NCBI RefSeq assembly: GCF_006345805.1
Contig: NC_043011.1
Span: 32,500,464 to 32,564,463 of the forward strand
From: Octopus sinensis
Taxonomy: Eukaryota
DNA: 64,000 nucleotides
Reading direction: 5' to 3'
Shown piece by piece: positions 1-64,000 of this stretch. The translations under genes were made by a program, and so were the position numbers. Under the pieces are notes generated by a model. It was not told the DNA's origin. It did not search any database and saw nothing but the letters and a program-made list of their open reading frames with translations. The stretch's first letter is position 1; the number at the start of each line of letters is the position of its first letter.

Positions 1-3
1 GTA

Positions 4-228
4 TCTCTTTTACTCTTTTACTTGTTTCAGTCACTTGACTGTGGCCATGCTGGAGCACCGCCTTTAGTCGAGAAAATCGACCCCAGGACTTATTCTTTGT
101 AAGTCTAGTACTTATTCTATCATTCTCTTTTGCCGAACCGCTAAGTTACGGGGACGTAAACACACCACCATCGGTTTCAAGTGATATTGGGGGTGGGGGG
201 CAAACACAGACACACAAACACACACACG

Positions 229-291
<63 letters not shown>

Positions 292-464
292 GCATATATA
301 CGACGGGCTTCTTTCAGTTTCCGTCTACCAAATCCACTCACAATGCTTTTGTCGGCCCGAGGCTTTAGTAGAAGACACTTGCCCAAGGTGCCACGCAGTG
401 GGACTGAACCCGGAACCATGTGGTTGGTAAGCAAGCTACTTATTACACAGCCACTCCTACGCCT
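4..464 (-). mobile_element. SINE A, full length (tRNA-like head, internal (CA)/(TA) microsatellite, LINE-like tail)
   Basis: Minus strand reads AGGCGTAGGAGTGGCTGTG (A-box-like) ... GGTTCAGTCCC (B-box-like) ... GGTGCTCCAGCATGGCC..GACTGAAACAAGTAAAAGAGTAAAAGAG; recurs many times in the window. Confidence 0.9.
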
Positions 465-581
465 ATCTATATTGTGACTGTGGGTACCGCGTAGCGCCTG
501 ACACCCTTCTGTCACAACTAGTGACAACTGAATTTTTCCTTTTAGTTAATATATATGTGTATATATATATATAATATATAT

Positions 582-651
<70 letters not shown>

Positions 652-654
652 GTA

Positions 655-1000
655 GAAAAATACAAACTGGGACAAGAACGTAAAACATTTAGAAGACGAT
701 ACAAAAAACACGAACGGGACATTCGAAGCCTTCAATCTTCAGTCAAGAACCGGATCATCCTAGCAATTTCGGCTGATTAATCTTGAGATCGCTCCGATCC
801 GGCCAGCCACAAGGAAAAACTAAGCTACGAGCATTAGATTTCTTGGAAGAAGGATTGAATGTATGCGAAACATGGACAGAAAAACGGACGATGCCACACG
901 AATATAAAATACAAAAAACAATAATGGTAAAAACAGGACAAAAAACAGCGGGTGTCTTACGACTAATAAACAGTACAAGTTTAGCTGGCGTATTTGGAGA
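655..1000. repeat. Dispersed repeat remnant, possibly Penelope-like-element derived
   Basis: Non-simple sequence flanked by (TA)n; resembles repeats I associate with octopus; no convincing protein similarity in the ORFs. Confidence 0.3.
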
Positions 1001-1320
1001 AAATGCCTTTATCGGCAGACGAAGCAACAGATGTTCTCACGGCATGGTGTCGGGGCCAAAAGGCTGATTTTGACCAGCGGTCACGTGAGAGAAGAGAGAA
1101 AAAAGAAAGGGGGCAAAGGAAACAAAGAGAGAGAGAAAGAGGGACGAAGGCAACAAAGGGGGGAAGAAGAGAGAGAAAGAAGGAATTAAAGAGGGGAGAA
1201 GAAAGAATGCGTGCCAAGGAGGGCTAGTGAGTGCAAAGTGAGAAAGACAGAGAATTGTGAGAGAGTGGGGGGAAGAGTAGACCAAAGAATCAGAGGCAGA
1301 AAAAGGGAGAAAAGTAGGAG

Positions 1321-1390
<70 letters not shown>

Positions 1391-1474
1391 GGACAGATCA
1401 AAGTAGAGTGCAAAGTGTGAAAGGCAGAGAAATGTAGGAGAGAGAGAGACAGTGTGTAGAGTCTATATATATAT

Positions 1475-1509
<35 letters not shown>

Positions 1510-1514
<5 letters not shown>

Positions 1515-1745
1515 CTCGTTCTCTAGTCATATAGAACTCCTAGGATTAGTTTCCCGGTTTCTGCGGCGTATATATATCCCACCCCACCTGGATGGGACGC
1601 CGGTCCGTCGCAGGATTACTCTCTTTTGCTAGCTGAATGGACTAAAACAGCATGAAATGAAGTGCTTTGCTCAAGAACGCAACGCATCGCCCCATCAAGG
1701 AATCGACACCACAATCTTACGATCATCAGTAAAACCACTCTAACT
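1510..1745 (-). mobile_element. SINE C (tRNA head, TTGAGCAAAGCACTTC body, GACGGACCGGCGTCCCATCC / GAAACCGGGAAAC tail Y)
   Basis: Same head/body as the copies at 4937, 25065 and 50210. Confidence 0.75.
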
Positions 1746-1779
1746 GCTTAGCTCCGGCAGAAGGTAATGGCGGACTTCT

Positions 1780-1920
1780 GCTGACTCTTTCACCACAACT
1801 TTCTCTCACTCTTTCCTCCTGCATCTAGCAGCTCACCTGCGGCGGGGAACTTATACGCCAATGAAACCGGGAAACCGGCGCTTATGAGCCAGGCATAGCT
1901 TGAGAAGGAACAAACAACAG
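1780..1920 (+). mobile_element. SINE D fragment (body plus tail Y)
   Basis: ACAACTTTCTCTC..CCTGCATCTAGCAGCTCAC..GCCAATGAAACCGGGAAACCGG..ATGAGCCAGGC is the reverse complement of the element at 21858-22192. Confidence 0.7.
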
Positions 1921-1944
1921 TATATATATATATACACATACATG

Positions 1945-1977
<33 letters not shown>

Positions 1978-2049
1978 GCAGATTTGCATGTTTTATGTAT
2001 GTATTCTCATGCATATAGTTGCATATCTAGACATGCTCATATATATTTA

Positions 2050-2430
2050 AATGATAAACTTCTGGAAAGTTTTACAGATTTTTACAGTTCCAGGGATGGA
2101 TTGGATCTGTGCTCTTCGAATTAGCTTTCTCCTTCCTGGTTTTGAGAAGCCTAATTTCTCAAGATTGGTATTTAGGCAGTGTGTTACATATCCCAGGACC
2201 CCAATAATTACAGGTATAAACCTGAACATGTAATCTGGATATAGTAATTGCAGATTTCTCAATAGTTCAGAATAGGTGTTCTCTTTTTCACTGATCTTCA
2301 GTTTTATGTTAACATCCGCTGGGCAGCTAATTTCCACAACTGTGCACAGTTTCTCTTCTCTATCCCAAATCATTATATCAGGCCTGTTGTGCTTACATTT
2401 TATTGAAGTCTTCACTGGTATATTCCACTT
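2050..2430 (-). mobile_element. Non-LTR retrotransposon 3' fragment, restriction-like endonuclease domain (R4/Dong-type RLE LINE)
   Basis: C-terminal half of ORF 2047..2829: KHNRPDIMIWDREEKLCTVVEISCPADVN...KENTY...FIPVIIGVLG, a PD-(D/E)xK-type RLE motif. Confidence 0.85.
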
Positions 2431-2660
2431 GTATGTATGTATGTTTGCATGTATGTATGTATGTATGTATGTATGTATGTATGTATGTATGTATGTATGT
2501 ATGTATGTGTATTTATGTATGTATGTATGTATGTATGTATGCATGTATGTATGTATGTATGTATGTATGTATGTATGTATGTATGCATGTATGTATGTAT
2601 GTATGTATGTATGTATGTATGAATATATGTATGTAGTATGTATGTATGTATGTATGTATG
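2431..2660. repeat. (TATG)n microsatellite
   Basis: Direct reading. Confidence 0.95.
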
Positions 2661-2884
2661 CCAGTGGATGCATTCCACTGATGTATAATGCCGAACGATA
2701 TGAACATCGGCGTGAAAAGCGATAAAATTGAGCTCTCGAACAAAATACCTTGGTAGTATTTGTTTCGTCCAAGTTACTTAGATGCTTCCTTGTCGCTTTT
2801 GACGTTATAAATTTTGTGGACTGAACCATTTAAACCTGCAACTAACAGCGTTCTTGTCCATAAAGTGCAAAATAAAATCAACAG

Positions 2885-3335
2885 TTCTCCAAGAAGTGAA
2901 TTCTAGAAAGAAAATCTCAGCAATAGCATGGATAAATTATAATAAAGCCTATGAAATGCTTCCACACTCATGGATAAGGGAATGCTTGAGTATATTCAGT
3001 ATTGCAGACAACATAAGATAATTAATTAGCTTTTGCATTAATAATGAAAAGTAGATCTCTACTCAGGTGACACAACTTTAGGGAAAGTTAATATCAAGAG
3101 GAGAATTTTCCAGAGAGACTCGTTATCCCTTTTAATATTTGTGTTATGTTTAACCCTCCTCAGTTTAGTAATAAGGAAAGCAAAAGCAGGGTATTCGTTT
3201 AGTGATAGTAAAGGAAAAATTAACCATTTGCTCTACATGGATGATCTGAAGATTTTAGTAAGAATAAAAAAAAAAGATAGGTTCCTTAATACAAACTGTA
3301 AGACTCTTCAGCAAAGTTACAAGTCTAGAATTTGG
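2885..3335 (+). mobile_element. R4/Dong-type LINE reverse transcriptase fragment (frameshifted)
   Basis: WINYNKAYEMLPHSWIRECL; KRRIFQRDSLSLLIF; INHLLYMDDLK with YMDD at 3234-3245. Confidence 0.88.
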
Positions 3336-3469
3336 TATAGGACAAGTATTCTTGTATTCTTATATTTGTTTCACTCAGTTTGACTGTGGTCACGCTGGAG
3401 AACCGCTTGTTAGCCGAACAAATCTACCCCAGGACTTATTCTTTGTGTGCAAAATTAGGCATAAAAAAT

Positions 3470-4062
3470 GGCGGCGAGCTGACAAATCTTTAGCACACCG
3501 GGCGAAATGCGTAGCCGTATTTCGTCTGCCGGTACGTTCTAAGTTCAAATTCCGCCGGGGTTGACTTGGCCTTTCATCCTTTCGGGGTCGATTAAATAAG
3601 TACCAGCTACGCACTGCGGTCGATATAATCGACTTAATCTGTTTGTCTGTCCTTGTTTGTCCCCTCTGTGTTTAGCCCCTTGTTGGTTGTAAAGAAATAG
3701 GTATTTCGTCTGCCGCTACTTTCTGAGATCAAATTCCGCCGAGTTCGACTTTGCCTTTCATCCTTTCGGGGTCGATTAAGTAAGTACCAGTTACGGACTG
3801 CGGTCGATATAATCGACTTAATCCGTTTGTCGTACCTTGTTTGTCTCTTCTGTGTTTAGCCCCTTGTGGGTAGTAAAGAAATAGGTATTTCGTTTGCCGG
3901 TACGTTCTGAGTTCACATTTCACCGAGGTCGACTTTCCCTTTCATCCTTTCGGGGTCGATTAAATAAGTACCAGTTACGCACTGGAGTCGATGTAATCGA
4001 CTTAATCCCTTTATTTGTCCTCTCTGTGTTTAGCCGCCTGTTGGCAATAAAGAAACAAAAAT
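3470..4062 (+). mobile_element. SINE B tandem array (one full unit plus two units lacking the first ~40 nt)
   Basis: About 190-bp period; each new unit starts at GTATTTCGT directly after the AAAGAAATAG tail. Confidence 0.88.
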
Positions 4063-4165
4063 AGGTATAAAAAAGGGACAGGTAGTTAACAGTGAAGGCA
4101 TTCAATTACCAGATCATCAGACATTAAAATCACTGAAAGAAGGAGAAAGTTATAAGTATCTAAAC
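4062..4165 (+). mobile_element. Continuation of the R4/Dong RT fragment after the SINE cluster
   Basis: Translates GIKKGQVVNSEGIQLPDHQTLKSLKEGESYKYL, the segment that follows YMDD...EFG in this LINE type. Confidence 0.75.
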
Positions 4166-4169
4166 CAAA

Positions 4170-4470
4170 CTGACACTCCGACGAGGGTCAACGGAACGGC
4201 CTGCTCGTGAAATTAACGTGCAAGTGGCTGAGCACTCCACAGACACACGTACCCTTAACGTAGTTCTCAGAGACATTCAGCGTGACACAGAATCACAGAA
4301 TGTAACAAGGCTGGGTCCTTTGAAATACAGGTACTCACTTTTGCCAGCTGAGTGGACTGGTGTAATGTGAAGTGAAGTGTCTCGCTCACGGACACAACGC
4401 ATCGCAGGGAATTGAACTCAGAACCTTACTATCATGAGCCAAATACTCTGGCAACTGAGCCACGTACCTT
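4170..4470 (-). mobile_element. SINE C with tail X (AAGGGTACGTGTGTCTGTGGAGTGCTCAGCCACTTGCACGTTAATTTCACGAGCAGGC)
   Basis: Reverse complement matches 50210-50520. Confidence 0.82.
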
Positions 4471-4472
4471 AA

Positions 4473-4544
4473 CTAAGGTCCTGTGAGTGGATTTGGTGGA
4501 CGGAAACTGAAAGAAGCTCGTCGTATATATATATATATATATAT

Positions 4545-4615
<71 letters not shown>

Positions 4616-4832
4616 CTTCGTGTTTGAGTTTGGCTCCCCATCTCCACTTGACTACATCCGTGTTCATGTGTTTATGACACCCGTAACTTAGCGGTTCGGC
4701 ATAAGGGACTGATAGAATAAATACTAGGTTTTAAAAAATAAGTCCTGGGGTCGATTTGTTCAATTAAAACACTTCAAGAAGGTGCTCCAGCAAGGTAACT
4801 GTCAAATAACTGAAACAAGTACAAGAATAAAA
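4473..4832 (+). mobile_element. SINE A, 5'-truncated
   Basis: GTGAGTGGATTTGGTGGACGGAAACTGAAAGAAG, (TA)(TG) array, tail ..ACTGAAACAAGTACAAGAATAAA. Confidence 0.85.
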
Positions 4833-4843
4833 TAATACATACA

Positions 4844-4877
<34 letters not shown>

Positions 4878-4936
4878 ATATTATATATATATAATATATT
4901 ATATATATATATATATATATTATATATAATTATATA

Positions 4937-5188
4937 GGGCGGTGAAGTGGCGAAGCCGTGTGGTTAAGGGTGTTGCACTCACGATTGCAAAATTGGGGCT
5001 CCGTACCTGGGCAAGCGGCGGGTTTTGTTCTTGAGCAAGACACTTCATTTCACGTTACTCCAGTCCACTCAGCTGTAAATGATAACCCTGCTACGGACCG
5101 GTGTCCCATTCAAGGGAAATGTTGTGATCACAGTCTCTTATACGCAATGGACACCGAGTGATCGGCCCTCGGAGTCTTCGGCTTCAAG

Positions 5189-5190
<2 letters not shown>
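4937..5190 (+). mobile_element. SINE C-related, diverged
   Basis: GTTCTTGAGCAAGACACTTCATTTCACGTTACTCCAGTCCACTCAGCTG body and AACCCTGCTACGGACCGGTGTCCCATTC segment. Confidence 0.7.
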
Positions 5191-5270
<80 letters not shown>

Positions 5271-5433
5271 CAACAACAACCAGCAATACAAGAAAATGGA
5301 ATTTTTTTTGCACTATGTATTCTCCACTTGCTAACAGGATTTACCAAGTCTTACATGTTATATAGAAAGTAAAGAATTGCCAATTAGAAATTCGTCAGAC
5401 AGAGAAAGAAATGCTTTATTATACCTTAACTAC

Positions 5434-5474
<41 letters not shown>

Positions 5475-5848
5475 ACAAAATAATAAAGAAAACATATGCC
5501 TATATACATATATGTACGTACCTACATCTATATGTATATATACATGCATATATGAGTAAATGAAACAGAGGCGACTGAAGAAGGGGAATGCTCCTTGTGT
5601 TGGTTGTCTTGTACTCTATTTTTTTCGTTGTTTATGAAAAATGTTCATTTCCTTGGTTTTGTGTTTATGTTTTCGTTTCTCATTGTGTTCGACGTTTTTT
5701 TTTTTGGTGTCCTGTACCCATATATGCATGTATATATACATATAGATGTAGGTACGTACATATATGTATGTATATATGCATATGTTTTAATTATTAATTT
5801 ATTATTATATGATAGAACGCCACGCATTCACGTCTAAGTAAGTTCTAT

Positions 5849-5917
<69 letters not shown>

Positions 5918-5954
5918 TATATATATATACACATATAACATACATATATATGTG

Positions 5955-5985
<31 letters not shown>

Positions 5986-6062
5986 CATACATACATACAT
6001 ACATACATACATACACACATATATAATATATATGTACTATATATATATATATATAATATATG

Positions 6063-6305
6063 TTAGAAAATTGAGGTAATCAGATCAATGTTTCATATTT
6101 GTAGATATTTCATATATTACATTTTTACATATATATCATATCATCGGATTAGCGCTTGCTCCATTCTAGTGGGTTTTTCAAATCAAATCAGTTTGTGGGT
6201 AGTTGAACCTTTTTATATCAATGATATGTTATATATGTAAAAAATGTAATATATGAATAAATCTACAATATGAACCATCTGAATCTTATTACCTCATTTT
6301 TCTAA
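6063..6305. repeat. Imperfect inverted repeat, ~80-bp arms (about 6063-6143 / 6218-6305)
   Basis: TTAGAAAATTGAGGTAATCAGATC..CATATTACATTTTTACATATATATCATATCAT versus its reverse complement ATGATATGTTATATATGTAAAAAATGTAATAT..ATTACCTCATTTTTCTAA. Confidence 0.8.
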
Positions 6306-6367
6306 TATATAATACCTGTACATCATCTCCAAACCTTCCGAATATATTATATATATACATACATATT

Positions 6368-6676
6368 TTGTTTTGGGATTTGGTTTGCAAGATTCTTTAT
6401 GTGAGTTCGTGTGTTGAAGCATATTCTGTTGTGTCTGGGGAGAGTCATTTTCTTTTTCTGTCCTTATAATTAACACACTCACCGGTAAAGACTATTGAAA
6501 GGGTGGCAAGATGCCACGTAAATTTTAGGAAAATAAAAAAAAGAAAAAGCTGAAATTTTACCCAGTGCGTGTGTTAAATTATAGGCACAAAAAGAAAACG
6601 ACTCTCCCCAGACACAACAGAATATGCTTCAACACGAACTCACTAAAGAATCTTGCAACACCAAATCCCAAAACAA
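6368..6676. repeat. Near-perfect inverted repeat, ~90-bp arms (6368-6457 / 6589-6676)
   Basis: TTGTTTTGGGATTTGG..ATATTCTGTTGTGTCTGGGGAGAGTC versus GACTCTCCCCAGACACAACAGAATAT..CCAAATCCCAAAACAA. Confidence 0.9.
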
Positions 6677-6797
6677 CTAGTATTTATATATATATCTATA
6701 TATATATATACATAAATATATATATATAAGTGTGTATGTATGTATGTATGTATGTATGTATGTATGTTGTATGTATGTATACACATATATATGTATG

Positions 6798-6839
<42 letters not shown>

Positions 6840-6877
6840 TATATAGTGTGTGTGTGGTGTGTGTGTGGTGTGTGTAT

Positions 6878-7010
6878 TCACTCAGCGCACTGGTCGGCCC
6901 GAGTCTGTTGTAAAAGATACTTTCCCAATGTGACGCGCAGTGAGATTGAACCCGAAACCTTTCGGTTATAAATCGAACTTCTTAACAAGACAGTTGTGCC
7001 TGCACCTATA
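6878..7010 (-). mobile_element. SINE A head fragment, diverged
   Basis: GGTCGGCCCGAG..GAACCCGAAACC..GCCTGCACCTATA. Confidence 0.65.
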
Positions 7011-7478
7011 TGCACTGCACTCGATACATTCGATTATATTTTTGTCATGTGCTTGATTAGAAATCAATAATTCGAATTACGTAATGCATGGTGTAATCAC
7101 ACACTGCTATCTTTCCGTATAGTCTTCGTTAAATAACATCGTGTATCACGGAATACCGCGTACGATTACGCAACACCTTATTGCGTGGCACAATATGAAA
7201 GTGTTTGGTGCATTCTTCGCCGGTTTCAGAGTTGAGCATCTTTATAGTAGTTCGATCGAATGAATAAACGTGGAAGCGGCTGGGTATTCCAAAGGCATGT
7301 GAATCAAATACGTAGTGCTAAAACTTAAGCCGAATCGACGTGGACGCCGCTATTTGACGGTGTTGGACACTTTTTAATTATAGAGAAAGAAAAGAAGGAA
7401 GGAGGAGGGGAGAGAATGAGAGAGATGGGAAGAGAGAGAGAGAGAGATACAGTGATATATATGCATGTATATATATAT

Positions 7479-7523
<45 letters not shown>

Positions 7524-8073
7524 GAGAGTGAGAGAGAGAGAGAAGGGGAGAGAGAGAGAAAACGACTACAATTTCAGATTGGTACTTAGTCGGTTCCTAA
7601 AGGGACAAGAGGACAAAGTTGACCTCGGAGGGATTTTGAACTCGGACTACATGGTGTCCGGGAGAATACTGGCGCGCTAACAATTCTGTCACTGTGAACT
7701 GCCACCATATTGTATGTATGTATGTATATATATATATATATATATATAGATATATATATCTATATATATATATATATATATTTAAAGATATATGTATATA
7801 TACATTTATATTAATATATATATCTATATATATATATATATTATATATATATAATATATAAACTATATACATTTATATATAATATAATACATTACATATA
7901 TATATAATATATATATTATATATATACATACATATATATTATATAATAACATATATATATATATATACATAATATATACATATATATAATATACTATATA
8001 TGTAACATACACCACATATATATATATATATATATATACATACATATATATATATATATCTATACATACATAT

Positions 8074-8104
<31 letters not shown>

Positions 8105-8524
8105 CGTACTTACATTATATATATATACATGCATATATACATACATATGTATATATATATGCATATATATATGTATGTCATGTATCAGGCTACTGGTATA
8201 GTGGATACAAGAAGGAAAGCAGTTTGCTGCAGACTCTTTCCGTTTCACTTATCCCTTTGCTGCAAATGCAGTTATGCAGTTAACTATATCTGCTCATATT
8301 GTGCATTAGTTATCAGCAGTTGCAGCAACAATGCAGTTGTTTAAGGCAGAGGTGTTGAGAACAAAACCTACGTTGTTTTAAGGCGGTGCACCTCCCCCGT
8401 TTTATTTTTGTTCTGTTACACGGGAGCCTCTTATGATGTACATTTTCACCAAAGGACGGCAGCTCGTGTCTCATTAATAACGCTGTGCATCCCCTCCACT
8501 TCACACCCCTTCATGATATTTCAG

Positions 8525-8740
8525 TAATAACGAAGACACGCCTACGACGATTTACTAATAGTGTGGACACGCCTATAAGGTCTCACTAATAATGAATAAC
8601 ATTACGACATGTCACTAATGTTGCAGATCTTCATAATGCTCCAGCACTAATAACGTGGACACGCCTATGACGTCTTACTAACAATGAAGATATTTTACGA
8701 TATGTCTCTAATACTGCGGGCATCTCTTATGATGTGTCAG
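8525..8740. repeat. Degenerate ~30-bp minisatellite, about 7 units
   Basis: TAATAACGAAGACACGCCTACGACGATTTAC / TAATAGTGTGGACACGCCTATAAGGTCTCAC / TAATAACGTGGACACGCCTATGACGTCTTAC. Confidence 0.7.
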
Positions 8741-8984
8741 TCTTTAAAAACCACAAACGATATCCCAGTAACATTGTGAAATCCTTGGGAAAGTCTTTAA
8801 ATGCCACGCAAAGAGGTCTTGTCAGTTTCTTAAGAATGAGCAACTGTGAATCGCTCAGTGTGCAGGATAGATAGTGTGGTGGATAACTAGTCAACAAAAG
8901 GTCGCTGGTTCGTACCAAGTCAGCGGGTATATTACTTAGCTTTCAAAATGCCTGGTCTACTTATTTAAATAGAAAAAAAAAAAG

Positions 8985-9572
8985 GATAAAGACTCACCTT
9001 CGGTCATGAACGACCATGCTGTTGCACCTAGAAAGTTACCCTCCGTGGCACATGTCTGGACAAGGTTGTTTATGGAAGACCAGCAGTCGCCCATGCACAC
9101 CAGCCTCCCATCTCCATGTCCCTGATGTTATCCAAAGGAAAGGCAAAGGCCAAGAAAGTTAACCCTCCGTGGCACATGTCTGGACAAGGTTGTTTATGGA
9201 AGACCAGCAGTCGCCCATGCACACCAGCCTCCCATCTCCATGTCCCTGATGTTATCCAAAGGAAAGGCAAAGGCCAAGAAAGTTAACCCTCCGTGGCACA
9301 TGTTTGGACAAGGTTGTTTATGGAAGACCAGCAGTCGCCCATGCATAACGGCCTCCCCTCTCCAGGCCACCAATGTTATCCAAAGGAAAGGCAAAGGCCA
9401 ATACAGCTTGGCACCAGTGAAGTCAGAACTCATTTCTACAGCTGAGTGAACTGGGGCGACGTGTATTAAAGCGTTTGCTCAAGAACACAATACAGATCCC
9501 GGTCCGGGAATCGGACTCACTACCTCATGATTGTGAGCTCGACGCTCTAACCACTGAGCCATGCACCTTCAC
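8985..9572 (-). mobile_element. SINE C head with a third tail type (Z) containing a 123/124-bp triplication
   Basis: tRNA-like head GTGAAGGTGCATGGCTCAGTGGTTAGAGCG at the 9572 end; repeat units start at 9031, 9154 and 9278. Confidence 0.8.
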
Positions 9573-9717
9573 ACATTATTTAGATATAAGAACGACAACA
9601 TACGTTTTCTGGAGCATTTGGCACCAAAGCCTTTCTGGATTTCAGTATTTTTCCGAGACAGGTCTGGTTACCTTGGCAGCAAACTCGAAATTAAGCAAAA
9701 ATTAAATTTACTTAAAT

Positions 9718-9960
9718 AAGCGCGGGTATGGCTGTGTGGTAAGAAGATTGCTTCCCTACTACATGGTTCCGCGTTCAGTCTCACTGCATGGCACCTTGGG
9801 CAAGTGTCTTTTGGTCATCCTCGGGCTGACCAAAGCCTTGTGAATGGATTGGGTAGATGGAAACTGAAAGAAGCGCGCCGTGTGTGTGTGTGCGTACGTA
9901 TGTGTATGTATGTATGTATGTATGTATGTATGTATGTATGTATGTATGTATGTGTGTGCA

Positions 9961-9991
<31 letters not shown>

Positions 9992-10211
9992 ATGTGTGTG
10001 TCATTGTGCCTGTTTGTCCCCCAACACCGTTTGACAACCGATGCTGGTGTATTTACGTCCCAGTAACTTAGCGGTTCGGCTTAAGAGATCGATGGAATAA
10101 GTATCAAGCTTAACAAGTAAGTACTGGGGTCGATTTCTTCGACTAAAAATTCTTCAAGGCGGTGCCCCAGCTTGGCCGCACTTTAATGACTGAAACAAGA
10201 TGAGACATAAA
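9718..10211 (+). mobile_element. SINE A, full length
   Basis: Head GGTATGGCTGTGTGGTAAG, internal (TG)/(TATG) array, tail GACTGAAACAAG. Confidence 0.88.
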
Positions 10212-10469
10212 CGGCGAAAGGATTAAATAAAAAATACAGTTGCCAGTAATTTTAGAGCAAATTAGAGAGGATTATAAAGGTTTCCGGATTATCGGTACAG
10301 GGAAAAATCCGTGTTGTGCCTTTACCAGCAACAGCATTTGGAAAGTCGGCAAATGGTTCGTTAATTTGCAGCACTAAGTTTAATCCCTCGTAAATGGTTT
10401 CGTATTTTCGTATCTCCCTCTCCGTCGTGGTATTTACTTGGTGACTGCATGTGCAGCTTTCTCGGAGAA

Positions 10470-10511
<42 letters not shown>

Positions 10512-10898
10512 TGAGATGGGCTCTGCCTTGTTGATTTTCCCAAGGTAGACAACACACCGGCATATTTTTCATTCATTCACTCACTTCCTCTCTGTCAAGA
10601 TTTTTACTTGGTCACTGCATGCGTAGGTTTCTCATATATATATATAATTATAATAATAATATTAGGGACTATAACTCCAAATTTACAGGGAAAAATTCAA
10701 TTTAGTATTAAATCAAATTTCACAATAGAAATATATAATATATATAAATTAGAGAAAAACCACTATTATCCAATTCAAACAATGATAGACATAAACCAAA
10801 TCATAAATAAAAATAAAATATATTTTTTTAAACATATAACTATATCACTATGAATGATCAATATATAATAAGTAAGTAATAAGCAATAAGAGTAATAG

Positions 10899-10987
<89 letters not shown>

Positions 10988-10999
10988 GTTGTGTGTGTG

Positions 11000-11030
<31 letters not shown>

Positions 11031-11398
11031 AAAAGAGAAAGTAAGAGAGAGAGAGAGGGGGGATGGGCTATGCCTTGTTGATTTTCCCAATGTTATCCAA
11101 AGGATGGGCATATTTTCCAGTGAATCAAGGGCTACTACAAACCCAGTAAGTCAAAGGTTTCGTCACACAACAAGGGAGGCGAATGCATAATGTTTACTCG
11201 TTGACCGGGAACCTCTACGCGATTATTCGATCTGGTAAAAGAATAAACGGCAAGAATAATTTCCTAGGGGTAGCAATGACTGTGTAGTTAAGAAGGGAGC
11301 TTAGATAAATATCTTCTCCTATAACCCCGAACCGTCCAATAGGTTGTGAGTGAATTCGATAGACGGAAACTGTGTGGAAGCTCGCCATATATGAATAT

Positions 11399-12050
11399 AT
11401 ACAGGCGTGACTGTGTGGTAAGAAACTTGCTTCCCAACCACATGGCTCCGGGTTCAGTCCCACTGCGTGGCATCTTGGTCAAGTGCCTTCTACTATAGCT
11501 TCAGGTCGACCAAACACTTATAAGTGGATTTGGTTGATGAAAACTGAATGAAAGCCCGTCGTATATATCTTTATATATAAAAGTCAAGTTGTGTATCTGT
11601 CTCCTACGATTTAGATTCCTAACTACTCCCACATTTTGGGGTGCAGTGAACCAAAAGCGGGTATCTTATAGTCGTGATTCATATCGAGCCCTTCTGGGTA
11701 TTAGCGCGCGTCTACGATGAGGCTACGATTTTAAAAATAATTTACCATCATTTTTTTTCATTTTAATGCATTTTTCGCTATTATATAAGGGAAGTAACTC
11801 TCTAAAAATGTTTACGATGAGTCAACGATTTAAAAAAAAATTACCATAATTTTTTTTCCATTTTTAATGCATTTTTTTGCTATTTTTTGGCTATAACTCT
11901 CTAAAAATGCTTATATAGTTATTTCCCTTACAAACCCGAGCAACGCCGGGCGATGCTGCTAGTATGTATATATATATATATATATATATCGATGTGTGTG
12001 CGTCTTTGTTTTTGTTCCCTCATCATCGCTTGGCTACCAGTGTATTTGAG
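11399..12050 (+). mobile_element. SINE A interrupted by a Helitron in its microsatellite
   Basis: Head at 11399-11560; (TA)n and SINE body resume after 11962. Confidence 0.75.
11568..11962 (+). mobile_element. Non-autonomous Helitron, copy 1
   Basis: A|TC 5' end, 3' hairpin CCCGAGCAACGCCGGG followed by CTAG|T; second copy at 29056. Confidence 0.85.
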
Positions 12051-12121
12051 ACTTTTGATTTGCTTTGTGAAACGACAACGCATTATCTTATTTTTTCCCA
12101 GTATGAATGAATCTTTAATGC

Positions 12122-13165
12122 AGCGATCTGGCAGAAACGTTAGCACGCCGGGTGAAATGCTTTGCGGTATTTCGTCTACCGCTATGTTCTGAGTTCAAAT
12201 TCCGCCGAGGTCGACTTTGCCTTTCTTCCTTTCGGGGTCAATTAAATAAGTACCAGTTACGCACTGGGGTCGATATAATCGACTTAATCCATTTGTCTGT
12301 CCTTGTTTGTCCTCTCTGTGTTTAGCCCGTTGTGGGTAGTAAAGAAATAGGTATTTCGTCTGTTTTTCCGTTCTGAGTTCAAATTCCTCCGAGGTCGACT
12401 TTGCCTTTCATCCTTTCGGGTTCGATAAATTATGTACCCTTTGCGTACTGGGATCGATCTAATCGATTGGACCCTTCTCCCAAGTTTCGAGCCTTGTGCC
12501 TAGAGTAGAAAAGAATATTAAAGGCGGCGTTCTGGCAGAAACGTTAGCACGCCGGGCGAAATGCTTAGCGGTATTTCGTCTGTTTTTATGATCTGAGTTC
12601 AAATTCTGCCGAGGTCGACTGTGCCTTCTATCCTTTCGAGGACGATAAAGATAAGTACCGGTAGAGCACTGGGATCGATGCAATCGACTGCCCCTCCCCA
12701 CAAAATTTCGGGCTCCAACTTTTGTAGAAAAGATTATCGTATTTTCTTTCATAATGAATATACTTAGAGGCGTTAGCGCGTCGGACAAAATGCTTAGCAG
12801 TATTTCTTTTGACTCTTTACGTTCTGTGGTCAAATTCTGCTAGGGTCGACTTAGCCTTTCACCCTTTCGGGATCGATTAAAATAAGGGCCAGTTGAGCAC
12901 TGAGGTCGATGTTATCGACACAGCCACTCTCCTAAAATTTCTGGCCTTGTGCCAAAGTTTGAAGCCATTGCGAATGGATTTTGAGGTAGCGAGCTGCCCG
13001 AGTCGTTAGCGCGTCAGACGAAATACTTAGCGGCATTTCTTCCGTTTCTTTATGTTTTGAGTTCAAATTTCGCCAAGGTCGACATTGCCTTTCATCCATT
13101 TGAGATCGATAAAGATATCTAACAGTTGAACATTCTCTCCCCTCAAATTACTCGCCTTGTGTCAA
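12122..13165 (+). mobile_element. Head-to-tail cluster of about six SINE B units (younger and older subfamilies)
   Basis: Repeated GAGTTCAAATT..GAGGTCGACTTTGCCTTTCATCCTTTCGGG; junction AAAGAAATAG|GTATTTCG near 12350. Confidence 0.82.
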
Positions 13166-13171
13166 AAATCT

Positions 13172-13562
13172 CCTTTATTTCTTTTACTTGTTTCAGTCAT
13201 TTAACTGTGGCCATACTGGAGCACCGCCTTTTAGTCGAGCAAATCGACCCCAGGACTTATTTTTTGTAAGCCTAGTACTTATTCTATCGTTCTCTTTTGC
13301 CGAATCGCTAAGTTACGGGTACGTAAACACACCACCATCGGTTGTCAAGTGATGTTGGGGGGGGGAGACAAACAGACACACAAACATATACACACAGACA
13401 CACATATATATACATATATACGACTGGCTTCTGTCAGTTTCCGTCTACCAAATCCACTGACAAGGCTTTGGTCGGCCCGAGTCTATATTAGAAGAGTGGG
13501 ACTGAACCCGGAACCATGTGGTTCGCAAGCAAGCTACTTACCACACAGCCACTCCTACGCCT
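13172..13562 (-). mobile_element. SINE A moiety of 5S-SINE composite 1
   Basis: Full SINE A with a short internal deletion near 13495; head abuts the 5S 3' end. Confidence 0.88.
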
Positions 13563-13570
13563 AAATGAAT

Positions 13571-13675
13571 GCTTACAGCACCTAGGTTTCCCAAGCGGTC
13601 ACCCATCTAAGTACTAACTAGGCTCGACGTTGCTTAACTTCGTTGATCAGACGAGAACCGGTGCTTTCAACGTGG
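13571..13675 (-). pseudogene. 5S rRNA: 5S rRNA copy, 5'-truncated by ~13 nt
   Basis: Minus strand CCACGTTGAAAGCACCGGTTCTCGTCTGATCAACGAAGTTAAGCAACGTCGAGCCTAGTTAGTACTTAGATGGGTGACCGCTTGGGAAACCTAGGTGCTGTAAGC; canonical 5S motifs. Confidence 0.93.
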
Positions 13676-14504
13676 AAAGAATTATGAATAGGCTTGAACA
13701 AAAAAGCCAAACTGAATAAAATGCCCAGACTTGTTCAAATAGAGATTCAGCGTCTATGCTTTTTCTTACTTCAGGTATTGAACTGCAGCCATGCTGGGGC
13801 ACGGCTTTGAAGGTTTATTTTTTTCAGCCGATCAAATCGACTCCAGAATTCAATTTAAATTAAGCCTGGAACTTATTCTATCGGACGTAAAAGAAGCCTA
13901 CACCGATTATCACGTGACTCATGTCAAATGAGAAAGATTTCACGCGAATGGGTTTGGTAAGAGCAAGATGGCAGCATGAGGCGTGTGGTGGGTTGATGAT
14001 GTGTGTTTGAGTGTATGGTTAAAATATATGAGCAGACGATTATCAGTGTGCGTGTGTGTGTGTGTGTGTGTGGGTGTTTTAGAGGAAAGCATGTTGCTTA
14101 TTGAAATCAAGATAGGCAGCAGTGTTAGGAGGTGAAAGATAAATTGTTTTTCAAGAAAAAGTCGGGAAACAAGAGCTCTATAGCATTGTACAGTCCCACA
14201 AATAGATGCAAGAGAGAAAAACATTGAAAAACTGAAGGAGCAAAGCATAGACCTGAGTCGTTCGGTGTTATTGAGTTTAAAGTTTTACAAATGACCTCTA
14301 AAACTACCGGCCAACATCTAACCAGTTTTTTTTCTATGTACAGTAAGCTATACTGATGATGTCTAATGAAGCTGATGACATTTTTTGCAAGTTTAATTGA
14401 AGCGGTCTCCGTGACATGGAAATATAACTAAGGACTACGCACGATGGTGATGTTCTTGAAGAGATATGTGATGAATAAAACAAGTAAAACAAGTAGTAAA
14501 AAAT

Positions 14505-14734
14505 ATGTAGATTGATGGCTAGTTAGATTGATAGATTGATAAATGGATAGATAAACAGATAATCATATATACATATATGAATGGATAAATAGGTAAATAG
14601 ATGGAGAGATCAATATAGATTGGTGGATGGGTGAAGATAGATATAGATACATGGATAGATAGGTAGATAGAGATAGATAGACAAACATATATAACTAGAT
14701 AGATAGATAGACAGACAGACAAACAGATAGATAA

Positions 14735-14780
<46 letters not shown>

Positions 14781-14950
14781 TAGATAGATAAATAGATAGA
14801 TGGATAGACAAATAGAAGAAAATATAAATAAAACAGATAGATAGACTGATAGATAAAAATATAAATAAAATAGATGGATAGATAGATAAATAGAGAGATA
14901 GTTAGATAGATAGATAGATAGATAGATAGATATATAGATAGATAGATAGG

Positions 14951-15011
<61 letters not shown>

Positions 15012-15046
15012 GGATGAAAATATAAAATAGATTGATAGATAGATAA

Positions 15047-15080
<34 letters not shown>

Positions 15081-15262
15081 TGATAGATGGATGAAAATAT
15101 GAATAAAATAGATTGATAGATAGATAAATAGATAGATAGATAGATAGATTGATAGATGGATGAAAATATGAATAAAATAGATTGATAGATAGATAAATAG
15201 ATAGATAGATAGATACATTGATAGATAGATGAAAATATAAATAAAATAGATTGATAGATAGA
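14505..15262. repeat. (TAGA)n array with a 69-bp higher-order repeat at its right end
   Basis: Units TGATAGATGGATGAAAATATGAATAAAATAGATTGATAG.. start at about 15081, 15150 and 15219. Confidence 0.9.
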
Positions 15263-15660
15263 TCTCGGTCGGTATTTCCAACCACGACTGGTCAGTTGTT
15301 CGATCAACTAAATTACCAGGTTCAGTGAATTAGCATGCATTTTATATCGCTTTTATCATGCACACACACGCATATAACCTCCAGTCCATCCATCTATCCG
15401 TCCGTCCGTTCGTCCGTTCATCCGTCCGTCCTTCCATCATTCTCTCCCTCCCTCCCTCCATCCATCCATCCATCCATCCATCCATCCACTCAACCATCGT
15501 TTTCATCCCTCTGTAGACATTAGCATTGGGTCTTATCAAAAAGTATCCATTTTTGGAATGTAGACCAGGAATCCTCAACCAATTTTTATCTATGAACCCC
15601 TTTGATTACTATTTTATTCTGGTGGACCCCCATAGCCATTCGATGTTTAAAAACTAGCTT

Positions 15661-16063
15661 TATAGGCGCAGGAGTGGCTGTGTGGTAAGTAGCTTGCCTA
15701 CCAACCATATGGTTCTGGGTTCAGTCCCACTGCGTGGCATCTTGGACAAGTGTCTTCTGCTATAGCCTCGGGCCGACCAATGCCTTGTGAGTGGATTTGG
15801 TAGACGGAAACTGAAAGAAGCCTGTCGTATATATGTATATATGTGTATGTATGTGTATATATATGTTTGTGTGTCTGTGTTTGTCCCTCTAGCATTGCTT
15901 GACAACCGATGCTGGTGTGTTTACGTCCCCGTTACTTAGCGGTTCGGCAAAAGAGACCGATAGAATAAGTACTGGGCTTACAAAGAATAAGTCCCGGGGT
16001 CGATTTGCTCGACTAAAGGCGGTGCTCCAGCATGGCCGCAGTCAAATGACTGAAACAAGTAAA
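15661..16063 (+). mobile_element. SINE A, full length, nested in the hAT element
   Basis: ATAGGCGCAGGAGTGGCTGTG ... GGTGCTCCAGCATGGCCGCAGTCAAATGACTGAAACAAGTAAA. Confidence 0.92.
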
Positions 16064-16269
16064 TAGTATAGAAACTTCTTTCAAAATTCCTATTTTGTTT
16101 TCCACACATCAACTCGTGTAGGTTGAACTATGTAAAACGTAAGTGAAAGAGAGCTTTGCTGTTTCTTGAAATAAATACCAATACATATATCTAAAGCAAA
16201 ATTTTTTTTCAGGGGCCCTTAAAATATCATTGTGGATACCTAATTTAGTACTTTTTTGCGTGGACCCTT

Positions 16270-16674
16270 ATCCCCGCTGGGATTTGGTTGGAAGCACTCC
16301 GTCGGTTACGACGATGAGGGTTCCGGTTGATCCGAATCAACGGAACAGCCTGCTCGTGAAATTAACGTGTAAGTGGCTGAGCACTCCACAGACACGTGCA
16401 CCCTTAACGTAGTTCTCGGGGATATTCAGCGTGAAACAGAGAGTGACAAGGCCGGCCCTTTGAAATACAGGTACAACAGAAACAGGAAGTAAGAGTGAGA
16501 GAAAGTTGTGGTGAAAGAGTACAGCAGGGATCACCACCATCCCCTGCCGGAGCCTCGTGGAGCTTTTAGGTGTTTTCGCTCAATAAACACTCACAACGCC
16601 TGGTCTGGGAATCGAAACCGCGATCCTATGACCGCGAGTCTGCTGCCCTAACCACTGGGCCATTGCGCCTCCAC
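16270..16674 (-). mobile_element. SINE D (tRNA-like head, body D, tail X)
   Basis: Head GTGGAGGCGCAATGGCCCAGTGGTTAGGGCAGCAGACTCGCGGTCATAGGATCGCGGTTTCGATTCCCAG; tail X shared with 4170 and 50210. Confidence 0.85.
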
Positions 16675-17266
16675 TTATCTCCGCTAAATCTTATATGGAT
16701 CCTCAGGGGCCATACGGACTCCGGTTGAGAACCACTGATCTAGACAAACACTCGTCACTGGAGTACATTTGGGCAACTTGGTCAATTTTTGTTTCTTGAT
16801 AACAATATTTTCATTCCCGATCGCAGCCGATTCATTTCAAATAATTTAAGTCGCTTATGTCCCTGAAAAACCATTAAACAAAGACCTTAACGTTACAATT
16901 TAATTCCGTTCATTTAAGTCGCTCACGCCCTCGAAAAAAACCCCATTAAAACAATGACCTGAACATTACAATTTTTTTCCCGTTCATTTACAATTGTATT
17001 ATCACCTTTGTAATTCTTAATTAAAATAAAATAATAAACCAAATAAAATCAATGAAAATACAATTCAGGTGTATAAACATGAATTATGTTTTATTATTTT
17101 TTTCGTGAAGTCATAGCGGATTTGTAAGTGAATTACGAGTAGTGGATTATTAAACTGAGCTTGCCAATTCAGCAGTGAAAGCTACGGATGATGGAAAATT
17201 CATCAAAGCTGTTGATCCTAGAAGTGTTGTAGGTCATGTAGCAGAACGTGTTCGTTTCAAGCATTT

Positions 17267-17322
<56 letters not shown>

Positions 17323-17442
17323 ATGTGTGCGGATGTGTGGGTGTATGCGTGTGTGCTTGTATATACGTTTATGTGAGTATATAAACAAACACGTGTGTTC
17401 ACGTATAGATGTATATGAATATGTAAGTGTGCATGTTTGCAT

Positions 17443-17512
<70 letters not shown>

Positions 17513-17650
17513 ATAGGTATGTGTATATATATACATATATATATACAAATATATATATATATATATATATATAAGCGCAAAAGCAGTCGTACATCTAACT
17601 GTACACATAGGAGCTATTATACATAAATGTACGTATACATATATATATAA

Positions 17651-17699
<49 letters not shown>

Positions 17700-17816
17700 G
17701 CGTTTGGTTGAGTAAACACGATACATTAATGTGTGTTTGTGTGTGTGTGTATTTGAATAGCTAATGTAATAAGGAAAATGCATTCAAACTTTTATGTTTT
17801 AACAATTGTTTCTATA

Positions 17817-17850
17817 GCAATAATAATAATAATAATAATAATAACAATGA

Positions 17851-17918
<68 letters not shown>

Positions 17919-17955
17919 TAATAATAATAATAATAATAATAGTAATAATAATAAA
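17817..17955. repeat. (TAA)n-(TAC)n-(TAA)n compound microsatellite
   Basis: Direct reading. Confidence 0.95.
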
Positions 17956-18938
17956 ATGCCACAGTCCCGCTATTATTGGAAGTAAGAAGGTCAGGTTTGT
18001 ATAGGATGGAAGATTGCAAAGATAAAGCACTGTACAAGCACTTTGAGAGTGAATGAAACTGAAAATAGGTGGACAAAGAAAGAATGCATGGACAATTTCA
18101 TAGGGATTTTGAAGATAAGACAGACAGAGAAAAAAGACGGCTATGGACGACTAAAAGTGATTTAAACCGAAAACGGAGACTCTAATGTGTGCTGCCCAAG
18201 AGCAAGCATAAAGAACTAATTACATCAAATACAGAATAGACAACACATTAGAAAGTGATAAGTGCAGAATTTGTGGACAAAATGTTGAAACCGTATAGCA
18301 TATTACCAGTCATTGTACGCCACTGGCCCAGAAAGAATATAAGATACGTCATGACAATATAGCAAGGATTGTCTATTTGTCACTTTGCAACAAGTATGAA
18401 CTTGAGCAAAGATGTGGTACGATCATAAACCCGAAGGCATCATCGAAAATGATAATGCAAAAATCCTATGGGATTTTATGATTCAGTGCGACTATGAGAT
18501 AGAGAATAGGAAACCAGACATAGTGTTAATTGAGAAAGAATGCAAACGATGCTGGATCATAGATATAGCATGTCCAACAAGGTATGCGATAGATATAGCA
18601 AACCAACAAGGTATGCGATAAGGAAGAAAGAAAAGTCAGTAGATATGACAGGTTAGCTTGTGAGGTTAAGCAGTTGTGATCGATGAAAGAAGTGGTAATA
18701 GTACCAATAATAGTCGGAGCCCTGGAACAGCAAGTAAAAATCTTGAGAAGTACATGGAACAAATAGGGGCTGCAATAAGGGTGGAGCACTTGCAGAAAAC
18801 AGCACTGCTTGAAACCGCTCGAATACTCCGGATGGTGCTCAAAACATAAGGAGTGTTACCTTAGCTCATTGGTAGTGAACTAAGTAGTACGTCTCCAGCA
18901 TTAGAAGCTGTGCAAACACAATGAATAATAATAATAAT
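17956..18938 (+). mobile_element. R4/Dong-type LINE, 5'-truncated, with CCHC knuckle, RLE domain and (TAA)n tail
   Basis: MHGQFHRD; AAQEQA; DKCRICGQNVETV-HITSHC; RHDNIARIV; ILWDFMIQCD; RKPDIVLIEKE..IIDIACP; VIVPIIVGAL; LQKTALLETARILRMVL; ends AATGAATAATAATAATAAT. Confidence 0.92.
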
Positions 18939-19020
18939 CTGCTGGTTGTGGACAGCTGACACTTTCCATCATACCCAACAAACTATGCTGTGAGTTTTCA
19001 TATAATAATAATGATAATGA

Positions 19021-19600
19021 TTTCATTTATTTGCCACAAGGGCGAAGGATGAGGGGATCAATACAGACAGACGTAAAGTGTTGGGGTGTACATATAATGA
19101 AATGATGAAAAAGAAAGTGAAAGAAAGTAAGTATACACGGTATACACTGAAAAAGAAAGGACATATGCATAGCGTACAAAAGTTTTAAAAAAGTGGTGGG
19201 GAGGATGATAGAGATGTGACCCTCCTGATACCCCACAGTCCGAGATTTCCCTGAAACCTCAGGAGTAAGTTCCCTCTTCAATTCCTTCTCTCTGACTCAC
19301 AGGTCTACACTTAGAGAGGTACCATCCAGTCTTGCTATTTTCGCAACTTCCACCCACCTTCCAATAAACTCACTCGAGAACAGCACTTCCCTCTCCACTC
19401 TGAATTTCCTTTTCAAGTGAAACATGAAGAAGTCAATGAGAGCTCTACCAAAGAGGAATGTATCTTATGGATGTATTATTAGAAAGCCGTATTACTGCGA
19501 TATTCCCCTTGAGAGTTCCTCTCATACACAGATCCTCTCGTACAGTGCTAAAGGCACAAATATATTATTACCAGACAAGAATCGTCTTGCATAGGTGAGC
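19021..19600 (-). mobile_element. L1/Tx1-like LINE 3' end (ORF2 C-terminus plus 3' UTR)
   Basis: Minus frame GRALIDFFMFHLKRKFRVEREVLFSSEFIGRWVEVAKIARLDGTSLSVDL*, resembling Tx1-type ORF2 ends (recognised from memory, not aligned); UTR ends CCCTTGTGGCAAATAAATGAAA. Confidence 0.62.
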
Positions 19601-20827
19601 GATCTGCGAGATCACACGATTTCAGTGTACATGTCATTCATCAGTTGCAGGCGTCTGCTTATCGCATACCAGTCACATTCCACTGCTAACGATATATAGA
19701 ACAAGTCGTATAGCACTCGATCAGCTAACAGTGTCAAGATATAATAAAATCTGCTGAGGGCTTTGAGAAATACAGTTGCCCAGGGTTTCGTGGCCGAAGT
19801 AGGAATTTTTTGCCACTTAACAATATATGCATAAATGCACATCATATATTATACAATATTATATTATATTATATTATATTATTATATTATATTATATTAT
19901 ATTATATTGTGTCACTTGTTATGACGTGGGTGTGAACGTTGGGTGTAAAAATAGTATTACTCAAATACTTATTTGGAATGTGGTTATCTAGAATAATCTA
20001 TCGCCGAATATATGTTCACAAAGAACGCTCTTCGTACTGCTCGAACGTAGATACGACATTAAAACAACACACGTCGCACAAACATAGTAACCAATACGGT
20101 CGACCAACACTGTCGACTGTCGCTAACACTTCACTCAGTTCTTTATTTTATTGAAATCATTTAGTACACTTTCAGTCACGTGGGGGCTTTCAGCTGAATA
20201 GCTTGTTGCCAGGCAATTTTTACAACAGAATGTCTTGTAGAAATTTTTGTTTATTCCATGTCAGACCATGACTTCCCCGACAGATAGGACTCTTGAGCAG
20301 GACAGATTTATGCAATTTTTCGCAAAAAACTTCGTTGAGGATTTTTTCCTCTTTTAAATTATTTATTTGTCTGTTCGACTATTTCACATGACTTTATTCA
20401 TTAAAATTTCAGAAGTTCTTACAACTTTGTCGTCGTAATGCTTTGCTTTGATTTGTTTAATAAAAAAATTCCTCCTCCTAATGATTTTGCCTTCATTTAG
20501 TGATAGATAACTATCATTCAGAAAATGCGAGCTATCACGAAGCTGTCATGTAGAAAATGTCAGCTTCTATATCTTGTTTTCTGATTAGGTAAAATCGATT
20601 AAACTTTAAAACTCAGTAAAATTTTTCTGCAATTTTTCTTGAAAAAATAAATGACAAAATCGAATTTAACGTGGAAAAGTATTTCAACATACCAAATTTG
20701 AAAATTTTGATGTAATTTTAAAATCTCGCAATATGTGACAGCAACAGGGAAGATCCTACAAAAGTAGAGAGACAGACAGTTATAGGTCGTGACATACACA
20801 CACATAAAGGCACACACGCACACACAC

Positions 20828-20868
<41 letters not shown>

Positions 20869-21454
20869 ACACAAAGGTAATCAGGCATTTAAAATGGTGT
20901 ATAGTATGTATGTATATGTATGTATATATATATGTATGTCTGTGTGTGTGTCTGTATGAGTGTTCCTTTGCGATGGACATCAGAAAATCCACCTACACCC
21001 TCGCTCCTTGAAGCAACGTATTCCTCACACCCACATTTCTGTGTGTGTGTGTGTGTGTGCGTTTTATATCTATGTATTTACGAAAGTATGCATGCGGCGT
21101 CACGTGTATATGACAGCTGTATTAAGTTTACCATCCCATTGCCACAATATTTGTCGCTTACATAACGCAGTTCTCCCTTTTCCTTATATAAGTCACCCTC
21201 ACTCTTCTACTGCGTTTCCCTCTGACTAGCACTCTTTGCACCTTTTTCATTTTATCATATTATTTGCCCAACACGCCTGGGGAGCACATTATAAATTTTT
21301 ATTACAATCCAATTAGCCTATTATTGAACCGGATGTTAGTGTAACATGTATGCAAAGTTTCGTAAATATTGATTCGCGGTTTAGGAACTAAGATGGTAAA
21401 AGACAGAAATTTCCATTTATAATATATAAGATGATACATATATAATATATCTTC

Positions 21455-21640
21455 TGTCTTTTATCTTTATCTTTTACTTGTTTCAGTTATTTGACTGCGG
21501 CAATTCTGGGGCACCGCTTTGAAGAGTTTTAAAGCTTGGCACTTATTTTTATCAATCTCTTTTGACGAATCGCTTGATTACAGGGACGTAAACTCACCAA
21601 AACCGGTTGTCAAGCGGTGGTGGGGGACATCACATACACA
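21455..21640 (-). mobile_element. SINE A tail fragment, diverged
   Basis: CTTTTACTTGTTTCAG..GACTGCGGC..GGACGTAAAC. Confidence 0.7.
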
Positions 21641-21759
21641 CAGCACACACACATACGCACGCACGCATGCACACACATTCACACACACGCACACACATAC
21701 ACATACTGAAAAAAAGTCCGTCGTATATGTGTGTATGTGCGCATGCGTGTATATATACA

Positions 21760-21815
<56 letters not shown>

Positions 21816-21857
21816 ATATTACATATACAAAAGAGACATAATATATATATATATGTT

Positions 21858-21990
21858 GTTGTTGTTATTTGTTCCTTCTCGAGCCATGCCTGGATCATAA
21901 GGGCCAGTTTCCCGGTTTTATTGGCGTATTAGGTTTCCCTTTTGGACGGGACGCCGGTCCATCACAAGTGAGCTGCTAGATGCAGGAGGA

Positions 21991-22049
<59 letters not shown>

Positions 22050-22192
22050 TTGTGGCGAAAGAGTGAGCAGGAGTACGCCATTACATTCTGGCGGAGCTGC
22101 GTTTCGTTCATAAAGATACACATCGCCCGCTCTGAGATTCGAACCCGCGAACACGAGTCCGCTACTCTAACCACTAGGCCATATGCTCCCAC
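21858..22192 (-). mobile_element. SINE D head/body with tail Y and internal (GA)n
   Basis: Head GTGGGAGCATATGGCCTAGTGGTTAGAG; body AAAGTTGTGGCGAAAGAG as at 16500; tail as at 1850 and 25240. Confidence 0.75.
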
Positions 22193-22218
22193 AATATATA
22201 TATGTGTGTGTGTGTGTG

Positions 22219-22253
<35 letters not shown>

Positions 22254-22712
22254 AAATAGATATAATATATATTTGTATGTGTGTGTGTGTATATATAATA
22301 TAAATAATATATATATGTATATATATTACATATATATATTACATATCCATATATTACATATATATGTAATATATATATATATATATTTATATTATACATA
22401 TAATATATATATGTTTATATGTGAATATATATCTAATACTGTGTATGTGTGTGTGCATGTGCATTTATGTGTGTTTGTGAGTAGATGTGTGTTGTATTTA
22501 TTTTTATTGAGGTGTGCAAATGTGGAAGAATCGGGTCGCTGATGGTATGAATGCATAGATGTGAGGAGGTAAGAACGTGAACGAGAGTTTTGATGAAGCA
22601 CATGGGACGGCAAGAGGAAGGTAGAAGATCTCACTGATGTGAGCGAAGGCGCATAACAAAGAAATCCAGGGGTGGGGAAACGTGTTTTAACAAAGTGGGA
22701 CAGCATAATGTA

Positions 22713-22937
22713 TATTTCTTTATTGCCCACAAGGGGCTAAACATAGAGGGGACAAACACGGACAGACAAAGGGATCAAGTCGTTTACATCGACCCCAGTG
22801 CGTAACTGGTACTTAATTTATCGACCCCGAAAGGATGAAAGGCAAAGTCGACCTCGGCGGAATTTGAACTCAGAACGTAACGACAGACGAAATACGGCTA
22901 CGCATTTCGCCCGGCGTGCTAACGTTTCTGCCAGCTC
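22713..22937 (-). mobile_element. SINE B, single unit
   Basis: GAGCTGGCAGAAACG ... GCCCCTTGTGGGCAATAAAGAAAT. Confidence 0.9.
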
Positions 22938-23396
22938 ACAGAAACTGAAAATGCCTGAATTCTGTGAATGGATGGAAAGTCAAAGAAATTAGTAAATATC
23001 TCGAATATTCTGTGCGCCACAATAAGAATGAATAATATTCCCACCACATAAAAATAATTAATCGTTAAACATAGCATGAGTATAGGAATAAAATAAAGGT
23101 AATATAGGTATCTTTATCCCCAAAGATATCATCACTCTCCCCAACTGATTTAAAGTGAATAAAGCAATGATTTTCTTTTATGTCATACTCATAAATAAAA
23201 CAAATGAATTAATTAATAAATAACACAACGGCGGTAAATAGTCTGACAGTCCGGAATGTAGAAGATTGCGCAGAAGATGTAAAGCAGTCTCTAAGAAATT
23301 GGTACGAAGTATAATCTACGAAGGACATGAAATAACTAAGATGAAGGATGTGAAAAACCGGACATTACGCACGCGGGAGAGAAATCAAAGAAAATC

Positions 23397-24025
23397 ATAC
23401 GTACATACATACATACATGCATACATACATACACACATACATACATACATGCATACATACATGCATACATGCATACACATACATACATACATACATACAT
23501 ACATACATACATACATACATACATGCATACATGCATACATACATACATACATAAATACATAAATACATACATAGATGCATACATACATACATGCATACAT
23601 ACATACATACATACATACATACATACATACATACATACATACGTGAGTTCATCATTTAATTATGTATGCGCATGTCCTGACATGCAATTATATGCATCAT
23701 AATAAATACCTACATAAGACAAAACATGCAAATCTGCACATGCACTGACTTCAAATATTGCGCATATACATACATGCATATATACATACATACATACATA
23801 CATACATAATACATACATACATACATACATACATACATACATGCATACATACATACATGCATGCATACATACATACATAAATACATACATACATACATAC
23901 ATACATGCATGCATACATACATACATAATACATACTACATACATACATACATACAACATACATACATGCATGCATGCATACACACATACATACATACATA
24001 CATACATACATACATACATACATAC
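23397..24025. repeat. (CATA)n / (CATG) arrays
   Basis: Direct reading. Confidence 0.95.
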
Positions 24026-24138
24026 AAACAAAAATACACTGTTGATGTTGTGGAACTTCCAATGAAGGGGCCTTGGATCTAAATTTAGAAACAGGCTCTT
24101 TCTCTATTGGCAAGAAAGCTTGAAATAAAACTTGAATA

Positions 24139-24246
<108 letters not shown>

Positions 24247-24434
24247 AGGTACGTACGTACGTATGCTTGAGTGCATGCGCGTAAGTGTATAAGTTTGTAT
24301 ATGTATATATAAATATATATATATATATATATACGTACACATACATACACGTACATGTTTAAATATATACACTCATGCATATGATGCATAGATGTTTATA
24401 ATCTGTGCATGTGTGCATGTATATATGTCAAGGA

Positions 24435-26434
24435 CTAGACAATGTGTAATTAAATTCACAATAAATAAATATATGTCGAAGATAAATATTTGTTAATCCT
24501 GAGGATCATCGCTAGCAGATAACTCACCAGAATATTTTGGCGACATGGCGAATATTCATGGATTAGCTAATGGCTACAGTAGTTATTACATGAATCTTAT
24601 AATTCATTAATGATTGAAGGTTTAAGAATTAAAGACTTTCTCTGCGTATAAGATTGTTATTGTTGCCGTTTAACTTCATGTCAGTTCTGATTGACCAGGA
24701 AACCATCGCCAAAGGCGTTTAACTCAACAATGCCCAACGTATACTTGCTTTAATTTTTGAGAAATCAAAATAGAGTCCTTGAGGCGGTATATGTCAGTGC
24801 TGTAAACCACTGCAGAACTATACACGAGTGCGCCATCACATAACACACGGTCGCGTGCGTGATGAGAGCTGGCAGTGACCTTCACGAGGCATCGCTTCGA
24901 GTGACATCGCTGTGTTTACTTTGCAAATTGTGCATGGCAAGAAATCTTGTTAGCTTGCTGAGCAATGTTAAAATTATCCGAGATGAGTATCTTTCGTAAA
25001 GGCATGTTGAACCCCCCCCCCCAAACTGAATTATCCTAGATATCCAACGTGTAAGTGGGTTAAAGTGGAGGCGCGTGGCTTAGTGGTTAGGGTGTCAGCA
25101 TCATTATCGTAAGATTGTGGTTTCGATTCTTGGACCGGGTGACGCGTTGTGTTCTTGAGCAAAAAAATTCATTTCACGATGCTCCAGTCCACTCAGCTGA
25201 CAAAAATGAGTAACGTCCAGCTGGGGAACACATACGCCATTGAAACCGGAAAACCGGGGCCCATGAGCCTGGCTAGGCTTTAAAAGGGCGCATTTATTAT
25301 TTTTTTTTGTGGGTTAAGGATAGAGAGCCTTTACGTAGTGAGTAACATAGACAAATACAGGTATACCAAATATCATACAATATAAATTCATGGTTTATTA
25401 AAATTATCTGTGCTTCTCGAGTATGTATCATAACACTGTATAACATAATTCAAACTCCAAGGAATCCCTATCAACACATCTTTATTATGCACTCCCTCTA
25501 CTCCTGCTCATGATCAAGATGTACATATTGTCAACCACTGAGGAACATGCTAAAGTAGTTAAGGTCAAACATCTGACAAGCAAATCTATGATATTGAGCA
25601 GAATATTTGCTATAACGATATTTCTGCTTCAGCAACTCAGTGCTGAATCTGTCTGAAATGTAATGAAAAATTGCTCAGTTTCAAAACATTGTTGTCCAAG
25701 TCACAAAAGAAAAGTCTGAAGAGAGTAGTTGTAATTTCCTTTGATCTTTGGATAGAAGCAAATAGGAAATAGCACTTTCTGACCAAAGACAAAAAACAAA
25801 AAAAAAAAGAAATTAAAAAGTAAAATTAAAAATTTTGCTACGCGGTGTAATTGCTAAAAAGCTATTTCTAAATCAAGAGCGGAGAGATAACATCAAAAGT
25901 TAAGAATACTCAAATGGTGGCATGCCATTACGGAAAAAGACAAACTTATTGTTCTGGAGGGCAGTCGTGGGTGCGTGTTTCTGACTCAATGGTCGTCACC
26001 AGCAAAATTGTCCTATCTTATCTTCAGTAGCCAAGGGACTTAAGACTTATACAAAAAGAGCAGGACAGTTATATGGCCCAGGTAATTTGCATAAAGTTAC
26101 CAAAAATGAGGTATGGGGAATAATTCAGAGTAGCCAGCATCAAATACGAGGGTGGACTGAAAAGTTCTTAGGTTGACCACCTTTGGTGATAGTTTCTGGT
26201 CAATCAAAGCTGACTTGAGGCAAAACAGCAACAGCAATAATCTTACACGTAGAAAAAGTTTTTGATTTTTAAGTCCTCAACCATGAATAATGACTACTGT
26301 AGATATTAGCTAATCCGTGAATAATCACCAGGTCACCAAACCCCATTAATCACCTATCAGCTAGCGATAATCCTCAAATGCTACAAATATTTGCCTTCGA
26401 TTATCTGTCGCGACTTCAATTTCACATTGTCTAG
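24435..26434. repeat. Diverged inverted pair of a ~270-290-bp repeat (24435-24725 / 26172-26434)
   Basis: CTAGACAATGTG..GAGGATCATCGCTAGC..GGATTAGCTAAT..CTACAGTAGT..TAAGATT..GATTGACCAG..CCAAAGG matches the reverse complement of 26172-26434. Confidence 0.75.
25065..25300 (+). mobile_element. SINE C with tail Y
   Basis: GTGGAGGCGCGTGGCTTAGTGGTTAGG..GTTTCGATTC..TTGAGCAA..CTCCAGTCCACTCAGCTG..GAAACCGGAAAACC. Confidence 0.85.
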
Positions 26435-27992
26435 GCTTATTCTCGTTTTCTTTCTTCTAAGTTGTACATGTATTTTGGAGTCATGATTCTAAGTCATCTG
26501 AACAATGATGTTAGACGTCTAGGCCAGAGAAACGATTAGATGTGTTGGTTAGATTTCCTTCTCGAGTCATGCTGACTCATAAAGATCAGTTTCTCAAATC
26601 CTTAGACAAGAGAGGCCAATAGACAACTGCCCAGTGTCCCATGCCTTAAAAGAGCATAGCCTAGATAAAATTGCCAAAAGAGGAAGAGCAGTATCCATGA
26701 CCATTTCCAAGGCTTTGGGGGGCTTTATGAGTTGTTGGAGGAAGGAAGGAATTTATCATCAGATTAAACTCTTAGCCAGAGTTCATCCAAGAGAGTGAAC
26801 TCCACTGAATAATCCAAGAGCAAGCAAGACGATGATGATAAAACGGATTAAATTCACCACCTAGCTACAGGAGCAGTTTCTGAGACAGGTGCCCCACACA
26901 GTTAATACTTACGAAATTTCACTTGCACCGTATTAGTTGACTAGTAGATATAGTAGAAGTGATATAATCGCAATACCACACAGTGGGATCGAACACGGAA
27001 CTGTATAGGCACAAAGTGTACTTCCTAACCTCACAACCATGCCTGCATTCGAGGATGACAGGATACGTACAAACTGCCGACACCCTAACCACTCAATCAT
27101 CCAGGTTGTCCTTGGATGTTGTGGTTGTTATTGTTGGTATTCAGCTCCAAATGAACTCTGATGATCAAAGGCGCTCCACTTATGATCGTTCCAATTTTTC
27201 CTTCGTATTTGATCCATTATATCCTTTCATTTTTTAGAACAGTAAAATGTAATTTGAGAGACATTTTGGGTGCTGTTTCTAGCAGGTTGCGCGACCACGT
27301 TGGTTCAACATGTTTTTTCGTTGGCTAACTTCTTTGCCTCGGAGCTAAGAAAGGCTATTATTAACCGGAGTATGGTGTACGGATCGCAACATTGATTGTT
27401 ACTTACAAGCTATCGTATCTTATCCACATTTGAATGATTTTAGGTGCTGTTTCTGGCAGGTCACATGACTACAGAGAAGCTTCTTCGTTTGTTCAGTATT
27501 TTTTTTCTTTCTTCTGGTGAACCTATTTTCACGCGAGCTGAGAAGGGGCTATTATAAACTTGATCGGGATGTGTTAATCGCGAGAATAAATGTTACAAGC
27601 CGTCGTATCTAATTCGTACTGAGACTAAAAAGAAAAAGAAAAAAAAAAAACGCAGATCCAATTTGTGAGGAAGACTGATTGGTCAGATCGTTTGTATGGG
27701 AGAAGATTATCGTCTGCTTTCTGTTATACAACAGGAAGGCTCCAATTGAACATTGCAACAATTGCCGAACAATTCTCTAATAAAAAAAAAATCAGACAAC
27801 ACATTGGTTTTTGATCTGTTATGAGGCAGATAAGAAACAAAAACTTCTTAATTACTTCCGGTTCGGAGATGTAGACATGTTACAGAGCGGTAGAAAGTAT
27901 TGTGGCTGCAGGAAGAAGAGGAAGGAAGACGATATTGAATATTGGGAATACAATTACACAGGTTCTGAGGAGGTATCTGATTTGATGATAAT

Positions 27993-28027
<35 letters not shown>

Positions 28028-28413
28028 TATCATCACCAATACTTTTTTCTCTCTCCCCGTACACAGATATGAATACACGCGCGCGAGCGAGCGCTCGTAC
28101 ATCGCGCACACGCGCACACACACACACACACGCACATGCACACGCGCACACACACACACATAGACATATACACACGCGCACACGTATTAATTATTTCAGC
28201 TGAAAGCTCACTGTGTTAGAACACCGATTCATAGGAGAAACATACAAGGAAACTATGAAGTACTGCGCATTCGAAGAAGAGGAAGGAAAGGGAGGAGGAG
28301 GAGGAAGAGGAGAATAAAAATAACCATAAAAATAAGAACAAGAATAAGAAGAGGGGACATGTGTAAATATGTTTGTATATACATGTATGAATGTATGTAA
28401 GTATGCATGTGCG

Positions 28414-28473
<60 letters not shown>

Positions 28474-28519
28474 CATCCATCCATCCATCCATCCATCCAT
28501 CCATCCATCTATCTATATA

Positions 28520-28603
<84 letters not shown>

Positions 28604-29055
28604 CCTATCTATGCTCTGTATGTATGTATGTATGTATGCATGCATGTAATTATATTCACATACACACATGCACATATATGCTTCGTCTACTCCTGCACAT
28701 CCGCTTCATTAGTTTCTTCTCCTCTTGCCGCCCAATTTGTGTCCACCATCACTAGGTTACTCTAGACCCCACACTAAGCACAACTCACTCTTTACTTCTC
28801 ATAGCGTCAGCCCTCTAGACTTCATTTTCTGCTTGTGCTTTTCCCGTAATCTGCAACATTGAAATTATTTAAGAAGGATACTAAGCGCTCCGATATCAGT
28901 AGTCTTGGAACGTCAACGAACGTCCAAGTTTTTCCTTCTAACTAATCTACTAATGATGTTATATACGTTTTTAAAATAAATAAACAAGCTGTCGAAGACG
29001 AACGCTGCTGAAACAGAGTTTGTTAAATATTTCAGTAGAGAAATTCTCAGATAAA

Positions 29056-29446
29056 TCTTTATATATAAAAGAGAAGTTGTGTGTCTGTCTCCTACGATTT
29101 AGATTCCTAACTACTCCCACATTTTGCGGTGCAGTTTAACCAAAACCGGGTATCATATAGTCGTGATTCATATCGAGCCCTTATGGGTATTAGCGCGCGT
29201 CTACGATGAGTCTACGATTTAAAAAAAAAATTACCATCATTTTTTTCCATTTGAATGCATTTTTTTCGCTATTATATAAGGGAAGTAACTCTCTAAAAAT
29301 GTCTACGATGAGTCAACGATTTAAAAAAAAATTTACCATAATTTTTTTTTTAATGCATTTTTTGCTATTTTTTGGCTATAACTCTCTAAAATGCTTATAT
29401 AGTTATTTCCCTTACAAACCCGAGCAACGCCGGGCGATACTGCTAG
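29056..29446 (+). mobile_element. Non-autonomous Helitron, copy 2
   Basis: A|TCTTTATATATAAAA ... CCCGAGCAACGCCGGGCGATACTGCTAG|T; close match to 11568-11962. Confidence 0.87.
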
Positions 29447-29900
29447 TAATTGATAAGAACGTAGTATACAGCATGAGGTGTCGACAAGGGCAGTGTAAAG
29501 ATGAAAGAATTGAAGATAATCGGTATTGGGCTTATGAAAATAGACCATCTATGTTTTATAAAAACGGCAAAAGATAATGGATCACTAAAGTACTGAAATA
29601 GAAACTGCATCCATATTTCGCAGAATCGGATATTATGAAATACATGTTACCGGACTGTACATACAGGAAGGCCGACAAATGTCAATTAGAAAAAAAAAAA
29701 CGGACAGGGTAGCCTCCCATCTAAAAGATTGTACATAAATAAGATCATGTGCACTATTACCTCACCTCAAATATAACACAATGTATCAGGAAACGCAATA
29801 GGGCATGATATGATATGATATGATATAAATTAATACGTTTATCAGACTGCTAACATGAAGATAGACAGGTGTGGCAATTGTGATAAATATATGCTCAGTA

Positions 29901-30106
29901 TATGAGGGAGTGCTGAGAAGTTCCCGGCTTTAAGGGTGTCGCGAAAAGTGTCGTTGGAGGTCCAACATTTCGGGTCCTTTTATAGAGATAAGAAAAAAAA
30001 AACTGAAGGGCTGCTGCAGTAAGTGTGTGAATCTGAGAAGGGAATATACTGAGTAAAGCAATTAACTGATCCTCCTGTATTTTCTTTTACCCCAAACCAG
30101 GAACTT
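29901..30106. mobile_element. Mariner-type MITE; right TIR truncated by the adjacent duplication
   Basis: TA-TGAGGGAGTGCTGAGAAGTTCCCGG left end; partial CCAGGAACTT right end; related TIR fragment TACGAGGGTGGACTGAAAAGTTC near 26146. Confidence 0.55.
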
Positions 30107-30112
30107 GTAACA

Positions 30113-30526
30113 TATGTATGCATGCATGTAATTATATTCACATACACACATGCACATATATGCTTCGTCTACTCCTGCACATCCGCTTCATTAGTTTCTC
30201 CTCCTCTTGCCGCCCAATTTGTGTCCACCATCACTAGGTTACTCTAGACCCCACACCAAGCACAACTCACTCTTTACTTCTCAAAGCGTCAGTCCTCTAG
30301 ACTTCATTTTCTGTTGTCCAAGTCACAAAAGAAAAGTCTGAAGAGAGTAGTTGTAATTTCCTTTGATCTTTGGATAGAAGCAAATAGGAAATAGCACTTT
30401 CTGGCCAAAGACAAAAAAAAAAGAAATTAAAAAGTAAAATAAAAAATTTTGTTACGCGGTGTAATTGCTAAAAAGCTATTTCTAAATCAAGAGCGGAGAG
30501 ATAACATCAAAAGTTAAGAATACTCA
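30113..30526 (+). repeat. Local duplication joining 28631-28831 to 25690-25912
   Basis: Both parts match their sources with only a handful of substitutions. Confidence 0.92.
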
Positions 30527-30569
30527 TAATAGACTATCCACCACATGGTCCAATCTTTGTTGCGTTGTG

Positions 30570-30962
30570 GTGGCTTGTATGCCTCAATGACCCTGTGAAC
30601 TATGCGCGTGGATTGCAAGTTCCTGGTAGGCGCTCTTATGCTAGACAGGTAAAAGGACAGAGGCCAGACTAATATGGATCACGTCTTCCCAGAGGTAAAA
30701 ACGGTTTTAAGCAAGGCTAACAGCCATACCGAGATAAAAGTAAATTACAGAAGCATCGACGACAACTCAAAACTGGGAGAGAAAGGCATTGTCCCAGCAA
30801 AACATATGACGCAGCACAGCAAAATCCGTCTGAAAGGAAGCTGTACGGAAATAGGAATCCAACTGGAAAGATGCAGAATAAAAGGGACCCACAGTCGAGA
30901 ATCATGGGGAAAAATTGTCGATAGCCCAAGCTCTTAAGGGAGCAAAGGACTAAAGTAAAATA
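30570..30962 (+). mobile_element. Internally deleted RTE-derived element (5' UTR-like plus 3' end)
   Basis: GGTGGCTTGTATGCCTCAATGACCCTGTGAACTATGC..CAGGTAAAAGGACAGAGGCCAGACTAA resembles RTE 5' UTRs; ORF end ..SRESWGKIVDSPSS* resembles RTE C-termini. Confidence 0.45.
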
Positions 30963-31572
30963 AATAAAGTTATACTATACTACTTCTGTGGGCGGTGAGC
31001 CGGCAGAATTGTTAGCACGCTGGCAAAATGCTTAGCGGCATTTCGTCCATCTTCGGGTTCTGAGTTCATATTCTGTTGAGGTCGACTTTGCCTTTCATCC
31101 TTATGGAGTTAGTAAAATAAGTACCAGTTGGTTTCTAATTTTGACACAAAGCCAACGAATTGCGACGGCAGGGGTAAGTCGATTACATCGATCGCAGTAA
31201 TCGATTGGTACTTATTTTATCGATCTCCGAAAGGATGAACGGCAATGTCGACCTCAGCAGAATTTGAACTCAGAACGTAGAGACGGACAAAATGCCGCAA
31301 TGCCGCTAAGCATTTTTGCCCGGCATGCTAACGATTGCAGCCATGCTGGGGCACAGACCTGAAGACAGTACTTATTTTTAAGTTTGGCACCTTCTCTATC
31401 GGTATTTTTTGCTGACCCGCTGTTTTACAAGGGCGTAAAGAAACCAAAACCGCCAGTTCTTAATCGGTGGTGGGGGTCACATACAAAGACATATCCACAT
31501 AATACATACATACATATATAACACACACACACACACACATTCACACACACACACATACACACACACACACAT

Positions 31573-31605
<33 letters not shown>

Positions 31606-31819
31606 ATGTGGAAAGGCTGAGAAAAAATTCCACGCAGTGAATTGTAGTTAAAATAGATAAAAAGAAGGAAAATACACAGAAATGTTTTGTTGCACAAAAC
31701 ACACACAACTACACACAACATATCGCACGCGCACACACATACATACGCACACGCACACACATACACACACATGTTTGTATGTATATGTGCATGTATATAT
31801 ATAAATATAAGTATATAAT

Positions 31820-31876
<57 letters not shown>

Positions 31877-32077
31877 AGAGGTTAAATTAGCCTCATTAAT
31901 GGATGGTATCATCTAATGAATTTATGGTTCAATACCAAATATTATTATGAATAATAATATTCATGAAACAATAGGTTCATATATATAAATCATGGTTTAT
32001 AATCATTCAAAAGAGAGTAAGAAAAATAAAATATAGCATTTAATAAAAATTTATTATCTGCAAAAATCAAACATAGG

Positions 32078-32159
32078 CCCTTACAGCTGTTTCAATTCAG
32101 TCTAAAGATTAAATAGCAAATATCAAAATCATTATATTACGCAAAATTTCTTCAGAGGG
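32078..32159 (-). ncRNA. Type I hammerhead ribozyme motif (left arm)
   Basis: CCCT-CTGAAGA-[partly decayed stem II]-GAAAC-AGCT-GTA-AGGG: intact core, stem I CCCT/AGGG, palindromic stem III. Confidence 0.62.
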
Positions 32160-32220
32160 ATAGAAAAATGATATACCGTTAGGTTTTTAATGTGCTGTAT
32201 CTTAGAATCATCACAGGAAA

Positions 32221-32303
32221 CTCTGAAGAGATTTTGCCTAATATAATGATTGTAATAATTGATATTTAATCATTTAGGCTGAATTGAAACAGCTGTAAGG
32301 GAC
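32221..32303 (+). ncRNA. Type I hammerhead ribozyme motif (right arm)
   Basis: CTGAAGA-GATTTTGCCTAA..TTAGGCTGAATT-GAAAC-AGCT-GTA-AGGGAC; stem II good, stem I reduced to 2 bp. Confidence 0.55.
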
Positions 32304-32444
32304 TAGGTTTGATTTTTGCAGATAATAAATTTTTATTAAATATTATATCTCCGTTTTCTTTCTTTCTTTTGAATGATTATAAACCATGATTTATACACAC
32401 AACACACACCACACACACATACACACACACATACACACATAGTG

Positions 32445-33015
32445 GGTATATGGCTGTATGTGGCCGAGCATTATCCTGATGGAAGAAAACCATTCGTCTT
32501 CAAAGCAAAGATCGTCGTTTTTCTTCTAGCGCAGGTGTCGATGAATAGTTGAATGACTAAATCCAAGCTTCTCTGTTAGTTCTTCAACAGTTACAATGGG
32601 ATTTTGTTCCACCAGAGTTTGCCAGACGTCTTCGTCGAGCTCTACGGATCTTCCAGGACGAGGTTCATCTTCTGGCTCGGAATTTCTGGAACCACCGTTG
32701 ACACTGGTTTACGCTTATTGTCCGGTCCCCATATACTGCATTGATATTCCTCACATTTTCCGTTGCGTTGTTGCTTTTGTTGAACTCATAAAGCAAAATA
32801 TGCTAAATATGCCCCTTTGTCATTTCCATTATAGCTTTGAAAAAAATAACTGTTAAAATGATATAGCACTCTTCAAAACTTGCACTAAGAATAAGGACGA
32901 GGTAAAATTACTACCTACTTTTACAGCAAGTTGGTGCAGGTAGTTTATCCTATCCCCCTCCGACTTTTAGGTCATGCAATTGCAAAATCCGCATTATTTA
33001 TGGGATGACCCAATA
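32445..33015 (-). mobile_element. Mariner (DD34D-type) transposase remnant with one TIR
   Basis: MEMTKGHI*HILLYEFNKSNNATENVRNINAVYGDRTISVNQCQRWFQKFR; EPRPGRSVELDEDVWQTLVEQNPIVTVEEL; VFFHQDNARPHT; TIR TATTGGGTCATCCCATAAATAATGCGG. Confidence 0.88.
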
Positions 33016-33823
33016 CACACACACACACATATATGTATGTATGTGTGTGGTGTGTGTATCTTTTATTTTCACTTGCTTCAGTCATTAAACAGCGGCCTTG
33101 CTGGGGCTCCACCTTGAAAAATTTCCCCCCAGTACATTTTTTAATCTTGGTAATTATTCTGTCTCTTTGTCGAGCAGCCAGGTAATGGGGACGTAAACAC
33201 ACCAACACACCAACACACCAAGTGGGGGACTAACACAAAGATACACACAGACACACACACAAACCCAAACCCTCACCGTCACACACACACACAGACATAC
33301 ACACACACACACACACACAAATATATATATGTATGAGCTCGAAGAAACATCATGAATACAAATGAATGTTTCACTGTAACAATAATCGATTGTTCACTGC
33401 AAGATCACAATAATTTCGTCACTTCAAGGCCAAATCAGTCAATACTTGACTGAAAGATTAATCAATGTTCCACAGCAATGTTAGTCAATTTGACACTCCA
33501 AGATCGATCAATGATTCACTGAAGTGGCTGTGAGGATAGGCGCAGGCGTGGCTGTGTGGTAAGAAGTTCGCTTTCGAACAACATGGCTCCGGGTTTAGTC
33601 ATTGCGTGACATCGTGGGCAAGTGTCTTCTACAATAGTCTCGAGTCGAGCTGACTAAAGCTTCGTAAGTTTGGTTGATGGGAAGCCCGGTGTTTATATAT
33701 ACATATATTTATATATATATATATACACGCACACACACATACACACACACACATATATATATCTATATACATATCGCTATTCACTAAACCTTTATTATTT
33801 TCTCTCTCCGTTTATTTCTGTAT

Positions 33824-33862
33824 TCTTTTCTGACGGAGAGCGTAGGCTCGAAACGTAAAAGA
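33824..33862 (+). ncRNA. Minimal type I hammerhead-like motif with one core change
   Basis: TCTTTT-CTGACGG-A-GAGC-GTAG-GCTC-GAAAC-GTA-AAAGA (core position A9 reads G). Confidence 0.6.
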
Positions 33863-34154
33863 CTTTCTCACTTCCCGAGCGTTAAACTAATACATCAGTT
33901 TGTTGTTTACACACCAGTCTTAGTCTATTTTTTTTGTAAATTCTCACTATATATATATATATGCAAGTTTGTATGATCGTGTATATAAGAATATATTAAA
34001 CAATGAAATTCCAAATTAGTCTGATTTTCACATTGTATTATTTGTAATTTTTACAATTTTATATTTTTACATTTTTATAATTGAAGGTAATTAAAGAATA
34101 AATCCAACTATTTCACAACAATTGTCAATTGTAGAAAACGACGGTCAATAAATA

Positions 34155-34261
34155 AACCTCGGGCCGACCAAAGCTTTGTGAGTGGATTTGGTAGGCGGAA
34201 ACTGAGAGCAGCCCGTCGTATGTATATGTATATGTATATGTAATATGTATATGTATGTGTT

Positions 34262-34301
<40 letters not shown>

Positions 34302-34313
34302 GTATATATATAT

Positions 34314-34354
<41 letters not shown>

Positions 34355-34588
34355 ATATATAATATGGGTATGTGTGGTATGTGCTTTTCCTCCCCCCAAC
34401 ATCGCTTGACAACCGATACTAGTGTGTTTACGTCCCCGTAACTTAGCTGTTCGGCAAACGAGACCGATAGAATAAGTACTTGGCGTACAAAGAATAAGTC
34501 CTGGGGTCGATTTGTTCGACTAAAGGCGGTGCTCCAGCATGGCCGCAGTCGCGTGACTGAAGCAGGTGAAAGAGTAAAAGAATAAAAG
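34155..34588 (+). mobile_element. SINE A, 5'-truncated
   Basis: Body, microsatellite and tail as in other copies. Confidence 0.85.
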
Positions 34589-34594
34589 TTTATA

Positions 34595-35442
34595 CAGAGT
34601 GCAGTGAATAAATTACGTAAAAATCAAAAAAGCACTGACGTCTCATTTTAACAGAAATATTTACCCGAAGTACAGAAAAATATATTGGAATATTAAAGAG
34701 TAAATTTACTTAATAAAATCGCCATTGGCTTCAACCACGGTCTCCAGACGCCTTCGTAATCTCCTGCAACTCTTCTGGACGGACTCCTTGTTTAAGTTGG
34801 TGAATGCTGCCATAATCCTTGCCTTCAGTTCATCTTTGGTGTTATAGGCAGTTTTGCTGGTCTCTCGCTCAACTGCGCCCTAAACATAATAAAGGGGTCC
34901 GTAGTGTGGAGAGTTAGGTAGCCAGATGCTAGGGGTGATGTGGGCGCAAAAATTGCCTGACAGCCATGATTGTGTTCTCCTGCTTGTGTGTCATGGTGCA
35001 GAGTCCTGTTGCCAGACATAGGGTCTTCCAGCAGCCACCCTCTTAACCTAAGGCAGCACTACCTCCTCTGGGCACTTAATGTAGGCCTCCGTGTTGAGTC
35101 TAAGGCCATGTGGGAACATGAATGGAGGCATAACGTCGCCATCACTAGTGATCACTCCAAACACAATGATGTTGACTGGATGTTTGATTTTTATCACTCT
35201 CGGTACATGTCTTCAGATTGCACTGTCCTCAGACTGACGCCCAAAGACTATGAAATATTCGTACTGGAGCATATCGTTTCCAAATTTCTAGCAGAGTGAA
35301 CTGCGTCATGGTGCTGTTTTTTTCTCACAGATGGTGCCCAACTGACCCTACTATACTGTGTAGTCGACATGACCAAAAACAGGCAACGCGCATGCGCGAA
35401 ATTAGAAATATAAAAGGGTGACAATTTGCCCATCGCACCCTG
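34595..35442 (-). mobile_element. Tc1/mariner (maT, DD37D-like) internally deleted transposon
   Basis: TIRs CAGAGTGCAGTGAATAAATT / CAGGGTGCGATGGGCAAATT with TA on both sides; minus frame VFGVITSDGDVMPP..YVWQQDSAP*HTSRRTQSWL..WLPNSPHYGPLYYV*GAVE..KDELKARI; 37 residues after the second D. Confidence 0.9.
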
Positions 35443-35465
35443 TATGTACGTATGCGAGTGTGTGT

Positions 35466-35547
<82 letters not shown>

Positions 35548-35574
35548 CATACATACATACATATATATATATTC

Positions 35575-35965
35575 TTTTATTCTTTAATTCTTTTATTTGT
35601 TTCAGTCACTTGACTGTGGCCATGCTGAAGCACCGCCTTTAGTCGAACAAATCGACCCCAGGACCTATTCATTGTAAGCCTAGTGCTTATTCTATCGGAC
35701 TCTTTTGCCGAACTGCTAAGTTAAGGTGACGTAAATACATCAGCATTGGTTGTCAAGCGATGGGTGGGGTGGAAAACACAGACACGCAAACATACACACA
35801 CATACACATATATGACGGGATTCTTTCAGTTTCCATCTACCTAATTCACTTACAAGGCTTTGGTCGGCCCGAGGCTACAGTAGAAGACACGTGCCGAAGA
35901 TTCCACGCAGTGGGACTGAACCCGGAACCATGTGGCTGGTAAGCAAGCTACTTACCACACAGACA
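35575..35965 (-). mobile_element. SINE A
   Basis: Reverse complement of family consensus. Confidence 0.85.
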
Positions 35966-35983
35966 CTACACACACACACACAC

Positions 35984-36052
<69 letters not shown>

Positions 36053-36404
36053 TTGTGTTTGTGTGTTTAAATAGCAGTCGGTTTATACGATATCCATAAA
36101 ATTGTGATGGAAAAAAATAGTCAAACAAAGCAATAGGGAGTATCTATTTAGCCATTCATCTTGCTAGAAATAGTGCCTAAATCTCCTTCAAATTACCAAA
36201 TTACGTGTGAGATACTTAAAAAAAAAGATTCTTTGGAAAATGTGATCATAGAAATACTGTATGGAAAAATACAAAGACAGGATGGCTACGGCTGAAGCAT
36301 CTTTAATATAATAGGCCTGTGTTATTAAGACTGAATTGGGCTTTAAACAAGAATTAACGACAAATAATTGACAAACTTGAAATAGATAGAAATTATAGGC
36401 GCAG

Positions 36405-36775
36405 GCTGGAGCACTGCCTTTAGTCGCACAAATCATCCCGAGGACTTATTCTTTGTGAACCTAGTACTTATTCTATCGGTCTCCTTCACCGAACCGCTAA
36501 GTTACGCGGACGTTAACACACCAGCATCGGTTGTCAAGCGATCGTGGTGGTGGTGGGGACAAACACAGACACACAAACATGCACACATACACACATACAC
36601 ACACACACACATATATATACGACGGGCTTTTTACAGCTTCCGTCTACCAAATCAACTCATAAGGCTTTAGTCAGCCTGAGGCTATATAGAAGGCATTTAC
36701 CCAAGGTGCCACGCAATAGGATCGAACCCAGAACTATGTTGTTGGTAAGCAAGCTACTTACCACGCATCCACTAC
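36405..36775 (-). mobile_element. SINE A, diverged
   Basis: Reverse complement of family consensus. Confidence 0.8.
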
Positions 36776-36808
36776 ATATAAACGCATTGTACATAAAAGG
36801 TGCACATA

Positions 36809-36866
<58 letters not shown>

Positions 36867-37494
36867 TATTATTATAATATATATATATAATATTGTCTGC
36901 TACGGTCACCGGAACTGCCGGATCATGTTGTTTCGACATACTGCGTCTCTTTCGTCGGAGCCGTCCGATAGCCGTACACCAGCCAAATCTCACTGCTAAG
37001 GATATATAGAAGAATTCCACTGACGTTTCAGGCACTGATGTCGCAACAGCCAACTGGCTTATTAAAAAAATGATTGTTAGCAACAGGAGCTGTATTAATC
37101 AACTAAATGTAGGTGTTTTATTATAGCGGCGAATATTTCTATATTTCTATATTCATCTTGAGGAGACCTCTCATATGGACGGATGTTGCACCATGGTTTA
37201 TTAAGTTTGAAAATATAAATAAACTTGAGAGTTAAAACTAAGGATCAGTTCTTGGCTAATCCCAAAATGTCTCCCAGTCTCCGTCTCAAGCACTTCATTC
37301 AAATCTTTCTTTTTAATGTCTGGAAATTTCCTGCTGCCAAGTTTTTCCACTCTAACCAATCTGTAGAAGCTGAAACAGATGATGAGCTGCATCAGTTTTC
37401 CTAACATGAGAGAATGGAAGAGATTGAATTCGTCGTCAGAGTAAATAATTCTTTCTATTTTTGCCATAAAACCAGCCATTTCAGGGGAAGGGCA

Positions 37495-38345
37495 AGTCAA
37501 TTATATCGACCCCAGTGCTTACTTTATCGACCCCGAAAGGATAAAGGGCAAAATTAACGTTGGTGGTATTTGAACTACGAACGTGAGGAGTCGGAAGAAA
37601 TACCTATTTCTTTATTACCCACAAGGGGCTAAACATAGAGGGGACAAGCAAGGACAGACAAACGGATTAAGTCGATTATATCGACCCCAGTGCGTAACTG
37701 GTACTTATTTAATCGACCTCGAAAGGATGAAAGGCAAAGTCGACCTCGGCGGAATTTGAACTCAGAACGTAATGGCAGACGAAATACGGCTACGCATTTC
37801 GCCCGGCGTGGTAACGTTTCTGCCAGCTCGCCGCCTGCTCGCCGGAAGAAATACCTATTTCTATTTCTTTACTACCCACAAGGGGCTAAACACAGAGGGG
37901 ACAAACAAGGACAGACAGACGGATTAAGTCGATTATGTCGACCCCAGTGCGTAACTGGTACTTATTTAATCGACCTCGAAAGGATGAAAGGCAAAGTCGA
38001 CCTCGGCGGAATTTAAACTTAGAACGTAGCGGAAGACGAAATACCTATTTCTATTTCTTTACTACCCACAAGGGGCTAAACACAGCAGGGACAAACAAGG
38101 ACAGACAGACGGATTAAGTCGATTATATCGACCCCAGTGCGTAACTGGTACTTATTTAATCGACCTCGAAAGGATGAAAGGCAAAGTCGAACTCGGTGGA
38201 ATTTGAACTCAGAACGTAACGGCAGACGAAATACGGCTACGCATTTCGCCCGGCGTGGTAACGTTTCTGCCAGCTCGCCGCCTGCTCGCCGGAAGAAATA
38301 CCGCTAAGCAGTTTGTCCGACGCGCTAGCGATTCTGCCACCAGTT
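37495..38345 (-). mobile_element. Nested SINE B insertions inside an older SINE B
   Basis: Units 37604-37835 and 37855-38282 (dimer); direct repeats at 37592-37603, 37836-37854 and 38283-38301. Confidence 0.88.
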
Positions 38346-38761
38346 GACCACCTTGATAATGATACTAATAAAAGGGGGTTCAAGTTTTGGCACAAGTCCA
38401 GTAATTTTAGTTGCCAATACATCGATCCCAATACTTGTTTTTACCAATCTCGAAAGGGAAAGTCGATCTCAAAGGGATTTGAACTGAAAACATAAAGAAC
38501 CAGAAAAAATGCTGTCAAGAAATTTGTCCGACGTGTTAACGATTCTGCCAGCTCGGCACCTTAATAATAACCTTTTCTAATATAGGCACAAGGCCTAGGA
38601 TTTCGGGGTCGGGGTTACCAGTGTGCAACTGATACTTATTTCATGGACCTTAAAAGAATGAAAGGTAACGTCATTGGAACTTAGAACGTTAAAGATGGAC
38701 GTAATATTGCTAAGCAATTTGTCAGGCGTGCTAACGATTCTGCCTGATCACTGCCTTAATA

Positions 38762-38798
<37 letters not shown>

Positions 38799-38810
38799 TA
38801 TAATAATAAT

Positions 38811-38858
<48 letters not shown>

Positions 38859-38873
38859 AATAATAATAATAAT

Positions 38874-38912
<39 letters not shown>

Positions 38913-39115
38913 CAGAATCTTTCTACTATAGGCACAACTACAATAACAACAATAATAATAATCTTTCCTACTATAGGCACAAGGCCAGCAATTTTGAAGG
39001 AGGGGTTAAGTTGATTACACCAGCCTCCAGTTCGCAACTGGTACTTATTTATCAACCCTGAAAGGATGAAGTCAACCTTGGCGGTAATTTGAACTCTAAA
39101 CATAAAGAACCGGAA
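38345..39115 (-). mobile_element. Older SINE B subfamily units with (ATT)n tails
   Basis: Repeated CCGACG(C/T)G(C/T)TA(G/A)CGATTCTGCC head remnants; tail TGTGCCTATAGTAGAAAG next to (TAA)n/(ACA)n at 38757-38960. Confidence 0.7.
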
Positions 39116-39773
39116 CATCGGAATAAATAGTAGAAATAAAATATTTTTTGCATAAGTATTACTGCAGTGTCATTTCCTCTGTGAGTCCCAACGTTCACGG
39201 ATATAACCTAGATTTGCAGCATAATATAATTTAGGCAACTACGAGTTCAATACCAAAGTAGGTTAATATCAATCCAAGTCGATAAACGCTAGCGAAATCT
39301 ATCACTCGAACAAGAATCCCACCATTAACGGTTTCCCATCCTATCCACGTTGTAATCCACGGGTTCCCAACCTTATCTTTCTTGTGGACCCCTGAGAGCT
39401 ATCTTACCATCTGTGGACCCCATATATGCACATGCAAATTTTTGAAATAAAATATTTGTTTGTAGGTTAGTAAAAACTAACAATGAAACAATTTCGTTAT
39501 ATTCATAACTTAAATTCCAAATACAAATCTTGAGAGTTTCAATAAATACAGGTACCTCTTCTAGTAAACAAAGTTTATATATGGACCCACAAATTACAAG
39601 TACTAGGCTTCAAAGAATAAGTCCTGGGGTCGATTTGTTTGACTAAAGGTGGTGCTCCAGCATGGCCGCAGTTAAGATGACTGAAACAAGTAAAAAATAT
39701 ATATATGTATGATGTATGTGTGTGTGTGTGTTAGGTGATGCAAACAGGAAAATAGATTTCAAGACTGTATATA

Positions 39774-39907
<134 letters not shown>

Positions 39908-40619
39908 TACCATTAATAATCAGCAGAGGTTCCAGAGTTACTCAAGGGCTGAAAGTTTCGTGCATTGGCACTTATCAAACTGGTTTCAAATCAAGGGGAT
40001 GACTCTTATAAACGGGTGATAATTATATTTCTCTGGATTGTTCTGGAACAAATTATAAAAAATATTGCAGTGTCACGTGGATAATACATATTTTTCAAAT
40101 TGCTTGTTACGCGGTTCAATAATGAATATATATATATTTACACACACTTTACATAGATATCTTGTTTAGTAGCATATAAATTTTATTTTGCATTGCAAAT
40201 TTCTGAGAAAAGATAATTCTCATTCCACGTTTAAAAAAGGAAAAGCCACACAAATTAATGTACCAAACAAAATAACGAACAGAATTCCTCACGTTTAAAA
40301 TCATACTGCAAAATCATAAGTACTTTCTTTCACAACACATTTAATCAAATTAATAAAAACAATATGTAGCATATACATACACTACGAAGCCTATAAACTC
40401 AATGGCAATTTCTACGAGATTTCACAAACGTAAATACACACATTTTCAAACATAATGCACCCACTTTTAAGAATATCAACTTGCCTGGTCTTTAATATTC
40501 GATGACGTATTGGGAAAGCGTTCTGTTTCGAACTGGACGGAACTGCATTGTATCATAACATGCATGGTACTAGAACAAGGACCCAGTATTGTAACAGCTT
40601 GGGTTTCAAGGATTCACAA

Positions 40620-40862
40620 CTCTTTTACTCTTTTACTCTTCTACTTGTTTCAGTCTTTTTGAATCTGGCCATGCTGGAGCATCGCCTTTTAGTCGAGCAA
40701 AACGACCCCAGGACTTATTCTTCGTAAGCCTAATACTTATTCTATCGGTCTCTTTTGCCGAACCGCTAAGTTACAGGGACGTAAACACACCAGCATCGGT
40801 TGTCAAGCGATGTTGGGGGAGACAAACACAGACACACGAACACACATACGTACGCACACACG

Positions 40863-40894
<32 letters not shown>

Positions 40895-40906
40895 CACACA
40901 CACATA

Positions 40907-40939
<33 letters not shown>

Positions 40940-41102
40940 CGACGGGCTTCTTTCAGTTTACATCTACCAAATCCACTCACAAGGCTTTGGTCGGCCCGAG
41001 GCTATAGTAGAAGACACTTGCCCAGGTGCCACGCAGTGGGACTGAACCCGGAACCATGTGGTTCGTAAGCAAGCTACTTACCACACAGCCACTCCTACAC
41101 CT
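40620..41102 (-). mobile_element. SINE A moiety of 5S-SINE composite 2
   Basis: Full-length SINE A; head abuts the 5S 3' end. Confidence 0.92.
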
Positions 41103-41112
41103 ATTTAGAAAG

Positions 41113-41232
41113 ACGTTTACAGCACCTAGGTTTCCCAAGCGGTCACCCATCTAAGTACTAACTAGGCTCGATGTTGCTTAACTTCGGTGATCGGACGAGA
41201 ACCGATGTTTTCAAAGTGATATGGTCGTAAAC
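41113..41232 (-). rRNA. 5S rRNA: Full-length 5S rRNA copy (probably retroposed)
   Basis: GTTTACGACCATATCACTTTGAAAACATCGGTTCTCGTCCGATCACCGAAGTTAAGCAACATCGAGCCTAGTTAGTACTTAGATGGGTGACCGCTTGGGAAACCTAGGTGCTGTAAAC; helix I and helix V pair; only TTT downstream. Confidence 0.93.
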
Positions 41233-42697
41233 TATTTAACATTCTACCAATACAACCTCAGAAATCTGCGAGGTGTAGATACGGAGGTCTTTAAAGAACT
41301 TATAGACAATTTTTTATCTGAGATTCCAAATGAGCTCACATCGCGGCAGAAGGCGCAAAGAAGAGCAGCTTCGTCCAACTCGCTGCTTCACCAAAAATGA
41401 TACAGAAAAGAAATCCAATAGCACTAAAAGCCGGTGCTCCAGAATGGCCTCAGCTTCTGGCTGAAACCAGTAAAATACAAAAAATAAAAGATAAAAGAAA
41501 AATTTCCTGAAAGGTAAAGAACATCTTCCCGTTTCCTCTCTTCATTTACACTATTATAGTGTATCCATGTCCAACTCGACGAGAGCTTTCAACCTTATAT
41601 CTTTATTTGAGCATTTCTTTACCAAGAAACACTTTTACGCGTAACGAGACGACGATGCATACTTTACGTTTAATTCTAGATCCACTGAAAGATAAAGAAT
41701 GTTTCCATGTTTCTTCACCTAATTTAGTCTGTTATCGTTTATACAGGATCCAGCTCAGCGAGTACTTTGAGTCTTACGTCTTTATTTGAGCACCTCTCTT
41801 CAAAGATATCTTTTTAAACGTCATGAAACGAAAACAAATTCTTTGGTTATGAAGATCAGTGACTGGATAAGAATCCATCTACAACAAAAGTCGATACTCG
41901 ATTCGTAAGCCATAAAACTAGCATCGTACTTGTTCGTAGATGACACAGTATGTTATCGACACGTTCAACACTATAACAATTTGTTTTTCAAATTTCATAA
42001 ACGCATTTCCAAACGATCAATTAAATTAAAACAAAGTACATTCAAAAGCTCTTATGACAATACTTTATACTCTCTCCATATAAGACCTCTTTATTTTTAT
42101 ATGAACGGGTCTTTATATGCTGCTGGTATAATCTATCTTCCGTGAGTCGATGAATCGCAATTTCGTCATCTCTGGGGTACCATCTTAAAGGATTTAGTCG
42201 AAAAAACATCGGCACTACATATTCTTAAGCCTGGTGCTAATTCTATCCGTCTCTTTTGCCGTAAACAAACCAAGACATCATCAAAGGGTGATAGGGGACA
42301 AATACAAACATGTTTATATGAAAGACTCTCATACAGTTTCCAGCTACAAAATTCTCTTACAAGGCATTGGTTGAATCGGAGTTACAGTAGCAGACATGTG
42401 CTCAAAGTGCTGAGTTGTGGGACTGAAACCAAAAGCACGTGGTTGCAAAACGAGATCCTTAACCACACACCCATGTTTGAGACTATATAACAGTCACGTA
42501 TTTTATTCTTGAAAAAACAACTTCGATAGGAATCGAACTCAGAAACTGATGGACAACACTAACAATGCCACGTTAATTACTCGAACGTTCTAAGTTCCCC
42601 AGTCATTCAAATCTCTTTCCGAATTCATGTAGTATTGGTGATGTTATGTGTTGCTTATTTTGGGGAGAATATAACAAGAATAGTAGTAGTAGTTATT

Positions 42698-42756
<59 letters not shown>

Positions 42757-42757
<1 letters not shown>

Positions 42758-43130
42758 AAATTCCTTCACAACCAATATACCGCTGTGAGTGCCACTATAT
42801 GTTGGACTCTGGTGATGATGCTATTCCACGTTTTCCGATCTACGGCGCTGGCCTTAGCATGCTCGAGGTCCAGTTGGAATGTTCCAGAAAACCACATGAA
42901 TTCCAGTCTTCGACATGAAAAGATGCTTGCTCCGGCCAATCGTCCGTTTCTCACCAGCACCCTGGCTCCCCAATGTCGTCCGATAATATCTTTACGGTTT
43001 CTTGTCTGGTTCGCCCAGTTTCCTGGTTCTGGCTACCTCAGCTGGACAACCACCCTTCTCCTTTTGCAGCCGGGCTTGGGACCATCCGTGGCGGCATTAA
43101 ACAAATGAACATCAGATTCGCAATGGTTTC
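42757..43130 (-). mobile_element. RTE-type LINE 3' remnant ending in the (ACT)n array at 42680-42756
   Basis: Minus frame ..QLDLEHAKASAVDRKTWNSIITRVQ.., similar to RTE ORF C-termini. Confidence 0.45.
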
Positions 43131-43505
43131 AACTAGAGATTAAAATTGCGTCCCGAGAGTTTTCCGTTCATTGAGGGCTAAAATTTTTTTGTCCATACAT
43201 CATCCTGAACGTACATCAATGATTTCTTCTATGGTTATTAGATGTTTCGGAACGGGTCTTTCAAACATCAGCCGCCCTCGCCAGCTCGACCCGGCCGGGG
43301 TTGATCAATCTCCAGTTTCTGCCTAGTCAGTACTACTCCTTATAGTACTGCTTCTTCCAGGGCCCTCGCGTTTTCACTCGTATGCACCTTGAGTGCCTAC
43401 AATTGTGTCCACTGAACCAATGAATAATGGCAAAAGTGTTGATATGACCACAATATGAACGTTCATTCTTTGACCCTGAAAGAGTGAGTGAGTGTGTGTG
43501 TGTGC

Positions 43506-43570
<65 letters not shown>

Positions 43571-44132
43571 ACAGAGAAAAGATTGAAACTAAATAATAAA
43601 TTTCCGGACTTTTACCTTTTGACCTACAGATTTAAAAAATAATTTTTTGTAGCTAAACACTTTCAAGCTTCGGACACTGGTAGAATGTGTCATATAAAAC
43701 ATCTTTTACTCTTAGCGTTTTTGAGAAAAGCTTATATTTAGGACGTTATTTTACGTTAAAGTTGTCGTATTTCGGTAATTTCAACCAATGAATGACGATT
43801 ATTCAGCTGAATAAAATTACTGCCGTTGTTTGTCAACAACAACTTTATTTTATTGAATCCAGAAGAATAAAACTCAAAACTGATCTCAGCAGGATTCGAA
43901 CCCAGTCCTTAAAGAGCGAGAAGATACAACGTAAAGCATTTTGTCCGACGCTCTATCGATTCGACCACGTTACCTTCTTCTGGAGTTGAATTATACAAGG
44001 TCTTTAAAGCGGCGAGCTGGGAGAATCTTTCGCACGCCGGTTAAAAATGATTTGCGGCATTTTGTCTTTCTTTACATTCTGAGTTCAAAATCCGCCGAGT
44101 TCGGATTTTGCCTTTCATCCTTTGTTCGACTA

Positions 44133-44527
44133 TAGCAGGAGTGTCTGTGTGCTAAGTAGCTTGCATACCAACTTCATAGTTCCGGGCTCAGTCCCACTGC
44201 GTAGCATCTTGGGCAAGTGTCTTCTACTGTAGTCTCGGGCCGAGCAAAGCCTTGTGAGTAGATTTGGTAGACGGAAACTAAGGAAGACCGTCGTATATAT
44301 ACATGTGTACATGTGTATACGTTGTGTGTCTGTGTTTTTCCCCCAACATCGCTTGACAACCGATGTTGGTGTGTTTATGTCCGCGTAAATCAGCGGTTCG
44401 GAAAAAAGAGACCGATAAAATAAGTACTAGGCTTACAAAGAGTAAGTTCTGGGGTCGATTTGTTCTATTAAAAGCGATGCTCCAGCATGGCCGCAGTCAA
44501 ATGACTGAAACAGATAAAAGAATAAAA
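44133..44527 (+). mobile_element. SINE A, full length
   Basis: ATAGCAGGAGTGTCTGTGTGCTAAG ... GACTGAAACAGATAAAAGAATAAAAGAAT. Confidence 0.87.
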
Positions 44528-44809
44528 GAATATATATTCATATTATATATATCTCTTTTTTCACTTGTTTCAGTCATTTGACCGTGGCCATGATGGAGCA
44601 CCACCTTTCAGTCGAGCAAATCGACCCCAGGACTTATTCTTTGTAATCTTAGTACTTATTCTATCGGTCTCTTTCGCCGAACCGCCAAGTTACGAGGACG
44701 TAAACACACCAGCATCGGTTGTCAAGCGATGTTAGGGGGGGGGACAAACACAGACACAAATATACGCACACACACACACACACATACATACATACATATA
44801 TATAAATAT

Positions 44810-44866
<57 letters not shown>

Positions 44867-44919
44867 CTGCATCTATGTATGTTTATATATATACAAACAT
44901 ATAAAAAATTCCTATATAT

Positions 44920-44988
<69 letters not shown>

Positions 44989-45299
44989 ATATACAACAAT
45001 ATAAACCCTCCAACACCCCTCCCCCCCTCAACATCACCACCCCATGTCCCTCCTTTACTGCTGTCTCTTACGCGAAGTCGCCCCTCGATGGTTCTCCTCA
45101 GTCCTCTACTCGGATTTGATCCCGAGTCCGGTACAATAATCTTCTACCTGTATCATCCGCTTCCCGTCCTTCCTCAACAAAACAACTAAATTTGTCACTC
45201 CAACCTTTTTAAACAACAACAACAACCGCAACAACGACAACAACAACTTTAAGTGGTAGGTTTTAAATTCACCGACGTAGTTAATAATAGCGATCTACT

Positions 45300-45520
45300 C
45301 GACAGAAAGAGAGGGTGGCGGGAAAAACGCGATAGACAGGTTTGGTGCGAAGAGGACGAGGAAGAGGGCAGAGGAGGAAGAGGAAGAATATAGGAATGAG
45401 GACGAGGATGAGGATGATAAGGAGGTGGAGGAGGAGGAGGAAGAGAAAGGGTAACAGGAATAGGTGGTGATGCCGTAGTGGAGTGAGGGTAGTACTGCTG
45501 GTGGTGGTGTTGGCGACTGC

Positions 45521-45554
<34 letters not shown>

Positions 45555-45674
45555 CTGATGATGATGATGGCACTGGAGGTAGTGTTGGTGGTGGTGTTGG
45601 TGGTGGTGGTGGTGGTGAGAGTGGTGATGATGACAATGGTGATAGAGTTGGTGGCCGGGGTGACAAGGCTGTTG

Positions 45675-45705
<31 letters not shown>

Positions 45706-46174
45706 CAGTGTTGGCGGTTGTAGTGTTGGTGGTAGTATTGGTTTTTGTTGGTATTGGTGTTAGTGGTGGTGGTGGTGGTGGTAGTAGTGGTGATGAAGTT
45801 GGGTTTGTTGTTGTTGTTGTTGGTAATGGTATTGGTGGTTGTGGTGGTGGTGATGTTGATGATAGTGTTAGTGTGGCGATGAAAATGGCGGTGGCGTTTG
45901 TGGGGTTGGTTGAAGATGGCGACGGAGGAGTTGGTGGTTTTCAGTGGTGTTGACAACAGTGATGGTAGTGATGGTGTGGCCGGGTGGTGGTGTGTGATAC
46001 AGTTGCCACAGCGGTATTTGTAGTGGTGTTAGTGGCGGTGGAACTGGTGTTGGTAGTTGTAGTAGTAGTAGTAGTAGTAGCAATAGTAGTAGCAGTGGTA
46101 GAAGTGGTTGTTAAAGTAGTGGTGGCGACGAGTGTTGGTGATAGATGTTGACAGTAATAGTGATGGTGGTGGTG
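45300..46174. repeat. Low-complexity (GAG)/(GAT)/(GGT)/(GTT)/(GTA) trinucleotide mosaic
   Basis: Direct reading; runs into the gap. Confidence 0.9.
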
Positions 46175-46274
46175 NNNNNNNNNNNNNNNNNNNNNNNNNN
46201 NNNNNNNNNNNNNNNNNNNNNNNNNNNNNNNNNNNNNNNNNNNNNNNNNNNNNNNNNNNNNNNNNNNNNNNNNN
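46175..46274. other. Assembly gap (100 N)
   Basis: Direct reading. Confidence 1.
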
Positions 46275-47047
46275 ACATACATATATAATATTTATACATA
46301 CACACACATATATATATATATACACGCTTATGTAGGTATGTATATGTACATATATATATATATATATATCTCTATATATATATACAAACATAATATATAT
46401 AATATATATATATTATATATATATATATATATATGCATGTATAATATATATACATACATACATATGTATGTATATACATACATACATACGAACATACGTA
46501 GTACATACATATGCATATAAATACACACACAACACACACACACACACCCTTTTATATTATTTTTTAAGTTGTTTATGCGGGGTTGGGCGCTCTTTTTAAT
46601 TAACTAAAGCACTTCCTCTTTAATGGTTTATGCTTTTCCATTTTAAAATTCATTTCCATTTCCAAAATTGGAATGAGGTGCTTCGCAACACTGGAGTGAA
46701 CTTGCGTTCAAATTCGTGTTACATGCGTTAAAATTAATCGTAACTGGCGGATTCGTTTAGGCTGTCACCCTACCCTATTGCCTGTCCGTCAACTGTTCAA
46801 AAACCGTTACTTTTCTTACGATGTGCCCAATACCAAGAGATTTCTTTGAAATGTCTGAGCAGGCCAAATGAGCTTAACTATAAATCAAAATTTGAGTAGT
46901 GTTAATATATTTAAATATTGGTGACCATAAAGTATAATGAAAAAATTCTAATTAGAAATTATTATGATACGAGGAAAAGAGAAAACTACGAGCTCATTGA
47001 ATATCATTTTAACCATAGCGGTAGGTACAGGAGATAACTGCGGACAT

Positions 47048-47513
47048 GTTAGTTAGTTAGTTAATTTTTGGCTCAAAAGCAAATAGCAAGGCCATGTAGG
47101 GGGACATGGAATTAAGTACAGGGTGGTGTTCATGTAAAGCGTTCAGGCCACTTGAGGTCAAGGGAGACTTTGAACAAAGCGGTCGTCGGCATCTTCACTA
47201 TCTCGTCTGGCAGCTTGTTCCACGGATCCGCAACCCGGACGGAGAAAGCTCCTCTCCTTCGATTGAGATGAAATCGTCGCAGGTAGAGCTTTTCGGAATG
47301 ACCTCGCAGCCGACACTCTGGAGCAGGAGTGAAGAACAGCTTTTTCGAGAGGTTACACTTTCCGCTTATGATGTTGTGAGCGAGAATGAGATCACCACGG
47401 CGGCGGCGTTTTTCTAGAGAATAAAGGTCGAGCGTCCTCAGCCTTTCTTCATAAGACAAATTTTTGAGACCATGAACCATCAGTCTTGACCAAATTGGAT
47501 AAACCTTGACCAT
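47048..47513 (-). mobile_element. CR1-type LINE 3' end with (TAAC)n tail
   Basis: ORF 47130..47513: LSYEERLRTLDLYSLEKRRRRGDLI..LRGHSEKL..FSVRVADPWNKLPDEIV..FKVSLD; + strand TTAGTTAGTTAGTTA at 47048. Confidence 0.92.
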
Positions 47514-48067
47514 GGTGCAGTAACTGATGTAACGATGAAAGAAATACTCTGTTGATGTACAATATTATACACGAGTAATCGGGGGGAATTTAGTATATTT
47601 CATGTTTTATCTGTTACTTGTCTGAATTATGGGGCCCCACCTCGTCGAAGGAATTTTAGACTTTAAAAAATGTCTGCTAACTTATTATATCGGACTGATT
47701 TGTCGAATAGCTAACTTGCGAACAGCTAAGATTTGATTTGTCGAATAGCTAAGTTACGAACAGTTAAGTTCGACTGATTTGTCGAACACCTAAGTTATGA
47801 GGACGTAAACAAACAAGCGCCGACTGTCATACGGTGGGCGAGGGAGAAATACAGGCACAAAAACACATACACATACACACACAGATAGACACACAAATAA
47901 ACGTATACACATACACCCACATATACTCAGGCATACACACACGCACACACACACACACACATACATATACTTTGTGGGTTGACAAGGCTACCAATGGTTT
48001 CATGTGAAGAGATCTTCACGATTGTTCAAGCATGCCACGCGGAAGTGTGGGTACTACTATTCATTAC

Positions 48068-48103
<36 letters not shown>

Positions 48104-48277
48104 AAATATATGTATACACACATATACATATACGCATGGATGTGTGTGTGTGTGTATATATAATATACATAAATACTCACATATTATATATATATATATA
48201 TATATATACTCATGCATATATATATACATACACTGGTATATGCTTGCATGTATATGTGTGTATGTGTGTGTGTGTGC

Positions 48278-48344
<67 letters not shown>

Positions 48345-48832
48345 CAGCAGTACAATAGTTGTTTTATCCCAAAACAATTCCGAACACAAATAAAACTAAT
48401 GATCAACGACCACCCTGAAACTGCATATTTACAAATCATTTTAAACAAACAAATATTTCTGTGTTCATAATTTTTTTATGATGCAATTTCATTTCCCGTA
48501 TGAAACTATTCTACCGTACTTAAATACCGTACTTAAAGAAACCAACGTGCATCGTGGACTACAATATCTACCCTATCTTTCCCTGACGATATGAGGGAGA
48601 CTTTGGCTGTGATTTCCAGTGAAAATGTTTTATCTGGAAGTTCTTCAATGATTTTCACCAACGATAGTAATAATTGTGTGATTAAGAATATCACTTTGCA
48701 ACAACAAGATTTGGAAGTTTCGTCCAAATACGCGGCATCCTTGCCAAGTATCTTTTACTGTAGCACCCAAGCCGGCCAATGTCTTGTGAGTGAATCTGGT
48801 TGACAGAAACTGTATATATATATACATTGTTT

Positions 48833-49250
48833 AGGTGGTGAGCTGGCAGAAACGTTAGCACGCCGGGCGAAATGCGTAGCCGTATTTCGTCTGCCGTTAG
48901 GTTCTGAGTTCAAATTCAGCCGAGGTCGACTTTGCCTTTCATTCTTTCAGGGTCGATTAAATAAGTACCAGTTACACACTGGGGTCGATATAATCGACTT
49001 AATCCGTTTGTCTGTCCTTGTTTGTTGCTTCTGTGTTTAGCCCCTTGTGGGCAGTAAAGAAATAGGTATTTTGTCTGCCGCTACGTTCTGAGTTCAAATT
49101 TCGCCGAGGTCGACTTAGCCTTTCATCCTTTCGGGGTCGATCAAATTAAGTACCACTTACGCACTGGGGTCGATGTAATCGACTTAATCCCTTTGTTTGT
49201 CCTTGTTTGTCCCCTCTATGTTTAGCTCCTTGGGGCAGTAAAAGAAATAA
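48833..49250 (+). mobile_element. SINE B dimer
   Basis: Second unit starts AAAGAAATAG|GTATTTTGTC near 49066. Confidence 0.9.
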
Positions 49251-49311
49251 AAAAAACTGTGTAGAAACTGAAAGAAGCCCGTTGTATCTGTCTGTCTGTC
49301 TCTTTCTCTCA

Positions 49312-49411
<100 letters not shown>

Positions 49412-49415
49412 TGAA

Positions 49416-49448
<33 letters not shown>

Positions 49449-49749
49449 TCCGTGTGTGTGTCCTTGTGTCTGTGTTTGTACCCTACCACCGCTGGACAAC
49501 CGGTGTTGGTGTGTTTACGTCTTGGTAACTTAGCTGTTCGGCAAGAGAGAACAATATAATAAGTATTAGGCTTTAAAAAATTAAGCACTGGGATCGATTC
49601 ATTCGACTAAAATTTCTTCAAGCCGGTGCCCCAGAATGGCCACAGTCGAAATACTGAAACAAGTAAAATGATATATAATTTTTTTTAATCTGTTACTAGT
49701 TTCAGTCATTAGGCTGCGGCCATGCTGGGATACAACTTTGAATAGTATA

Positions 49750-49881
49750 TGGTTCCGGATTCAGTCCTAACGCGTGGCACCTCCAATACCTTGTGAGTGG
49801 ATTTGGTAGACGGAGACTGAAAGAGCCCCGACTTATATACATACATACGTACATACATACATACATACATACGTACATACA

Positions 49882-49961
<80 letters not shown>

Positions 49962-50182
49962 ATGTGTATGTATACATTTGTGTGTCTGTGTTTGTCCCCC
50001 ACCATCGCTTAACAACTGACGTTGGTGTGTTTACGTCTCTAACTTAACGGTTCGGCAAAAGACACCGATAGAATAGGTACTAGGCTTACAAAGAATAAGT
50101 CCTGGGTCGATTGGTTCGACTAAAGGTGGTGCTCCAGCATGGCCGCAGTCAAATGACTGAAGCAAGTAAAAGAATAAAAGAA
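49750..50182 (+). mobile_element. SINE A with internal deletion (further A fragments at 49255-49745)
   Basis: Body, (CATA)(TG) array and full tail. Confidence 0.8.
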
Positions 50183-50209
50183 CAAAAGAATACATGCTTA
50201 CATGTGTGT

Positions 50210-50520
50210 GTGAAGGCGCGTGGCTTAGTGGTTAGGGCATTCCGCTCACAATCGTAAGGTTGTAAATTCAATTCCAGGCGGTGCGTTGTGTCCTTGAGCA
50301 AGACACTTTATTTCACATTGCTCCAGTCCACTCAGCTGGCAAAAATGAATAGTACCTGTATTTCAAAGGACCAGCTTGTGTCACGCTGAATCTCCCCGAG
50401 AACTACGTTAAGGGTACACGTGTCTGCAGAGTGCTCAGCCACTTGCACGTTAATTTCACGAGCAAGCTGTTCTGTTGATCGTATCAGCTGGGACCCTCGT
50501 CGTTGTAACCGACGGAATTC
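50210..50520 (+). mobile_element. SINE C with tail X
   Basis: GTGAAGGCGCGTGGCTTAGTGGTTAGG..TCCTTGAGCAAGACACTTT..AAGGGTACACGTGTCTGCAGAGTGCTCAGCC. Confidence 0.87.
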
Positions 50521-50564
50521 TCCTTATATATATATATACTGGGCTCTGCCCTGAGGACCTGGAC

Positions 50565-51537
50565 CAGGGTCGCCAAAATGTGGGCCGCGTGCCGGATCCG
50601 GTCCGCAAGGTCAGTTCATCCGGCCCGCCGCCGCCGCCGCCGCACTGTATTTTTGTGCAAGTACCTGCAATGAGAGTTCATTTGCCTCTGATATGACATC
50701 AGTGCTTGGACCAACTTATGTCTGTCAGCAAACATTTTCAATTAAGAATGATGTGAAGTCAGCACATCGAACGAGGTTGACTGACCAATATTCGAAAGCA
50801 ATTCTCTTGGTTGGATGCAGCAATTCCTAAGCAAATCTCTTTTCTCTTTCTCTTTTACTTGTTTCAGTCATTTGACTGCGGCCATGCTGGAGCACCGCCT
50901 TTAGTCGAGCAACTCGACCCCGGGACTTATTCTTTGTAAGCCCAGTACTTATTCTATCGGTCTCTTTTGCCGAACCGCTAAGTAACGGGGACATAAACAC
51001 ACCAGCATCGGTTGTCAAGCAATGCTAGAGGAACAAACACAGACACACAAACACACACGCATATATATATATATATATAATATATATATATATATATACA
51101 TATATATACGACGGGCTTCTTTTCAGTTTCCGTCTACCAAATCCACTCACAAGGCATTGGTCGGCCCGAGGCTATAGTAGAAGACACTTGCCCAAGATGC
51201 CACGCAGTGGGACTGAACTCGGAACCATGTGGTTGGTAAACAAGCTACTTACCACACAGCCACTCCTGTGCCTAAATATTGATGATATCTTAAAAGCTAA
51301 ACACCAGTTTCACAAATCTCACTAACATTTTTTGTGAGATTCGGGTATGTGCGCGGTGGATGTGATATAACTATCTCGTTGCTAACGTCGCCTTCTTTGA
51401 AAACTTTTTCGTAAATAAATATATTGCTTGTCTTTATCTTTTGCGTATTCCCTGTAATGAGCAAAATGGTCATTTGGCCAGCGCTCGTAATTCTCTCAGT
51501 TATCTGGCCCGCTGTGAAAAGAATTTGGTAACCCCTG
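50565..51537 (+). mobile_element. hAT (Charlie/SPIN/GTF2IRD2-like) internally deleted transposon with nested SINE A
   Basis: TIRs CAGGGTCGCCAAA / TTTGGTAACCCCTG; decayed TSD ACCTGGAC / GTCTAGAC; internal SDMTSVLGPTYVCQQTFSIKNDVKSAHRTRLTDQY matches the hAT dimerisation motif FGSTY.CEQ.FS.MK..KS..R.RLTD. Confidence 0.85.
50835..51274 (-). mobile_element. SINE A, full length
   Basis: Reverse complement of the 15661 copy. Confidence 0.92.
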
Positions 51538-52086
51538 GTCTAGACGAACAAATCGACTGCAGGACTCTTTTACCGCTAAGTTATTTTTACTGCTAAGTTA
51601 CAGACCTAACCCACCCATCCATCCATCCATCCATTAGTAACCGGGGTAAAATGAGTAATCTCTGATTTCTCGTTATTTTCTTCCTCCCTGTTTGAAATCA
51701 TCCCATTGCAAGTATTGCATCATTATTTTGTACTGTTGCATCGTCTTTAGGAGTAAAAATTGGTTAGCATAGTTGTTGTTGTTAAAGTTGGAAGAGTCTA
51801 AAACATAGGTGGCAGGTCCTCATTTTTCAAGAAATTTTTCCACAAATTTGATCCGATTGTAGCTGAGGTCGCTATTGAAATATCTAGATAATTTTTGGTG
51901 TTTAACAATCAATATTCTTTTCTCTGTTGGATTCCAAGTTGATTTCCCCCACCCCACCCCAGCCCACATTAATGTTTAATTTGATAATTTTCAGGTTTCA
52001 AAAAATGATGTCTAAAATACGGTAAAATGAGAAATTACTAATTTCAATAATTTCTTCTCTTTAACTGAATAGCGTGGAAAAGGTTT

Positions 52087-52235
52087 AGGAGTGACTGTGT
52101 GGTAAGTAGCTTGCTTACCAACCACATGGTTCCGGGTGGCACCTTGGGCAAGTGTCTTTTACTATAGCCTCGGGCCGACCAAAGCCTTGTGAGTGGATTT
52201 GGTAGACGGAAACTGAAAGAAGCCCGTCGTATATA

Positions 52236-52283
<48 letters not shown>

Positions 52284-52490
52284 ATGTTTGTGTGTCTGTG
52301 TTTGTCCCCGCAACATCACTTGACAACCGATGCTGGTGTGTTTACGTCCACGTAACTTAGCGGTTCGGCAAAAGAGACCGATAGAATAAATACTAGGCTT
52401 ACAAAGAATAAGTTCTGGTGTCGATTTGCTCGACAAAAGGCGGTGCTCTAGCATGACCACGGTCAAATCACTGAAACAAGTAAAAGAGTA
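52087..52490 (+). mobile_element. SINE A with short deletion in head
   Basis: Family consensus. Confidence 0.88.
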
Positions 52491-52618
52491 TCACGGAGAG
52501 GACACTCTAGCAGATCGTGAAGATGCTATAGAGAATATTTTATGCTGAGTTTTCCTTTTTTCCTTTTTTCTTTCCTTTTTTATTTTTTAATCGAGTTTCA
52601 TTCTACTAGTCCAGATGA

Positions 52619-53149
52619 TTGAATAACTTTTCACCGCAAAATTTATTTCGCGATCATCAACGAAAGCTTGGGAGAGCAGATAATAGATTTTCAGAGCAAA
52701 ACGATAGTATATATTCTTCATTGTCAAGTCTACTACCAACGTCCGAGACATTTTTAGATTTTGGTGCTTTAAAACCTTTGAGCAATTTAGTTAATTGCGA
52801 TAAATCGGCCTTACTTTCTGAACTTACTGTGGCTAAAGCTTACATTTCCCAACAGAATATGATGACATTGCTTTATATTTTTGGATCTTTACGTATTGTA
52901 CAGGATGCCTTTCCAAATGTTTATCTTTTGTATGGTACAGCATTAACATTTGAATCTAGCACAGCTACATGTGAATCATCGTTTTCGACGCTGACTCGAA
53001 TTATGACACCCTTTCGATGAAATGTGAAGCACTAACGAAAATCAAACCTCGTGATACTTGCTTCCCTTAATAAATACAAATCAAGTATAGACAAGGAAGA
53101 TTTTCTTAAATTTTTTGCCTTGCGTTGCTGTAGATTTCAGTTGTATTAA
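52619..53149 (+). mobile_element. hAT transposase C-terminal fragment (ZMYM1-like group), disrupted by stops
   Basis: RFSEQND..FLDF..FPNVYLLYGTALTFESSTATCESSFSTLTRIMTPFR*..RKSNLVILA, an hAT dimerisation-domain pattern. Confidence 0.8.
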
Positions 53150-53479
53150 ATAAATGTAACCTGAGTTTATTTCGTGTTCTGAATTTTTTTGAGAGACTTG
53201 TGTCGTACAGTTCTCGTACGACATAATAAAATGATACATTAAGTCCGCTTAAGAGATAGTACTAGATGTTTGTCCGCTCACCTGTACTACTCGAACTCCC
53301 GAATCGACACATTGCTCATGAGCTGTCGAACCCATTGGCATTACTCCACCATATTTATTCTGGTGGACTAATCCATCCGTTCTACCTTGGGGGTGTTCTA
53401 TTTCCACACAACAGAGACATAATCACATTTTATAAACAGTACGGTTTTTAGAGTTCTGTTCAGCGAGTGTAATACAAAA

Positions 53480-53930
53480 GACCCTTAGGAAAAAAGCCCC
53501 CAAAGACAAAAGCCCCTCAAACAAACCCCCACAGTTAAAGTATGAAAGTGTTTTGTTTTTGTTTTTCACAACGCGGTTTCTGTTTTTGTTTATTTGAAAT
53601 TATATAAAAATAATGTTTAAAGATTTGGCTGTTATCTCTAACATGTGGAAAGACCTTTTAGGCTTAACTATGTGCTAGTTGATAATCATTAAAAAAAATA
53701 TTGGAGTCGATACATTCGACTAAAAATTTTTCGAGGTGATGCCCCAGCATGGCCTCAATTTAATGATTACAACAAGTAAAATGAAAATAAAAACGAAATA
53801 TATCAGAAATTTTGACCAGGCTAGGCGTCAAGAAATGTGAAAAAAAAGGCGAAAAAAATAACCGAAAAATATAAGCATGGGACTTTTGTCCACTTTCATA
53901 CTTTAAGTAGGGGCTTTTGTCCGTACCCCT
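53480..53930. mobile_element. Candidate MITE with modular inverted ends
   Basis: GACAAAAGCCCCT (53505) and TTAAAGTATGAAAGTG (53535) are mirrored by CACTTTCATACTTTAA (53891) and GGGGCTTTTGTC (53910). Confidence 0.5.
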
Positions 53931-56305
53931 GTTCAGCACCCCCAGTTGCAATCGGCTGACTACGTGGCTGTGTTGTAGTATGTTTTAGGATGTTCAAGGA
54001 TGTTCTTAATCATACTCCAGATAAATAACATTATATGGTTTAAATTTTCTTTCAAAGCGCTCCCTCTTTATAGGATTCATGTCGACAATGTTCTTCGGAA
54101 TGGTCGAACCATGTTTGTTTCTTAGAAGGTTTTGATTTTGAGTGGATGGACCTAAAAACTACTTTAACATTGGAAAAGAGTAGAATGTCGTTAGCATTTG
54201 CTAATTGTTAGTTTTCCCGAGCTTTTCCCTCCACCATTGTTTTTCAGGTTTTGATTAAAATTTTGGGCAGCAGCATTCTATTCCTGATAGCGTTTCTCTT
54301 TCGGTTGTTGAAGGTTAGTCAAATATAAGGAGACGAAACCTTTTTTTCTTTTTGTCGGAGCTGTCTATAATTATCACCCAACCAATCAAGATGCTTTTTT
54401 TTTCCTGGAACCTAATTGTAACCCCGCAAGGATGTGATTATAGCGCTCTCTCTTCAGTAGACAGTAGATTTCAGTGTCCTTCTTCGTTTCGCTGGACATG
54501 CTTTCGCAGTTGCCGTTGAAGATTTTTTGAAATTTCTGTACATGGTTGATGTCTTGAGGTATTCAACATTGAACATCTTGATAGTGCTTCGAGTCTGATT
54601 TTTCTTTTTGTCCAAATCTTCATTCTCATAATCGATGAGAAGAGGTAACGTTCTAAACAACACTAGTAGACACTAATAATGTTTCCTGTTTTCAGTACGT
54701 CTTGTTGGTCAGAGATCGTAAGATGGTATAGTCGATTATGTATCATTCCTTGGGGCTTGGATGTTGCTGGGAATCTTTGCGCCTCTGGTCAATTAGATTG
54801 TTTACCATCATTAGGTTGTGTTCAGCACATTTGATATGTAGAATTTTTCTATTAGCGCTGGCTTTACTATCTCTTACTTTGATGATAAATTCCATCAACG
54901 ATGTCAACGAAAGACCTCCAAAATCACCTGGCGAGATAGAATTACAACTGAAGAAATTCTTCTGCTAAGCAAATTTCAGCCGCTGTTTAAAACATTGTGC
55001 TGCCGAGTTTGTTTCTCCTGGTAAGTTGTAGTTTGTTGCTGCCAACACTTTGATAGGCAAAGACTGTCATAACGTGAACACCAGAAGAAGTCGAACTGGA
55101 AAGTAACTATTCGATGTACACTTGGAGCTTGATGTTTCAAGAAGACCATAAATGCAGGAGGACTTGTTAAAGAGAAGCGGGAGAACTATGGCAGATCAAC
55201 CATCCTGGAAGAAGTCTTGATCTTTGTGATCTTTGTCGACTCTGATATTGAAGCCTCCTTAAGAAAATGATCTTGTTGATGTTAGTGAAAGAAAAATGTT
55301 TAAGTTGGGCATTGCTCACATTAATTTATCTTCAGGTGGTGGTGGTGGTGGTGGTGATGGTGGTGTGTTGGTTCTTGACGAACTGGATTTGCAGAGCTAC
55401 ATGATGTTTGTTTTAACCCATGGATTGTTCTACCAGCTTTAGAAATAAGCTGGCTCAGAAAAACATACTCAAAAGATCGTTGACTGTTCAGTCAATTCCT
55501 TTATAGAAAAAGAAAAAAAATGTTGACTTTGCACATTCTTTCAGCTACTCTACTTCAGCCCTGAGGGTTCCACTCCAAGCAACGACGTCAAAATCAAATT
55601 TCTGCAGTTTACGAACAACAAAAGTAGTTTTCCCTACCCCTCTTTTTCCCTTACCCCCATCTAGCTATTTGTCTTTGAGTTCTCCATCATAGTTTTGCTA
55701 CTTGATATATTTCAATCGCACGATAGTGAACCTCCGGATGTGGCTTTCTACACAAGATGAGACGACACAGGCTATTTTCAGGACTCTTTTTTCTACCTCT
55801 TACCCAGTCTAGAGTAAGTAGGGTGAACCTTCAATAAGGCTGCCCAAACAGGCAACTGCTCCCAAAACAACCTTGCTGGATTTGTCCAAAAGTTGGACGA
55901 CTGAAGCAGAGGCATTCGCCGCTTTCTTGTTGCTTCTTGGCAAAGACCTTCCTGTCGTTAGTCACTTGTTCTCGTCTTTGTTCTCCGATTGCTGAAAACC
56001 TCATCAAATTAGTGCTCTCGTCCACAGAACGAAGACACCTGTGCACCTCAAAACGTATACTGAAACACAAAAATCAATCGAACTGAATCTAATGACAGGG
56101 AAACCAAGAGGATTGGAGCCGATCGATCTATTGGAGCCGCTTGATCTGTTGGAGCCTCCACTCAGCTTCGCAGACGTTGATTTCAAGTTCACTTCACTTT
56201 GTATTTTTATGGAACCCTCATCCTCAACTTTGCCACCAAGAGCATTGCTAGAAGCATCAATACATGTGTGTGTATGTACACACACACAGATATTTATATA
56301 TATAT

Positions 56306-56351
<46 letters not shown>

Positions 56352-56708
56352 CCTGCTCGCTTAGCCAGCGGGGTGGTGTCATTTGAAGGCTAAAACAATG
56401 CAAAGCGCATTGTGATCAGCGATGTGTAGCAACATCTGATAGCCTGGTCGGTCACGGTGACGGTGATATAAATATATATATATATACATATATACTTACA
56501 CTATACATACATGCATGTGTGCGTGTGTGTCGTCTCAGTATGTGCGCGTGTGCATGTGCGTGTCTGTGTATGTGCGCTCACTTGCTTCGTATGAACTAAG
56601 AAGAGAGTGAGAGAACGGAATTACTTTATAATGTGTGATGTTATATTGTAAATTTTCTATATGTGTGAGTGTGTGTAAACCGTATACACACACACACACA
56701 CAGACACA

Positions 56709-57105
56709 TAGAAGTGGCTGTGTGGTAAGTAGCTTGCTTACCAACCACATGTGTCCGGGTTCAGTCCCGCTGCGTGGCACTGTGGGCAAATGTCTTCTAT
56801 TATTGCCTCGGGCCGACCAAAGCCTTGTGAGTAGACTTGGTAGACGGAAACTGAAAGAAGCCCGTCGTATATATCTATATATGTATATGTATGTGGTTGT
56901 GTGTCTGAGTGTGTGTCCCCCAACATCGCTTGACAACCAATACTGGTGTGTTTATGTCCCCGTAACTTAGCGGTTCGGCAAAAGAGACCGATAGAATAAG
57001 TACTAGGCTTACAAAGAATAAGTCCTGGGGTCGATTTGCTCGACTAAAGGCGGTGCTCCAGCATAGCCTCAGTCAAATGACTGAAACAAATAAAAGAATA
57101 AAAGA

Positions 57106-57107
<2 letters not shown>
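56709..57107 (+). mobile_element. SINE A, full length
   Basis: Family consensus. Confidence 0.9.
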
Positions 57108-57151
<44 letters not shown>

Positions 57152-57203
57152 GCATGTATACATACATACACACGGACACACATACACATACGCGCGCGTG
57201 CAT

Positions 57204-57256
<53 letters not shown>

Positions 57257-57574
57257 TGCACCCAGCCTGCCTGCCAGCCAACCAGCCAGCCAGGCAGACG
57301 GGGAATAATATGAATAGTAAGTATTGTCTTTATACAAAATTTATAGTTGGCCTATCTATACAAAAGCCAGACAGTGGAGTTGGGATGTGTGAGATGAGAA
57401 TGCTGGCTAGTGGATACGTCAGCCTAGTGCATCGATTGTAATGCAGATAAGGTTTTGAGGAGAAACTATGGAATAACTTAAATTTCGAAAAGAATATGCG
57501 AAAGAATAGATAGACATGTGCTGCGTTTGTAACGTCAGTCTCTTAGGGTAGAGCATTTAGATATCTGTAGATAC

Positions 57575-58225
57575 ACACACACACGCGCGCGCGCGTGCTC
57601 ACATGCACACGCGCACACACACGCACATGTTCACATGTACATTTATATACATATGCACATTTATATACATATGCACATTTATATACATATGCACGCACGC
57701 ACGCTCGAACATTCGTACATAGGTACACGCACACGTGCACACGCACACACATGTACGCGCATAGACGCGCTTGCACACACGTACGCACACGCGTGCACAC
57801 AGGCACACATACAAACACGCACACGTCCACGCGCACACATGCGCACATGCACGCACATGCACATGCACATGCACGCGCACACATGCGCACATACACACAC
57901 ATGCACACGCACGCGCTCATGCACACACATGCACATGCACGCACACACACACACATACACACATACACACATGTAGATGCACGCACACACGCGCACACAT
58001 GCACGCATACGCACACACATGCACGCGCATGCACACTCAAACACTCATACATAGGTGTACACACACATGCACACACATTCACACACATTCACACACATGC
58101 ACACACATGCACACACATTCACACACATGCACACACATTCACACACATGCACACACATGCACATACACACACATGCAAGCACGCATACACGCACACATAC
58201 ATACACACACACATGCACACACACT
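57575..58225. repeat. Complex (CA/CG/TG) alternating purine-pyrimidine tract with an 18-bp unit GCACATTTATATACATAT repeated about three times
   Basis: Direct reading. Confidence 0.9.
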
Positions 58226-60296
58226 TATAATAGACACATGGTGTCCCAGATATAATGATGGAATTTTAGTCAAGTCCGTTAACTTAGTATATTGCAATGT
58301 TCTTTTAGTAATTAATTAATTAATTATTTGAATTTATTTTATTTTATTTTACATGCATGTTCTAGGTATGACGAAATATATTAATTCAAACCTGGAGAAG
58401 TATTTAAAACTTAAGCTTTTCCAAAATTAAAAAGCCTTACATGGTCGTTCCCCTCCCCCACCGACTACCTCGCCCGCTTCAGCAAGTTTCACAGAGTAGA
58501 CCAAGCACAAAGCTACTATGCAAGGTTGGAGAAAATGTCTGCAGTAGATAGTCAAATAAGTGTCTGCCTTGCTTAGGCAATTTGACTCAAGGGATAATGA
58601 AGGGAGAGGAAATATTGGAAAGAGGAAGAAAGAGAGAAAGGGAGGAGATTAAAGGGAGAGCGATAGAGAGAGGAAGTAGGGAGTTACAATGGAAGGGAGA
58701 TTGTCGGCTGCCTATGTTCTGTTCGAAGAAACTGACTGAACATTGTAGCAATTTAATCTAAATGCTTGTTTTTCTGTCTGTGTTATATATAAATTAAATG
58801 CAAGACGAACAATTTTATTTATTTGAAATAATTTCTCATAAAAACGCTTACGCCATGTTAATTTTTTGTGTTGTTTTTAATTAATTTTGAATAAAGAAAC
58901 AAAAACAAACAAAACAACAATGATAACGACAAAATTTTGTTGATTTTAAAATATTTATTTGGAATTATTAATAAGAAATTTTCAGTGGAAGTTAAATGCC
59001 AAATATAGAACTGTCCCTTTTGTAACGGATGAATCAGATAAAATAGTTTCTTGCAACGACTGAAGACCGTTGTTGTTGTTAGTGAAAAGCGCTTTGCCTT
59101 CTTCTCTCAACCAGCAGCCGACAGACAGACAGACATGCTGCTATGGAACTACGCTAATGACAACATTATGGGACAGGAATAAAAGATTATTAAACTGAGC
59201 TGGTCACAGTGAAAACAAATTGACAGATGAATATTGGTATTTTAGCACTGACGCTCAGTCAATTTCCTGAATGTCTTTTATATTCGACCATCTCACTCTC
59301 TTGACCCAAATTCGCTTTATTTCGCTGTGACACGTTCTTCCTGTCTTCGCCCCGAGAGAAAGTCTGATCTTTGTTGGATTAAAAGTGTTCAGTTTACATT
59401 GCATATTCATATTTATCGTTCGAATTCTTTGTCGCTCTATCTCTCCTCCTCCTCCTTCTTCTCCTCTTCTTCACTTCTCTTTCTTCCTTTCTTCTCTCCT
59501 CCTCCTCCTTCCTTTTTTTGTCTTTTTTTTTCTCTTCTCCTTTTCTATAAACAATTAAGTTATACCATACCACGTTATTCTATTTGATACAGAGCCACGG
59601 TGCTTATAGTTACACGGCCGTGTGTGAAACATGTTTAGCACATCCAGTCACACACCACTGGCAAAATATTACCCTTCTCGTTTTTGTTTTTGTTTTTGTT
59701 CTTCCTCTATATGTTTCATTTTATTGTCTGTGTTTCTTACCAGTAAACGACTGTTCGCTGCCAGGGAAGCTGTATAATGTATGTGTCTATCTACTTACAA
59801 AGGGACATTAAAATGCCACAACAAGAATGGTTGTAAACAATTCAAAGAAGCCGCCTCCACATTTTATTCCGATATGTCACTAAGCCGCCAATTAGGAAAA
59901 GTGGAAGCTGCAAGGTGGAAGCTAGTCATGCTAGAAATAACAGCAAAATCTCCCTCAAGCCACACTTTCGCTCTTAAAAAAGTTGGAAAGACACACGTTA
60001 CGTAATCTAGTGTCCTTGATATATTTCCTAAAAGGAGAGATGGTCACGGGATGTCTGGAAGGCCTCTGGTCCTTGGCGTTTTGTTCTGTTTTTCGTCTTA
60101 TGATCCGGGTTGACTTTGGGCAAAACAACAACAACGATGTCGGCGACGATGACAACAACAACAACAACGACAACAACAACAGCGGCAACCATGATATATC
60201 ATAATTACGAATGTTTAATCTTCCATTTGACAAGAAACAGTTCTTATATCAGTAATCTGGATATTCACCATAGATAGTATTTACTTGCCGTTCAGA

Positions 60297-60380
60297 CCAC
60301 CAAAACCACCACCACCACCATTACCACCACCACCACCACCACCACCACCATTACCACCACCACCACCACCACCACCACCA

Positions 60381-60412
<32 letters not shown>

Positions 60413-60620
60413 ACCACCACCATTACCACAACCACCACCACCACGTTCACCACCACCACCACCACCACCATCACCACCACCACCATCACCACCACCACCA
60501 CCGCCCCCCCATTAGCACCGCCACCACCACCATCATTACAACCATCACCACCACCATCATTACCACAACCACCACCACCACACCACCACCACTACCACCA
60601 CAAACACCACCACCACCACC
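60297..60620. repeat. (CCA)n / (CCG)n trinucleotide array
   Basis: Direct reading. Confidence 0.92.
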
Positions 60621-61446
60621 GTTTCCTTATTGATTTCTTACGTAAGAACAAAAGCCTCAGAGACAACGGGCGGCGGCAGGGGGGGCGAGAAGGGTGAAGG
60701 AGGGGGCGAGAGGGGGAGGGGGTGAAGAGAGAGAGAGGGCGAGCGAGAGGGTAAGAGAAACGAGTTTACGCGTCGTTCATGCATCTATCTATCTAAAGAG
60801 CCTTAGCGATGAAACACACAACGTAATCTGAAACGTGGTCAAAGAGTAGATTTTTACTGGAAGCTTATCTCGACTCTGCTACTATCCTAATACACTTATC
60901 TACAAACAGTATTTCTTTATTGTTTTTCAGTCTATTGTGAACGGCACCATTCTAACTATAGACGGTTCTAGAAATTTGTCAGATCTTGAACTTAGTCTTG
61001 CTAAACAGTACTGAGGTTGAAGAAAGTCTGAATATATTCATGTCCTCACAGTGACATTTTATTATGAACTTTTGTTATTGAATGGGCAAAGCCAGACAAC
61101 TAAAAGGTTTTATTGCATAATATTGACTGATGCATTCCTGGTTCCTGGGCCCTTTTCTTTTTTTTTCTTTTTCTCTTCCTTTCTTTTTCACTTTCTTTCT
61201 TTCTTTCTTTCGTTCTTTCTGTCTTTCTTTTTTTTTTTTTTTTTTTGTTCATGCAATATTATTCGGAAGCATATGTAGTCCGTAATGGTCTACAAGAACA
61301 AAGGTTTTTCACTATACGACATGTGTGTGTCTATGTGCGTGTGTGCGTGAATATGTGTGTGTGTGTGTGTGTGTGTGTTGACAACAATACCGGTGTCCCA
61401 GCATGGCCACAGCTCGAAGATTGATACAGGTAAGGGAGTAAAAGAA

Positions 61447-61499
<53 letters not shown>

Positions 61500-61570
61500 C
61501 TCTATCTATCCTATTATCTAGATATCTAGATCTATCTATATAGATAAGATAGATAGATTATAGATAGATA

Positions 61571-61615
<45 letters not shown>

Positions 61616-61669
61616 CATACACAAATACTCCACGCGCACGCACACACGCACACATACACACGTATACGT

Positions 61670-62975
61670 TTACTTGGCTATGACCGCCCATCAAAGACGA
61701 TGACGACGTCGATCCAGGACATCCATCTTCCTCCGTATCCAGCCCATTGTTTCTCATAGTAACGGACGTGCCTGACAAGACCGATATGAGACAGGTAGAT
61801 CCCGTAGTAGTGAGGGCACTGAAAGTGACCCTGAAAGTGACGCAGCCGCAGCGGGGTTGATGACGATGTTTCCTCTTCTCTTCATGCAGAATCCTGCATC
61901 CGGTTTCAAACACGATCTACTCCACTATCACATCAGATCCCCCAACCAATTAGATGAGACACTGCTTAAAATGAGAGTCCGTTTAAGATGATCATGAAAA
62001 CGAAGTTTTGGATATCCATGATGCCTAACTCGTGTCTCGATTTCGCTAAAGAGGATAATTTTGGGGAACCAGTTACACGGCATCCGAATCCCATGGCCAG
62101 CTCATCAGAGAAAACAACAAAGGATGCAGGCCTCAGTGCTTTAGATCCCAACCCGAGGATTTTGGTATGAGACACATTGTCCTTGAACGTGAGACCGAGG
62201 ATACTTTGGAGTGATCTGATATTGAACGCTTCCAGTTTTTTGATCTGGCGCCGATAAGGGGTTCAGCTCTTAGACCCGTACAGAAGGATGAATACACAGA
62301 CATTATTGTGCTTCCTCTAAGGTTCTTGTTCTTGTTCCGAAAGACTCATCCGTTGAGTCATCCGAAAGATAGAGGCTAAGTTGATCCGACGGAGTGTCTC
62401 CTTGCCAACGAGTCCAGCGTTAGAAATTGTGCTTCCAAGATAGCAGAATGAATCTGTCTGCGATAGATGAGCATTGTCAATGAGTATGGACAGAGCGGGG
62501 AGGTGAGTACTAGAAGGCTGATTGGAGAATTTCAGTTTTTTTACGATTCCCTTAAAGACCGAGCCGAGAATAGGCATTGCTCATTGAGCTCGTCGTATGC
62601 AGAAGAGAGTTGGTGGTATGAAATGGCGCAGCTGAATCGTCAGCATACTGAATCTCGTACACCGTGGTTGAGAAGGATTTTGATGTAGCGTTCATCCAGC
62701 GTGTCTTAAAGATGCTGCCATCATAGCGATGCCTTATACGAAATCCGTATCAATAACTGTTTCCTGGACAGAAGGGTTACAGCCACCAGGTAAGTATTAA
62801 AGAGTACTGAGAGAAGGACGTATCATTTTACCCCTACCTGGACATCAAAGAGTTTCGGGGCTACACCGCCGATTGTCACTTTTGCATGTATACCGTCATG
62901 AAACTCCTGGACGATCGGTAGAGAAACGTAGGTGGGCAACAAAACTTCTGAAACAGGCGCCATAACATAGATTGG
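61670..62975 (-). mobile_element. RTE-clade LINE, 5'-truncated and decayed (RT through C-terminal zinc finger)
   Basis: IVQEFHDGIHAKVTIGG..VGVK; VYEIQYADD (YADD at 62636-62647); DSFCYLGSTIS; RRQIKKLEAFNIR; PKIILFSE..GYPKLRFHDHLK; FQCPHYYGIYLSHIGLVRHVR. Confidence 0.92.
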
Positions 62976-63073
62976 TAGATCGACGAATGCATTTCATATT
63001 TCTCTCGGCTATGCACAACACTTTTCAAAGAGAAACAGGCTACATATTTGTGCGTGTGTGTTTGTTATATGTC

Positions 63074-63125
<52 letters not shown>

Positions 63126-63429
63126 GATGCTGTTGTGTTTACGTGCCCGTAACATAGCGGTTCGACAGAAGGGACCGATAAGATAATAATATTATATATA
63201 TATATATATATTATATATTATATATATGTATATAATAATACACATATAGATACATAGATATAACCTATATATACACCTATATATATCTACCTATTATATA
63301 TATACACCTCATATATATATATATATATTATATCTATATATATATATATATATATATGCATATATACATACGTATATATACATACTTACATCTATACGTA
63401 TATATATGTATATATATATATATATGTGT

Positions 63430-63800
63430 GTGTGTGGGCACAGGATGTTATGAAACGTTTACAACAAAAATGTACGAAACACGAGTGCATGGAACACTAA
63501 CTATTCTTTCGAACAACGAAAGACACTAATGGAAAACAAAACAAACAACATAAAGAACGACCTTTCATCAGTTGTTGGCTGTTTATCTAGTCTCGTATTC
63601 GAGCATTTAACAACAATATACGCTTTCGATAAAACAGTTGCTCCCGCAAAGGAAATTAAATAAAATTTTAGATTTTGCTGTGGGTCAAAATAGGTAACAC
63701 AAACAGGACAGTGAAAACAAACAGGAAGGGTTGCTAAGTGAAAACAAACAGGAAGGGTGGCGAACGCGATATCAAGCTAGGACAGGAGACAAACAACAAC
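63430..63800. repeat. Dispersed repeat remnant, possibly Penelope-like, with decayed hammerhead-like elements
   Basis: Minus strand GAAAGCGTA..TTGTTG...CAACAA-CTGATGA-AAGG. Confidence 0.35.
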
Positions 63801-64000
63801 ACGTCTTCCTTATTCCAGCTACAACAGAGAGAAAGAAAGAAACATGGCCGATGGTCACATAGGAGCCACGTGAGTAAGGGAGGAGGAGTGAGGGAGAGAG
63901 AGTGACAGAGTAATAGGATAGAATAGTGGGAGAAGAGGACATAAAAGAATGACAGAGAAAAAAGAGAAAATGAAAGAGTAAAAAGATCGTATAGAGTGCG

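What the first reader, a model, noticed from the sequence alone, without database searches (positions are those of the whole stretch)
40620..41232. 5S rRNA + tRNA-SINE composite inserted as a single unit: candidate 5S-headed SINE subfamily
Seen: on the minus strand a full 120-nt 5S rRNA is followed after about 10 nt by a complete SINE A. Removing 40620-41232 rejoins an older LINE ORF in frame (..GFKDSQ|LFNILP..), with AACT at both junctions. A second composite lies at 13172-13675. The two 5S-linked SINE moieties share three variants that most other same-subfamily copies here lack: CGCCTTTTAG (4 T versus 3), GGGAGACAAAC and CATGTGGTTCG (versus TTGG). Inference: 5S and SINE moved together from a common master transcribed from the 5S internal promoter, reading through a weak TTT terminator. 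Known: 5S-headed SINEs (SINE3, AmnSINE1, OS-SINE1) and 5S chimeric retrocopies occur in vertebrates; I am not aware of this composite in cephalopods but cannot search for it.
Basis: partly seen in the sequence, partly recalled or inferred. Interest (0 to 1): 0.85.

Follow-up and report, generated by a model that had tools for sequence, protein, structure and literature searches.

The report
5S rRNA fused to a SINE
A copy of 5S ribosomal RNA joined head-to-tail to a complete short mobile element jumped into this cephalopod-like genome as one piece, at least twice. It looks like an early stage of a known way in which new mobile-element families arise; it is not a new kind of element.

Summary
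Rfam finds only two 5S rRNA sequences in the 64 kb: 41232-41114 (100.8 bits) and 13689-13570 (77.6 bits), both on the minus strand. Each is followed after 6-10 nt by a full SINE A on the same strand. Chance adjacency is about 1e-6.

Joining the flanks of 40620-41232 restores a LINE reading frame (..YCNSLGFKDSQ LFNILP..). The join is collinear with independent LINE copies at protein and DNA level, with one AACT at the site. So the 5S and the SINE went in as one unit. The host LINE is the SINE's own partner family: it encodes endonuclease plus reverse transcriptase and shares the SINE's 3' tail.

The second composite lacks 5S positions 1-14, as expected for 5' truncation during reverse transcription.

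A common master is not shown. The two SINE parts are not each other's closest relatives. Three shared variants is background level, and one of them is ancestral.

Copy density and a published O. bimaculoides repeat table listing SINE/5S and SINE/5S-Core-RTE favour a multi-copy 5S-headed composite family (about 0.55). The main rival is repeated, non-propagating template-switch chimeras (about 0.33). No cephalopod DNA collection was searchable, so the genome-wide test remains open. I rate it a new member of a known kind, of moderate interest.

The parts
41114..41232 (-). 5S rRNA moiety of composite 1. Full length, with the internal promoter region (box A, IE, box C) conserved.
   Evidence: Rfam RF00001 scores 100.8 bits, model positions 1-120.
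41104..41113 (-). Linker TCTTTCTAAA between the 5S 3' end and the SINE A start. It holds only a T3 run.
   Evidence: Stand-alone SINE A copies start at (A/T)TAGGCG...
40620..41103 (-). Complete SINE A. Head with A-box-like TGGCTGTGTGG and B-box-like GGTTCAGTCCC (about 41103-41030). CORE-like body (to about 40940). Internal (TA)n(TG)n microsatellite (about 40939-40828). LINE-derived tail ending in (GTAAAAGA)n (40827-40620).
   Evidence: Blastn against about 14 other copies in the window. Tail alignment to LINE 3' ends. K2P distance 0.043 from the window consensus.
40618..40621 (+). AACT, left copy of the 4-nt target duplication or microhomology.
   Evidence: The empty site holds one AACT.
41230..41233 (+). 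AACT, right copy. It overlaps 5S positions 1-3 (GTT on the minus strand).
40506..40619 (+). Left part of the interrupted LINE 3' fragment (C-terminal ORF ..YCNSLGFKDSQ).
41233..41520 (+). Right part of the LINE fragment. It reads (L)FNILP, then has a 1-nt insertion near 41250, then ..LRNLRGVDTEVFKE..LLHQK and a stop. The 3' UTR ends with the same motif as the SINE A tail, followed by (ATAAAAGA)n.
13570..13674 (-). 5S moiety of composite 2. It matches from 5S position 15 onward. The 15 nt upstream (13675-13689) are included by Rfam but are unrelated (3 of 14 matches).
13564..13569 (-). Linker TTCATT of composite 2.
13172..13563 (-). SINE A of composite 2, with a 22-nt deletion in the head/body. 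A T5 run lies directly after the tail.
   Evidence: K2P distance 0.058 from the consensus.

Best explanation
Each locus is a retrocopy of a single RNA. That RNA had a 5S rRNA sequence at its 5' end and, a few nucleotides later, a whole SINE A.

Steps shown or inferred:
- Reverse transcription started on the SINE A tail. The tail copies the 3' UTR of an endonuclease plus reverse-transcriptase LINE family (RTE-like by size and layout). This is shown by tail homology; the enzyme's role is inferred.
- It ran through the SINE and into the 5S. It reached the 5S 5' end at 41232 and stopped at 5S position 15 in the copy at 13674.
- The cDNA was joined to the target with a 4-nt duplication or microhomology (shown for composite 1).

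Most likely (inferred) the RNA came from composite source genes. These would be transcribed by RNA polymerase III from the 5S internal promoter, reading through the T3-only junction into the SINE. On that reading the two copies belong to a low- to medium-copy 5S-headed offshoot of SINE A.

The first composite itself was probably made by a reverse-transcriptase template jump from the 5' end of a SINE A RNA onto 5S rRNA.
For: Single-unit insertion:
- The flanks rejoin to a LINE frame that is collinear with a 984-aa LINE protein: residues 903-974, 53 % identity, no gap.
- They are collinear with nine other relatives and with an independent DNA copy, L003, with no gap at the join.

Non-random linkage:
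- 2 of 2 5S sequences are linked, in the same order, strand and spacing.

Partner LINE:
- The tail motif CTAAAAG[G/C]CGGTGCTCCAG.ATGGCC.CAG..CTGAAAC.AGTAAAAGA is shared by the SINE tails and three LINE 3' ends.
- P0001 carries Exo_endo_phos and RVT_1 domains.

5' truncation inside the 5S of composite 2 shows that cDNA synthesis ran from the SINE into the 5S.

Read-through is feasible. There is no T4 run at the junctions, the 5S promoter region is intact, and 5S positions 62-116 are identical in the two copies although the SINE parts differ by 9 %.

Family rather than one-off events:
- 2 of about 14 full-length SINE A copies in 64 kb are composites.
- In the human genome only 253 LINE-1 chimeras of all kinds were catalogued, and they do not self-propagate (bioRxiv 10.1101/2025.02.02.635956).
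- De novo repeat annotation of O. bimaculoides lists SINE/5S at 0.030 % and SINE/5S-Core-RTE at 0.021 % of repeats (PMC8967140 Table S2).

Precedent: a 5S sequence added in front of a tRNA-headed SINE gave the AmnSINE1/SINE3 group (Nishihara 2006, as cited in PMC4758252, PMC4824008 and PMC4494074).
Against: No clade is shown. The SINE parts are not closest relatives and share only a background number of rare variants, one of them ancestral.

The linkers differ (10 vs 6 nt) and align only loosely.

Only two copies could be examined, and no cephalopod genome could be searched.

The link between the published '5S-Core-RTE' label and this particular composite is unverified. The species of the window is not established.

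The SINE's own A/B-box promoter lies inside the composite and could drive ordinary SINE A transcripts instead. No transcript evidence exists.
Confidence: 0.55

Rival explanations
1. Independent, non-propagating chimeric retrocopies. In each of two separate SINE A retropositions the LINE reverse transcriptase reached the 5' end of the SINE RNA and jumped onto a cellular 5S rRNA (or the two RNAs were ligated first). The copies were dead on arrival as composites.
For: - The order is that of template-switch chimeras: small RNA at the 5' end, retroelement at the 3' end, same strand, flanked as one unit (features described).
- The linkers differ in length, and the SINE parts show no clade.
- The 5S moiety of composite 1 is structurally near-perfect, as a fresh copy of cellular 5S rRNA would be.
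- Template switching onto 5S rRNA is the proposed origin of known 5S-headed SINEs (PMC4824008).
Against: - Such events are rare where they have been counted. Humans have 253 LINE-1 chimeras in the whole genome, 10.5 % of them with 5S, and those 5S segments are mostly antisense and truncated.
- Here 2 of about 14 full-length SINE A copies in 64 kb carry a sense, complete or near-complete 5S.
- No other small RNA is fused to any SINE A copy in the window.
- Both junctions carry non-U bases after the 5S (TCTTTC / TTC), which a mature 5S 3' end plus an end-to-end jump does not predict.
- All six 5S differences lie outside the promoter half.
Confidence: 0.33
2. Two sequential insertions. A 5S retropseudogene landed in the LINE, and a SINE A later inserted exactly at its 3' end (or the reverse order). 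This happened twice, for example because the LINE endonuclease favours the sequence after 5S.
For: SINE A copies in the window have no clear target duplications. A nested event would therefore leave no obvious scar.
Against: - The same order, strand and 6-10-nt spacing would have to arise twice.
- Other SINE A copies sit in unrelated A/T-rich contexts with no 5S-like flank.
- A 5S rRNA without the LINE-type tail is not an expected template for a LINE that recognises its own 3' end, and no solo 5S copy exists in the window.
- Composite 2 is truncated inside the 5S, as expected if one cDNA ran from the SINE into the 5S.
Confidence: 0.04
3. DNA-level copies of a genomic 5S gene unit whose spacer holds a SINE A (segmental duplication or rDNA fragment dispersal), with no RNA-mediated insertion.
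For: Transposable elements are known in 5S spacers of other animals (PMC10946416).
Against: - Composite 1 starts within 0-3 nt of 5S position 1 (the AACT duplication overlaps positions 1-3) and ends at the SINE tail. It has a 4-nt duplication and no 5S upstream or spacer sequence.
- The flanks of the two composites are unrelated.
- The two copies differ by about 9 %, so they are not a recent local duplication.
Confidence: 0.03

Closest known systems
AmnSINE1 / SINE3 / OS-SINE1 (5S-headed DeuSINEs of vertebrates; Kapitonov & Jurka 2003, Nishihara 2006, as cited in PMC4758252, PMC4824008, PMC4494074)
   Same: A 5S rRNA sequence sits in front of a tRNA-headed SINE that has a conserved central domain and a LINE-derived tail. 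The 5S internal promoter is the presumed driver, and the origin is ascribed to a template switch from SINE RNA to 5S rRNA.
   Different: Those families kept only part of the tRNA head and carry a Deu domain with CR1/L2-type tails. Here the whole tRNA-type head, with both A- and B-box-like motifs, is still present. The body is CORE-like and the tail is that of an RTE-like LINE. The host is a mollusc, and family status is unproven.
[quoted passage not shown] 2022, PMC8967140, Table S2)
   Same: The module order implied by the label matches this composite: 5S head, CORE body, RTE tail. The genome type also matches, being dominated by tRNA-Core SINEs and RTE-BovB LINEs.
   Different: These are only an automated class label and a frequency (0.021-0.039 %). 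No sequence or description is given, so identity with this composite could not be checked.
Chimeric retrocopies made by LINE template switching (U6/L1, 5S/L1; Buzdin 2002/2003 as cited; bioRxiv 10.1101/2025.02.02.635956)
   Same: The small RNA is at the 5' end and the retroelement at the 3' end, inserted in a single event and flanked as one unit.
   Different: Human chimeras use L1 and a variably truncated 3' partner. Their 5S segments are mostly antisense and truncated, they are very rare, and they do not propagate. Here the 3' partner is a full SINE, the 5S is in sense orientation, and the density is far higher.
MEG-TR of fruit bats and other 5S SINEs (MEG-RL/RS, Ped-1, HaSE3 of Lepidoptera; listed in PMC10946416 Table 2, PMC10886601, PMC3272025)
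   Same: They are SINEs that use a 5S-derived promoter. MEG-TR combines tRNA- and 5S-derived modules (its structure is from my memory of Gogolevsky 2009, which I did not read here). HaSE3 shows that 5S SINEs occur in invertebrates.
   Different: Different hosts, partner LINEs and module order. None is from a mollusc.
Octopus CORE-SINEs OR1/OR2 (Ohshima & Okada 1994, as cited in PMC4824008 and PMC4758252)
   Same: SINE A has the expected make-up of an octopus tRNA-Core SINE: A/B boxes and a CTTGGGCAAGT..AGCCTC.G core-like stretch.
   Different: Those families are described without a 5S head.

Membership tests
SINE (SINEBase definition, PMC3531059) | Short (<1 kb) interspersed, non-tandem repeat | tested here: met
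   The composites are 613 and about 503 nt long. They lie at two unrelated sites 27 kb apart.
SINE (SINEBase definition, PMC3531059) | [quoted passage not shown] | not testable with these tools
   No cephalopod genome was searchable. The only hints are indirect: 2 copies in 64 kb and PMC8967140 Table S2.
SINE (SINEBase definition, PMC3531059) | Head with at least 60 % identity to tRNA, 5S rRNA or 7SL RNA over at least 60 nt | tested here: met
   Rfam 5S_rRNA scores 100.8 and 77.6 bits, full model.
SINE (SINEBase definition, PMC3531059) | [quoted passage not shown] | tested here: inconclusive
   Extra body is present, namely a whole SINE A. Shared diagnostic substitutions could not be judged because the functional 5S sequence of the species is unknown, and SINE-part sharing is at background level.
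5S-headed SINE (SINE3 / 5S-Core-RTE type) | 5S-derived head retaining the internal control region (box A, intermediate element, box C) | tested here: met
Positions 62-116 are identical in both copies.
5S-headed SINE (SINE3 / 5S-Core-RTE type) | 3' tail shared with a partner LINE | tested here: met
   The tail motif aligns with the LINE 3' UTR in the window and with those of L001 and L003. The LINE has APE and RT domains. Assignment to the RTE clade was not formally tested.
5S-headed SINE (SINE3 / 5S-Core-RTE type) | CORE central domain | not tested
   The resemblance of ACCTTGGGCAAGT..AGCCTCGG to the MIR core is from memory only. The literature says octopus SINEs are mostly tRNA-Core.
5S-headed SINE (SINE3 / 5S-Core-RTE type) | Transcribed from the 5S promoter and amplified from composite source genes | not testable with these tools
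   There are no RNA data. Only the absence of a T4 terminator at the junction was seen.
tRNA-derived SINE (for the SINE A moiety) | Head recognisable as tRNA | tested here: not met
   ARAGORN finds no tRNA. The Rfam tRNA model gives no hit even at E<=10 on the head. Only A-box-like and B-box-like motifs are seen, so 'tRNA-derived' rests on the literature class and not on a test here.
Template-switch chimeric retrocopy | Small RNA at the 5' end, retroelement at the 3' end, same orientation, one insertion event | tested here: met
Template-switch chimeric retrocopy | Each copy is an independent event: variable junctions, no shared diagnostic changes, no propagation | tested here: inconclusive
   The junctions differ in length but share ..TTC.A..TAGG. 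There is no clade signal. Density argues against rarity.

The most novel reading that the evidence does not exclude
This is a young, still two-promoter SINE family of octopuses: a complete 5S rRNA head placed in front of a complete tRNA/CORE SINE. It would be amplifying from composite masters by read-through from the 5S promoter. That would make it a living intermediate of the route by which 5S-headed SINEs such as AmnSINE1/SINE3 arose in vertebrates, evolved independently in a mollusc.
Probability: 0.4. Interest if true: 0.55.

Novelty: new member of a known kind. Interest (0 to 1): 0.4.

Why it matters
The birth of 5S-headed SINEs is inferred from old, already-trimmed families, in which a 5S sequence was added in front of a tRNA-headed SINE. 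If these composites amplify as such, octopus genomes hold the untrimmed first stage. Both promoters are intact and the partner LINE is identifiable.

That would let two questions be tested directly: how a new promoter module is captured, and how one of the two promoters is then lost.

There is also a practical point. Composites are likely to be split by repeat maskers into 'rRNA' plus 'SINE/tRNA-Core'. That would inflate 5S pseudogene counts in cephalopod annotations.

If they are only independent chimeras, they would still point to an unusually high rate of template jumping onto 5S rRNA by an RTE-like reverse transcriptase.

Tried and rejected
- Word-indexed protein search with the ORF spanning the 5S-SINE junction, meant to fish other composites out of public assemblies: no candidate.
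- The same search with the joined LINE peptide: none. The exhaustive representative search then worked.
- Exact-pattern scans for the junction, for the species-type 5S 30-mer and for a SINE A 32-mer in metagenome, prokaryote-genome and viral collections: all zero. These collections hold no usable cephalopod DNA, so the negatives say nothing about copy number.
- Look-ups of window ORFs by exact product, to find the locus in other assemblies: not on record.
- Contigs that carry the LINE relatives are 1-4 kb, too short to sample the genome for more composites.
- Full-text search for the SINE and 5S strings and for '5S-Core-RTE': no paper.
- Nishihara 2006, Buzdin 2003, Albertin 2015 and Walker & Doolittle 1983 are not held. 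They are cited second-hand.
- My first direct join (40619|41233) gave a 93-aa open frame. This turned out to be a coincidence: a missing C at the join compensates for a 1-nt insertion about 18 nt downstream in the LINE.
- TSD search for composite 2: only a non-adjacent 7-mer, rejected as chance.
- Rfam in E-value mode gave only microsatellite noise besides the two 5S.

Full report
**What is there**

Rfam at gathering threshold finds exactly two RNA genes in the 64 kb. Both are 5S rRNA on the minus strand: 41232-41114 (100.8 bits, model 1-120) and 13689-13570 (77.6 bits). A permissive scan adds only microsatellite noise. ARAGORN finds no tRNA.

- a head with A-box-like TGGCTGTGTGG and B-box-like GGTTCAGTCCC;
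- a CORE-like body;
- an internal (TA)n(TG)n microsatellite;
- a unique tail ending ..GACTGAAACAAGTAGAAGAGTAAAAGAGTAAAAGAG at 40620.

About 14 other copies with an intact 5' end lie in the window. Their alignment puts the SINE start at (A/T)TAGGCG... The gap between 5S and SINE is therefore 10 nt in composite 1 and 6 nt (TTCATT) in composite 2.

The junction pattern occurs twice, against zero in 100 shuffles. With 14 SINE starts on two strands, the chance that both 5S copies are followed by one within about 11 nt is about 1.4e-6. The adjacency is real.

**One insertion event**

The left flank ends ..TAC TGT AAC AGC TTG GGT TTC AAG GAT TCA CAA (YCNSLGFKDSQ) at 40619. The right flank reads TTT AAC ATT CTA CCA (FNILP). 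It is preceded by CTA, whose C is base 41232.

An exhaustive HMMER search with the joined peptide found 25 relatives. The best is a 984-aa protein with Exo_endo_phos and RVT_1 domains. It aligns over residues 903-974 without a gap. Nine shorter relatives give the consensus ..YCNSLGFKxxQLFNILPKxLRxLxGVxVxxFKE...

The pre-insertion sequence was therefore ..TCACAACTATTTAAC.. with one AACT. The filled site has AACT at 40618-40621 and at 41230-41233, and the net insert is 612 nt.

An independent DNA copy of a related LINE (L003, a Logan contig) aligns across the reconstructed empty site with no gap at the junction. It also reveals a 1-nt insertion in the window's LINE near 41250. That insertion explains why my first blunt join gave a spurious 93-aa frame.

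Its coordinates are one base generous. The duplicated AACT overlaps the first three bases of the 5S, so it may be a 4-nt target duplication or microhomology used at the 5' join.

Other SINE A copies in the window show no clear duplications. A short one is therefore normal for this element.

**The machinery**

The interrupted LINE fragment (about 40506-41520, plus strand) ends with ..GCACTAAAAGCCGGTGCTCCAGAATGGCCTCAGCTTCTGGCTGAAACCAGTAAAATACAAAAAATAAAAGATAAAAGA. This is the same motif as the SINE A tail. The LINE contigs L001 and L003 carry it too.

SINE A therefore borrows the 3' end of this endonuclease plus reverse-transcriptase LINE family. The family has a single ORF of about 1,000 aa on an element of about 3.3 kb, which is RTE-like, but the clade was not formally tested.

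The composite happens to have landed, in antisense, in a copy of its own partner LINE.

Composite 2 resembles 5S only from position 15. The 14 nt upstream match at 3 of 14 positions. This is what 5' truncation of a cDNA that started in the SINE tail and ran into the 5S would give.

**Family or repeated accidents?**

Window data do not settle this.

Against a demonstrated common master:
- The SINE parts are 90.9 % identical, but each is nearer to the stand-alone copy at 469-5 (92.2 % and 91.7 %).
- They share 3 exclusive variants, like several unrelated pairs. A true sub-lineage (15662/51267) shares 9.
- The extra A in CTAAAAGG is also the LINE state, hence ancestral.
- CGAACC also occurs in the head at 33536.
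- The linkers differ in length and align only as ..TTC.A..TAGG.

For a propagating family:
- Both composites are among the least diverged SINE A copies (K2P 0.043 and 0.058).
- Neither junction has a run of four T. By established knowledge, four is about the minimum for polymerase III termination in animals. The consensus SINE has none either.
- The 5S promoter half (positions 62-116) is identical in the two copies, while all six 5S differences lie in positions 18-61. Post hoc, (47/102)^6 is about 0.01. SINE3 families show the same pattern (PMC10886601). However, three of the six changes lie at CpG sites (two are typical CpG transitions).
- The density is hard to reconcile with one-off chimeras. 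Two of about 14 full-length SINE A copies are composites. The most complete human catalogue lists 253 LINE-1 chimeras in the whole genome, about a tenth with 5S, mostly antisense and truncated, and non-propagating.
- A published de novo repeat annotation lists SINE/5S (0.030 %) and SINE/5S-Core-RTE (0.021 %) for O. bimaculoides, and SINE/5S (0.039 %) for O. vulgaris. It also lists 31 % tRNA-Core and 14-15 % RTE-BovB (PMC8967140 Table S2). The label matches this composite's module order. No sequence is given, so identity is unverified. The paper's text does not discuss it.

I put the propagating-family reading at about 0.55 and independent template-switch chimeras at about 0.33. Nested insertions or DNA-level copies together get under 0.1.

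**Comparison with what is known**

Adding a 5S sequence to the 5' end of a tRNA-headed SINE, probably by a template switch, is the accepted origin of AmnSINE1/SINE3/OS-SINE1.

5S SINEs are also known in fruit bats, a rodent and Lepidoptera. A 2024 review table lists no mollusc.

The differences here are the retention of the whole tRNA-type head (two promoters), the CORE-like body, the RTE-like partner and the host. This makes it a new member of a known kind. It is possibly an early-stage one, and it is apparently already picked up by automated annotation but never described.

**Limits**

- The species was not identified.
- The human 5S used for the promoter comparison, the T4 rule, the promoter-box coordinates, the MIR-core resemblance and the MEG-TR structure are from my own knowledge, not from tools.

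Noticed in passing
window 40506-40619 and 41233-41520 (+): The host of composite 1 is a 5'-truncated 3' fragment of the partner LINE of SINE A. Its 3' UTR carries the SINE tail motif and an (ATAAAAGA)n end. It has a 1-nt insertion near 41250 that shifts the frame.
   Followed up: yes
window 41218-41114 vs 13674-13572 (-): All six differences between the two 5S moieties fall in 5S positions 18-61. Positions 62-116 are identical although the attached SINEs differ by about 9 %. The cause is unexplained: promoter constraint in a master lineage, 5S gene variants, or chance.
   Followed up: partly
window ~13166-13162 (-): A T5 run lies directly after the tail of composite 2. It would be a ready polymerase III terminator if that copy is transcribed.
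   Followed up: no
window 9713-10199 (+), 4482-4832 (+), 49451-49668 (+), 21457-21627 (-): A second, older SINE A-like subfamily carries an insertion of about 9 nt (AAATTCTTC) just before the LINE-derived AAGGCGGTGC motif. It is about 80 % identical to the main subfamily.
   Followed up: partly
window 11312-11579 (+): A SINE A body fragment runs straight into a new SINE A head where the microsatellite should be. This is either a SINE-in-SINE insertion or a SINE-SINE chimera.
   Followed up: no
window 37400-38300 (+); also 22727, 3859, 49040; L001 3190-3291: Several tandem or near-tandem copies of another short repeat contain CCACAAGGGGC. The same repeat follows the LINE tail in the ENA contig L001, which suggests that contig comes from a related host genome.
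   Followed up: no
window 52619-53020 (+): This ORF has a hAT-family C-terminal dimerisation domain (Pfam PF05699, E=1.6e-5). It is a remnant of a hAT DNA transposon.
   Followed up: partly
window 2047-2829 (-): A 260-aa ORF has a non-repetitive C-terminal half (..NRPDIMIWD..VVEISCP..VIIGVLG..) that resembles retroelement ORF ends seen in invertebrates. It has no Pfam hit.
   Followed up: partly
window 46175-46274: A 100-N assembly gap.
   Followed up: no
whole window: Dense TA/TG/CA microsatellites, many of them inside SINE A copies, give dozens of sub-threshold matches to miRNA families (mir-297, mir-3149, mir-466) in Rfam E-value mode. None reaches a gathering score, so they are noise.
   Followed up: yes
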